Assembly: GCA_038496445.1 (NCBI GenBank)
Contig: JALMLS010000015.1
Location: forward strand, 434,001-498,000
Source: Trichosphaerium sp. ATCC 40318
Lineage: Eukaryota > Protista > Tubulinea
Length of the DNA stretch: 64,000 nucleotides
Reading direction: 5' to 3'
Positions within the stretch are counted from its first letter, which is position 1, and every line of letters begins with the position of its first letter. Both the position numbers and the translations under genes were made by a program. Shown piece after piece: positions 1 through 64,000 of this stretch. The notes beneath the pieces are model-generated. The model worked only from the letters and a program-made list of their open reading frames with translations. It was not told where the DNA came from and searched no databases.

Positions 1-118
1 GTCTCAATGTCAACAACAAGGGTTGAATGGTCCTCTCGTGTTCTATCTATGGCCTATAAGCAAAGTCTCAATTTCGTCGCGATTAGTCAATCGTTTCGTC
101 TGCACACAGCAGTACGCC

Positions 119-1189
119 ATGGCGCAAAAATGGGCAGATACAGTGTATTCAGGATGGTATAACCAAGATTCAAAACGACAAGAACTTACATGCCAATTAA
201 AGTTTAAATCAGGTGCGCAGTCGTACTTCCACATTAATGCGATTGTATAAGCTGGTTTTTTTTTTCTGAACAGGATTATTGTGCAGGAAATATTGAAGGC
301 GAGGGCCATAGCGACGCTGGTTTATTTAATATAGCAGGTGAATACAACACTGCCGCGCCGTTTGATTTCAAGTTCGTTAAAAGTTTCTTTGGTACAGTGG
401 TTTGCGTCAAAACACAAAATGATTGTAGTGTAGGTGGTGCAGGAGTAGATTTTAAAGGATTTGTGGCCGCTGATGGCACATTATTTGGCACTTACACAGG
501 ACCAAATTCAGGAGGTGACTTTAACCTAAAACCAAAACAAAAGACTGCTGGTACGCGTTTTTTACCTTTCGTTTGCTTGTGCCGAATTTAAAACTGATAG
601 TTTTAACGTTAAAGTTGCCAATCGTTTCCTATTTGGAGGTTAATTCTTAAGTAGAGGACTTCAAAAAAGAAGCAGAAGCTGCCATAGCAAAGATTAAAGG
701 CCAGCTACTTTCAATGGGCTTTCCTAACTTTTTGTGTGATCAAGCACTTGAGGTTAATAAAGACCTTGATTCTGCGCTTGCATGGATTACAAACGTTACG
801 TCGACAGGAACAGATGGTACGTTGCCTATATTTGTGTTACACTAGTACTTTTCGCAAACAACCAGCGAGTCGCCTACAATACAATTACTTGTACAGGAGA
901 GTCTTTTTGTACAAGTTTCAGTTGTAACCCTAAAAACCTCATTACAATACTAGGCTTTCTATTTTTGTACTGAACACTTTTTTTAACCTTAACCCTGTTA
1001 ATAGTCGGAGAACCACCGGAAGCACTTGTTAATCAGATTACGTCGATGGGTTTTACAGTTGAGCAAGCTAAAAACGCTTTACGCATAAATGTACGATAGA
1101 AAAAGAGTGGGTATGTATTAATGCGTTAAAAGGGCAATTCTGTTGAGCTGGCGGTTAACCATATTTTTTCTGAAAGTTTTCAAAGCTGA
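119..1189 (+). CDS. Small beta-barrel-like domain + two UBA domains protein (multi-exon)
   Basis: Spliced: MAQKWADTVYSGWYNQ...GEGHSDAGLFNIAGEY...FKFVKSFFG...LFGTYTGPNSGGDFNLKP, then QLLSMGFPNFLCDQALEVNKDLDSALAWI and QITSMGFTVEQAKNALRINGNSVELAVNHIF (UBA MGF motifs). GT-AG introns restore the frame. Confidence 0.8.
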
Positions 1190-1422
1190 AAAAGCTTGTG
1201 AATTCGCCCACGTGTATTGTAAATAAACTAGCGTTGTATTTGCGACGTCTGAACGCAACAAAACGAATACGTGAACTTTTTTTACCTCAATTTTTGAAAG
1301 TTGTTACGTGAGGATTAACGTTGACTGTTTGTTTTCTGAACGAATTATGCACACAAGAAATTTAAATACAGTCACCCAAACGACAAGTAAACACATCATC
1401 ACCTCACCAACCTCACACGCTT

Positions 1423-1887
1423 ATGAACGGCTATAAAAGAAAGCGCAAGCGACGTCGTGAAACACAAAACCTACCCAGAACGAAGAAAACCCGCATTCAA
1501 AACACGATGCAAGAGCACAGTACGTGGTAGTTCTGAGTCACTTTTTGTTTTACATGAAACTTCCGTTTTCTTTGCATTACCCTATTCTGACACTTTGTAG
1601 TCACCAAGTGGAAAATCGACGAGCCAGAGAGCTCTAAGCTGTCTATATCAGATTACGGCATCTCCTTTAGCTCAATTGGGCCGTACAGTTTGGAACTTAG
1701 CATTGGCGCCAATATCGCCGCTAAAAGCTGCAACGGTTCAAGACCTTTCAAACAGTTCGTTTTCGAGCCTTCGACGGGGAAACCCATCGACGGTCACGCT
1801 TTCACCCCTTCGATGACTTACAAACACAACACCATTGTACCCACTACCAAGCCACTACCCTGTCTATACATGTTGGTAAACCACTGA
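1423..1887 (+). CDS. Hypothetical protein with basic NLS-like N-terminus (2 exons)
   Basis: MNGYKRKRKRRRETQ...; a GTACGT...TGTAG intron joins it in frame to the 1601-1887 exon. No family recognised. Confidence 0.45.
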
Positions 1888-2743
1888 CGATTTTGTACTA
1901 AACAAGCTGTAAATAACAAGAATTTCTCTACATTCCTAATTCTGCCTAAGTTGTCCGAAAACAAACCACTGAGAAATAGTAACTGTGGTAACAAACAACA
2001 GTGACACGTTAAATTAGTAACGTGCATTCTACTCTTTTTATGATAATTATTATTCAGGAAGGCAGACGATTACTGCTTAATATTGCTAGGCTACGCATAT
2101 TTGTGCGTGAGGGACGGAGAAAATATTGTGATGATCTTAGTCTGCTTTCTTACTACTCTTTACGTGGTTACTCGTTTACGTGTCGCATACATGACAAACA
2201 TGCAAGAAATAAGAGCTTCTTTGCAAAGGATACGTACGCCACGCAATAGCCACGTAGTATGTCCGCAAGAGGGTTTATACTTAAATAGAGGAGCAGCAAT
2301 TGACGCTCACGCGTAGAAGTCGGACGTTGCAATGTTCCGAAGCCGCAATTGCCGCTGGTACAGAACCGTTTCCCTTTCTGTAGATAACTGTCACAGGCCT
2401 TCAAGTAGTCACACAGCTACTAGAAACTCAATGCACCTCTATTAGCGCTACCGTTACCCCTTGTGCTCAAAAAAGGAATGTGCCGCAAAGGAGGTCTAAG
2501 TTGAGCGAATTAATCCGAGAGTACAAGACGCAACAACTCCACAGTAAAAAAAAGGGGTACAGTGTCTTTTCTTTTGAAGAATGACCGAGTAACTTTTTTG
2601 ATTGCAAATGAACGTATGTGTGATATACTGCGAAACAACCTTGTACAGAAAATAAACCTAAGAAGGAGAATTACAATACATTTTCCATTTTGTGTAGCGC
2701 GTTTTTGTTATGAGCGTTTGCTTAACATCTTTGAGCATGGAAA

Positions 2744-5700
2744 ATGGCTGAAACTACTGAAGAGCACTCGTCATCGTCGAACGGAAGAGCACGTAGCTAT
2801 TCAAGCCCTTGGAAGCAAGAAGCGGCTAAGCGCAAACGAGCGTGTATTATTACTATTGCCAATGAGACTGCCTATGATTTGACGCTGTCAACGGTTGTTT
2901 TGTTTCGTTAAATTTGTTTTTGCTAATAACGTTTCGCGTACAGAACACTCTACAACATGGTGTATGGCTCCAAAAGCCTCCAGGCGCGATACCATCAAAA
3001 TCAGTGGCAGAGTTTGCAACAGGTACAAAAACCATTGGAAACGGCGTAAACACAATTTAAAATATGATTCAGATTGCTAAAAGGCTATTTCCTAATTTAA
3101 TTGTTACCACGCTTCAAAGATATTAACATATGCGCGCTAGGGGACAAACGAGGCAGCATGACGGGAACTGGCGGTATTGTAACTTATTTCATACACAACG
3201 ACAAGAAAGCAGAGTTCTCGTGGCGTATCCCTTTCGCTGGTACAACTAATTGCGCGTGACACTTTTCGCGTGACACTTTTATTTTTTTTGGACTTAATTA
3301 ATTCGAGCTAGGTTGGAATCGCTCTTACACTTGTGATTGTGACGATAATCAATTCACTCTCAGCTATACATCTGTCCGAAAGCATCCTGCTGAGGTTTTC
3401 TTTTGTGTAGAAGGCGCAAAGTTGGGTGACGATCAACCAGTAAGTTGACAAGTCATGTCATTTTTGGAAATTAATTGTTTTGCACTTACTTCAGTGTAAA
3501 TGATACAGAACTTGTGTCAGGTGATATTATTAATTAATATTGTGATAGGTCGTGCATATGGATGATCCTCTTATTGTTTTTGTAAACGTCAAATCTGGTG
3601 GAAAACAGGGCAAATTATTACTTCCAAAATTCCGGAATATCTTGCCTGCCTGTCAAGTACGAAGCCCTCCTAACTCTGTTTGGCATTGCACCCTTAATAT
3701 ACTACTAGGTTATTGATATACTCAAAGGAGGACCCAAAGCAGCGTAGGAGTTATTTTCTGAACATGCCCTTCCTGTACTTTTTTTTTCCGAACAGCCATA
3801 TTGAAACATTTGTTTTTTTGTAGCATTGAGAAGTTCAAGAATGTCGGAAATGTAAGGTTTTTAGCCTGTGGTGGCGATGGTACAGGTAAATGGGTTATGG
3901 AGGTTATGGACAAATTGACATTTACAAAGCCAGCTCCACCAGTACGTATTTTACTCAACTGTAAAAACATGTTTGTTATCAAAGATGAGTTTACTGATTA
4001 TTTGGGTCATACCCACTTTTTTGAGTTTGTGGCCCACAGTATTTGATAGGTTGGGTTATGCCCTCTTGGTACCGGAAATGATATTTCTCGTGTCCTTGGA
4101 TGGGGAGGTACGAGTTTCTTTTGGGCAAAAGCGGAAGTAAGATTGTCACCTAAAATGAACGTTTCTAGGTGGTTACAGCGGAGAATCACTTCATACTATT
4201 GTAAAACATATAAAGGATGCTGAGCCTATAATGATGGATCGTTGGGATATTACGGTGACTTCTTATGATGATAGAGGGATTGAAGTAGAAAAACAACATA
4301 ATAGTTTAAACAACTACTTGTGCATAGGTAAAAACAGAAAAACTTTCAATATTGGCGAAACTCTTTTTCTTTTTTTAGTCATAAAGTTCAATGAATTACT
4401 GTTTACATTAATACCAAAATTTCAGGTTATGCTGATGCTAGGGTTGCACTACAGTTTCATAAGAAGAGAGAATCTAACCCTAACTTATTTTTCTCACGAA
4501 AAGTTAACAAGCTTTGGTACATTCGGGTTTTTTTGATTTTTTTGATTTTTGAAAAAGAAAAACAATGTAGAATTCCGCTTTGCAAAACTTTTGTTGGTTC
4601 GCTGTATTGATGTTATATCCTTAGGTATGGCACCTATGGTGCTTTAGATATGTTAGAGGAAGTAGTGAAAAAGGCAGTGCCTCTAAAACAGGTGTTAGTG
4701 CTAAAGGTACAGCGCTGTATCAGATTATTGTTTTGAGCTAACCGGAACATTAAAAAAGATTGATGGAAAAGTAGTTGATTTACCGTCAAACATTGAAGGT
4801 ATAATTTGTTTAAATATACCTTCTTACGCTGGCGGAATGAATATGTGGGGCGTGAGAAGAGATCCAGTACGTAAAAATGTTATGTAAAGTTGTTGTGTTC
4901 TAAAAAAAACCCTCCTAGGATTTCCAACAAGTATCTCTTTCAGATGGTTTGATAGAAGTTATTGGTCTAAAAAGCACTTATCACTTGGTACCCAACATAA
5001 AAGTGCTTTACTTTTTCTTTTAATTTTTCTCATTCGCTTCGTTATATCTGTTAGTGCCTGCAAATCTTTCAACAACAGAGAAAAGTAGCCAGGATTGTTT
5101 TTTTTACGTTCAAAAACTCTCGCCGTCTCTTGACCAATCTGTTTCTAAATGGTGTACATAGACTACAATAGGCACGGGCAGAGATTATGGAGAAAGGTTG
5201 GGACAGGGAAAGCACATAGAAATTGATTTTTCAGGTTCACCTTGTATGCCTGGTAAAGTACGTTCTCGTTTCAGTTATTTCCTTGATAGTCACGGTTTTG
5301 GTAATCGTTTCGCCTTTGTAGATTGATGGTGAACCATGGCTTCAAGAAACGCGAGCAATATACGAGATAAAATACTTGGGACAGAACACAATGTTGGCAA
5401 AGGTTCCTAGCTTGAGTTTCATTACCACTTTGAGTTTTATTCCTACTTCGAGTTTTATTCCTACATTGAGTTTTTTTTTCAAAATCTTGCAGTTTTCTTG
5501 TGAACATTTTTTTCTCCTACCGCCGCTAGTTTGACAGTCGCTGTAGCAAGGATCTGTAGGCGCTACAACGTATGGATGTAGTATTTGCGGATGGCTTGTA
5601 AAGAAACCTGGGACAACAGGACAATGGCGTCTAAGGTGGTTTACGTTAAAGAATGGCGTAATATCGTACTACGCAACGCGTCAGGTACGTACATATTAGA

Positions 5701-6037
5701 TTTTACTGCTAAAAAACTGCTATTGTGAATTTTGTAGTTTTTTTTTCAAGAAAAAGTTTAATTGGTTACTACTAGGATGTTGTACCAAAAGGTAGATTAG
5801 ATGTTCAAGGATGTTGTGTAGGTGTGTCCACTCAATGTAAATATGGGTTTGAGATAGACACAACGGAGCGTGTATACGTATTTTCTTGTCTGGAGACAAA
5901 TGAAGATCTTCAAGTACGTGCACAAACGTGATATTCTGAAAAAAAGAAAAAACCCTTTACAGGAGTTTTTAACAATTTCTCTTTAGTTGTGGATCAGTGC
6001 ATGTATTGCTGCCGGAGCCTTTTCTAAGGCAATATGA
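2744..6037 (+). CDS. Diacylglycerol kinase with N-terminal aegerolysin-like domain and C-terminal PH domain
   Basis: DAGK motifs PLIVFVNVKSGGKQG, ACGGDGT, PLGTGNDISRVLGWGGGY, NNYLCIG, LNIPSYAGG, DGLIEVIG, IDGEPW. PH domain GWLVKKPG...WRLRWFTLKNGVISYY...LWISAC. N-terminus IANETAYDLTL...LQHGVWLQKPP...MTGTGGIVTY...SWRIPFAGWN. Confidence 0.88.
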
Positions 6038-6221
6038 GATACACATGTTTTGTGATCTAAGAGGATGATGTTATAAAAATGTGTGTTGGAAAAAGTTGTT
6101 GACGAGGACAAAGAATTTTGGCAAAATCATCAGTTTTAAATTAAAAATAGTTTCCATTTTTCGTCTTTGTTGGTCGTTGTCTTGTAAACTACATAAATAG
6201 CCCAACGATCGCATATTTACC

Positions 6222-9200
6222 ATGTCTCTGCGAAACTTATCGCCTAGATCGGTCGATCTAGCCAATAAGGTTTGAAAATACAAAATCGTGGTAATCATCG
6301 CTCAGTTTGTTATAATAGGTTGAAGATACGCGCGTATGGATGTACCTTGCTAAAGAAAAGTCGGTGCGCGAGTGGATCAATAAAGTACTTAAAGTTAAGC
6401 TCGACAATGGTACGGTACCAAACTGCATACAGTTGTTTTCGTGTTTGCCCTTTTGGAAGTTTAATTTTTTATCCTGCGTAGATCTTGTTACAGCGTTGTC
6501 AAATGGTATTGTTGTTTGTTATTTAATGCGAGAGATCGATCGCTACTCTATTCCTAAGATACAGGAGAATCAAAAAGCTATGTACACACTAAAAGAGAAC
6601 GTACGCTTTTTTATCGATGCTTTGGCAGAGTATGGAGTACCGCGTTGGAAGTACGTTGCTTTTTTTTGTCGTTTATTTCGATTAATTTTTAAACAACGTT
6701 ATTATTCAATAGTTAGCGCTGAATAGTCGCCTATTGTTGGTATTTTAGCGCTTGTTCCAATAAGGAAAACTTGCAGTAACGTGAAAAAAAGGCACTAACA
6801 CAAACCTACGTAGGTTATTCTTTGTGAATGATCTATGGGATGGTAAGAACATTGTAAAAGTTGTAGACTGCCTGTCATGGTTTGGTAAAAAAGTGACTGA
6901 AGACGGTTTTCGCGTCCCATACGTTGAAGGCAAGGTACGTAGTACCAATTTACGGCATTTCTTTCAAGAAAAGAGTTCTGGCGATCTAATATGTTGAAGG
7001 ATGATCCTAATGAGCGTGCTACGCTTACAAAGAAGGAAATACTCAAAATAAAAAGCATGTTGACGAAAATTAACGATGAAGAGGTAAGCAACAAGAATTC
7101 ACGTGTGGTTCTTCATGTGCTCATTTGTACGCTTAGAAAAAAGGTCAAAGAAGACCAGTATCTTCTGGTTTGGTAAAAAGAAAGATGCAATACTTGCTCT
7201 CTGGTTCAGGAGTTGACTGTACGTGAAGAGATATATCAGATATTTTTTTGTAGTTTCATGCCTGTTGCTTATGTATTTTCACTTCTAGTCGAGACACTAG
7301 AAGGTAGACTATGTAAATTGCAGGGGTTAGTAAGAGGGCATTTACAGAGGAAGCGATACAGGAAATTATGCACGTTTTTTGTACTGCCTAACAATGTTGG
7401 TACTTATTAATGTATTAGTGCGTCATCAGTACACTAGAAACAGAGTAGTGGAGGAGATATTGCATACAGAAGATACATACTTGAAGGGCCTCAGTGATTG
7501 CATTGAGCACTTTTACAATCCACTTAGAGACACACTATCCGACAAACGGCCTATTTTGAACAAGAACCAGTTTCGTTGCATCTTCTCCGATTTAGAAATA
7601 ATTTTTAATCTCAATACTGCTTTCCGCAAGAAGATAAAGAGACGTGTATCAAAGTGGAGTAATACACGATGCATTGGTGATATTTTTTTGGAATCGGTAC
7701 GTGTTGGTTCTTTGCAACTCATGCTAGGACTACAATGCACTTTTATAGTAAGCGCTAAAGCGGATTTTAGGTTAAAACATTTAAAATATACACAAACTAC
7801 GTTCAAAACTTTAATACAAGTCTAACAACGTTGGATAACCTAATGACAATGAAAAATAGTAGATTTAAGCCATTTTATGACGTGCGTAAACATAAAAAAT
7901 AAAAGGTATTTTATCCAATTACTGACAAGTTACTGTTAGGAAGCAATCCAAAAGTTGCAATTAAATGATTTACAAGGCTATTTAATCATGCCTGTACAGG
8001 TACGTTGTTTTTTATTTTATTCTTTTTACAAATGACGCTTTTTGTTTCTCACTCTTATTTTAGCGTATTCCACGTACGGATTGTTTTATTTAGTGATTAA
8101 AGGAGGTCTTCAGGATTATTGACATTTTGTTTCTAGGGTACAGTCTACTTTTGCGTGATTTAGGCAAACATACTTGGGCTGGGCATCCAGATGAAGAGAA
8201 TATTAAAAACGCTGGAGTAGCTATCGATGAGATTTCTACGTACTTGAATGAAAGAGCGAGACAGTTCGAGAATACAAAGTACGGGCACAGTCTGTGAAAC
8301 TACAAGAATCTATAAAAACTAAACATAAACTTTTAGGCTTTTACTCCAATTGTCAAGAGATATCTACAACTGTGATGTTGAGCTTGTTGTACCAACACGT
8401 AGATATATCACAAAGGCTTCTTTTCAAAATAAGCTGACTGTCTACTTGTTTAATGATTTATTCCTTGTGGGAAAGTCTGATAATAAAAAGAAGCCAAACC
8501 TCGTAAAATGCAGGTACGTAAATGGAAAAGTTTTTGTTGGGCGAAAAACTGCAACGACGATTTTTTTGCTCAGCATAAAGCTTTGAAAGTCATGTCATCA
8601 GACATCCAGCACTCACGTAAGTTATAGGCAAACATTCAAGCTTGAAAACCTTGACTTGAAGACTGAGAATAAGCCAAAGCTAGAATTCTATGTATCTGTA
8701 GTTAAAGTGCTCACGGTAGTGATAAGCGAAGATACACCAGCTGACTTTGAGTCTGAATTCTTAAAGGCTAAGGAAGCCTTGAAACAACCGGAAAAGAAAG
8801 GTGATTATTTTACGCCTCTATGCAATTCCACTCACTACGTTATTAGTTGCAGTTGCAGAGGTGGCTGTTGAAGAAGAAATAACATACACACCAGAAGAGC
8901 GATTACGGATGAGAGAGAAGGAGCGTGGACGCCTTCGTGCTCTTCTAGAGAATGAACGAGCAACAATTCAGTGTACATTTATTTTTCTATCTTTTTCCTT
9001 TCTACTCTACAAAACTTGCTGTGGCTCATCATTTCACTAGGCGATGACACACCTAGAAAATCGAGGCTAATAAGCTTACTTACTATGAAAAACATTCTAA
9101 AACAGCAACTTGATACGGACACAGAAGCGAGTGAACCAATTGCCAAGGAAGCTATACATAAAGAATTACAGAGCGTAGAGTCTGAGATTAATCTTGCAAA

Positions 9201-10579
9201 GAAAGATCTTTCTGCAACTGATGTTGATGCTATTGAGGTACAGGCTTTTTCTTCTTTGAAAAAAATAGTTTGTTTATTTGGACACTTTCTGAAACAGTAC
9301 ATTTTGCGTTGTTTTAAAAATTGGATTTTGTGATTTCGACCAAGCCACTTTCAAAAATCTCACTTTAACACATGGATACGGCCATACAACCATGAAAACT
9401 CCGTGTCTCTTTCCGAACCGCGAAGATAAGCATGGTATGGCCCTGCCAGTACTTGGGTCCGTGAGGACCAGGGAACGTAGGGTGCTGTATTCATTTTGCT
9501 TTTTTCTCTGCCAACCATATGTAATACGAGCTTGTTTCTCGTTCTCTGCAATTGGTTGGTTGTTGCGACTTTGCGACTGTCAGAAAATTTTTTGATACTT
9601 CTGAAACCTAAAAACATTTTAAATGTTATTTTCTGATGGTGTTGAAGGCAAAACTCAAAGCGGAAGAACCTGCAGCAGCAAAACCAAAAAATAGCCGTCA
9701 TGATATTGACCTTGGTGGTATGGATATAAAGAATGCCAATTATAATAAAGCAAAGAGTAGTTGGAAGGTATGTATAAAAGGATAACCCACGCCTAGAAAT
9801 TAACTTTTTTGTTTTAGTTCAAGTTTGGAAAAAAAGGAGCAAATAAATCCAAGAAGAAGCTAGGAAAGGGTAAAGTAAGGAAATCTCTTGAGGTTAAGTC
9901 TGCTGCCCAGGCTGAGACGAACTCTGATGCGTCAGGTATGAGAAAAGCAAAGAAACCAACCGTTTTTTAAAAAGCATTTTTTTCTCTTCTAACCGTTTTC
10001 AAAGGTCAACGGGAAGAACGCTCTGGTGTTAGTAATGATGACTCTATTGATTCTGGAGCTCCTGAGGCTGGTGTCAAAGCAGAACCAAGACCTTCAGTTA
10101 CACTTGTTGATACACCAAAAAAAGAAGGAAGAACATCAATTGAAAAGAAAGAACGGAAAAAGAATAGACTATCTTTAAAGAGAAAGAATAAGCGTACTAT
10201 AACAGAGAATAATTCATCATCAGAGGTACGTAAAAAAAAAAAAAGAAACAAACCAAAACCTCAAAGTTTGTCACCTTCTGCCACTCCTGTATTTTCTTCT
10301 TCGTATTTCTTTTGAGCCTATATTACTACCAAGGCCATACCACTATATGGACTTTTATTTTCGTCTGTGGTGGATTTGTTTTACCTTTTCTTTTTTGTTG
10401 CTTGTTCTAATGGGATTATGTTTCTTTAGACTTCAGTAACCCCTGAAAAGAGAAAGAGACGTATGTCCATGAAAGCAAAGGCTAGAGTATCCCAACAAAA
10501 GACTGAGGAAAGACCTAGACTTATGAGAAAAGTTTCATCTTTGACAGATGTTCGTAAACTCAATGAAGGGAAAAAGTAA
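6222..10579 (+). CDS. RhoGEF with CH, IQ, DH and PH domains, a coiled coil and a basic low-complexity tail
   Basis: CH domain (VREWINKVL...ALSNGIVVCYLM...ENVRFFIDAL), IQ-like LQGLVRGHLQRKRY, DH domain RNRVVEEILHTEDTYL...LIMPVQRIPRYSLLLRDL, PH-like YLFNDLFLVGK. Confidence 0.88.
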
Positions 10580-10680
10580 AAAAAAAAGAAGAGAAGGAAT
10601 GAAAATGTTTCTTTTCGTTGTAATTTTTTTGGGACACAAATTGTACAATACAATAGCTATTATGGAATTTAGTATTTTTT

Positions 10681-10890
10681 TAACTCGTAGTCTCCCGTCT
10701 AAACGTCTTTAACATTTTGATGACAATGGTCAACTTAAGACAGATGGCACTATGAATGGAGCGCACAAAGAGTGGCATACTACACCTGTAGACTGCCATT
10801 GTTTCATTGCATGTCATAGGAAACTGTTTCTCGGGAGATAGACTGTATCTACGTCTGTGAGTCATATCGGCGATATAAGTATATCATCTT
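10681..10890. pseudogene. Collapsed relic: MORN-variant repeat fragment (+) fused to a lipase fragment (-)
   Basis: The + strand at about 10713-10785 reads HFDDNGQLK...MNGAHKEWH. 10788-10890 matches 13520-13645 of the lipase gene (YSLSPEKQFP.CNE.MAVYR) with internal deletions. Confidence 0.75.
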
Positions 10891-11122
10891 CCAAATCCTT
10901 AGGTAATTAGTACTTATAGCTATTCGCCAGTCATATGTACAAATACATAATACTATTTTGTTGGAAGAATATTAGATACAAGCGCTAGGGACACATGGGT
11001 AACTGCTATATTTAAATCTACCAAGTGAACGAACATTGAAAAAAACGAGAAATGAAAAGACTGAGATTTTTCCTAAGTCTTTAATTCTTTCACGTAATTA
11101 CTTCAGCACCTAAACAAACAAT

Positions 11123-12807
11123 ATGTCAGCGAGGCGAAAAGTACACGTAAGTCGGAACGTACGTATAAACTATAGTTTAACGCGAAACAGAGAACACGTG
11201 GCCAAAAACGAGAGAAAACTTGTCTTCTCCACCTCCCAGTGGAGCTACAACTCGATATTATGGACTTGGACAACAGTGCCTACATTAAATGGCCATTACT
11301 ATCTAAACAAGCCGCAATATGCTCAAGGTTTGATAGCGACTTGAAAAAACAAGGCAAATGGATGAGACACGACCGCTGTGGAAGGAAATTGGCTGAAAGG
11401 TTTTATTCTGGTGGAAAGAAACAAGGAGTTCTTAAAACTTGGCGGAAAGGAGGTTCTCAGATTAAGCAATGTTCGTATGTCAATGATATACTTGATGGTG
11501 AGTACAAGGAATGGTCAATTAAAGGATTCTTATTGAAACATTGGTTTTATAAGAATGGTAAGAAACATGGAGATAACAAAAGGTTTATGAAATCAAATGG
11601 TAAGCTGTTCAAGCTCCAACCTTATGTTAATGGGAAGATACATGGCGAGTGTAAGGAGTGGTATGATAATGGTATATTGAAGAACAAGACTATGTACATT
11701 AATGGCAAGCAAAGTGGAGAGTTTAAGTATTGGCATGAAAATGGACAAGTATCACGTGAGCGCTATTATGTTGATGGTTTCGAGACAAAGAAAGAGTTTT
11801 ATGTTACTGGCAAACCTAAATACGAGTTAGTACCTTTGGGGAAAGACGGTAGATATGAGGAAAGGGTGTGGTATGCGAATAATCAGCTAAAAAGTCAATG
11901 TGGTTATTTAAATGACTTGAAAGAAGGAGAAGAAAAATGTTGGCTTGAGAGTGGTCAGATAAAGAGCCATTGTTTTTATGCTGATGGTAATAGAGAAGGA
12001 GAAGTAAAACTATGGCATGATAATGGACACTTACACATAAAATGCTTTTATGTCAAAGGAGAATTAGAAGGTGAACGTGAGGTGTACTACAGGAATGGAG
12101 CATTATTATCGAAAGTAGTTTACAACAAAGGAAAGAAAGAAGGAGTAATGACATTTTTTCTAGATAATGGAAAATTAGAGCAAACGTGTACTTTTGTTGA
12201 TGGTAAGAAAGAAGGAGAAGAAAAGTATTGGTTTGAAAGTGGTCAATTGCAGTGCCAATGTGTTTATGTTAACAATCAGAAGGAAGGAGAAGAGAAGTTG
12301 TGGTATGAAAGTGGTCAATTACAGCGCCAAGGTGTTTATGTTAAGAATAAGAAACATGGTGAAGAAAAGTGGTGGTATGAGAGTGGTAGTTTGAGTAATC
12401 AATGTAGTCATTTTGAAGGTATTAAAGAAGGAGAAGAAAAAACCTGGTATGAGAATGGAAACTTAAAATGTATTCGTCATTATGATGACAACCACTCAGA
12501 AGGAAAGTACAAGGAAAAAGAAGAAGGAGAAGTAAAGCATTGGTTTGAAAATGGTCAATTAAAGTGCCAATACTTTTGTGTAAATGGTATGAAGGGAGGA
12601 GAAGAAAAAAGTTGGTATGAGAATGGACAACTAGAAAAACAATGTTTTTGGGTTGAAGGATATAAACACGGAGAAGAAAAGTATTGGTACCAAACTGGGG
12701 AATTACATTTTAAAATTATGTATGTTAATGGTAAGACACTAAAGGAAAATTATTGGCGTCCTGATGGCAAGCCAGTTGAACATACAAAAGTATTTGCTTG
12801 GTTTTAA
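11123..12807 (+). CDS. F-box-like + about 18 MORN-variant (YwqK-type) 24-aa repeats
   Basis: One short intron (11141 or 11147 to 11175) links the ATG to the long ORF. LLHLPVELQLDIM F-box-like helix, then repeats of GEEKxW(Y/F)E(N/S)GQL...Y(V)NGKK. Confidence 0.85.
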
Positions 12808-13018
12808 TAAGATTATATTAAGACTGTTGTAAGTAGTTTGTAAGTAAATAATATGGTTTAGTTTTAATTAGAAATCACACTATTACCTTAACTAAGAATG
12901 ATATGCGAGAACCTATTATTCATTGCAAACCACAGTCAATGTCGAAAGTTTTTTAAAGTTGAAAAAAACAGGAACAGAAATTAAATAATTCTATGCTATT
13001 GCCTTTATTCTACTTTCT

Positions 13019-13951
13019 TTACATGTATTTGGAAAGAAACTCTGATATATGCTTGATTGATACCAACGCTTCTGGTATCTCAGAGAACCATTCGAAAGCA
13101 TGCCAAACACCTTCTGTTATTTGTAAATCAACAACAATATTTTTCTTTTTTAACTTTTCAGCAAGCCTTGTACTATCACTCAAGAGAAGCTCACGGGTAC
13201 CAGTAGATATCGTTGTAGGAGGGAAGTTGGGTGGAATATCGAAGAACAATGGTGATATGTCTGGATTCTCTGGAGCGATCTTTCCCATGTAAGTAATACT
13301 CATCGGTTCAAGGATATGTTCGACTGTTAAGGTAGGGTCACTAATTGTGTTGTGGCTTTCTCCGCTATGCGTTAAATCTATCCATGGAGATAAGAGAGCT
13401 ATTGCATTGGGTGGTGGTAAGCTTTCTTTTGTTATTGCTTTTACAACTAAACCGAGAGTAAGATTTGCTCCAGCGGATCTACCGGCAACACAGACTTTTT
13501 GGGTTTTGATCAAAGAGCGGTAGACTGCCATTGATTCATTGCATGCCGTAGGAAACTGCTTCTCGGGAGATAAACTATATCTAGGTACACATACACGTCT
13601 GTGAGTCATATCGGCGATGTGAGCGGTTATAAATAGATCATCTTCTGAACAGCCTAAGTTGAAACCGCCTCCGAAAAAAAACAGAATAACTTCGTCTCCG
13701 CGTGTTTCTTTTGGGATTACCCATTGAACAGGTACGCCGTTTATTACTTCTTCCTTTGTAGTTGTTTTTAACTTTTCTTTGGCTTCAAGGCAACCTTTAG
13801 AGGCTATTTCTGAAGCTGCTTTTCGATGAGAAACAACGCCTTGAGGTGATAGATCATATGTCTCAAAGACGGCTCCCACAGACTTATCGAGGAATTGTTG
13901 GGCTTGTTTACTTATACCACAACGTGTTGGTTTTATTTCTTTACTTGTCAT
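13019..13951 (-). CDS. Alpha/beta hydrolase (HSL / family IV lipase-esterase), intronless
   Basis: FFFGGGF oxyanion loop, YSLSPEKQFP, GRSAG nucleophile motif, LLSPWIDL, TGTRELLLSD, GVWHAF. ORF is open from 14035, but MTSKEIK at 13951 is the likelier start. Confidence 0.9.
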   Translation of the reverse strand: MTSKEIKPTRCGISKQAQQFLDKSVGAVFETYDLSPQGVVSHRKAASEIASKGCLEAKEKLKTTTKEEVINGVPVQWVIPKETRGDEVILFFFGGGFNLGCSEDDLFITAHIADMTHRRVCVPRYSLSPEKQFPTACNESMAVYRSLIKTQKVCVAGRSAGANLTLGLVVKAITKESLPPPNAIALLSPWIDLTHSGESHNTISDPTLTVEHILEPMSITYMGKIAPENPDISPLFFDIPPNFPPTTISTGTRELLLSDSTRLAEKLKKKNIVVDLQITEGVWHAFEWFSEIPEALVSIKHISEFLSKYM

Positions 13952-14994
13952 AGGTGTTGTCTTCCTATGTTTGTAACTTAAAAAGTGACGATCTACTATT
14001 CTAATTGTAACGAAATTTCTGGTTTGACTTAACATGCTCTATGCCTTGATTACAACAACGTGTCCCATAGAGTCTACCTTGATTTGATTTCGAAGCGTGA
14101 CAAGAATGCAGGGAAACTTGGATCCGGGTTATTTATTCGAGCGCGTCCGACATTCCATTAAGCAAAATTTCTGCTTTATTTCTTTTGACTACGGTGTAGC
14201 TGTCTTCTCAATCCGAACACTGAACGCACTACTATGTGCGACAATGCTATGTTTGACATAAATTCATCAAAATTCTTGAATTTTCGTCAATAAAAACCCC
14301 GGATGAACTAACGCTTATTTTAGCTCAGTCACGTGATTAAATTCTGTACAAAGAAAATGATTTCTGGAAATGTGCTTCGCAGTATGGAGTATTCTCTTCT
14401 TTGAATGCATAAACCTAAAAGACGGGTAAGTGGCCTCATTGATATAGTTTTAATGCCGATGAGTACCCTAGGAGCAAAAAACCGTAGTAGTTTTGACATT
14501 TGCTTATTGACCAAAACGGTTTGTTTCATTCTTGCTGCCGGGATTGTCTGTGATACCTCCTACTTCCAGAAGCAATGGTGCCAAATGAACACGCTACAGT
14601 TACTTGTGAAGTTCAAGTTCAACCACACCACTATCATGTGCCGGTACAAAAACCTCTAAACGTTCCCTTGTTATAAAGCATTTCACAACACTACAGAAAA
14701 AACGCGTTTGATTGCTGTACAACATCATACAGTCTATGCGCCCGTTAGAGAGTGCTTTTCGAATACTGTGTGGCAGTGTAAAACTCGTAGGTCCTAACAA
14801 GCCAAACTTTTAGGTAAACCAAGTTGCGATCAACAGTTTTCTAAAGGCTACTGGAACAGTTGAAAACCGGTAGTAGTAAAAAAAATCCATTGTTGAGCAA
14901 TGTCAATTGAATCTCGAATGTTGTGATAGAAATAATTATTCTTTACTACATTTAAGGGAAAATGAATCTTTATTAAACAGAAACAAGAGGTTAC

Positions 14995-17494
14995 TTATTT
15001 CAAAAGTGCAATAACATTCTTATCTTGAAATTTTCTTTGCATTTTTTCTAGATAGCTTACTTTTGGATCTTGTTTTGGAGATACACACTCCAAGCAAAAT
15101 GAAAAAGCGTATGCGTTTGTAAAGTCAATACCAGAAAAAACTGAAAGGGTGTTTCCATCGGTTCCGTAATTCTTTTGAAGCAAACTATTACCCATAACCG
15201 CATAAACGTATCCACTACAAAAAAAAACCAAAGTCAACAAAAAAATAAAAGTAAACTTTGAAGAGAACTCACCCTTCTCTAACTGCTACTAGTCTAGCAT
15301 TTGCCCAAACACCTGTGTTGATTTCGCTGTCACCTCTTCTGATAGTCTAGACAAAGAAATCGTGTCACACAAACAGAAAGAGAAAGTAAAAAATGTGTAC
15401 CTGTATATCCTCATAGTACACATACTTGTCAGCATATTGTATTACTGAGTATCCAGGTAAGCGACTAAATCCAGATATTTCATAACTCTGTTCTCCTGTT
15501 GCTTTGTTTATACTGATTATGGCGGCTTGGCGATTTCTTGCATATTGCTGTGTTTCAACGAAAACAGCTAACAAAGAACAATCAACAATAATTCTTAAAG
15601 TAAAACTCCAATCGGTCGTACCATTGCTGTTTGTTGTGATTGCCTTTGGTTGTCCGTACATTTTATTGAGAACTGCTACTACCTTATATTTTCTAGACAA
15701 CACGTGGGTAAGATATAAACTAATAGTTTTTTGTACATACCCACTCTTGGCGTCGATACGAAGAATCCTAGTGCTGTTTTCTAATGCAACATACAATGAA
15801 GTAGAAATAAACGTGTCATCAAAAGACATAGCTGTAATATATCAGTATAAACGTAGACTATGTAAACTATGGGTTTGTACCTTGAACGTTATTCACCGTA
15901 TCAAAGAATTCCTCTGACTCTCCAGTCTCTTTGATTTTGTAGATGTGATTGCCACAACTATAAAAAAACTAAAACAGAAAGGGTATGTAAGCCACAAGAA
16001 TCATGATATTCTGATTTCGTACTCCAAGCTTTGTACTCAATGTACCAGTGACATTACATTCTCCTTGATGGTCAGCGATGACTTGTGGTGCTGTATCTCC
16101 GAGGATAGATGCAGTAAACACCTTTGAACTATCTTCTAATCAACATTGTTAGGGGACGATACTATCTTTAGCGAACCTTCGACTGTCCAGAAGAATCTTG
16201 AAGCGGCAGGTGCAGATGTAATAGACATAACCTCTTCAGTGTAAATCACGGTTGGGTACGCAAGTGTTTTTCTATATAATTTAAAGCTAGCTGTAATAGT
16301 GTCATTAGATACCAATACTCTAAAGCAGATGTTATTTTTTGGAGCCACTACACCTTGCCAAAGATTAATGTTACCTTTCATTTTCATCAATTGCAAATGA
16401 TTTGCATTTAGCATCTGCGATGTATTGTCTGTCATCTTTTATCGAGAAAATACCCTCTTCGTTACATCCAACTACGACCTTTTCGCTTGGCCACACAGCC
16501 AAATCATTAAGTGTCTTTAAGTCTGTTTGTACATTGACGTCACCAGTTGTGCCGTCAATGATTGCAATTGACTGTGTCTCTGACCCTTCAACTTTGAACA
16601 AGGCATAAACTTTAGAGCTTTGAAACAGCATAAGTCACACAGAAGGAGAAGTAACAAAATAAAAGTTCCGTACTCTAGAGTGACGATGCTCAAGAAGTCA
16701 ACTGTTGTATCCTCTGGAATACCTTTTTCAAAGAAAAGTCAATAAAGACCCAAAGTGTACGTGTATGTAGTACCAGGTATTTGTACTTCAAGTACAGAAT
16801 CATCATCAACTGCTTTGAATCGTACTGTGCGAGAATCAGATGTCCATGTGATGTACCTATCTCCTACATTGAAGTGTTAGCCTTTGAAGTTTGGTAACTT
16901 AAAAGTGTTTGTACCAAATCCCATTAAAAGAACTGCGAGATCTTTTACGTTCTCCTTAGCTACATGTTCTACGCCAAACCCAGAACCGTCAACTTTCACC
17001 TGTTGAAAGAACAGTAAGAAAAATGTGGTATACAGAATTGTAGTTCGCATGTTTTACAAAATTTCATGGCATCCAAATGGCTGACAATTTGTGAGCGAAG
17101 CGACGGCCTGACCGAAAGCGAACATAATCCTCTACTAGCTTGATTTCGTTGTGCCACACGATCGTATTTTCGAACATATGGGAACAAATGCGAACTAGTA
17201 CAAGACGCCAAATGTGTAACACAAAAAAAAAGTAGTAGAAGATATACGCCCTTTGTCGTTGTGACGTACATGGTATATTGTATTGTTATTCTCAGTAACA
17301 AAAAGTACTTTATCATTGTATTTTGCCATCGTAGCTACTTTTGATGCTCCAATGTCAGCAGCATCAAACAAAACGGCCACTACTTTTGAGCGGAAATTAT
17401 TTGAGCACAACTTCGTTCCATGTATGAAATATGCTTGATCAACAGCATAAGCTGTACCAACAATAAAAAATACAAGCAAGAGGTGCTGTAACAT
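14995..17494 (-). CDS. Secreted multi-exon protein, probable beta-propeller
   Basis: Signal peptide MLQHLLLVFFIVGTAYA. Blade-like segments RFFWTVEGSLKI, LYVALENSTRILRID, QPKAITTN, YVYYED. Many GT-AG introns; exact exon joins are partly uncertain. Confidence 0.6.
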
Positions 17495-18463
17495 GGTATT
17501 GCGAATGTGTATTTTAACAAAATGTGCAACACAAAAACAGAAAAGTAGAAAACACTTTCCTACTTCTTATTTTGGTAACTCATCTGTCAAAATTGGAAAC
17601 GCCAAAACTACTTTTAAAGTGTTAACGCGATACACTCCAAATCCTACAACAAGATGCACAGCTGCAATATTAAAGATTTGAGCCTGCATCGCGTGACTTA
17701 AAGTTTTATTTTGCTAGCAAATGGCTGAGGGTAGAATACTACAGAAACCTAAATATCATGGCTGAGCCTGCACGCACGTAGATTACAGTAAGCGTATTTA
17801 CAGTGCTCAAAGACCAATTTAATCCAATAATACCAGTTTTCTACACTCGCTCTTAACATAGGTTCTAATCCTCTGTCTCTGTTATTATTGTGTTAGAGCA
17901 TGGCGAAGACTCGAAGAGTCTAAACAAGGCGATTGTGTATTTATCATAAAACACAGAAAACGGCCTTCACCATTATGAAGACTCGTAGCTTTTTATACGC
18001 GGACTAGTCGCCGTTCTGACACTTTGACATCATTAGTTATTCTGTGTTTATATTCTTTATTTTCTCTTGATGAATCAACTAGAGAATTTTTCGCTAAGCA
18101 GTTGAATGTGCTACGGCGTAAGCCCTACATGCTTTGAATCTACAGGGTAAGTATAAGAGCTTAATATACAACTGTAGCCGTGAGAGAAAATAAATACGTT
18201 TAACTGTTTTAATGGTGTGACGTTATTGTAAAATGTGAAAATCTCCTAGCTAGGTATTTGTTGTTCATCACATATGCCTTAAAAGTGTATAAAGAGTAGT
18301 AGTGCGTCGAACCTGAGCGTACACACTAAAATGATAGTTGTGGCTCCGCTAAAAACGTCAAGTTCAGCTCATTGATCTTTATTAGCGATATAAAACCCAG
18401 CTAAACGCTTTTCATTTGTGTAGTGCGCTTTTTCCAAAAATGTTTACAGTTTTTTTTCTCTTT

Positions 18464-18570
18464 CTAACTTATGCAACATCCCAAACAGCCAAAAACGATG
18501 TATTGTATTCGCAATGTGCATGTAGTATGTGAGTATCATTTTTGGCTGTTTGGGATGTTGCATAAGTTAG
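18464..18570. repeat. Inverted repeat / hairpin with 36-bp arms and a 35-nt loop
   Basis: CTAACTTATGCAACATCCCAAACAGCCAAAAACGAT (18464-18499) matches the reverse complement of 18535-18570 with one mismatch. Confidence 0.9.
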
Positions 18571-18657
18571 TGAACAAAAATTTTTTCTAAACTGCGTTGT
18601 TTGCGACCTCACGTCAGTTATAAGTAGTACATCACTGTTTAAGAGGATTTGGCCTAT

Positions 18658-19626
18658 TCATTTGACGGTAAAAGGTGTTGATGCTCTTAAATAAGGAATT
18701 AAAAGTTCCTTTTTTGCTGAAAAGATGACGACACATATTTTCTGTGATAATTACGCATAATGTACATATTGTGCATCTCTTTTAAGATCCTCCCCTTGAA
18801 ATACAAACCTTAACCTATCATGTATGGCAGTTTCAGGAGAGTAGCTGACTGCTGTGTGGTTGACACATTTTTTACTTTTTCATCAACTGCTTAGAGAAAA
18901 ATTCTCTAATGGTAATTTTGTTTACTCGTGTGCACTAAAAGATGGAGCAGATTTCCTTAGTGAAGGCGTTACTATTTCTTCGTCGTCTGAAGCGAAAATG
19001 TCATCTTCATCTGAAGCACTCTCAACACCTGAAAATGAACCTACACTAGATTAATATGACTTACAGAGATATTGTGTACTACCATAATTACGAATAGTGT
19101 ACAAGAAAGGTGCAGTTAGGCCAATACATGCTACACCCTACATTGTCTTAGTTTATCATAAAATTCTTCTTTCTTCGTTTATCTCATTTTTTGTACCTTT
19201 GCAAGTAGCACTACAATGTCAACTTCAATGCGTATCATTCCATTATCTATTGCTACCAAGTATATTTGAACTATAACATCAATAACTTGTCCAACGAAAA
19301 ACTTGTGTGTTAAGAACAACAAAGCAAAGTTTGGTCTTTTTTGAAAAAAAAGGTTTTTGAGGATACAAGCAATACCAAGTATATGTTTGCTTTATGTACA
19401 GCGTAATAACCAAGTACAGCCAAAGGTACGCCATATAACATTGTCCAATGTCCAAAGAGGGCGTAAACAACCGAAATAACCTAAAAACGTGAATAAATTA
19501 TTACAACCAAACCGCACGTGCTTCGAACGTTTAGTAAACGCGAAAGCATTAAAAAAAAAGCTTCGAAAAGCAGTTTACCAAATAACAAACAGCAACAATC
19601 TTCAAAACCTTCTGTCGCTTCTTCAT
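18658..19626 (-). CDS. Small multi-pass membrane protein (AGTRAP-like 4TM topology) with acidic tail; absent from the ORF track
   Basis: Spliced: MKKRQKVLKIVAVCYL|VISVVYALFGHWTMLYGVPLAVLGYYAVHKANIYLVLL|FFVGQVIDVIVQIYLVAIDNG...|GVACIGLTAPFLYTIRNYG...SASDEDDIFASDDEE. The 3' exons are uncertain. Confidence 0.65.
19302..19366 (-). other. U12-type (minor spliceosome) GT-AG intron
   Basis: 5' site GTATCCTC, branch site TTCTTAAC 7 nt before the 3' end, no polypyrimidine tract between them. Removal keeps the frame (YLVLL|FFVGQ). Confidence 0.75.
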
Positions 19627-20054
19627 ACCAACGATAGGATTAAACGCAACAGTGGCAGGCTAGCGAAGCGTTATATTTTTTTTTAACGAACTTTTGACGC
19701 GGTCTACCTTCGATGGAAGTTCTCCAATACCCACGTGCATTTGATTCGTTTCGATATCGCCCTTCTCTTCGTCTTCGTCACCAGAATTGGCAAACGCAAA
19801 TGGTTTGTAAACTACTGGTCGCTCGTTACCTGCCATTGCGCAATCGGCACAGGTATTTGTACTTTATCAAAAAGTTAAGCCAGAGCCATATTTTACAAAC
19901 AACTGCAAGCAAACCTGGTTATGTAGATGTAAAAGGCCCTTTACTTCGGAACTCAAAACATGCTAAGATGTCTAACCATAAATAGTAGTAGCACAAACTA
20001 CCTTAAACGAACAGTCAAAATAACACGTGTTGAGACGTACATAACTAAACCACA

Positions 20055-21840
20055 ATGGCCCGTTCGAGTACCTTTGGCGTAATTATTACGATGTATTGGG
20101 TGACGATGGCGGCTTGTCTTGTTGTTCACGACAATACAGGAACAACACGTACTATTGATAGTGCTCTACTGAATGACATATTTTCTTAACCACATTAGTA
20201 ACTTTTAATTCGCCAAACATCTCTTGGCTTTCAAAACAATCTTGGAACGGCACTGCTGTTACTGGTACGTTTATTAAAAGTGACATCACGTGTTAATTAG
20301 CCGTCATCTAGCTTAATTTTTTTTTAACCGACTCAATCTTTTAGGGGAGCTTGTGAGAGTAGATGACAGCGACCACAATCATAAGATTGTGTTTTTAACA
20401 ACAGACAAGTATAAATGGGGTTACCAAATAGCAGACGCTCATAAGAATGGGGCCATTGGTATTGTTATCTATGATAGATCATACAGTATGTGACTTGATA
20501 TGTTCCTATCTTTAGAATATTAGATATCCCGGATCCAAGAGTTTGTATTGGTATTAAATTGCTTGTAGCTACAGGAGGTAAAACAGAGTTCTTCAGAATG
20601 AATTGGAATCAAGCACCATCAGAACTTGAGGCTATTCCCACTGTTGAAGTTGGAAAAGATTTTATGGATTATTTTAAAGAACAACATCTAAATGTTACCT
20701 TGTTCCCTCATGGTACGTGTTTTCGAGGTTCAATTGGTTTTTTCCCCTAAATATTTTTGCGTTCATAGATGATAATCCATGGGAACCAATCAGTAATATC
20801 GGGTTTGTACGTGTTTGCTATTACACAACTGAAGCTAAATGTTTATTTTATTTTGAAGCTTGTTTTCTCAATTGTTTTTGGTATTGCAGCATTTATATGT
20901 GTTGCATTGGCTTGTTTTAAACTTTACTATATCACACATGGAGTTGGATGTATCGGTGGTATTTCTCAAACGTGTTTGGTGATTGAGATTATCGCAAATA
21001 CTGGTACAATACTCATAATTTGTTAAAGCTATATATTTGTTTTACAAACTTTAGGACGCTTCTTTTATGTCACAGTTGATCCATTGTACAGTCGTAGAAT
21101 ATTTTCAAAGTTTACATCAAGCTTAATGGATACGGGTTTTGTATCTTTGTCGCTTGCAACATCTTTGTTGATTGCATTTTATTGGTAAGTTGCTTTCTAC
21201 TGAACTAGTGGTTTTATGTAAAACAGGTTGGAGATAATCAAAGCAATCAAGTCTCTCAAAGATGTAGACGGTAAACTGAAACGCTTTCTACTTCCTTGTA
21301 TTCTCTTGGTTGTATTTGTTTGTCTTGTGGAGCTGTCTGTATCACTTGGACGCGGTTTCTCAGAAGTAAGAGTTGTAAATGCTATAGTAATGTTTATCTT
21401 GATGTCGCTTGGTATGGCTATTGCTCTATACCTCTTGATTATGGGAGGAATCGTACTGAAGCATATAAGGGAGATTGGTTCTAAATCTTCTATTGTCAAA
21501 AGGATTCAATGTGTACGTTCACGTGTTTTTATCTAGACGCAGTATTTCTCATTATTTTCTTACTTTATTTCTGTTGTAGATTACAATACAGCTTATGGCA
21601 AGTGGCGTTTTCACAATATTGCTTGTCATCACTATTTTTTCCTCTTATTGGTCTTTCTTTCGAACACCTGTTGTATTCTGTATCATATGGTCTTTGTATT
21701 GGTTTTTTCTTTTTGGGATAAGCTTTCTTCAAATCACTGCTATCCACAGAAAGCAGAAAAGACCGTCTACAGTAGAAATGACTGCAAGCACTTCAGCTGC
21801 AGGAATAATTAATACTACAGGTGAAAAATGTATAAATTAA
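20055..21840 (+). CDS. Signal peptide + PA (protease-associated)-like ectodomain + 7TM receptor-like protein, copy A
   Basis: PA-like KIVFL...AHKNGAIGIVIYD...IPTVEV, DDNPW linker, then seven hydrophobic helices and a Ser/Thr-rich tail. Confidence 0.8.
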
Positions 21841-22299
21841 CAGATACAAATGTACTTGGATAAGATTAATCTTAGATTTTAAACAGAGAAGCTTCTACCA
21901 TTTTAGCTAAACACTACAGTTTTTTTAATCTGTTAGGCAAACACAAGACAGGCCTCATAGTGTTCTTATATTAGATTTCATTTCGTAGCTTGGTTCGCTA
22001 TGTTTGAAATTGAAAAAAAATAAATTGTAGAGATTAGGTGTTAAGCCTACTTTTTAAAAGGCCACTCCCGATTTGTAGCGCGCACGTGACTTTATGCTCT
22101 TGTGCTAGCGTAAAGTCCTCTATAAGGGTACACTAATGGATAGCTATCAGATTTTGCACAAGGTCTACCTATGTTCCAAATCATCCAGAAAAATCAGGCT
22201 TAGCTCTAACTAAAAATAGCGCTTTTTCGGGCAGTCCACAATTTTCACTCTGTGGCACAAAACCACTTGTTTCTTTCACCTAGTACACGTTCGGACGAA

Positions 22300-23301
22300 A
22301 TGCAAGACAAAGAACGTCGCAACACAGGTACAATTAATTCGCAAACACAAAAACCTTGTACTCGTCTAACTCCACAAAAGAGCTTCCGCCTGAGGTGTGG
22401 GATGCCATACTGTCTTATATTTGTAATATTGGTGATTTTAGAGCGTTTGCGTTATCCTCCCGAGAATTTAACGCTTTGGTGGATGCCTCAGCCGTCAAAC
22501 CATCTACCTATGCTCACCTCATAATACATAACTCGATTAAACACGACCACGTGAAAAAACTTGAACAATACTTACATCTCTACGACCCACATTTGGATGG
22601 CTTTGAAAGAGATGGTGGAAAGGCTTATGGTTGGAACCTTGTTTTCAGATCTGAAGGCCAAAAAGATCTTGAGCTTGTAATTAAAAATAGTGATACACTC
22701 AGAGAGGTCCGTGAACAAATGTGTCTCGAAGCTGGTACAGAAGAGGTGGTACTTGTATGGGCTGGTAGAATGATTGCGCCAGGGGCACAGTGTCATTCTG
22801 GTACAGTCACAGTAGATTCTACAATGGGAAAGTTGAATCCTGGCGTTAGAGAAGGATATCCTCCATTATATTATTTAGCAAAAAAAGGATCACGTGTACT
22901 ATCTAAAGAAAAGAAGGAAAACCAAGGCAAGCTCTTTTTTTTTCCCCTTTTCTTTTCCTTTTTTTTGCTTTTTTACTGTGACATCCTCGGTCCTACAAAT
23001 AGTACTATTTAAAAGATAGTACTTGAACAATTTATATCAGCTGCACTTATTAATTAACACCTTAGGTTTTAAACGTTGGTCAAAGCAACCCGGCAGACAA
23101 GAAAAATACTTGCGCTTTTCCGCATATCAATACTTGTTAGATAGGGCTGTAAATTGTAAAAGCCCTGGTTCTGTCAAAGTATTGGTTAACAGTAATAAAT
23201 TAACAGAAAAGGAAGTAGAGGACATTTTAAACAGAGAAGTGAGTACTTGCTCGAACCAAAACAAGAATACAAATCCTGTTTCTTGTAACTTGCTATTGTA
23301 A
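22300..23301 (+). CDS. F-box protein with ankyrin-like helices and an internal ubiquitin-like domain
   Basis: ELPPEVWDAILSYI...FALSSREFNALV (F-box); SDTLREVREQM...LVWAGRMI...DSTMGKLN (UBL-like); LDRAVNCKSPGSVKVLVNS (Ank-like). The 3' end is uncertain because of a GTGAGT donor near 23240. Confidence 0.7.
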
Positions 23302-24011
23302 CTAACTTATAAAAATAAGAATATTTGCGTATTTTACAACACTATTGCAATTACTCTGAGGTTAAATGAGTAGCTGCACCCTTCTTAACTCTGGACCTTG
23401 TATACTGTTTTTTACATGGCCATTGTATTTCGTACTGTTGCCTTTTTGTTTAGTTCGCTATTAAACCTTGAGCATATTGCTGCTTGTTTGGATAGCAATA
23501 ATGTAGGCGTTACAATCCAAGTCCATAATATCGAGTTGTAGCTCCACTGGAAGCTGGAGAAGCGTTTCTTTCTCCCACCCTTGTTTGGTTGTCTTCTACA
23601 TGATGTTAATTAATAGACTGCTAATAGCATCCTTAGAATGTTTGCGCTACTCCCATGATTTTCTAAAAAGAATTGTCTTTTTTTGAATTCATTAGCGAAA
23701 TACAACACTTTCTGTTGAAATACACCATGTGAATTCGCAATCCAAAAAACTACTTAATTCAAGGTGTGTTGTCTCTCTGGGAGTGCGGTTAGAATCCAGA
23801 AGAGATTTGAAAGGCAAATCAAAGAGAGACATGTTCCGAGACATGTTCTTAGACTGCTACGGTCAAACATGAGTATATTTCTTAGTTGGCTTTGCTTATA
23901 ATTATTAACATCTATTTCTACGTTATTAATCATATGCGCGCTACTAGCTTCTGTTTAAAACAATTACTTTTACTACTACAATATTCTAAAACAATGATTA
24001 CTTTAATCAGG

Positions 24012-25814
24012 TCATTGTTTTGCTGATGTTAGTATGATTCCTGAAGTACTTTCAGTCATTTCTTTAGAAGAAGTTTTCTTTTTCTGCTTTCTGTGGATAG
24101 CAGTGATTTGAAGAAAGCTTATCCCAAAAAGAAAAAACCAATACAAAGACCATATGATACAGAATGCAACAGGTGTTCGAAAGAAAGACCAATAAGAGGA
24201 AAAAATAGTGATGACAAGCAATATTGTAAAAACGCCACTTGCCATAAGCTGTATTGTAATCTACAACAGAAATAAAGTAAGAAAATAATGAGAAATATCA
24301 TGCTTGAAAAAGAACACGTGAACGTACAAATTGAATCTTTTTAACTATAGCATGGTCAACTTGAGTTCTTCTTATATGTTGCAATACAATTGCTCCCATA
24401 ATCAAGAGGTATAGAGCAATAGCCATGGCAAGTGACATCAAAAGAGTTACTACTATAATATTAACTATTCTTATCACTGAAACACCTGAGAAAGCACGTC
24501 CGAGTGATACTGTAAGCTCCACAGAACAAACAAGGACTATTAAGAAAATACAAGGAAGTAGAAAGCGTTTCAGTTTACCACCTGCATCTTTGAGAGACTT
24601 GATTGCTTTGATAACCTCCAACCTGTTTTACATAAAACCACTAGTTCAGTAGAAAGCAACTTACCAATAAAACGCAATCAACAAAGACGTTGCAAGCGAC
24701 AAAGATACAAACCCAGTATCCATTAAGCTTGACGTAAACTTAGAGAATATTCTACGACTGTACAATGGATCAACTGTGACATAAAAGAAGCGTCCTAAAG
24801 TTTGTAAAACAAAAATATTGCGTTTTCAAAAGTATCAGTATTGTACCAGTATTTGCGATAATCTCAATCACCAAACACGTTTGAGAAATACCACCGATAC
24901 ATCCAACTCCGTGTGTGATATAGTAAAGTTTAAAACAAGCCAATGCAACACATATAAATGCTGCAATACCAAAAACAATTGAGAAAACAAGCTTCAAAAT
25001 AAAACGAACATTTAGCTTCAGTTGTGTAATAGCAAGCACATACAAACCCGATATTACTGATTGGTTCCCATGGATTATCGTCTATGAATGCAAACATAAG
25101 TATGGACCAAAGCAATTGAAACTCGAACCAACGTACCATGAGGGAACAAGGTAACATTTAGATGTTGTTGATCTTTAAAATAATCCATAAAATCTTTTCC
25201 AACTTCAACAGTGGGAATAGCCTCAAGTTCTGATGGTGCTTGATTCCAATTCATTCTGAAGAACTCTGTTTTACCTCCTGTAGCTACAAACAATTTAATA
25301 CCAATACAAAACGTGGATCCGGAATATCTAATATTCTAAAGATAGGAACATATCAAGTCACATACTGTATGACCTATCATAGAGAACAATACCAATGGCT
25401 CCATTCTTATGAGCATCTGCTATCTGGTAGCCCCATTTATACTTGTCTGTTGTTAAAAACACAATCTTATGATTGTGGTCGCTGTCATCTACTCTCACAA
25501 GCTCCCCTAAAAGATAGAAGTTGATTTAGGAAACCCGAACCCAGAAAAAAAAGGTCAAAACAACAAATAGGCAGTTTAAAACACGTGATCACTTGCAATT
25601 CGCGTACCAGTAACAGCAGTGCCGTTCCAAGATTGTTTTGAAAGCCAAGAGATGTTTGGCGAATTAAAAGTTACTAATATGGTTAAGAAAATACGTCATT
25701 CAGTAGAATACCATCTCCCGTACAGTTCTTTCCCTTGTCGTGAACAATAAGACAAGTCGTCACTATCACCCAATACATCGCAATAAATATTCTAGCTGTG
25801 CGTGTAATTGCCAT
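24012..25814 (-). CDS. PA-7TM receptor-like protein, copy B (inverted paralog of 20055-21840)
   Basis: Same exon structure and near-identical sequence in reverse complement, e.g. GGKTEFFRMNWNQAPSELEAIPTVEVGKDF and MASGVFTILLVITIFSSYWSFFRTP. Confidence 0.8.
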
Positions 25815-28312
25815 AACGCTAGATTCGTCAGAGCACGTTTTTACTTGAGAAGAAGTAGTAGTGGCAGTGCCTGTATTAGAGTTTGGTTTACCTCACGCTG
25901 TGTATTTGGTATTAACAATTAAACTGTATTCTTTTAGAATGTATGGCGGACTAATAATATCACGTGACAGCAGAGAATTGCCTTTTTTGATAATTATAGC
26001 AATTTGACTAAAATACATATGCCGCAACTGGTTCTTTTTTTTCGTCTGACAATTAGATTGGAAACATTGTCAATAAGGGAGACGCTATCTGAGGAAAGGC
26101 CCTCAGCCTCTGGTGGCTCTAACATAGCTACAAGAGCAGATTTATTCTACATTTTGGGGTATCGAAGGTTTTACTCACCACTGGCAGCGTGCTTCTAACT
26201 AACACTTTGTTGACACTGTTGCCTTGTGTAACCCTTTAATTGATTTGTGGTAAACACGTGTTGAAAAAAACTTGTATACAGTCTCCCTTAAAAGAATTGC
26301 AAAATCGAAAAAACACCAGGATTTAGGGAGGTGAGGCTTGTTTTGACTGCTACCCGTTATTGTGTCCTTCTATGACAGTCTTGTTCAGCCCTACCAAACG
26401 CTTGAAATTGAGATGTACAGAATGAAATGATTTGATTCTGAAAATACCAGAAAAAACCTGCTTATTCCCATCATTGACATGACCAAGACTGAGTTTAAAA
26501 AAAAAGCTCACGGGATAGACAGGAGAAATAACGTAAATCTACTGATTTAGATAAGATAGCAGGTGTTTGAAAAATAATTAAGATCCTAATCGTTCCTGTA
26601 AGTTGTTTCTGTTTTTTTTTTTCTTCTTCCGGTTACTATTTTTACAGTCACAGACGCAAGGTTGTGGTGCTGGTGAATTTAACGAGTACAAAAAACTCTA
26701 GCCTTTCATTTCAGTTGATTTCAGCACTAACGCGGTGGGCACAACATAAATTACAATACCCTATATTGCAAAGCTACATATATCAAAATGTCTCAAAAGC
26801 GATGCTGCCCCTGACGTCCCCAACTCTAGTGGTTTGAAACATACATGCGCGGGTCACCAGTGTTATAATATAGAGCTTAAACATGTCCACTCCTATCGTC
26901 CGCATTTTTGCGTTTGTTTTCAAAGAAAAGCAACAAAAGGCTTTCCGATAGGTTTTGCCGGACATCTTCGTTTTTTCCACAAAACGTCACATGACAACAA
27001 GTCCAAAGAGTATTCAGTTAAAAATTGTCGTAATTGGTTAAAGAAGTTTCAGGGAGAATAAAAGTACCGGAAAATAAAGTTGATAAAATCAAAACTTCCA
27101 AACCCCACACAATTCACTTAGCCGAAGGATGGAATCTGAAAAGTACATTTGGGAAGACCACGGTGTTGTTGGAGCTGTATATATGGTGTATAAGAGCATT
27201 AGGAGTGCTCCGCTATGGTATTTAAAACAGTTTTTTTCAAACACAATATTTGGCAGTTTTTAATCAAATTTTTTGCTGTGAGTTCAGACTTTTTCGCATT
27301 TCTTTTCACTTTAAGAGCGAAACCTACTGTTAAAGCGGGTTAAATAACAACTACTATAACTTGTTTCATGTGATGATTGTTTCTAAGATTATTTAAATAG
27401 GGTTCAGTGTTGGGTTACTCTACTAGGTTTAGTAAATTTATCACATTGGGCTTTTGTCCGTGATCCGATAGGTACATACAGCGGTACTTGCTTTGAACTA
27501 TATTGATTTCGTTAAAGGATGGGGATGGGTCATTGTGTTACCCTGTATGGCTGCTGTAAATGTTCCGATGCTCCTTTAGTACGAAATGTTGCCTGACCAA
27601 AAGAGTATTACTTACCTCTTCTCTGAAGCTTTGGTGGGTTGTCTAAGTTGCATTCAGCTGGACATCTTCCTTTTTTCATACCAATGCTAGGATATACCCT
27701 GTTTAGGGTAATACCTAACAGCTTAGTGGATATAGAGTACGAACATAAAACTAAGGTCACGATTAACTGGTTTTTTGTAGGCAACAAGTTACATTTAAGA
27801 GTGACCCTAGTTTGTTTGTTTATGCCATTATCGTGATAGCAGTTAACGGACTATGTACTATTTTTGATGTATACGATACAATAGCATGGACTTGCTTTGG
27901 AAAACGCGAGATAATTGGCCCAGGACGCTCAAAAAAAAAGCAAAAGGTGACATAAAAAACAATTTTTAACAAAGTACTTACTAAAAAGAGGCATTAATCA
28001 AGGACATTGAAAAGCAGGAAAAAGGGGAGAAATCGTACATCATAGAATAAGACCCTATTTGAGCGCATAATAAAATCTTCAAAACGACGTCAGTTACAGT
28101 TCAACAAAAAACCGAACATAATTTTCGAACATTGAACCTACAAAGAGGGATGTTTTTCTTACGTTGAAAGATAGTCACGTGTTCGTCATAAAAAATTCCA
28201 GCAGTGTGGAATACTGGTTATCTCTTTAAAACGCTAAAGATGAAGTACTTTTTTTTGTTGAAAGTATACACTATTGTTACATTTAATGTTGTTTTTTAAA
28301 AAATTAGAATAA

Positions 28313-31183
28313 TCATCCAGCGTTCGCCAAGGATGTTATGTGCTTCTCTCGTGTCTCAAATGGTAAGAATGTATGGAGTGGTATAGATACAGTATCAGCC
28401 TTAGTCTTACTATAAGAGTACTCCTCAATCCTAAACACCAGAGTTAAAAAACAAGTTGACTACTATTTTTCTTGTTTTCGAGAATGAGTGTTTGTTCGCC
28501 TTTGAACGTACTTAATCTTATTGAAAGGACCATAAGTGACCGTATCAATAACAGTCAAGAAAGGTTTACCAGTCACAGCACAATTACTAACGAGCTCTCC
28601 AATGTTCATTTCTGTCCTTTTAGCAGACTAGCATACTGTCAGCAAGCAATTCTTTTTTTTTGAAAAAAAATCGCTTAAAAACGATGCCTACGTACTTGAA
28701 CAGCTGAAACATACAACCAAGGATCATTTGGTTTTACTCTTTCTGGTATTTCACTTGAAACGTTTGGAAGTGATGTAATTGAAATCATTGCTGTAGTCTA
28801 CAAATAACAAACAAAGTAAGAATTCGCAAGGAAAAAAAAATTTAACGTACAATTAAGGAAGGCTTTTTTTGGTTCAAGTATATTCCAGATCTAGTCAACT
28901 AACCATTTGATTAGCGACATAATGATAATTATATACTATAAAGCATTCGAGGTACCTTTGTGTATTCAATATGAAACTTGCTTAAGCCCTAAAGATAAAA
29001 TCGGTGAGGCTCAACACCTTCGCTTTTGTATCCGTACCTTATCTATAGGGCGAGTAATATCACATCTCATTACGAAAGGAATTACACGTACAGTGTCTCT
29101 GATGAAACAAGTACATTTGTATACTCTCATAGTGAGTACAGACTTGGCATGCCTATTGGATTAAATGAGAAAAAAAAAAACAAACAAAAAAACGCACCTT
29201 AAAAAATATGCCATTTGAGATCGTAACAAAAACTGAGGACTCCCTGGTACAGCAAGAGATCTTTTATCAAGCTTATTTGTTATGTTAGTACTTGAATAAT
29301 GCAAAAGAAAAATGACGTACATCTTGCTCAGGGAGAGTCAAAACAGTATCTACAAGTGTCAATATATTACTTGCATACCAACTATCATATCCTCCCAGAA
29401 AAAACCCCAAACTTGTGCCAAAAGGACTCGAGGGTATAAAATAGAATTCGAAATAAACCTACAATCGGATGAGCAAAACAAGTAACAAGTCCAAACAAGG
29501 AAGAAAAAGTAAATTGTCGAAAAAAATTAACCTAGGACAACGTACAGGAACCCAGCTGTGTTTTTGAAGCTCTACATGAGCTAGAAATAACTTATGTATA
29601 GTCTCATCGTCACCTACTATGACAACACGGACTGTTTTCCACCGTTTCCTAAAAAACAAAGTAAATCTCCGTTTTTCCACCCTTTTTCTTTTGGAAGTCG
29701 TACAATCCTCGATAAGACATGACCAAATCACGTAATATTGTATGTGGAGATGTCTTAGTAGAAGCTGAAGCCAACCCATGACTAGAAGTCTCTACACTAT
29801 GTACAGTAAAATGCATAGGTGTTTCATGTACACCAGCGTCAGCACATTTACTTCGTTTACGCTTTTCTTTATGTCCTTTACGCGAAGGAGACGGAGCGAT
29901 AGAAAAAATTTGTTTCTTGAGTCTAGTTAACTCAAGCTTGTAGTATTTAGGTGCATCCTTATCTCGCCTACAACAACACGTTAACACTAAGTAGACAAAA
30001 AAAATCCCAGTTAAGTTGTACGTCATAAGTGCGCGATTCATGATAGCCAGCACACGTTCGTAAATACTATCTACTTGACCCAAGGTAAGTTGTTCAAGCG
30101 ATAGTTGCTCAGGAGACATATCTAAACAACTACATAAAACGCCTAGGAGTTTGTGAGCCATTATACTTAATTCCACAAAAAAAAGAACCGAATTCTTACT
30201 TTTAATTATGCTTATTTTGGTCTTCTTTAACCCAGGTGTTTCTTCGTAAGACTGTTCTAGTATTTCACCTATATCTCGTGCATGTATTACCCTTCTATCT
30301 ATTATGACATGCGCCCTATCTTCTGGCGCTATACTACACTTGTATGAGTAAAAGAAGGCCAACTCACTAAAAACCCTTCAAAGCAGGTCCTATCAAACTC
30401 ACCCAGTCTCTGCCTGTTCCTTCAATAAGTTTAAAGCCACTGTTCTTGGCCTCAAACGGAAATCTTCTTCTAGCATAGTCTTTCGTAGAGTAAACCCTGG
30501 AGACTTCTTCTCCAGGGTTAATAGAGTGAATAACTCACGAGCAATATTACAGTATGGCTCAGGTAGTTTTGTATGCGTCCCAACAACATACAGAGCCGAC
30601 TCAATAAGTCTGCTTGAAACTAACGCTGTCTACAAAAAACAAATCATTAGGGGTAAACCCAAGCACTATGATACTTGGACAACCGCACAGTAATTTTTGT
30701 GACATATGATATAAAATGGTGTGCAATTTAATTGTACCTTGCAAAGGCATGATTTCAACATGTAAAGCATGTTAACTATTTCCCACTCTTCATGTGGTTC
30801 GTACAACATCTCGATAAGAATGCGTAACACGTGTTTCCCTTCAGATCTCTTTGAACATTCCCGTAAATACGTGTGTAGTATACAAGGGGTAACTATGAAG
30901 GTATTAGAGTGGTTTTTGGGAGTTTGCTATCAAAAAAGGCAGATAAACAGACTAAGGCCCGAGGATATAATAGATAAGCGTACGCGTGCTGGAGTAGTAA
31001 GGTAGCAATTGAGTATTTGTAATGTATCGGGCTTTGCAACAATGCTGCAAAACAGCACGTAAAGGAGGCAGTAGTACGTCGTCGCCTAGAAAACGCTTTA
31101 CCTTTAATAAAATTAGTAACAAAGAAACGTAGAATCTTATTTTCGGTTACATCGCAAACAAAAAAGGTTTCTTGTTGTCTCAT
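28313..31183 (-). CDS. PI3K-gamma (class IB) regulatory subunit p101/p87-like protein (PIK3R5/PIK3R6 family)
   Basis: Colinear motifs after splicing: LPEPYCNIARELFTLLTLEKKSPG, TVRVVIVGDD, FEFYFIP, LGFFLGGYDSWYASNIL, LLRSQMAYFLRHAKSVLTMRVY, FHIEYTKLTRSG, PFLTVID, and C-terminal IPLHTFLP. These resemble p101 blocks recalled from memory (WPVPYC..ELKAPG, LRVVVFGSD, LQFFYVP, YLGMLDPWYERNV, LPIMTF). Confidence 0.8.
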
Positions 31184-31594
31184 AGCCTTAGAGCCTCTTT
31201 TGATGTCGTGTAGGAAAGATGCACTGTTAGCTTTGTGCACATCAAGCTGGAAACGCGAACGACCTAATTTCGTGCGTGCGTAGTTCCTTAGTTGTTGTTA
31301 TTTTATTTTAAACAGACAATTGTGTAAATCTCACCTGAAAAGCATTACATTGTACGCCAATAAGATAGACGCATCGTTGTGCGCTAATAGTTTGTTATTT
31401 TGATTTTATTAGGTTGCTGTACTTTTTATTGAGTCGTCCATCAATCACTAGCGCGAACAACCTTGGATGGTAATGTTGCCAAAGACGTATAAGCGATTAG
31501 GCAATGATTGCTTTTTTCCGCACTTTCTTTGTCAAGTTAACTTATTCTTGACCGCTTCAAAACAGCTTAAAAACGCCTCAATTATTAACGCGCA
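31184..31594. promoter_or_regulatory. Probable bidirectional promoter between the p101-like gene (-) and KTI12 (+)
   Basis: About 410 bp between divergent start codons; positional inference only. Confidence 0.4.
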
Positions 31595-32916
31595 ATGCCT
31601 CTAATTATAATATGCGGATTGCCGTGCTCTGGTAAAACACAACGTGCAAAAGAGTTGGCAGATTACATAACAAATACGCTGAAAGCAACTGCGAAGGTAG
31701 TTAACGAGGAATCTCTACTGTTAGTTAAAAACCAAGTGTACCAAGGCAAGATTTCATTTTACGTTAGTATTCAGCATCAAAACGCGTCGTTAAACATGAA
31801 AAACGTTGTTTTGAACTAAAACTGTAAAACAGACTCAAAATGCGAAAAGAACGTCAGAGGATCTTTAAAAACATTCGCAGAGCGCAATACAACAAAAGAA
31901 GTATGGGTTATAGTTGACTCGTTGAATTACATAAAAGGCTTCCGTTACGAACTCTTCTGTATTGCTAGAGCATGTGGAACTAGCCATTGCTGTGTACGTT
32001 GTATTTATTGCTTTAAAAACCAAAACAAATATTTACAACACTAAAAGGTATACTGCGATGCAACAGATGAGCAAGTGAAAGAAAATAACGCAAAAAGAGC
32101 CGAAGAAGATCGCTGGGAAGACGACATGTACGGAAATTTCGCAGAATTTAAAATCTCATCAAAATGGCAGATTGAACGGCTTATTAATGCGTTTTGAGAC
32201 GCCTAATGGTAGAGCTAGATGGGATAAACCATTATTCACGTACGTGGTCTATACCAACGCGAATAAGAAAAGGAAACAAAAAGTTTTGCAACCGCTGTTG
32301 TTATGTTAGTTTTTATCTTTTAATAAGTTTCAGGATAACTAAAGATGATGAAACACCTTGTCAAACAATTGTAGATACTCTTCGTAATGTAAAAGGCCTA
32401 ACTCCTAACAGTGCAACAAAACACGTGCGTCAATATTTTACTTGTTTTTTTTTTTCTTTTTACAAGTTACAAGTTGTAAGGACTATGCGCCTGAGTACAA
32501 TTAACGTTAATTGTTTTTAGCAAAAAGTAGCAAACCCAAAATATTTATATGGCTTGGATAAAATTTCACAACAAATAGTTGACGCTATTTTGGAAGCTCA
32601 AAATACTTTACCTATGGGTTCTAATATTAAAGTACCTATAAGTGCAAAACCAGTACGTATTTACAAAAACATGTTCAAATTCTTTGCAGGTCTTTGAACG
32701 CCTTAGATTATTAGACTGTTTTTTCAGTGCTTTTTTTTTGGCATTACTTACTTGTTCTCATAGATACCTTACACAAGACGTTTTTCTCGTGTGGAGCTAC
32801 GTAAGCTTAGAAGACAATATGTTACATTATCTACATCTATAGTCAATGATAATGCAGAACGCACAGACTTACAAATCGCTAATGGTTTCGTCGGTTATCT
32901 TATATCTAACTTGTAA
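31595..32916 (+). CDS. KTI12: KTI12 (Elongator-associated P-loop ATPase)
   Basis: MPLIIICGLPCSGKT, DSKCEKNVRGSLK, VDSLNYIKGFRYELFC, RFETPNGRARWDKPLF, ELRKLRRQY. Confidence 0.95.
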
Positions 32917-33135
32917 AACAACATTCAAAAAAAAAATAAACAAACGGCAACAGAATCCGGCTACAAAGAATTAGTACACTAGCGTATTCATATGCTTTAT
33001 TCTTTGAGTTTGGCGAGAGTTGTAGCGAAAGTTCGAATTACTTTTGTTGTGCTTTGTTATTTCACCAGAAAAGTACGAGAAGTTTTCTATGTAAGTGCGC
33101 ACAATAAATAAGCGCTAGTACTCCAAAACCAACAT

Positions 33136-34626
33136 ATGATACGCAACACGTCTCTAGTACTGTTCATTGCCTTGTTGGCGTTCGGATATTGCGGCACAAC
33201 GCCAAACTGGACACCAACGTATAACATGCAAATGTCAACAATATTTATGCCTTGTAATGACTCTGGCTTCTTTGATGCCAAGTTTGCCGCTCAGTTTGGT
33301 ATTGCTGACTTCGATTGGAGTAATGCGAAGCAGTTATGGGCTAACGCAAAACCAATGAACTGTGAAGAGCTACTGGTAGAACAAGTGAAACGTGTAAAGG
33401 CCGTGAATCCCAACACCAAGGTTTTCGTGTACAGAAACCTTGTCAAAGGTAAGCCGACTTTAATTTTGTTTTTTTTCTCCTTTACTAACCCACGTGACAG
33501 CACTTCCTTGGTATACTAATGTTCGCACTAAAATAACGGACGCTGCTTACGCTGGGTGGTTTTTAAAATTCTCTGGAAAAAACAATTACCACGTGCCTCA
33601 ATGCGATAACAACTATACCCCGCCTCTTTGTTCAGAGTTTTATCACGATCAAGATCAAACACCGCAACATCCTCACGGAGATGGTTCTTGTACCGACCCA
33701 TGCGACTGTGGAGGCGTTCCATGCGGTGAATACCTTTGGGACCATCGTAATACGACGTTAACGGATTATTTGATAAATCACGTGATTCTTGGCGAAACAG
33801 GCAAGTACTATTTTCCAAAGCGTTCTGGTTTGTAACCAAGCAGTTGTAAACGATTTTAGGCCTTGGCAACCCTCAAATATCTGGGTTTTACCTCGACGAT
33901 GGATGGACAGATTACCCTGCCCCACGAAAAGGATGGCAGCCGGAGGAAGGCAACTGTGATCACTCCAAATACGGTAATATTGTTTTTGCAAATTGAAAAT
34001 TGCCACAGCTAAGTCTTCATAGGTGGCGCCACTGAAGAAAACTATTACTGTTCCGCAGATATGGGGCTCATGCAAGCTGACACCACAGCTATTTTCACAA
34101 GCTGGAAAGCAAATATTGCCAAAGTGCATGCTGCTATTGCTGCAAAAGGAGGATGGAGTTGGCAACAATTCACTGATTTTACAACTCCTACCAAGGAAAA
34201 ATGTGCACTAACGTTCAGAGCTGAATGCAATGAAGACTCTCTAGCGTACACCAATGCTCTGTACTACCAGGTAAACCGCGCATCCAACCAAATAAGCTAA
34301 CTGACGTTTTGGTTTAGTACACAGTAACAGATAAAGCTGTATCTCCTCTTCCTCAGTTCAAAGAAGACTTGGCAGGTTTTCTACTTGTTAGAGGACCTTA
34401 CGCATGGCTTGGGTATGGTTGGAGTGGCTGTTCAAAAGGTTCAGATCCTCCAGGAGCTAGAGGCAAACCGTACTTGTTTCCAGATGAACTCAAGGTAGAT
34501 TATGGAACACCAACAGAGGTTTGTCATGAGACATCAACTAATAGTGGTGTATTTGTTCGTAAATGGACCAAAGCTACAGTACAGTTTGATTGTAATACAT
34601 ACACAAGCAGTATTACAATGAATTAA
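33136..34626 (+). CDS. Secreted putative glycoside hydrolase (TIM-barrel, GHL15-like)
   Basis: Signal peptide; FDWSNAK, QVKRVKAVNPNTKVFVYRN, YLWDHRN, GFYLDDGW, LAGFLLVRGPYAWLGYGW, DYGTP, GVFVRKWTKATVQFDCN. Confidence 0.75.
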
Positions 34627-34916
34627 ACCTACTAATTCAATATTCGTTTCAAAAAAAACAATTGTAAGTTATATTTTTGTTGGAGTCGTCAGACTTAGTG
34701 ATATCAGAACTGTTAGTGTGATGGAATGACAAAAGTGTTGCTTGAATTCAAGCTAATAAATGTGCACAAAGTGCTTCATCACTATGTCAGACAACGAGAT
34801 TACAACAAATAAAAAACTGGTAATCAAACAGCAAAAGGATAAGGTTAACACAACAATACATTTGGTTTTTAGTTAGAAAACCTACATCATTGTATTACAC
34901 TTGTGCGGTAGTACGC

Positions 34917-36652
34917 TTAGATAAGTGGAATAGTTGCCTATTTAATCATCAATAAAGAAACTGCACATCATGTGGAAAAAGAAGAAAAAAAACAGATGTG
35001 TACCTCATCAGAAATACCACAGAGGTTTCTGCCACGTTCGACCCATACGTAACCAGCTTCGCCCCAATCTAAAAAATTGAAGTTAGTACAGTAATAGACA
35101 AAGCGTAATTTGACTGGCACGCAATAGAAAAAAACCGAAAAGTTCAAACTCTCATAGAAAAAGCTAATGCAACAATACTAAAACTTGTATATTACCTGCT
35201 CCCCAGCTGTTTCTAACGTTCCAAACTTTGTAATCAAGGAAATCCCATCCTTTTTGATCATGGTAACCAGTAATTTGTACACAATGATCGAGTTGCTTCA
35301 GACAAGAGAGTAAATACATACGTCACATGTCAATTTAGAAACTAAAGGCATACCTGACCACAAAAAGCGGAGATAACACCACCCATGTAAAATTGCCACG
35401 GAGAAGCATCAACACAGATAGTAATAGGACCTTTTGCTGCCAAAGCAGACATCTACGGATAACAATAAGTAAAAACCTAAAAAACCACTTTGTTTACCAT
35501 CTCAGTCTCATTATGAGTCTTTGTTACATACTCATATCCCTTGATCTTTGCTACAACCTTGCTCTACAAAATGAATTAGAGTGATACACAAATATATCAT
35601 TGTTGGGTTCCTATACCTTATCGAACATGCATGTACCACCTACTCCAGTGTATGGGTAGCTGTCTTCAGACTCAAGTCTAACAGAACAAAATTAAATTAA
35701 ATTCTTTTAAAGCAATGACTTACCCGCCTGCCTTTTCGATGTACTCGTATGCTTTGTCTGGGAAACCACCACTGCAGCCCATATCACCATTACCCTTAAC
35801 AATCAATCACTATACTGACACCCACGCAAACTATCAAAAACGCACGACATCACAATCAACGATTTGTTGTACGGTCAAAGTAGGAAGACCTTTACCAGCT
35901 AAAAACCAGTGGGATTCCTAGTTTGTACACTTAGCAAAAAAAGGGCAACAATACTCTACTAAAATAACATACGATTCCTTCAGAAGTAGCAAACGCCCAG
36001 CAAGAACCTGACGTTATGTTTTAGCAAAAAAAAAACAACAAAAAATGTGTCAAAACTTAGGCGTCAAAAAACGTACCACAATCTCCTAAAACTAAAGTAA
36101 GATACGTGTAAGCATTAATTAACGCATACCTTGGTTCTTAACAGGTGTAACAGCGCCTTTTTTAGTCCAATCAACAGATTTAGGAAGCGGAGCTATAGCA
36201 AACACACAGTGAGCTTATTTTAAGAAACCACGTAAGCTAGAAGCGCACCTGTGTAGATAGTGTTCGATATGCCGATATCAGCAGGCTTTTGGGAAGGCTT
36301 GTAGTTACGGTACATCTTTTTAAACTCGTCTTCTGGCATATCAGCGAACTTTGTAGTGCCTATTTACAACCGGAGATTAGTTTTAGGGGATATTTAGCCG
36401 AAATTACCAAATCTTGCGCTAGGCATCTTGGTATTTAGTTCGTCTATGCGTTGGAGGTTCTCCTAATGATTTTTAGTAATTAATTAACATAAGATGCTGT
36501 TATTTGCGTACATTGTAGATTCTCTCGCGCACTTGGCGTTCATACGCGTTGTATTCCTTTCCATAAGTGCTTAGAAAGTCATCGAACGATTGATGAGATA
36601 CAGATAGTGCAATGAATGCGAAAAGCAACACGGCCAAAGTGTAGTTGGCCAT
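34917..36652 (-). CDS. Papain-family (C1A) cysteine protease, cathepsin L/F-like, with I29 prodomain
   Basis: Signal peptide, [67 protein letters not shown]. Confidence 0.95.
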
Positions 36653-37563
36653 TTTAAGACTACAGTAATTAGTTCATGGCGAACTTAAACCACCAAAAGT
36701 GGACAGTATTTGTACTGATATCCAATCTGAACACTTCTTACCTGCGTTGCCACTTCATAAGGTTCCAACAACAACCTTAGAGACATTAACTTTGAAATCT
36801 CAGATTGCAGCCCTATGTTTCCTGCACTACTCTGATGTTTGCAATCTACTACTTGTTCTAAAATGTACGTACAGTGCAGTAAGTTATCAACCCTTTCCAA
36901 GCGTTTCGTTCAGCCATGAGCTACATCCGTGATGCCGTGTCTAGTTCCAATACATCGCTATGTCTCATTTTATAGTCTTCTTAGTAAACTGTCAGACTCG
37001 AAAAATAATAGCATTGTCTTGATTCGATAATGAACAATTAAGACTACAACCAAGCCGAACAGCAATTTACTCATTTGATCCACTGATGGTCGGTAGCAGA
37101 GTCAAACTGTCAGGTTGAACGTAACTACTCTACTATCCACAAGTACTTCTGTTCAAGTTGTAATCAAAAACAACAAGTTTTGCAGATGTCGAAGCTGGAC
37201 AAGGTGTAGTTCCATTCACGATTGATAAGCCTTATGAAACCAGAATTCGATTCTTTTATAAAATAAAACTCGATGACATCACTTGCAGTTTACTGTAAAC
37301 GTTTTCAGTGATGTTTGAAGAAATGTGCAGGGAATCCTAGACTGGATACACGTAATCTTGTTACTCATATCAAACATGATACGCATTTATTTATGATTTC
37401 CTTTTTAAGATTCCTAAAGGAGTCTCGGAGACTGCTTTCGGTGAACGAGTGTAGTTAGTACAAATACATTGGAAATATTAAATTTATTTCGTATTCGGAC
37501 AAAAAAACAGCCAGACGAAGTCAAAACCACACCATATCCACTCTAGCAGAAGAAGCACAACGC

Positions 37564-40000
37564 ATGTCTTTTGTAGATTATTTTAGATCGTCTGCAGAGG
37601 CATTCTTCCAGAGCTCTAGTAATTTGTACGTAAAAACAACCACAATACTTTTATTTAGTGGTAAAAACGCAATCGTATGTCTAAACGTGTTAGTACAAAC
37701 TTGCTTAATGGATTATTCGAGACAAACCCTACAGGACAACCATTCGCTCAGAATCAAGATTTTACGCCTGTCGAGGAAAACGTACCACAAGAGCCCTTAT
37801 TTACCACGAGGAAGAGACAAGCTGATGAAATAATCTTAAATGATGATGAAGAGCCAGATAGGAAGAGACAACGGTTAGAGGTACGACAAACCAGTAAATT
37901 TACCGCATTTTGTGGGAAAGCAACGGGTAGTACAAAATATTTTCAGTTTTTTTTTGTTTTTTTGAGAAAGTTCCACGCCTGTTCGCTTATTCACGTGTAG
38001 TCCGAAGTATCAGATGTTATGATTAAACACAGCGATAGTTTAGTTATAAACAAGGAAGAAGTAGTTGATTTACCTCAAAAGTATGTGAGGACCGGACGTG
38101 AATGTTAGTATTAATTTGGTTAGGTTTGAAAACGACATTAAATCTTTTGAAGACACATTGGTAGTAATCAGAAAAAATATTATGGAAGGAGATGATGCAA
38201 TTGCTAGAGATAATATAAAAGAATTAAGTAGAAATATTTGTATTAGTGTTAGTGAGCTCTCTGTACGTCTTTAGTTTTTTTTTACGGTAAATTTTTTTTG
38301 CTAATTTTTTTTTCTGCGAAAGACGCTTGAAAGTACCGAGTTTCTTGAACCCTTTGTGTTTCATACTCTAGAAAAGAGTAAGCATACTATAGAATATAGT
38401 ATCTTACCACAATTAAAGATATTTGAAGAAGATGTAAGAGCTGTAAACACCATACGGTATGTATCTATTACTGAGATTATTAGCGATTGTTTATTGATTT
38501 ATTTTTATAGCAAAAACCCTCCTCTTTGTATGTACTTGACGCAAGAGAATAGTGGACCAGTACAACAAAAGCACGCTATTGGTGAGATAAAATTGATACT
38601 CTTATCTTCAGCAAAAGTCACAGCAATCGCGACTGTACGAAAGTTTTTTCAAAAAAAAAAACATGGACCCATAAAACTAACTTCTCGAAAAATAAGGCGG
38701 AAATTACTCCACAAGTTTGTGATCTACCAAATCAAATTAAAAAGAAGACTGATATTCTCAGTTACCCTGAATCCTTTCTTGATACTACTGGCACAACAAT
38801 ATTAGATGACATCAAGTTTAAAAAAGGCTCATTAAAAACAGCTATTAGTATCAAATGTGAAGCTAAAGCAAAGGTACAGTCAACCCTTTTTATACTTTTC
38901 CAAATACGATACTGCTTCCAGTATTTTTGATCAATCTAAAACATTATTCGTGTGAATTATTAATGTCAACTTTCGTCTTGTCGCCTTATCAAGTTCGTTT
39001 CTGAAAAGTTTTACGATTAACAAATTTCAATGAATATGTTTGCTTATCTCAAAAAAAAGGTAACAGTCGATGGTGTTGAGAGTACTCTTGTGGTTAAAAG
39101 TAACAAATCAAATCATTACGTATCTATGTCTAATAACTCGCAATGGGAGGGTGCTGCAGGTGAATGTCTTAAAAAAGATGCATTCAAAAGTAAGTAGTTT
39201 GTTTATCAACTTTGCACTAATAGTTCAATCTAGAAGGAGATTATGAGATCAGCATACAGCAATTTTGGAACTACTTCCACAAGCACTTCTTAAACTACAC
39301 AGGACAAGATTACTTAAATATACAAAGATCATTGCTCGTATCAGACTTTAATTTTATGCTAAACACTGTATTTGGTGATGTTTCAAGTACGGACTATTTT
39401 TTGTATTCAAGTTTTTTTTTTTAATGTTTCTTTGTTAGACAGAACAACTATAACAACTAAAGAGTTTCAACAATTTTGGGATTGGTATGGACCATCATTT
39501 AAAAAAATGCGTTTCAAGAAACATATCAAGGAGTTATTCTCTGGAGGGTACTTACTAGTCCATCTTTTTTGTTGCGATGATAATTCTTATTATTTTCTTG
39601 TTCTGATTTTTTTTACAGATACTTTTGTGCATTTATATCACGTGCAGATGCCGAAACTGAGGTTTTCAACGCTGCAGCTGGTACCTTCTTGGTCAGGTTA
39701 TCAAAAGATCAAAAAGGTGGGATCATCATAACCTACAGGGTCGTAAGTTCTGTGAGACATTACTTGGTAAAAGATGAAGATATACCTGACAAGAGCAAAA
39801 GTTTGGCTAAGTTTATAAGGGACCAACCGACGCTATGTACTTTTCTTCAAGTACAATGCGTTGATGGTAGGAGGATATTTTATAATCGTAGTAAATCGGA
39901 AGCGTTATCTCAATACTATAAAACACCAAGAAGAAAAATGAGAAAACAACCCTCTTCAAACGATAAGTATGATGACCTTATTTGGGGACTTAACGACTAA
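37564..40000 (+). CDS. STAT-like SH2-domain protein
   Basis: Helical/coiled region, beta-rich middle ending SNHYVSMSNNSQW, linker FQQFWDWYG, SH2 FISRADAE...GTFLVRLS...VRHYLV, and a C-terminal tyrosine (KYDDL). Confidence 0.8.
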
Positions 40001-40786
40001 CAATGCTCACTCTGGACGTCAAATGTACAGTAAATGAATTCATATCAAGTGTACTTGTTTTTGTGAGTGCTGGTATCCGCTAGTCATAGCGACTGAAAAC
40101 CGGTTGATTTATTTTTTAAGGTGAAAATAGTGCTTCTACCGTTGACAAAACGCATTCATTTGTAGTTACACAATTTACAAAAGCTGTCGCCATTTCATTA
40201 TAGTGAAAGTATAGTTTTGATCGATAACCAAACTGGTTGCTGTTTGTCACGAGTTAAAAATGTACTATTTGTTAACTATTTGTTAACTATTCAAGAAAAA
40301 TCCTTTATTCTGATATTCTTTTTATCTAGTGTCAGTATAGTTTCGCTCCTCTCTAATTGTTGGTATTCGTAAGTAACCATTCTTAAGTTCCACTTCTAGA
40401 TATCCACAACAATTTTGAGCGTTTCTCTTTCTCAACTTAACTCTTCCGTTTCCAGCATTTCTCTTCTTCTATACTGGTTTCAATTTGATACTGAGCACGT
40501 GCTTACTATTACATTCTGTTCATTAGAACCGCCATCCTCCATCAATACAGATTTGTTTCTGTACGAGAAAATCCCGCTTCCATTGCTTTGAAGTTTGAAA
40601 GCTTCAAACTGTTGGACCGATTTCACGCCGTGCTTCAAAAAAGCGGCGCCAAGCATATTATCAATATCAAAAGATTCTCAGAGGTGCCATTTCGAACCTC
40701 TTTCAAAACTTTAACTAACGTATGCTTTTTCGTAGACCCAAAACGGATTTGTGAATCTCCATTGAAGCTGTTGTCGTAGATAATAT

Positions 40787-42680
40787 TTAGGAGATTTGAA
40801 CCCGTGTCTGTAATCGATTTCGCGGCATCATCAGCTTTGATGTATGTGATGAACCTCCAATAGGCATAGATATAAGAGGTTTTGTTTTTCTATCATAACC
40901 ACGTGATAAATAAATATGAGGAGCATAATGAGCGATTGTAGCGAGTAAAGAGTCCATACTACCATCCCACCAATAAGGTACAAGAACCAAAGATACACCG
41001 ACAGCATTACATTGTTCTAATTTATCCGCATCACGAGCATGTTGAATAATAGAGTACTGGTCTGTAAACATTATACCATCAGTGTAATGATGCTCGCCTA
41101 CAATGTAGTACGTTAACAAGAGCATAAGATTGTGGTGAGTTAAAATAATTGTTACCTTGGTATTCGAAAGCAAGGGAAAGTGAAGGTACATAAACATCAA
41201 CTGATAAAGATTTTACATTCTGACCTCTCAATCCAATAAAATGTTCCTCAATTACTTGGGATGTTGGGAAAATACTCATGACACATTCAACAAGAAACCT
41301 AACAGATCGATAAGTCTTCGTTGCAGAAGAAAACTAACACGACCTCTGGGAAGCCATTTTTCTCTGGTTTCTGAATTTTGACCAATCCCAAGCGTAATGA
41401 GGTTCAATACGCTTCAATACATAAGGCCAGTATTTAAGCAAACCTGCTCCTCCTTGTGAACGTATTTGAGGTTCTGAAATGCGATACCTAGTAAAATGTT
41501 GGTTTGTACAAACCTAAATAAATCGTACCAGTTATCAACATTGCGCACGCGCAGATGCTTTTTTGCTTTTAGTAAAAACTCTTTTTGATAGGTAGGATTC
41601 TGCCAAAACCTGTTAGGTGCATGTCTCGAAGAAAACCCATCAGCTAACACCACTAATATCATGGGAATATAGTACCTAAACTTCCATAGTGTCCAATTAA
41701 AATGAGGGTAAAGTTGCTTCATACAAGCAGATACCGAATTGTTGTAACCAATCCTAAGACAACATTGTTTAGTAAACAGTCAATACCAATTTAGACATAC
41801 AGTATACTAGCTGCACCTTTTCGTGCTACATCGTCATAACTCACACTATACCAATCATCTAGTGACTTGATGAGAAGATCCTCAGCGATGGTATTGAACA
41901 TGTGCTTCTGGTTCGACAAGCTATTCCAAAATCGTTGTGGTACACATCTTCAGGAAAGTATTAATAAACAAACCATCTTCCGCTGTAACAGCACGTGCTT
42001 AAACAACCAAGGCTTCCACTCATATTCTGGGAATACCGAGTCCAGACAAGTTGCCAACGAATTATTGTAATGCTCTCTGATTTGTAATCAGTCGATTCGA
42101 GTTGAAAAAAATCACGTGATACTAACTTTAACATTGTTGCACCTCCTTTTTGAACAACATCGCTGTAGATAACTGCATACCAGTCATCAAGGTGTTTAAT
42201 ACCAAGTTTAAGAGCTATAACATTAAGCATATCACGCTGGTTGCTAACAGATGCCCAATAGTGGTAAGGAGAACGCCTACAAAAAAATAAATAACAGGTC
42301 AAACAGCGAGCTCTTACGTAAACGCCCAAGGAGCCCACGTGTGGTTAGGGTATAGTGTTGTCAAACAGAGGGATAAAGAGTCATTGTAGGCATGTCTAGA
42401 AGTTAAACCGTTGTAAGCTAATTTGCCGTACATTGCTTCTTTGAGCGTACAGAACAGTGCGTGCGCCATGCGATAGCACGTCTTGGAGGCTTGTGGTGTA
42501 CCACTGGTCCAAATGCGTTATAAAGAGTCTTTGAGCGACACATTCTATCACAAGGCGTTGTTTTGTGGTGTGAAAGGAATAATTAGCGCCATACGCATTT
42601 GGCCGTTGGCGAGTGCTGGAGTTTCCACGCGGACCGCTGCTGTGGCTATGATTCGATGTAAAGGCGCGTAATACACGCAT
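40787..42680 (-). CDS. Trp-rich tandem-repeat protein with C-terminal RAP/Vsr-like PD-(D/E)xK domain, possibly mitochondrial
   Basis: About four repeats W.S..NQ.....IA..L.I..LDDWY.V...DV...G...L..Y..S....L...(Y/F)P...W..W.F, then SVDVYVPSLSLAFEYQGEHHY...RDADKLEQC...LVLVPYWWD. Arg/Ser-rich N-terminus MRVLRAFTSNHSHSS. Confidence 0.75.
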
Positions 42681-42994
42681 TTTAGAGATCGCAGGTATAA
42701 ACTGCCCAGCTTAGAGGTGCACAAAGCTATCTGATAGTCGTGTTGCTTTGAGTGAAGTGAACCAGACGTGACACACTTGACGCTTGTGGACTAATTTGAC
42801 CAAAACATACGTATCTCTTCAACACCAGAAGTACTCTTCGTACGTGTTAGTGCATATGCAGTTACATAACTCGTAAACAATGAATTAAACGTTTTTAGAA
42901 AGTTTCCTTTCAATTTGTTAGCAATCGCTTTACACAGCGGTCTATAACAATGACTACGTCTCACAGACGTTCTCGTGCGTCAATTGCACTCTCA

Positions 42995-45900
42995 ATGAAC
43001 CTCAACATGGAATGGGTACGTAATCGCGTTATAAGCATAGCTGACCATAGTAAAGGATGAACTAGAAAAGATGGTGGACTGGAGTACAGCAGGTACATTT
43101 TTTGCTAACATAACAAAAAATTGTACTAGATTTTACTTTTTCACTCTTATACGCATACATAACACTGCGTCCTTCAATTAGCACTATTTTTGACTATTTT
43201 AGGCGTTGACGTTTTTGAAACAAACGCAGATGATACTACAGAAGGCGTTGACAGCGATGCAACTGATGATGTCATGACTAGCACTGTCATCGACGATTTT
43301 ATAAATAACGGTCTTGACGAAGTATTACGCTGTCCAGAGGCAACAAGAGTTTCTCTTATATCAATATCTACTTTCAATAAGGAGCTAGAGGACGCTCTAG
43401 CAGAGATGGGACTTGAAGATACGATACCACCGTCAGGAGTTGCGACAGAGACAGTGTATGTTTGAAAAAAAATAACAGTTGATCAATGTGCTTATAACTA
43501 ACTTTGTTGTAGACAACAGCAACAGTTTGTTCGTGGTACAGTGTCACCAAATGCCAGGTCACCAACTGCACAACGTAAAATTGGTATCAAAGCTGCTAGG
43601 AACGTTGGAAACGCCATCAAAGATTCAAAAAATAATTCTGTAATGACTTCTACTGGGACTTCCACCGGAACTCCTAATCGCACAAGATTAAAGCCAGTCC
43701 TATCAGTAGCATCAAACAGAGCGCCTAGACCAAATTCTGTTTATGTAAAGACTGAAGGATCACGTGAAGACATCAAGATCCCACAATTGGTACGCAACAT
43801 TACACCATTGTTCCCTGCACACAATTTTTGAAGTGACTTTACAAAAAAAAAACCAAAAAGACCTGGACTTATATTTTTGTCGATATGCGCATATCTATTT
43901 TTTATAAGGTAAAGGGGAGGGGGGTTTTATGATTTTTATTGGCATTTTTGAATTATTGCCAGGTCTACTGAAGGTAGCTGTGATCGTCTTTTTATACAAA
44001 CAAAAACCGTTGAGAAAAAAAAAAGTGGTTAAAAATTATCGCGAGTTTTCACTCTATTCCACAAATTGTATTAAAAAACTCGTAGTCTAAGTCTCTAAAT
44101 ATACCAGTGACGTTAGAAAAGAGCCCAGCTACAAGTCCTAAATCGAGCCCAAGAAAAGAGGTAAAAAAAAACGGTTTATTTTGTTTTTTAGAAACCGTTA
44201 ACGCCGTAAAAAGGATAGTAAGACACAAAGAGAGGGTTGGTTAGTTAAAAAGGGAGAAAAAAATAAAGGATGGCGAAAGCGGTGGTTTGTATTGATCAAT
44301 AATACAATATACTACTACAGGAAGAAAGAAGAGGCTAAACAAGTACGGCATGAATTCCACAAGACCAAAAACACAAAACCCTAAAAAAAGCTTTTTGTCT
44401 GATTTTTCCGTTATATCGGTTTTACGCCCTTATAATACGTTTAGGGTATTGAACCACGAGGTACTATACCATTAACAGATGCCTCAATCTCCGTAAAAAA
44501 CCTAGAGTACCCCAAACGAAATTTTTGGTAAGAAAACGCTTCGCGCACGTCGTGTACGTTTTAAGCTTATTGTTATTCACTAGTTTCATGGTAAAAACGC
44601 CTTGGCGTCAATTTTTAGTCCAAGCGTTTTCAGGTACACTAAAATACGTTTGACAACGAGCTAACGCGCGCGACTAGGTCGCGATAGAGATGGTTGGGTA
44701 TCAGCAATCAAAGAAATAGTCCCTCAAAAAGGAACAGCGACGAAATCAAAAGCGCACATAAAGAAGTCCAGGTACTGGCTTGAACCCTTCACAAGACCCG
44801 TTTATCATTACGTTTATGAACACTAACTTTATGTTGTAGCGGAGGAGGTCTACCTGACTGGGTTATTGATCAAACTCATGCTGGTCAGCTACAGAAGTTT
44901 GCTTTAGGTTCTACGAAGGGTGGTAAAACGTTTTGGTACATCCTAAAAGAAACAAATCTGTACTGCTTTCGATCAAAGCCTCAAGCTACAGGAACGATAG
45001 AGTACAAGGTATGTTAACGCCCATGAAGACTTACGTATAACGTTGAAGTAGGCTATCACACCTCTTGGTGTTACTTCGATTCTTGGGTGCCAAGTAGTTC
45101 AAGCTCAAGGAGTACAAGATTGTATTACTGTCAGTTTCCCAGATGGTACTGACGCCATTGTGCTGTTGCGTGTTTTTATTCTAACGGAAACTGTAGGTGC
45201 TATTGTGTGTTATCGTGCTCCAAGTCCGAAAATGAAAGAGAGGTGGATGGCAGCATTTTTATTCGCAAATCTACAAGCTGATTTAGATGCTCCTACTTTC
45301 CTTATATCTAGGATAAAGACCATGTTGAAGGCAAGGCTCATTTTATTTAGTTCTGTTTCAGCTTTTTTTCTGTATTTGGATTTTAATGGCTGTTGTAGAA
45401 TTCTGTATTCGCGCAACTGTTTATTGAGAAAGGTGGTGTACAGCTTCTTATGAAAACGATTAGCTTGAAGAACGACGAAATGAAAATCCCTGTCATTATA
45501 ACTTTAAAGGTGCGTGTTTGTTCTTTCAATTGTTCGTATGCTTTTCTTGTAACCCTAAATCTCTACTCATAGGAATCAATGAATTATGTTGAGAGCTTGC
45601 AAATAATAGCAAAGAGGAAGGAATACATATCAAAGATTTACGAATTAGCATTCTCTCAATGTACGCTACCTTCTGAAGACAAACTTGTTTATTTTCAATG
45701 AATTGCAACTTTTTTGTCAAAATTTGACACGTGTTATTTAGTTGGTGCTGTTAGAGAGTTTGCAATCGAAGCTGTACTTTTATTATGCACCTATGATACT
45801 AAAGTATATTCTCACCTTCATGAATGTGCTTGTCAGTTGTCTGAAGACAAAGAGCGTAAGAATTTATTTTGATGTTACCGACCTAATTCTAATTACTTTA

Positions 45901-48845
45901 GATCCTTTTGAAAACCTTGTTGCGCTTGTAGAACATAAAGAAAAGAACCTTGCAACAAATGCCTTAACTTTGTTGAACTGTATATTAGAACTTGCGCCAA
46001 AGGCGGAAGCAACAACATTACTTAAGCATTGGTTATCAAAAGGTACCAGTATCAAAATCTTTTGTATTTTTTTGTTGCTTCTTGGTGCTAAGTAATAACA
46101 GGATTGGATAAAATGCTTAAAGAAAGAGTCACTAATGATGTCAAACCATTCTACCCTCAAATCAAAGTATTCGAGGTGAGTATGCTATCTTCTTTCGAAG
46201 CTTATGAATTTATTATTGACTGTTAATGTTTTAGAGAATATCAGGCATTGATTGTGGTGCTACAATCGTTAGAGAAGCTAAGCAGACGAAAACTGTATCA
46301 GAGAATAGTGACAGTAATACAAAACATCTTGAAGACGAAAACAAGGCTCTTAAAGATCAGTTGAAGCAATACAAGGAAGATTTGAAGTCTTGCAAAAATT
46401 CTCTTCACGAGGTAATTAATTGGCACTGTGTACATTGTCTCTAACGCTTATATAGAGCACCAAGAGGCTTAGAGTTGCAGAAATACATGTCGATGAGTTG
46501 AAGGGCCACATGGAAAGAGAGAAACTTGACAGCGATACAATAGAAAGAGTAAGAACAGCACTCACAAAACAAGCCGCTAACATCTTTCTCAGATTTTTAG
46601 TGGTGCTAAAGAAAGCGCTATAAGAAAGATAGAAGATGCCCGACTATCACTAAATACAGGAGTCATTTCATCACTACTGTACGTTTGGCTATTGTTACAA
46701 CAGCAGTGCTTATACGTGCATAAATAGTGAACCAAGAGAATCGTCACAGCAAGATTACTTGGACACACCTTTGGTACAAAATATGCTCAGGGTTATCTCA
46801 CTTACAATGACTTTAGGAAATAGATACAAGTGCTCCACCTCCACCAAATGCCCCTTCTCCACCGCCTTTACCTGGACAAGCTATTGCATGTAAGATCTTT
46901 TTTATCAGTTTCAAACACTCAACTGTTGCTAGCAACTGGTCCTACACCAACAAAAGAAGTCGTAGTACCTACAAAAAAGATGAAGCCTTTATTTTGGAAC
47001 AAAGTTATTATCGATAGCGAGAGCCCAAGCTTGTACGAAATCGGTTCAAATGTTTCTTTTTTTTTCGTGGATTCTTTACTCAGAAAACTAATAGTCGTTT
47101 ATAGGAGTATATGGTCATCTCTTTCAGAATTTCCTGTTGATATTGATTCTATTGAAAAGGTGTTTAGTAAACACTCGGGTAAAAGCACAAAAGCAAATAA
47201 CACAGAACAACGTGAGGCCACTGGCAAAGGTGAGAAATTATTTCATTAGAAACAATTTGAATTCTAAAAAAACCTTTTTTGACTATATCACTCGTTTTGT
47301 TTACTTAAACCAACCAATTTAGCCATGTCTAATACATCAAAATTATCATCAAAGAGGTATAATGCTGTATTTATATTGATGAAGAATCTACCACCTGCAA
47401 AATTTATAAAGGATGTTGTCTTCACTTTTGATGAATCTCAGATTGATGTTGATATTCTACCAACATTCATAAGCTGTGTACGTTATGCTCTTGTATTTTC
47501 GCCATTAAACTGTGTATATCTGATCACGTGATTTATTTTTTTTACTTAGCTTCCTTCCAAAGAAGAAATTCAAGCTATTCAAAAAGTGGCTTCCGCTCAA
47601 AGGGATTATGCTGATAAGTACGTAGCCAACTTTGTACAACTCTTAATGTTTCATTGAAAGAACCTTGCTGTTTACAACATTACTTAGGTTCTTACTACGC
47701 ATAAATACACTTCCTGACTTACGTCAGCGATTAGAGTGTTGGTATTTTAAAGCAATGTTCAATGTACACAATGAGTCTATTGCAACACCTCTTGATCAGA
47801 TATCAAAAGCATGTGAGGTACGTTAAAATTCAGTTGCTGGAGAGCGTTTCTCATGTTCCTTATTTTTGTGCATTTAGGAAGTTGAGTATAATACATCCCT
47901 CAAGGCAATACTATCAGCAGTACTATCTGTTGGTAACTACTTAAATGGTAGTACAAAACGAGGGCAAGCTGATGGGTTTCATATTGAAGTTCTTACCAAG
48001 CTTGCAACACTAAAGGGCGCTGGTACGCGTAGCTTCTAAACATTATGCTGTGCTTATAACTCTTACTTATTCTTGCAAAGATATGAACCTTTTGGAATAC
48101 TTGGTTCAAGTTATATTTGAAGGAGATAGAGCTATTTTGTTCGTAGAGCATATTGATGAATTATGTATCACAGTTGAGATGGCAACTTCCCATTGCTTCC
48201 CGTATTACCCTTATAACGTGATTGATTTGATAATAATGGTTTTTTAGAGACGCATTGAGAGAGTTACAAAAGCTTGAAGAGAGAATGGAAGGTATGATAC
48301 TTTAAGAAATTTCCTCATTGTGAAGTACAAATGTAGTTTATTCTAACATCATTTACTTGTAGTTACAGAACGCCTTGCGTCTGAAATTTCTTCTGGCGGT
48401 CCTAAAGACCGACTTGATAAAATAATCACACCATTTATAATACAAGGTACACTACTAAAGTCTGACATCAGCAAGTTGCTAACTGTTATTTTTATCAGCA
48501 AAACAAGATGTTGCTGACTTGCGACTTAAATACAACACAACAAGAGAACAATTTAGTAGATTACTATCGTTTTTTGGGTACACTACTTATTTATCTTGCT
48601 CGTACAACATCATGAACTAATAATATTTTAGATACGGCGAGAAACAGCAAAAAGTAAAAACTGTAGCTCAGTTCTTTGGAACATTGAATACTTTCATAAA
48701 ATCGTTTTTGAGGGCTTATGATAAGCTTCCAAAAGATTCTATGAAGGACTTTAATGCAAGCAGTGCATTTGATGACATTGCTAAGAGTATAAAGTCAGGA
48801 CGTGTTAGCTTCAGACCAACCACAAGGAAGTTGTTAGCCGAATAA
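42995..48845 (+). CDS. Formin with two PH domains, a GBD/FH3-like ARM region, coiled coil, short FH1 and FH2
   Basis: PH1 REGWLVKKGEKNKGWRKRWFVL; PH2 AGQLQKF...KERWMAAF; FH1 APPPPNAPSPPPLPG; FH2 KMKPLFWNK, LSVGNYLNGSTKRGQADGFHIEVLTKLATLK, FFGTLNTFI. Confidence 0.9.
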
Positions 48846-49222
48846 ATATGATACAAAAAAATGAATGTCTTCACTCATGAATTCCATATGTATAAGAGAA
48901 TCTACGCCAATAGGCTCCCAATGCCACCTCCCCACATACAGGTTTGTATAACACTACCATTACTTCACGGAAGCGAAGGAGGTAAAGACCAAATGGAAAG
49001 TAAAGAAAATTCAAGAATTAACACAACATTTTTAATGCGTGTCAAAACACAAAGTTGTAAAGCATGTGCTTGTTTGGTTAAAAACTAGATAATAATAACA
49101 TTCTCGATATTGGTGCACTTATTCCTTGACGTCATCGGTTAAGTGAAGTTTGTTGAAATATCTAGTTTTTCTCTCATTACTTGTCATTTTATAGTGTACA
49201 TTTCCATTGAAAGCGAACCCTC

Positions 49223-51251
49223 ATGTCAGAACAAGCGCGTTTGTACGCGAAATTAGGACAAGGAAACCAAACTGCAATGAATGCTCTTGTACATGTACGT
49301 AAACGTTTGATAAATACACTGTATAACCGCATATCGCTAGAAAACGCATGAGCCGGGACTTTGGACTAAAAATTTTCAAGAACGCTCAAACGCTCGTGAT
49401 AGATCGAGTTGTAAAGCTCTGAGGTATACATAACGTCAAAAAACCCATAATAACAAATGTAGAGTGCTCATATGGCTTCAAACGGAGTTTTGTACAAGAA
49501 AAGGTGTTTACACCAACGAAAAAAACGAGCAAGTACGCACCATAGCTTTAATTAACGTTTTAATTGAATACCAAGTCAACAATTTATTCAACTTTTTTGT
49601 AGCTGAAATTGATGTCAAAGGATGACATAACAGACGCTGTCATGAACACTGTATTCCATGGTTTTGAAAAACCATATGAAATACCATCACTGAAACCCAT
49701 TGAAGAAGTTGCAACAGTCATCTCAGTTGATCAGTGTGATTGTATTGACGCAGGTGTCAAACTACAGAAAGAAGGGTTTAACCCAGTTGTATTGAACATG
49801 GCTAGTCACAAACGTCCAGGAGGAGGTACTTACCACGAGTTGATACAAACTCTTTTGTTATTATAATTTTTACTTTATTGTCACGTGATTAAAACAAAAA
49901 TAGGATATAAAACTGGTGCAGCTGCTCAAGAAGAGAATCTATTCAGAAGAAGTAACTACTGGCAGATTCTTGGCGATCCATTCCGTAAAAACCCTAATAA
50001 GAAATGGTGTTATCCTTTACCAGAATTTTGTACTATTTATTCACCTAAGATACACGTGTTCCGTGAGAATGAAGCACGTGGTTATGCGTTCTCTGATCAA
50101 CCGAGAATCATGTCTTTTATTGCTGCTGCTGCATATGCAAGGCCAAGGTACGTTCAAATACTTGCCATAAATAGTTGGTTTTCTTATACTACAAAGGACA
50201 ACTCCTGGCGTTCGTGGTGTAAGTGAGCATAGACTTCAAGATAAGTTTGCCGAGAAAACAAGGTATAAAATAAACCAACTTCTTTGGACTGCTCTAGAGC
50301 ATGGACATGATTCTATCGTTCTATCAGCATGGTAAGTATACTATTGTTGGTGGTTTAGTACTGATATATATGTCTTTAAGGGGATGTGGTGCATTTAAGA
50401 ACCCACCAACTCATATTGCAGAAATCTTTAAAGAAGCACTAGCGTGCCCTCCTTTTAAGGTAAGTGTATCTAAGTCTTCTGGAATATTTATTGACTGTAC
50501 TTATGTTGTTACATAGAACGCATTCAAGAGAGTAGTTTTTGCTATATTAGGTCTTGGTAAACAAAAGCATAATCCTAATGGAAATCTTGAACCGTTTAAG
50601 ACTGTATTTGCTACAAAATCTGAAAACAAAAATGTCCGCGTTGACACGGACTGTATAAGGTTTTTCAGGTGGCAAGAAGAACCTTACGGTTTATTCAGTA
50701 GTTATAGCCAATTGTCAGTAAATATTGATGGCGAAAATTGGCCTACAGTAGAGCACTACGTACAGGTAAATTGGTTGCTCTTTGGTTTTTTTGGGTTCTA
50801 GCTAAAATCACTCAAAGGCACAGAAATTTGTTGGCAATGATACACTTTATAATCGTCTTAAAGGATTAGCAAAGCCCGGTTCTGTTGCTGAAGACGCTCG
50901 AAAGTTTAAATCTCAAATGCGTAAAGACTGGGATGATGTCAAGGTGCGAAGTGAAAAAAAGAAGCAACAAGTATTTACACATCTTGTCTGTTTAGGATGA
51001 CGTTATGGAAAAGGCCCTAGAGGCAAAGTTTTTACAGTACCCTGATGCTTTGGAGTTAATAATAGATACTGGTGATAAGAGCATTATATTTACTGCATAC
51101 AATACATACTGGGGATGTGGAAAAGACGGAAAGGGAGAAAACAAATACGGGAAAATTTTGGTACCAGAAAGAATGCCAAAAACGAGATTACTTACTAGGA
51201 ACTTTGTAGGAGAAATTAAGAGAATCTTTCTCTTCTAATTCAGAAGAATGA
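49223..51251 (+). CDS. Microbial-type PARG macrodomain (TIGR02452/DUF2263) fused to a C-terminal NADAR domain
   Basis: VLNMASHKRPGGGYKTGAAAQEENLFRRS and VLSAWGCGAFKNPP (PARG). IRFF...YGLFSSY...WPTVEHYVQAQKF...RKDWDDVK...AKFLQY...YWGCGKDGKGENKYGKIL (NADAR). The two are joined within one open exon (about 50517-50766). Confidence 0.9.
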
Positions 51252-51363
51252 TGAATGATGAATACATACATTTGTCCAAATAATCTATGACAAAACAATA
51301 AACTTCTTTGGCGATAAATCTTCGCGTTTTTTTCCGACTAATTTTTTTTGTTGAATACTATTA

Positions 51364-52386
51364 GTCTCATTCAAGTTTGCAGACAGACTGTCCACCAACA
51401 GGAACTATAACAGAATAGAATAGAATTTCAAGTCCCTCATATACCATGCTAACGCGAGTGCTATTTATGCCAACATCATCATGTGATTTTCAAATAAGCT
51501 GGGTAAACGATTAGCGAAAACCAGATACATGGCAGGAAGCTCACAATAGATACGTACTCTAGCAAGGCACTTGGTATTAACAATAGCGCTCTCACAACAT
51601 CAACTGGCGTTATAACATGAAAACCTCATGAAATGAAAATATTGTCTGTGTCATTCAAGTTTTACTAATATTGTCTAGAAAGTAGCACTTTTAGCAGATC
51701 TAGCAAAAATTGACACTTCTGTCAAATGATGTAGATCTATCACAATGTGAACTATTTGCGTTACTACGTTGTCCTTCATAGTGACTTACGTACCTTAAGT
51801 AATAACAAACTTTTCAATGTCAGTTTCAATAGATGGAAGATGATCGCAGTATTTTACCTACGCAAACTGTACACGGTACGATCAAACCACAGAAGTGCTC
51901 ATGAGCTAGAAATCGAATTAAAAAGGTATGATGTCCCACAAAGCTATCGCATTACTGCCAAACACAGTATGAATGCCTCAAACACTGTTTGCAGTATGTT
52001 TTGCTTCAAAAAATCAACGTACATGTACAACTTACTAGCGTTACGCTAGCGCCTACCACGCTACTAGAAGTGCCATGGTAGCATCCAAATAGCAATGAAG
52101 GTTTAACAAAGTCAAAACCGCCCCAAAACACCACCAGTGTTGCTGTAGGCTTTGTAAATGCTGCTAGGTGTCAAAATATGTAAATAAAAAAAATTGCTAT
52201 GAGGTTTGTTAAATCACGTGGTTTGAAACGGTTGGATTCACTCGACAGGCGTGAGGGTAGCTCACATTTAAAAAATTACAATTTGCAAGATCTGTCAGAA
52301 GTGCCAAATCCGTCAGATCTGACAGATCGGGCAGAAACTGGATTTTTTTTGCTAAAAGTCAGTCTGTCTCAAAACTTGAATGAAAC
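51364..52386. mobile_element. Putative non-autonomous DNA transposon relic with 27-bp imperfect terminal inverted repeats
   Basis: GTCTCATTCAAGTTTGCAGACAGACTG (51364-51390) vs reverse complement of 52360-52386: 24/27 matches. Non-coding interior; no clear target-site duplication. Confidence 0.4.
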
Positions 52387-52649
52387 AGACAATAGTTCAC
52401 AAAGTTATAGGGTACCAGCTTTCAAACATGCGGTATTGAGGATGCTGTATAATACTTTATTTTTTAAGCTTGTTGTAAAGGAGAAGCTTTTTCATTGTCA
52501 ATTGCGCCATGATGCTAATGAATCTCAAAGTGCTATAAGTATGTATGATCCAATGTTCGATGCAACCACCAAGTACTGATACTGGTGTTGCTACAACTAA
52601 CCAAAAAAACATGACTCCACAAGTGTATCTGAGTTTATTTTTATGTTGT

Positions 52650-53793
52650 TTATTGCTTACTGCTCTTTTTTTTTGTTTTTTTTTTTGGTTTGGTATGATT
52701 GGATCCACTTGTGCTTTGTTCCGACTCATTATTCTGATTTTGCTCTTCTTGTTTTTTCACAATGTTTGCCATAATTTTAGATGACAATAATTCAATGGCT
52801 TCTGTCACTACAAAATCAAATTATTAAACTAGTTCATGCGTAGATAAAGATCATACCATTTATTGAGTCCTTGGATGATGTCTCTAAGAACTCCATCTTG
52901 TGAGTATCAGCAAACGCCTGAAACAGTATGTGAGTGTTAAACAAAATGAGACCACAGATGATTCCAAGTATTACTGAGTTTTTTACCTTGGCAGTATCAG
53001 TATCAATAACACGGCGATCTGTTAGATCGCATTTAGTTCCCACAAGTATTTTTTGGAGGTCGTCTCCCGCATATCTTTCAATCTCTTGCATCCACCTGGC
53101 CAAATTATCAAAAGTCTCTTGGCGTGTTATGTCGTAAGTTATCATAACACCATGATAAACTCTATAGGGACTGCGTTTGCCGAAAAAATGACGAAATCTT
53201 TCTTGGCCTTAAAAAAACAGTGTGATAAAGGGTAGTACAGTGCCATAAAGAAGCGTACCACAAATATCGTAAACATGTAGCCTAAGAATCTTTTCGTCTT
53301 CTATCTTGATATCTTTTATTTTCTAAACGTAGAAAGTTAAAGACAAACCATTGTCACGTGATTTAATTCGAACAAAAAAGTAGTTACACAAAGGGTAAAA
53401 ACATAAGAGTTCTTTTGTTATTGTAAAACTGTGTACTTTTTCTCCTTCGCCAACGGAGGATATGAATGCTTCCGTAAATGTGTCATCAGCGAATCTAAGC
53501 ACGAGACTACTTTTCCCAACAGCAGAATCTCCAATTGGTGCTATGTTGAATAAATAATCGCTTTGGTTAACAAGAAGTGTCAGTAAATAGAGATACACAT
53601 GAACTGAGTGTCTTACTATTCTTTTGGAGCCTCTTTGATATCATTGGTAGGTTTTGAAGGCGCTATGTGCGCTGTTAGTTCATCAAAATCGACAGCAACT
53701 GCATTATATAAAAGGGAAATAGAACAAAATTCAGTTTTAGCTACCTGGAGTGGTAGCTGCGGGTTTTACTTCTTTACTGCTTTTATCGCCCAT
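52650..53793 (-). CDS. Divergent Rab1-like small GTPase with N-terminal extension
   Basis: EYDYLF, GDSAVGKSSLVLRFADDTFTE, YDICGQERFR, LVGTKCDL, FLETSSK. The C-terminal exon is uncertain. Confidence 0.85.
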
Positions 53794-55564
53794 GTCTCTG
53801 CTAATTATAGGCAACGATATGGGGTATACGAAAGGTAGGTACGTGGAGAGTAGTGCACAAGTAATTCATGCGTTTGATAACCGTTTGCTTAACCTGTTTT
53901 TAAATGAACACGTGACGTAATAACCGCCCATACGATAGCCAAATCAAGTGAATGTTTCTATTAAGAGGTGGTGACAATATATGTTTTGGATAATTTGAAA
54001 AGTAAGCTTACTGTTCCACAAATGCCCAATGAAAATAAGATACCTGGCACAATTACTTCGTTTTCGTCAGTACAATCTGACCTCCAAAAACCGAAATAAA
54101 ATATCTAAAAAGAAACACGTGCGATGTTGGAAAGTCAACCATATTAACAAAACGACGTTGGTAATCGAAGACCTATTTTATGAACACCAGCCAATTTTTT
54201 AACGCATGTACCTGTTAATTCAAACAACGATCAAGATATGAAAAAACAATATTTCTTAAATGCTTGTTCCATTTCACATGCAACCCAAATTTCAATTGGT
54301 ATGAGATTGAAAGTGTGACTCAAAAACCCTTTCCAGGCGATTCTCACTTCTAATTGTGATACAATTGTTTTAATATGATTAAAACAGTTATTTATTTCTC
54401 AGGTTTGCAAGTCATAGTCAATGAGGTTGTTGGTTTGTTGATTGGTTATAGAAAAAAGAAAAAATTGGAGAGAACACCTTCCGTTGCAGGAAAGACCACC
54501 TGGCATAAAAACATGATTCCCGCATACATAGCCCCTTTATCCTCCGCTAACATAGTTCCACAATTATCGCTACACCTCTTTGTCTTTCTCCACCTTTGCC
54601 AACCTTTCTAGCTCCTTTCGTTTTGTATTTTTGCATCCTGTATGTAATGTTAATCATGATGCCTCCTCTGCATTTTACTTGGTCAACTAAGGATGTCTTC
54701 AACCTTCTTAGCCATCCCATGAGTTTTGCAACTTTAAGTCATCACTTAAGTAACAGTCCCAATTACAACCTTACAATTCAACGCAAATGGGTACTACATG
54801 GGCAAGCAGTGTTCGCACTCAAGAGTATGACATCGTAATAGATATTGATGATGTGTCAAAAGGTGACGTACCTTACGCTACCTTTTGGCAGTTATTGTAG
54901 TTAAAGCTTTGAAGGGCACCTTGGATGGCCAATATTTGTTTCTAAACGAATATTTGAGAAGCAACGTCAAATAATAACAGCAGAGTACACCGAAGAAGGC
55001 AAGCACAAATACAACACCCACGCGTACTGGTTAACTGTAGATTGATTAATACTGTTAAAAGGTAGCGAACAGTTTCATGACGCTGTAGACCACATAGGCG
55101 AAGTACTAAAACAGCTGGAAGACTCATTAGGATACCCTAACATGGTATGGTCACTACAGTTGGAGTTGACCTATATTTTCATAAAAAGATCAATTTTTAG
55201 TTCTTTCATAACTCGTACCCTAAACCATTTCCACACCGTATACCCAAAATATTTCCAAGCCTCACACCAATGGCTACGGCTTGATCTTTTTTGTTCATAT
55301 CACGGGCCAACTCCGTCCCACGTGTGAACCGCTAGCCACAAAATATACACACTCTATTTCAGAGTTTTGGACCTTATGAGAAGTTAAATTATAATTTGAG
55401 CTGACGTGCAAAACCATGCCAGTGAGCAGCCCTAATAATGTAAGTCCCACAAATACCCCTTGGAATGTAGTGTTAACAACAAACAGGTTTTATTTGACTA
55501 TTTATTTAATTATCTATCTAACAACAAGCACATGTTTCTTTACTTTTTTTTGGTGATGACCCTT

Positions 55565-57117
55565 TTATTCTTTTCCAGACCAATGCGAAATCAATAAATA
55601 AAAGGTGTTTGCAAAGTACCTGAACCAACCATATAAAATATTACAAAACATCTGTAATGGAAAAACAAGTGTGTTGAATGATCTTATCAATAAACCACTA
55701 CTTTGAGTACCAGTTTTCTTGTTGGTACCAAACTGTTTTTTCCTTCTTGTATTTATCATGCCAAACCATCTCTTTACCTCAGCATCTGCCTCTGCAGCGG
55801 GCTTTCCAGTCTCAACCCATTCTTTCTTGCTTATTAGCTTACCATCAACCCACATGCTTAATGATCTAAGTTGTCCATTTTCATGCCATTCCTTTCTTTC
55901 GCCGTTTTGTTTACCATTAACCCAAGTGGCTTGAGACCTGATTTGTCCGGCTGAATGCCAATCTTTGTATTCACCATGCAGTTCACCTTTGATGTAGGTG
56001 CTGTATTCTTTCAGTTGTCCATCTTCATACCACTCCTTTCTTACACCATCTATTTTATCATTGACCCAAGTTTCTTGAGAAATGAGTTGTCCGTTTTTGG
56101 ACCAGCTTTTGGTTTCACCATGCTTTTCACCATTGATAAATGGGATAGATGCAATAAGCTGTCCGTTTTCATACCATATTTTAGATTCACCATGTTGTTT
56201 GTTATCAACAAACATACACCAACACGCAAGTTGTCCATTTTCATGCCACTCCTTTCTTTCGCCGTTTTCTTTACCATTGATCCAAGTACTTTGAGCTTTA
56301 AGTTGTCCGTTTTCATGCCACTCCTTACCTTCACCATATATCTCACCATTATTAAGTACATAATCGACCTTAAGTCGGCATTTTCATACCACTCCTTTCT
56401 TTCACCATTTGGTTTACCATTGATCCAAGTGCTATGAGCTTTAACTTGTCCATTTTCATGCCACTCCTTTCGTTCACCATTTTGTATACCATTGTTCCAA
56501 GTGCTTTGAGCTTCAAGTTGCCCGTTTTTATACCACTGCTTAGCTTTGCCGTTTGGTTTACCATCAATCGCTGTGCCACGTGCCATGAGTTGGCCATTTT
56601 CATGCCACTCCTTAACTTTGCCGTTCTGTTTACCATTGACATAATTACTTTGAGATGATAGTTGCCCGTTTTCATACCACGCCTTAACTTCGCCGTTTTG
56701 TTTACCATTGACCCAAGTGATTTGAGATTTGAGGTGTCCGTTTTCATACCAGTGGGTAAATTCGCCATTTTGTTCGCCTTTGACACAGTTGCCTTGAAAA
56801 TTAAGTTGTCCGTTTTTATACCACTCTTTGACTTCTCCTTCTATTTTGCCATCGACCAACATCCATTGCGACCCAAGTTGCCCATTCTCATGCCAATATT
56901 GACATAATCCAGTTTTGCCATGTTCGTGGGAACAAACTTTTCCGCTTTTATACCATCTGATCCATTTTCCTTTCCGTTCTAATGACTCATCAAAATGAGT
57001 GTTGATTGCTGCTCTCCTCGACAATGTATGGAACTTTGTGAATGTTTTCGAGTTGAAAGTACAGATGTACTGTTGGATATCACATGGAAGATCCAACAAA
57101 GTCAAAGAAGACGACAT
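55565..57117 (-). pseudogene. F-box-like + about 15 MORN-variant repeats, frameshifted (pseudogene or sequencing error)
   Basis: LLDLPCDIQQYICTF...AAINTHFDESLERKGKWIRW parallels the 11123 gene. The repeats switch frame at about 56379; adding one base restores ENGRLKVDYVLNNGEIYGE. Confidence 0.8.
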
Positions 57118-59568
57118 TGTAAGTTCAAAAAAACTAAACAAGCGTTAGAACTGAGAAGTTAAATGGTAAACCGTATGTGCTTTTGCACAATTGTTCTCAG
57201 GGTACAGAACACGAAAAGGTCAAAAATCAAATAAATCCAAAAAAAAAAAGAAACTGCACATGAGACTGTTTTCGACACGTGCTCGGCTATTTACTGTAAA
57301 GAAGGCTGTTGCTAATGTGTATTTTGTTGACCGAAAGCAAGGTAGGTACCAAATGAGTTCACAATTTAAAGTGAGTTTAGAATGTAATATCTAATCTTGG
57401 CGTTTCTACTGCTGAATGAAGGCCTGTGTTTCTGTTGGTAGAATAGATATCCGTTCAATAATTAAAACAAAACGTAAGAATGTATGATTTAAGGGTCCGG
57501 GTTTTTAGAGCAGCGTTGACTTGTTTGTTTTTCTTTTTGTTCGCTCCTAACTCCTTGATGTGTGCTGTAATCCTGGTGGTGCTCATGATGTACGTCTGGC
57601 TACAAGCTGAGGTATGTAAATCGTTAAAACATTTTGCTGTTTCGCTAAAAAAAATCAAAATTTACTGGATCTCAATCCTACCAAAACCTACCAAGCGCTC
57701 ATAGGTCTGACAGGTATGAGCGCAATATTTTAAACCATGTCCCAACTTTTGACGTACCGCAGTGTACCGCATTTGTCAGACAAGCAAAATACTTTTTTTT
57801 TTTTACTCAATCACAAATTCTAATCACGTGCATAAATTTCTCTCATTTTTGTTTATACAGCATTGTTAACATCTTGTACCTTGTTTAGGTCATTTTTACA
57901 CAAAAGGCTTCGAATGTGTTCAGCAAGAACTGACTTGTTTCCACCCAAAACTGCTTTTTTTGTCTTTGACGCATTTCTGTACCAATCACCATTGGTTTGA
58001 GAGATAGAATTTTTTTTTTTAACCCAGAACCGGGGTGTTAAGTGAAATTAAGTCACACCATTGGCAGCGGGATCACTACTAGACACTTACACAATAGTTG
58101 TGTTTAAGTCATTGGGGTATAGGTACTCTAAGTGTTTTAGTCACAGCAATTAAATAAACTAAGTGTGTACCACAAGGTAACATTCAGTAAACCATTTTAA
58201 TAGCAACTATTGTCTACGTGGTCAAAGGCACTATTCAATGAACAACAAGTAACAGTATCATAACACATGTGTACAATGGCTTCCAACGCCCTGATTGTAT
58301 CATTTTCTAAATAAACAACTGGTATAGGTAGTCTAAGGCTTTACCACCATTGACCATTGGCAGCGAGTTTGTTTTGCTTTTTTAGTGATGTTTTTTTTTT
58401 GTTTTGTTGCCTCATGTTGCCTAGTAAACTGTGATCTGGTATCACAGTTTGCGTCTATTGAGGGATCACTTGTACCTTTTTCTATTAAGTCGTTTGGGTA
58501 TAGGTATGCTAACTGTGTTAAGTTACCGGACCCTTAAGTGTAGGGAAGGGTTTTTAGATCGCCTTTTGGCGAATAAGTACATTGATTTCTTAACCATTGT
58601 ACAGTTTGAGAATAACAATGCGTTCACGGTTTATGTTACAAATGTTGTGTTGTGGTACCGTACTTACGTTATTCCTTGTTGCGTGTGATACCTTTTTGTA
58701 TTGGTCTTTAACTTAACTGAGTTTAGCTTGCGTAACAAGTGACCTTGGAATACAAGCCTGCGTGCACCCAACGACACTTCAAAACCTCTTGATGATAGCG
58801 AAGGAATACCTAGTCCAGTATATGCCTTTTTAAAGAAATAGACATTAACAATTATTCAAGATAAAGCATCCAATGAAGTCCTTGCATTCAAAACATTTTT
58901 ACTTCTTCGCCATGACATACTGTAACACCGCCGTTAGTGTACTGAACAGGTAGCACCGTGACTTGTATCTAATATGTTCGAGCTCCTTTTTTCAAGTGAC
59001 AGCAAAGCAGCCTTCATGTAACTAATAAACTGTCACGCGAGGTCTAGTTTATTAGAAGGGTCCAACACGTCAACGACTAAAAAACCAACAGGTGGTTACA
59101 CAATAATCTAAAGAAACAGGCGGTCGTTGAAATCCGTAGTTGAACCCATGAGTTTCGCGACATCATGTAAGATACTGTGTGTATAGTAAGACACCATTGA
59201 AAAGTGATTTTGGCTTTCAGAAACTGTTGACCATTCGAATGAAAATTATCAACAAGCACGTTTTTCAGGTTTTTTCGAATTTACGGCCATGTGATAGTTT
59301 TTGCTTACTAGTACGTATGTGGTACGTTTCACAGCACTGTGTCTACTTGTTTCCGTAATATGAAGTTGTTAGCACACATTTGTGAACCACAACGAATTTT
59401 GTTTTAGTTTTCAACTACTTAGCAAAAAGTTCTCAATACAATCAAAGGTCATCCTGGGCATGAAAGGACCCAGTAGCAGCTTTCAATTTCTTTTTTTACA
59501 AGATTTACGTTGTTGCAGTTGGCTGTGAGAAAACGGAAGAAACGTTATGTCACAACATCTCTAATTAA

Positions 59569-61102
59569 CTCATTACGCGTAACAAAAAAAAAAGTTACGC
59601 GTAACAAATTTTTCCTGGTCAAGTGACTCAGTGTCCTTGTTTTATTTTTTTTTGAGAAACGCCATATACGTTTTAATCATGCCTACAAGTGCAGGATATA
59701 CTTTGATGCGATCATGGAATTTGTGAACAAGCCAGCAAAGTCAGCTGACTGATTCCAATTTTAGTGGGTTTTTTCGGTATTTGTTTCAAAGTTTGCAATA
59801 ATATTCCATCTTTTGTCCAAGCATTGTTGTTTATATATACAACACATAAAATAGAATGGTATTAAACAAACCTCATTAAACTTGAAGTTTTTTAGTGTAA
59901 TGACAGAATTGACAGACACCTCAAAAATTGTTGAGATTGTTTTTTTTTATTTTTGCAAAGTTGTCGCATGTACTACACAGACTCTTGAATAAATTTTTTA
60001 GTAATTTCACTTTCTAGCGTCTTTATATTGCTTATATATGAGTTCTAGGTGTAAAATGTTTGTTACAGTTAGCTACAAACAGGTTCAGAAAATGTTTTTT
60101 TGTATCTTTTGTGTGTTTGTAACTATTCATTTTTATGCTAATATTGTGCACTTAGTCAATATTGATCATTTGATCGTCTGAAATACAGCATCTCCTTCAA
60201 CTAACACCATCTTTTTTAAAGGTACCTATTGGTGATAGCATTTTTCGGATTGTTTTTTGAGTGTCCAACAAAAAAAAAATACAATTTATTCAGAATTATA
60301 AAACGTCACCATAACACAAGGCCTTTGCAAGTACAAGATGTATTTGATCATGATCAGGACACTTGGATACTATATTGTAATATGTGATGGCTACAGGGAT
60401 GTCATTGTCATTTTCATAATTCCCGTAATCATTCGATAGTTTTGCTCTATACACTGCCCAGGCATTGAAGTACTCCATTTAGTTTGATTAGCATGATCAA
60501 CAACATCAAAGTGAGTTGTATAAAATGAATGTATCACAGCTGAACAGCCCAAAAACTAGCTTAATATGGATATTAAAGCTGTTTTCAAAAGTAGGATCAC
60601 GTGCCTTTAAAAGTCTATCAATTAACTCTGACTTATTACCAACCACTCAAACACTGTCTTTGCATTGTATTGGAACTCCCAGTTTTGCTACTGGGTTTAG
60701 AGACATGCTCAATTTCGGGGAAAGAAAATTTGCTCATATGTCAAAACTCGCCAACCTTCATCAATAACTTTGTTTACTTTCAATCTGCTCTGTCGTTTGC
60801 ATTTGTCTCTTCCTGTTGGCTTTTAGATTGTTTTATGTCTGAATGCGCGATATTTTAGCGATTTTAGGCTATCACCTGCTCCTGCGTCCGGCTGACACAT
60901 TCAAGCAGTAATTGACGCGTAGCAACACGGCGTTTACGCGATTTCATGATTGTGTAACGGTTTGCGTTTTATTTTGCGTGAAGCGACTTTTAAACTATTG
61001 GAATAGGTAACAAATGTAGCGGTATTAATGTTGTCATGGTCAACAGGGGTTTTTATTAAAATTTGTTACGCGTAATTTTTTTTTTTGTTACGAATTACGA
61101 GA
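59569..61102 (-). mobile_element. Degenerate piggyBac-like DNA transposon (about 1.5 kb)
   Basis: TTAA at 59565-59568 and 61103-61106; about 43-bp imperfect inverted ends CTC...CGTAAC(A)n.TTACGCGTAACAAATTTT. Broken internal frames GNKSELIDRLL (SAP-like), HSFYTTHFDVVDHANQ and YFNAWAVY resemble the piggyBac transposase third-Asp region. Confidence 0.65.
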
Positions 61103-61190
61103 TTAAGAAGTGTATCTTGTGTCACACAAAATCGTAGAAAGTTCATGTTAAGTTCGCTTCCTCAAGCATTGCTAGATTTGAACACAACCA

Positions 61191-61730
61191 ATGCATCTCT
61201 CTTTGCTCGTAGTTTGCTTGTTATCTCTAAACCTTGCTGTTGCAAGCAAAAGATGCAACGCTAGACAAACTGAGTCTTGTTTAGCCCATAGCACGTATTG
61301 TTCGCACTACTACGAGACCAACAGCACCAAAAACTATAATTGTTACCTCAACAGATACACACACAATTGCAACGCAGTAGAATCATGCAATATAGCAAAA
61401 AACGTATCTTGCCCCGCTTCTGAGTACTCCTACACCTGTCAGTTTTCTAATGCTCTTGAATGTAATAAGCATTGGGTCCACGCAAATAACGGCGTAGGTC
61501 AAAGATGCACTTGGGACGCAACAAAAAATAGTTGCGACAAACGAGGGCTCATGTGCGATAACTACCTTGGTCAGTGTAACGCATACGAAGTTCCACGATG
61601 CGAACTACAAGAGCAAGAGTATTGCGCAAAGTTTTACATACACGCCACTGGGGCTTTGGCTTACAACTGCCACTGGATTGATGATAAATGTAAAGCTGTA
61701 CTAAAATGTAGTCTTCTACCTGGTCGTTAG
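61191..61730 (+). CDS. Secreted cysteine-rich protein with three internal repeats, intronless
   Basis: Signal peptide MHLSLLVVCLLSLNLAVA; three roughly 50-aa six-Cys units. Confidence 0.8.
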   Translation: MHLSLLVVCLLSLNLAVASKRCNARQTESCLAHSTYCSHYYETNSTKNYNCYLNRYTHNCNAVESCNIAKNVSCPASEYSYTCQFSNALECNKHWVHANNGVGQRCTWDATKNSCDKRGLMCDNYLGQCNAYEVPRCELQEQEYCAKFYIHATGALAYNCHWIDDKCKAVLKCSLLPGR

Positions 61731-62206
61731 AAATAGTGTGACATGCGCCATCAAGATATCTTTAATAAAAAGTTATCCTTTTGGTACTTTTTACGCATTT
61801 GTTAGTTTTATGGTTTGTCATGCAGTCTACCTGTAACATTATGTATTGAGATTGACATTCTGAGAAATATGTTATCGATTTAATCTGGGTCACAAGCAAG
61901 TTTGTGGATAAAACAAGAAATGTACAAAGAGTGGTGGGAAAGAAACAATCCTAATATTTATCTTCCGTTGTATGGACTGAGTTTTTCGGCTTGAGGCGTT
62001 TCGTACTTATTACGTAATGATAACTACTTGTACTAAAGAAACAATTTCAGCACGAGGTACAGTATGAGATTTGACAGAGCCTCCATCAAACATCAACGAG
62101 TACAAGTTAACGTTAATGTAACGGCCAGGAATTGTCATGACATTTAATTAACAATTTGGAATGTGAAAATAGTGCAAGACTATCACTCTTGTTTATTTAG
62201 TACGCA

Positions 62207-63253
62207 ATGTCTCGTAAACTTGACGAACTGAGCCTAGAAGTACAAGCTATCATATTTTCAAGCGTAGAAGAGCAAAGTAAACGCCGTTTAGCGCTTACAT
62301 GCAAATCATTCCATAGCCTAATTTTACAGCTTATTGGGTTCGAAAACATATATTGTACGCTAGAAAACGTTGATTGGATAGCTTCTCAGCCAGGTTTAAA
62401 AAAAAACACGCGCATTTACGTTAAAGAAGACTCCGTAAGCGATGAAATACTCATAAAACTGGCTGGATCACGCAATTTGTATATCGAGGAGGATATGTGC
62501 GACAGTGTAATAACCGACAAAGGTTTTTTGGCTATAGCGAAAGATGTCGAGGTTCTAGTGCTTAGATACGCTTGCCAAGTTACTGATGAAGCGATTAATG
62601 CTTTAAAAAACGTGAAAGACATTCATCTTGTCGGTATGAGTATCACAGACAAGGGAATCAAAGCGCTTGCTGGTGTGCCTAAAGTACGTATAAGAGAGTG
62701 CAGCGAAATTACAGATGAAGGTGTCAAGGCTCTAGCCGGAGCACACACAGTGCACTTGAGAGAGCTTGGACCTATTAATGAAGGTATCAAATCGCTTGCT
62801 GGAGCTTATGAGATTTCATTCCCTCATGGGGTCACGGATGACACTGTGATAGCTTGCGCTGGTCTACACACTGCTGATATACAGTGTTGTGATCTAATAA
62901 CTGATAAATCAGTTAAAGCGCTTGCATTAGGAGGAGTTCATACTATTAATCTAAGACGTTGTCTTTCTGTCACTGATGAAGCTATTATTTGTTTAGCTGA
63001 ACAGAACAAAGTGCATTATATTAATCTTTCTATTTGTGATAACGTTACTGATGTTGGATTGGCTGCGTTGGGTAAAACAAATGTTCATACTGTTATTTTC
63101 GATGAAGCATGGAGTATTACAGATGAAGGTGTCAAACATCTGACTGGTTGTCATTATGTTTCTCTTAATGAATGTAGATTGGTTACAAAAGCATCTATTG
63201 AGTTTTTAAGAGAAGCTGGTGTAAAAGTTAGCACTTATCTTGATGAGGAATAG
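62207..63253 (+). CDS. F-box / cysteine-containing LRR protein, intronless
   Basis: LDELSLEVQAIIFSSV...LALTCKSFH (F-box); repeats of VHTINL..C..(V/I)TD.G(V/I)..LAG. Confidence 0.9.
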   Translation: MSRKLDELSLEVQAIIFSSVEEQSKRRLALTCKSFHSLILQLIGFENIYCTLENVDWIASQPGLKKNTRIYVKEDSVSDEILIKLAGSRNLYIEEDMCDSVITDKGFLAIAKDVEVLVLRYACQVTDEAINALKNVKDIHLVGMSITDKGIKALAGVPKVRIRECSEITDEGVKALAGAHTVHLRELGPINEGIKSLAGAYEISFPHGVTDDTVIACAGLHTADIQCCDLITDKSVKALALGGVHTINLRRCLSVTDEAIICLAEQNKVHYINLSICDNVTDVGLAALGKTNVHTVIFDEAWSITDEGVKHLTGCHYVSLNECRLVTKASIEFLREAGVKVSTYLDEE

Positions 63254-63388
63254 CACGGGAAAATAAACAAATCACGTTTATCAGTTACTAGTTTTATTTA
63301 CATTTTCCACGAATTGGCGACAATTTTTACAGTTATTCTGTAGCGTTGCCCCAAGTATTTATAAAGTATTGCGCTTCCTCAAACGTGT

Positions 63389-63613
63389 TCATACGAGAAA
63401 GAACAGGTTTACGTTTTGTTTGCGTTTTGTGATTTGTAGTTCTTGTCGTTGATTGATCAAGTTGGTGTAAGGGCGTGCGTTGCTGTAATTAGCTCTCAGG
63501 GCGCTAGCAGCTTCGTTGCGTTCTGTGCGTGTAACTCTGCTTGGACCCATCTGATTAAACCAGGCTGCGTTTTCGCGGAGCATTCTCTCTTCTCTTTGGC
63601 CTCTTCTGTTCAT
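63389..63613 (-). CDS. Small basic hypothetical protein
   Basis: 74-aa ORF with higher GC than its flanks and an A-rich leader; no family recognised. Confidence 0.4.
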   Translation of the reverse strand: MNRRGQREERMLRENAAWFNQMGPSRVTRTERNEAASALRANYSNARPYTNLINQRQELQITKRKQNVNLFFLV

Positions 63614-64000
63614 TTTGTTTGTTGTTGTTGAGTGTAGTGTCTTGTAATGATTTATGCTGTTTACTTATTGTCTGAGCTACATTGCTTAACTGCCTGTTAA
63701 TTGAATTGACAATAAAATTGATAAATGCTTTTTTCGAAGAACTCTTCACTTTCAATTAACTTGTAGCATAATGTCTAACTGACAAATCCTCACAATTATT
63801 TTATTATTTACAATACATGCTGTTGATGCCGTATAATCTGTGTTGCATCAGTATTTTGTACACTCATAAGTTTTACTGATTTTACAGTGTTAGGCGGTGC
63901 TCCAATAACCGGTGGGGACATTAGACTACACTCAATATCAAACTCAATATGTGGTGCGTAATGTTTGATTGTAGATGCTAGAGCACTAATACTACCATCC

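What the first reader, a model, noticed from the sequence alone, without database searches (positions are those of the whole stretch)
28313..31183. PI3K-gamma adaptor p101/p87 homolog in a protist
Seen: a gene of about a dozen exons, largely invisible in the ORF track, with eight motif blocks colinear with p101 from the N-terminal helical region to the C-terminal LPxxTF motif. Known: p101 and p87 couple G-beta-gamma/Ras to p110-gamma in vertebrate leukocyte chemotaxis and are mostly described from animals. Inference: a class IB-type adaptor, and perhaps GPCR-to-PI3K coupling, predates animals and operates in an amoeboid cell. The comparison sequences were recalled from memory.
Basis: partly seen in the sequence, partly recalled or inferred. 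Interest (0 to 1): 0.78.

Follow-up and report, generated by a model that had tools for sequence, protein, structure and literature searches.

The report
Amoeba relative of PI3K-gamma adaptor p101/p84
This amoeba genome carries an intact, many-exon gene for a divergent relative of p101/p84, the helper subunits of the PI3K-gamma signalling enzyme that a 2015 published survey dated to the first vertebrates, and related genes occur across the amoebae.

Summary
On the minus strand, 31183 (ATG) to 28313 (TGA), 15-16 GT-AG exons splice into an open frame of 617-628 aa.

- **Direct match to vertebrates:** exon 4 alone passes Pfam PI3K_1B_p101 (E 1e-5). Its only PDB sequence hits are p101.
- **Match to amoebae:** the spliced protein scores 232 bits against a profile of seven amoebozoan proteins. 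Five of these are named species, from Tubulinea, Discosea and Evosea.
- **Family link to vertebrates:** that profile hits only p101 and p84 significantly in the PDB.
- **Fold:** an AlphaFold model of one family member superposes end to end on p84 (Z 27.9) and p101 (Z 21.2).

So the homology is real and the family predates animals. The one evolutionary survey found had dated it to vertebrates.

The window's copy is a long-branch member, 21-24% identical to its relatives. It keeps the helix-turn-helix segment that in p101/p84 contacts p110-gamma. It lacks two things:
- the N-terminal extension of four of the five named-species members and both extra genomic loci;
- the two-helix loop at the position of p101's G-beta-gamma-binding loop.

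A role as a class I PI3K adaptor is likely but untested. G-beta-gamma coupling is not supported for this copy.

The parts
31151..31183 (-). Exon 1, aa 1-11, with the start ATG at 31183-31181
   Evidence: First ATG that joins the downstream frame through a GTAACC...AAAG intron of 49 nt. Supported by splice logic only, with no homology support.
30984..31101 (-). Exon 2, aa 12-51, start of the helical N-terminal domain
   Evidence: The family HMM alignment begins here: HMM 148/149 aligns to aa 27/28.
30738..30892 (-). Exon 3, aa 51-102, helices equivalent to alpha2-alpha4
   Evidence: Six-frame HMM hit 30902-30738, HMM 170-226, E 0.012. Covers helices H37-53, H56-71 and H77-93 of the modelled relative in full.
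30403..30629 (-). Exon 4, aa 103-178, helix-turn-helix with the LPEPY turn and the EKKSPG motif. This is the segment equivalent to the main p110-gamma contact of p101/p84.
   Evidence: Pfam PF10486 E 9.8e-6, 24.1 bits against a cut-off of 23, profile 95-145. The only PDB hits are p101 chains 7mez_B and 8so9_B, E 0.018. Six-frame HMM hit E 8.9e-13.
30200..30333 (-). Exon 5, aa 178-223. An alternative acceptor would start it at 30366 and add 11 aa.
   Evidence: The 69-nt intron version scores higher against six of the seven full-length relatives and marginally higher against the family HMM: 232.3 versus 230.9 bits. The alternative leaves a 36-nt intron, shorter than any other.
30022..30142 (-). 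Exon 6, aa 223-263
   Evidence: Six-frame HMM hit 30164-30021, HMM 330-377, E 1.6e-4.
29704..29967 (-). Exon 7, aa 263-351, last solenoid helix followed by a basic, poorly conserved linker
   Evidence: Lies inside the first HMM stretch. The linker matches the low-confidence stretches of the model (residues 277-286 and 303-310, pLDDT under 50) and the unresolved p101 linker 311-512 (PMC8397274).
29546..29648 (-). Exon 8, aa 351-385, strand plus helix with VRVVIVGDDETIH
   Evidence: Six-frame HMM hit E 9.4e-4. The same block of the family aligns to p101 516-566 and p84 415 onward.
29321..29458 (-). Exon 9, aa 386-431, FYFIP strand and the DSWY helix
   Evidence: Six-frame HMM hit E 2e-5. The single PDB hit at E up to 10 is p84 8aj8_B, residues 479-507, E 1.3.
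29198..29271 (-). Exon 10, aa 432-456, short linker and the helix SPQFLLRSQMAYFLR
   Evidence: Second HMM stretch, 626-673, 27.4 bits.
29038..29152 (-). Exon 11, aa 456-494, first strands of the C-terminal beta sandwich
   Evidence: Six-frame HMM hit E 9.6e-5. Strands E503-533 of the model are covered in full.
28956..28988 (-). Exon 12, aa 495-505. The junction of exons 11 and 12 is where the two-helix loop of the relatives is missing.
   Evidence: Intron 11 is 49 nt. Helices H534-544 and H553-557 of the relative have 0 aligned residues.
28851..28890 (-). Optional mini-exon 13 (model C), aa 506-519
   Evidence: It splits a 158-nt outlier intron into introns of 65 and 60 nt and fills part of strand E582-599.
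28696..28790 (-). Exon 14, aa 519-550. In model B it starts at 28797.
   Evidence: Aligns to the family block with NPTxPWLE.
28512..28627 (-). Exon 15, aa 551-589, strands with the YGPF motif
   Evidence: Six-frame HMM hit 28573-28508, E 0.0094. Lies in the third HMM stretch.
28313..28430 (-). Exon 16, aa 589-628, last strand SIPLHTF and the TGA at 28315-28313
   Evidence: Aligns to the C-terminal IPxMTF(F/L)P of the relatives. In the model this strand returns to the central barrel, as p101 residues 867-877 do.

Best explanation
The locus is an intact nuclear gene of an amoebozoan. It encodes a divergent member of the p101/p84 (PIK3R5/PIK3R6) family.

[quoted passage not shown] The last two have the sphingosine-kinase/diacylglycerol-kinase fold, here without a recognisable nucleotide motif.

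The most likely function is that of a non-catalytic partner of a class I PI3K catalytic subunit. It would dock through the loops of the N-terminal helices onto the C2 domain and its flanking linkers, as p101 and p84 do. It would thereby stabilise or position the kinase at the membrane.

- **Shown:** the gene structure; the homology; the conservation of the helix-turn-helix segment and of almost all secondary-structure elements.
- **Inferred:** binding to a PI3K.
- **Unlikely for this copy:** direct G-beta-gamma capture of the p101 kind, because the corresponding loop is almost absent. In behaviour it would be nearer to p84, which depends on Ras and on the G-beta-gamma site of the catalytic subunit.

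My confidence by step: homology about 0.95, PI3K adaptor role about 0.6, G-beta-gamma binding by this protein about 0.2.
For: **Gene model**
- An open 617-628 aa frame over 15-16 canonical exons.
- An unbiased six-frame scan finds only this locus, with hits in colinear order.

**Direct link to the vertebrate family**
- Pfam PF10486 on exon 4: E 9.8e-6, above the gathering score.
- p101 chains are the only PDB hits of exon 4.
- p84 is the only PDB hit of exon 9.

**Link through relatives**
- 136 bits to the Soliformovum protein, and 81-120 bits to the six other full-length relatives.
- 232 bits to their HMM over HMM positions 149-836.
- Six of the seven profile members (eight of the ten sequences retrieved) pass PF10486 at E 3e-8 to 1e-11; the Acytostelium protein falls below the cut-off.
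- Their profile hits p101 (1.6e-7) and p84 (6.3e-6) in the PDB, with nothing else below E 1, in four colinear pieces.

**Fold of the relative P0011** (pLDDT 72, pTM 0.75)
- Foldseek: p84 E 6.9e-25, p101 E 1.6e-20.
- VIA-align: p84 Z 27.9 over 529 residues, p101 Z 21.2 over 508 residues. Both run end to end.
- ESM Atlas: the PIK3R5 cluster, TM 0.68.

**Coverage**
- The window protein covers 34 of that model's 37 helices and strands.

**Interface**
- The best-conserved block is the alpha5-turn-alpha6 segment.
- The loops alpha3-alpha4 and alpha5-alpha6 are the main p110-gamma contact of both p101 and p84 (PMC10068899; PMC8397274).
Against: - No transcript evidence: no RNA run was listed.
- The full spliced protein could not be handed to Pfam or AlphaFold. 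The fold evidence therefore comes from a relative that is 23% identical.
- The window protein sits on a very long branch: 2.95 changes per site against a median of 0.78.
- It has L in place of the family-invariant W of the WPxP turn.
- It lacks the N-terminal extension, which is conserved in four named relatives and in loci L001 and L002.
- It lacks the two-helix loop of the sandwich.
- Whether this genome has a class I PI3K with a matching surface was not examined.
- Published reviews say amoebozoan class I PI3Ks lack the adaptor-binding domain and have no identified regulatory subunits (PMC6563779).
Confidence: 0.62

Rival explanations
1. It is a true homolog that has left the PI3K pathway. 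It would be a scaffold or pseudo-enzyme of the sphingosine-kinase/diacylglycerol-kinase fold, working with some other partner.
For: - Very long branch and only 21-24% identity to the other amoebozoan members.
- Loss of the N-terminal extension and of the sandwich loop.
- W to L change in the interface turn.
- The central and C-terminal domains of the family resemble sphingosine kinase 1 as strongly as they resemble p101: Z 23.6 versus 21.2.
- The same fold is reused in PACS-1.
Against: - The N-terminal helical domain, found only in p84/p101 among the structural matches, is retained helix for helix.
- Its contact segment is the most conserved block of the whole protein.
Confidence: 0.25
2. It is a decaying or silent paralog of a canonical copy that lies elsewhere in this genome.
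For: - No RNA run could be listed.
- The branch is long and two family features are lost.
- Two other genomic loci, L001 and L002, carry canonical copies with every HMM segment. This shows what a standard gene looks like.
Against: - 1.85-1.9 kb of coding sequence over 15-16 exons has no frameshift and no stop, and every splice site is canonical.
- Conserved core motifs are kept.
- No second copy lies in this window. The rest of the genome was not searched.
Confidence: 0.08
3. It is an active lipid kinase of the sphingosine-kinase/diacylglycerol-kinase type, not an adaptor.
For: - The fold match to sphingosine kinase 1, YegS and DgkB is strong, Z 20-24.
- A G-x-D-x-T-x-H segment sits where these kinases have their glycine-rich GGDG/SGDG motif. 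That motif is recalled from memory and was not tested here.
Against: - No Pfam DAGK_cat match appears on the window pieces or on any relative.
- A sequence search of the central domain finds p101 only.
- The window has GDDET instead of a glycine-rich loop.
Confidence: 0.03

Closest known systems
p84/p87 (PIK3R6), regulatory subunit of PI3K-gamma; structure 8aj8_B
   Same: - The same three-domain architecture end to end in the modelled relative: Z 27.9, 529 of 558 residues aligned; Foldseek E 6.9e-25.
- Shared sequence blocks in the helical domain and around DxWY.
[quoted passage not shown]
   Different: - About 16% identity.
- The window protein is shorter, 617-628 aa versus 754 aa, with short linkers.
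- Binding to a catalytic subunit is untested.
p101 (PIK3R5), G-beta-gamma-sensitive adaptor of PI3K-gamma; structures 7mez_B and 8so9-8soe
   Same: - Best sequence match: Pfam PF10486 and the PDB hits.
- Colinear blocks from the alpha5-alpha6 turn to the first sandwich strands.
- A C-terminal strand that returns to the central domain.
- Fold match Z 21.2.
   Different: - The p101 loop 699-724, with the KRL helix that docks on G-beta, corresponds to only 8 residues here.
- The long disordered linkers of p101 (311-512 and others) are much shorter here.
Canonical amoebozoan p101-like proteins: Soliformovum, Cavostelium, Echinamoeba, Luapeleamoeba, Acytostelium XP_012758263.1 (annotated 'hypothetical protein'), two metagenome proteins, and loci L001/L002
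   Same: The same family at 232 bits. The order of motifs is the same, from the helical domain to the C-terminal IPxMTF.
   Different: - They are 25-60% identical to each other but only 21-24% to the window protein.
- Four named members and both genomic loci carry a conserved N-terminal extension of about 150 aa, which the window gene lacks. All seven full-length relatives carry the two-helix sandwich loop, which the window gene also lacks.
Sphingosine kinase / diacylglycerol kinase / YegS / NAD kinase fold
   Same: The central alpha/beta domain plus the beta sandwich superpose at Z 14-24. This was already noted for p101 (PMC8397274).
   Different: These kinases have no N-terminal helical domain. 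Sequence similarity is undetectable. No nucleotide motif is recognisable.

Membership tests
p101/p84 (Pfam PF10486, PI3K_1B_p101) | Sequence match to the family profile above its curated cut-off | tested here: met
   Exon 4 alone scores 24.1 bits against a cut-off of 23, E 9.8e-6. This is marginal because only one exon could be scored. The spliced protein has no reference and was not scanned. Relatives joined to it at 81-136 bits score 31-44 bits, apart from Acytostelium at 16.5 bits, below the cut-off.
p101/p84 (Pfam PF10486, PI3K_1B_p101) | Three-domain architecture: helical solenoid, alpha/beta domain, C-terminal beta sandwich, with the last strand returning to the central domain | tested here: met
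   Met for the relative P0011. For the window protein it is met by alignment only: 34 of 37 elements are covered. No model of the window protein itself was made.
p101/p84 (Pfam PF10486, PI3K_1B_p101) | Conserved N-terminal interface loops (alpha3-alpha4, alpha5-alpha6) that contact the C2 domain and linkers of p110-gamma | tested here: inconclusive
   The alpha5-turn-alpha6 block is the best-conserved segment. However, the turn reads LPEPY instead of WPxPY. Contact residues could not be mapped one by one without a full p101 sequence in hand.
p101/p84 (Pfam PF10486, PI3K_1B_p101) | Forms a heterodimer with a class I PI3K catalytic subunit | not testable with these tools
   No multimer prediction was possible and the rest of the genome was out of reach. 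Another window of this genome is noted as holding a PI3K-family kinase; this was not checked.
p101 subtype (G-beta-gamma-binding adaptor) | Helical element in a loop of the C-terminal domain that docks on G-beta: KRL 711-713 (PMC10187307), or the beta8-beta9 helices (PMC10068899) | tested here: not met
   The positionally equivalent loop is 8 residues long in the window protein and 34 in P0011. It is flanked by a 49-nt intron. No other helical insertion appears in the sandwich of the model. The loop equivalence rests on a weak HMM alignment (fourth piece) together with strand order.
Sphingosine/diacylglycerol kinase catalytic family (PF00781) | Profile match and glycine-rich nucleotide motif | tested here: not met
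   No PF00781 hit at E up to 1 on the window pieces, nor at the thresholds used (0.1 and 0.01) on the relatives. Only the fold is shared.

The most novel reading that the evidence does not exclude
p101/p84-type subunits are ancestral partners of class I PI3Ks. On this reading they were already present in the common ancestor of amoebae and animals. Amoebozoan class I PI3Ks, long described as lacking regulatory subunits, would then work as heterodimers. The canonical amoebozoan members carry a two-helix loop at the very position of p101's G-beta-docking loop, so they could capture G-beta-gamma. This window's copy lost that loop and would be a p84-like, Ras-dependent variant.
Probability: 0.35. 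Interest if true: 0.8.

Novelty: new member of a known kind. Interest (0 to 1): 0.64.

Why it matters
The only evolutionary study of these subunits that I found concluded that p101 and p87 arose in vertebrates. It asked how class IB-type kinases are regulated elsewhere (PMC4617754). A 2019 review states that Dictyostelium and Entamoeba class I PI3Ks have no identified regulatory subunits (PMC6563779).

Homologs in all three amoebozoan phyla, plus this divergent copy, imply descent from the common ancestor of amoebae and animals, unless the gene was transferred early between the lineages. They offer a concrete candidate for the missing partner of amoebozoan PI3Ks in chemotaxis, macropinocytosis and phagocytosis.

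The family also looks closer to its sphingosine-kinase-like ancestor than the vertebrate proteins do. That helps to trace how a lipid-kinase fold became a signalling adaptor.

One thing tempers this. Public databases already carry automatic PF10486 marks on several of these amoebozoan proteins. The advance is therefore recognition and interpretation, not a new kind of protein.

Tried and rejected
- **RNA evidence.** No sequencing run could be listed for the locus.
- **Big protein search with exon 4.** It gave only four hits and no self hit. One of them, P0004, is a repeat protein with no p101 signal and is a false positive.
- **Word searches.** Two of the three were capped at 8000 scored candidates, probably because of the low-complexity N-rich stretches in the query. 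The Acytostelium protein was missed in the region search. Absence of Dictyostelium discoideum, Acanthamoeba or non-amoebozoan hits therefore means nothing.
- **Per-exon PDB searches.** Exons 8, 11 and 16 gave no p101/p84 hit.
- **Gene model A.** The version with a 36-nt intron 4 was set aside.
- **The mini-exon 28890-28851.** It could be neither confirmed nor rejected by score.
- **Sequence link to sphingosine kinase.** A search with the central domain found none.
- **Spliced protein.** It has no reference, so Pfam, AlphaFold and Foldseek were not run on it.
- **Vertebrate p101/p84 sequences.** No full sequence could be fetched as a protein id. No joint tree and no residue-level interface mapping was made.
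- **The tree.** It cannot place the window protein because of its long branch.
Full report
**What is there**

The minus strand between 31183 and 28313 holds a gene that is almost invisible to an ORF finder. Its longest ORF is 237 aa. I read the strand directly and joined the open stretches found through GT-AG introns.

The result is an uninterrupted frame from the ATG at 31183 to the TGA at 28315-28313. There are 15 exons in model B, or 16 in model C, which adds a 40-nt mini-exon at 28890-28851. In model C the introns are 45-108 nt long. Seven of the 15 donors read GTACGT.

Two details stay open without cDNA:
- **The intron 4 acceptor.** The choice is 30334 or 30367. The first scores better against six of the seven full-length relatives, and it avoids a 36-nt intron.
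- **The mini-exon.** It turns a 158-nt outlier intron into two ordinary ones and fills part of a predicted strand. It does not change the profile score.

No RNA run could be listed for the locus, so expression is unknown and read laying was not used.

**Is it more than chance?**

Yes. Of ten ORF pieces scanned against Pfam, exon 4 alone hits PF10486 (PI3K_1B_p101). The hit has E 9.8e-6 and 24.1 bits, just above the curated cut-off of 23, at profile positions 95-145.

The same 76 residues find only p101 chains in the whole PDB at E up to 10. Exon 9 finds only p84.

I built an HMM from seven amoebozoan relatives and scanned every stop-to-stop fragment of all six frames of the 64-kb window. The seven best hits (E 9e-13 to 0.012) all lie on the minus strand between 30902 and 28508, in colinear order. 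The next hit has E 5.3. This test does not depend on my splice model.

**Relatives**

A full HMMER pass with exon 4 over 1.84 billion representative proteins gave four hits and no self hit. Two are single exons called on eukaryotic genomic contigs, L001 and L002. One is a 700-aa protein. One is a false positive.

Word searches seeded with the 700-aa protein added six more proteins. Exact look-up names five source species:
- Soliformovum irregulare and Cavostelium apophysatum (Evosea, Variosea);
- Acytostelium subglobosum (a dictyostelid, annotated 'hypothetical protein');
- Echinamoeba exundans (Tubulinea);
- Luapeleamoeba hula (Discosea).

The lineages of the four named apart from Acytostelium were checked. 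The family therefore spans all three amoebozoan phyla.

The two genomic contigs each carry a complete multi-exon canonical gene, of which gene callers had seen only fragments.

The spliced window protein scores 136 bits against the Soliformovum protein and 81-120 bits against the other full-length relatives. It scores 232 bits against their HMM, in three stretches covering HMM positions 149-836.

**Link to vertebrate p101/p84**

Most of the amoebozoan proteins pass PF10486 at E 3e-8 to 1e-11, always over the N-terminal helical part; the Acytostelium protein falls below the cut-off.

A profile of seven of them hits p101 (E 1.6e-7) and p84 (E 6.3e-6) in the PDB, and nothing else below E 1. The p101 alignment comes in four colinear pieces:
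- the alpha5-alpha6 block;
- the strand pair VVxGxD...FFxxP;
- the DxWY helix;
- the first sandwich strands.

An AlphaFold2 model of the Echinamoeba protein has pLDDT 72 and pTM 0.75. Its structural matches are:
- **Foldseek:** p84 at E 6.9e-25 and p101 at about 1e-20, well ahead of the next family, sphingosine kinase at 3e-8.
- **VIA-align:** Z 27.9 to p84 (529 of 558 residues, model 4-696 on chain 4-756) and Z 21.2 to p101 (model 8-696 on chain 11-877).
- **ESM Atlas:** a PIK3R5 cluster is the nearest model, at TM 0.68.

Only p84 and p101 match the N-terminal helical domain as well. The central and C-terminal domains also resemble sphingosine kinase 1, YegS and DgkB at Z 20-24. The authors of the p101 structure had noted this for p101 (PMC8397274).

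**How the window protein compares**

Aligned to the modelled relative, it covers 34 of 37 helices and strands. It is nevertheless an outlier:
- It is 21-24% identical to every relative, while they share 25-60% with each other.
- Its terminal branch is 2.95 changes per site against a median of 0.78.
- It lacks the conserved N-terminal extension of about 150 residues found in four named members and both genomic loci. Nothing matching that extension exists in the window, and the upstream neighbour, a KTI12 gene on the other strand, starts 411 nt upstream of the ATG. This makes its N-terminus similar in length to that of p101.
- It lacks a two-helix insertion in the beta sandwich. The window has 8 residues where the model has 34. 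The intron at that point is 49 nt, so no exon is hidden there.
- The turn of the interface block reads LPEPY, where every relative and p101 have WPxPY or WPxP.

**Likely mechanism**

[quoted passage not shown] The alpha5-turn-alpha6 block is the best-conserved part of the window protein and of the whole family. I therefore think the most likely role is that of a non-catalytic partner of a class I PI3K. This step is inferred, not shown.

G-beta-gamma coupling is a separate matter. In the cryo-EM structures, G-beta-gamma docks on a flexible loop of the p101 C-terminal domain that holds a short helix, 709-713, with the KRL motif (PMC10187307). p84 lacks a G-beta-gamma site.

By strand order, and by the admittedly weak fourth piece of the HMM alignment, that p101 loop (about 699-724) corresponds to the two-helix insertion of the canonical amoebozoan proteins. 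That insertion is the element missing from the window protein. For the canonical amoebozoan members the idea remains open and attractive.

**Organism**

I could not name the organism. Several things make 'protist' safe:
- the short introns and the donor motif;
- the fact that all significant relatives are amoebozoan;
- earlier notes of this scan that call the genome an amoeba (not checked by me).

**Novelty**

In the paper library I found no description of amoebozoan p101/p84 homologs.
- The one evolutionary study concluded that the two subunits appeared in vertebrates (PMC4617754).
- A 2019 review says Dictyostelium and Entamoeba class I PI3Ks have no identified regulatory subunits (PMC6563779).

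On the other hand, the public protein collection already carries automatic PF10486 marks on several of these proteins. The thing is thus a new, divergent member of a known family in an unexpected lineage, not a new kind of system.

**Limits**

- The spliced protein has no reference. Pfam, AlphaFold and fold searches were therefore run on exon pieces or on relatives, not on the whole protein.
- No full vertebrate sequence was available as an id, so there is no joint tree and no residue-level interface map.
- The rest of the genome was out of reach. That includes any canonical paralog, PI3K catalytic genes and G-protein genes.
- The word searches were too insensitive to say anything about absence in other taxa.

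Noticed in passing
window 28313-31183, introns: Seven of the 15 intron donors read GTACGT, and five more begin GTAC. This is a strong, unusual 5' splice-site consensus for this genome. Introns cluster at 45-70 nt.
   Followed up: partly
window 31595-31816 (+): The first exon of a KTI12 gene (Pfam PF08433, E 1.7e-12) is transcribed divergently from the p101-like gene. The shared upstream region is 411 nt long (31184-31594).
   Followed up: partly
L001:2812-5808 and L002:4287-7537: Two eukaryotic genomic contigs from public runs (SRR28285721, SRR10663366) each hold a complete canonical amoebozoan p101-like gene of 12-13 exons, covering HMM positions 2-839. The gene callers had recorded only single exons (61 and 121 aa).
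   Followed up: partly
P0010, P0006, P0007, P0008 N-termini; L001:2812-3487: Canonical amoebozoan members share a conserved N-terminal extension of about 150 aa. It has no counterpart in the window gene, and by the alignment offsets none in vertebrate p101 either. Its fold and role are unknown.
   Followed up: no
window 29546-29648 (exon 8) and the aligned block in the relatives: The strand-helix block reads G-[GND]-D-x-[TA]-x-H (GGDNTLH in P0003, GDDETIH in the window). It sits where sphingosine and diacylglycerol kinases have their glycine-rich motif with the catalytic Asp. That motif is recalled from memory. The amoebozoan proteins look closer to the kinase ancestor than p101 (GSDRISG) does. 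A sequence search found no kinase.
   Followed up: partly
model m448b9ea72b32 (P0011); P0006: The C-terminal domain of PACS-1 sorting proteins is the next structural neighbour after p101 in the ESM Atlas, at TM 0.39-0.46. It also gives a weak Pfam hit on the Cavostelium protein, E 0.0016. This hints that PACS proteins share the same kinase-derived fold.
   Followed up: no
window 11239-12807 (+), 55565-57141 (-): Long single-exon ORFs made of MORN/YwqK-like repeats (…GxxxGxxKxWxxNGQL…) occur at two places in the window.
   Followed up: no
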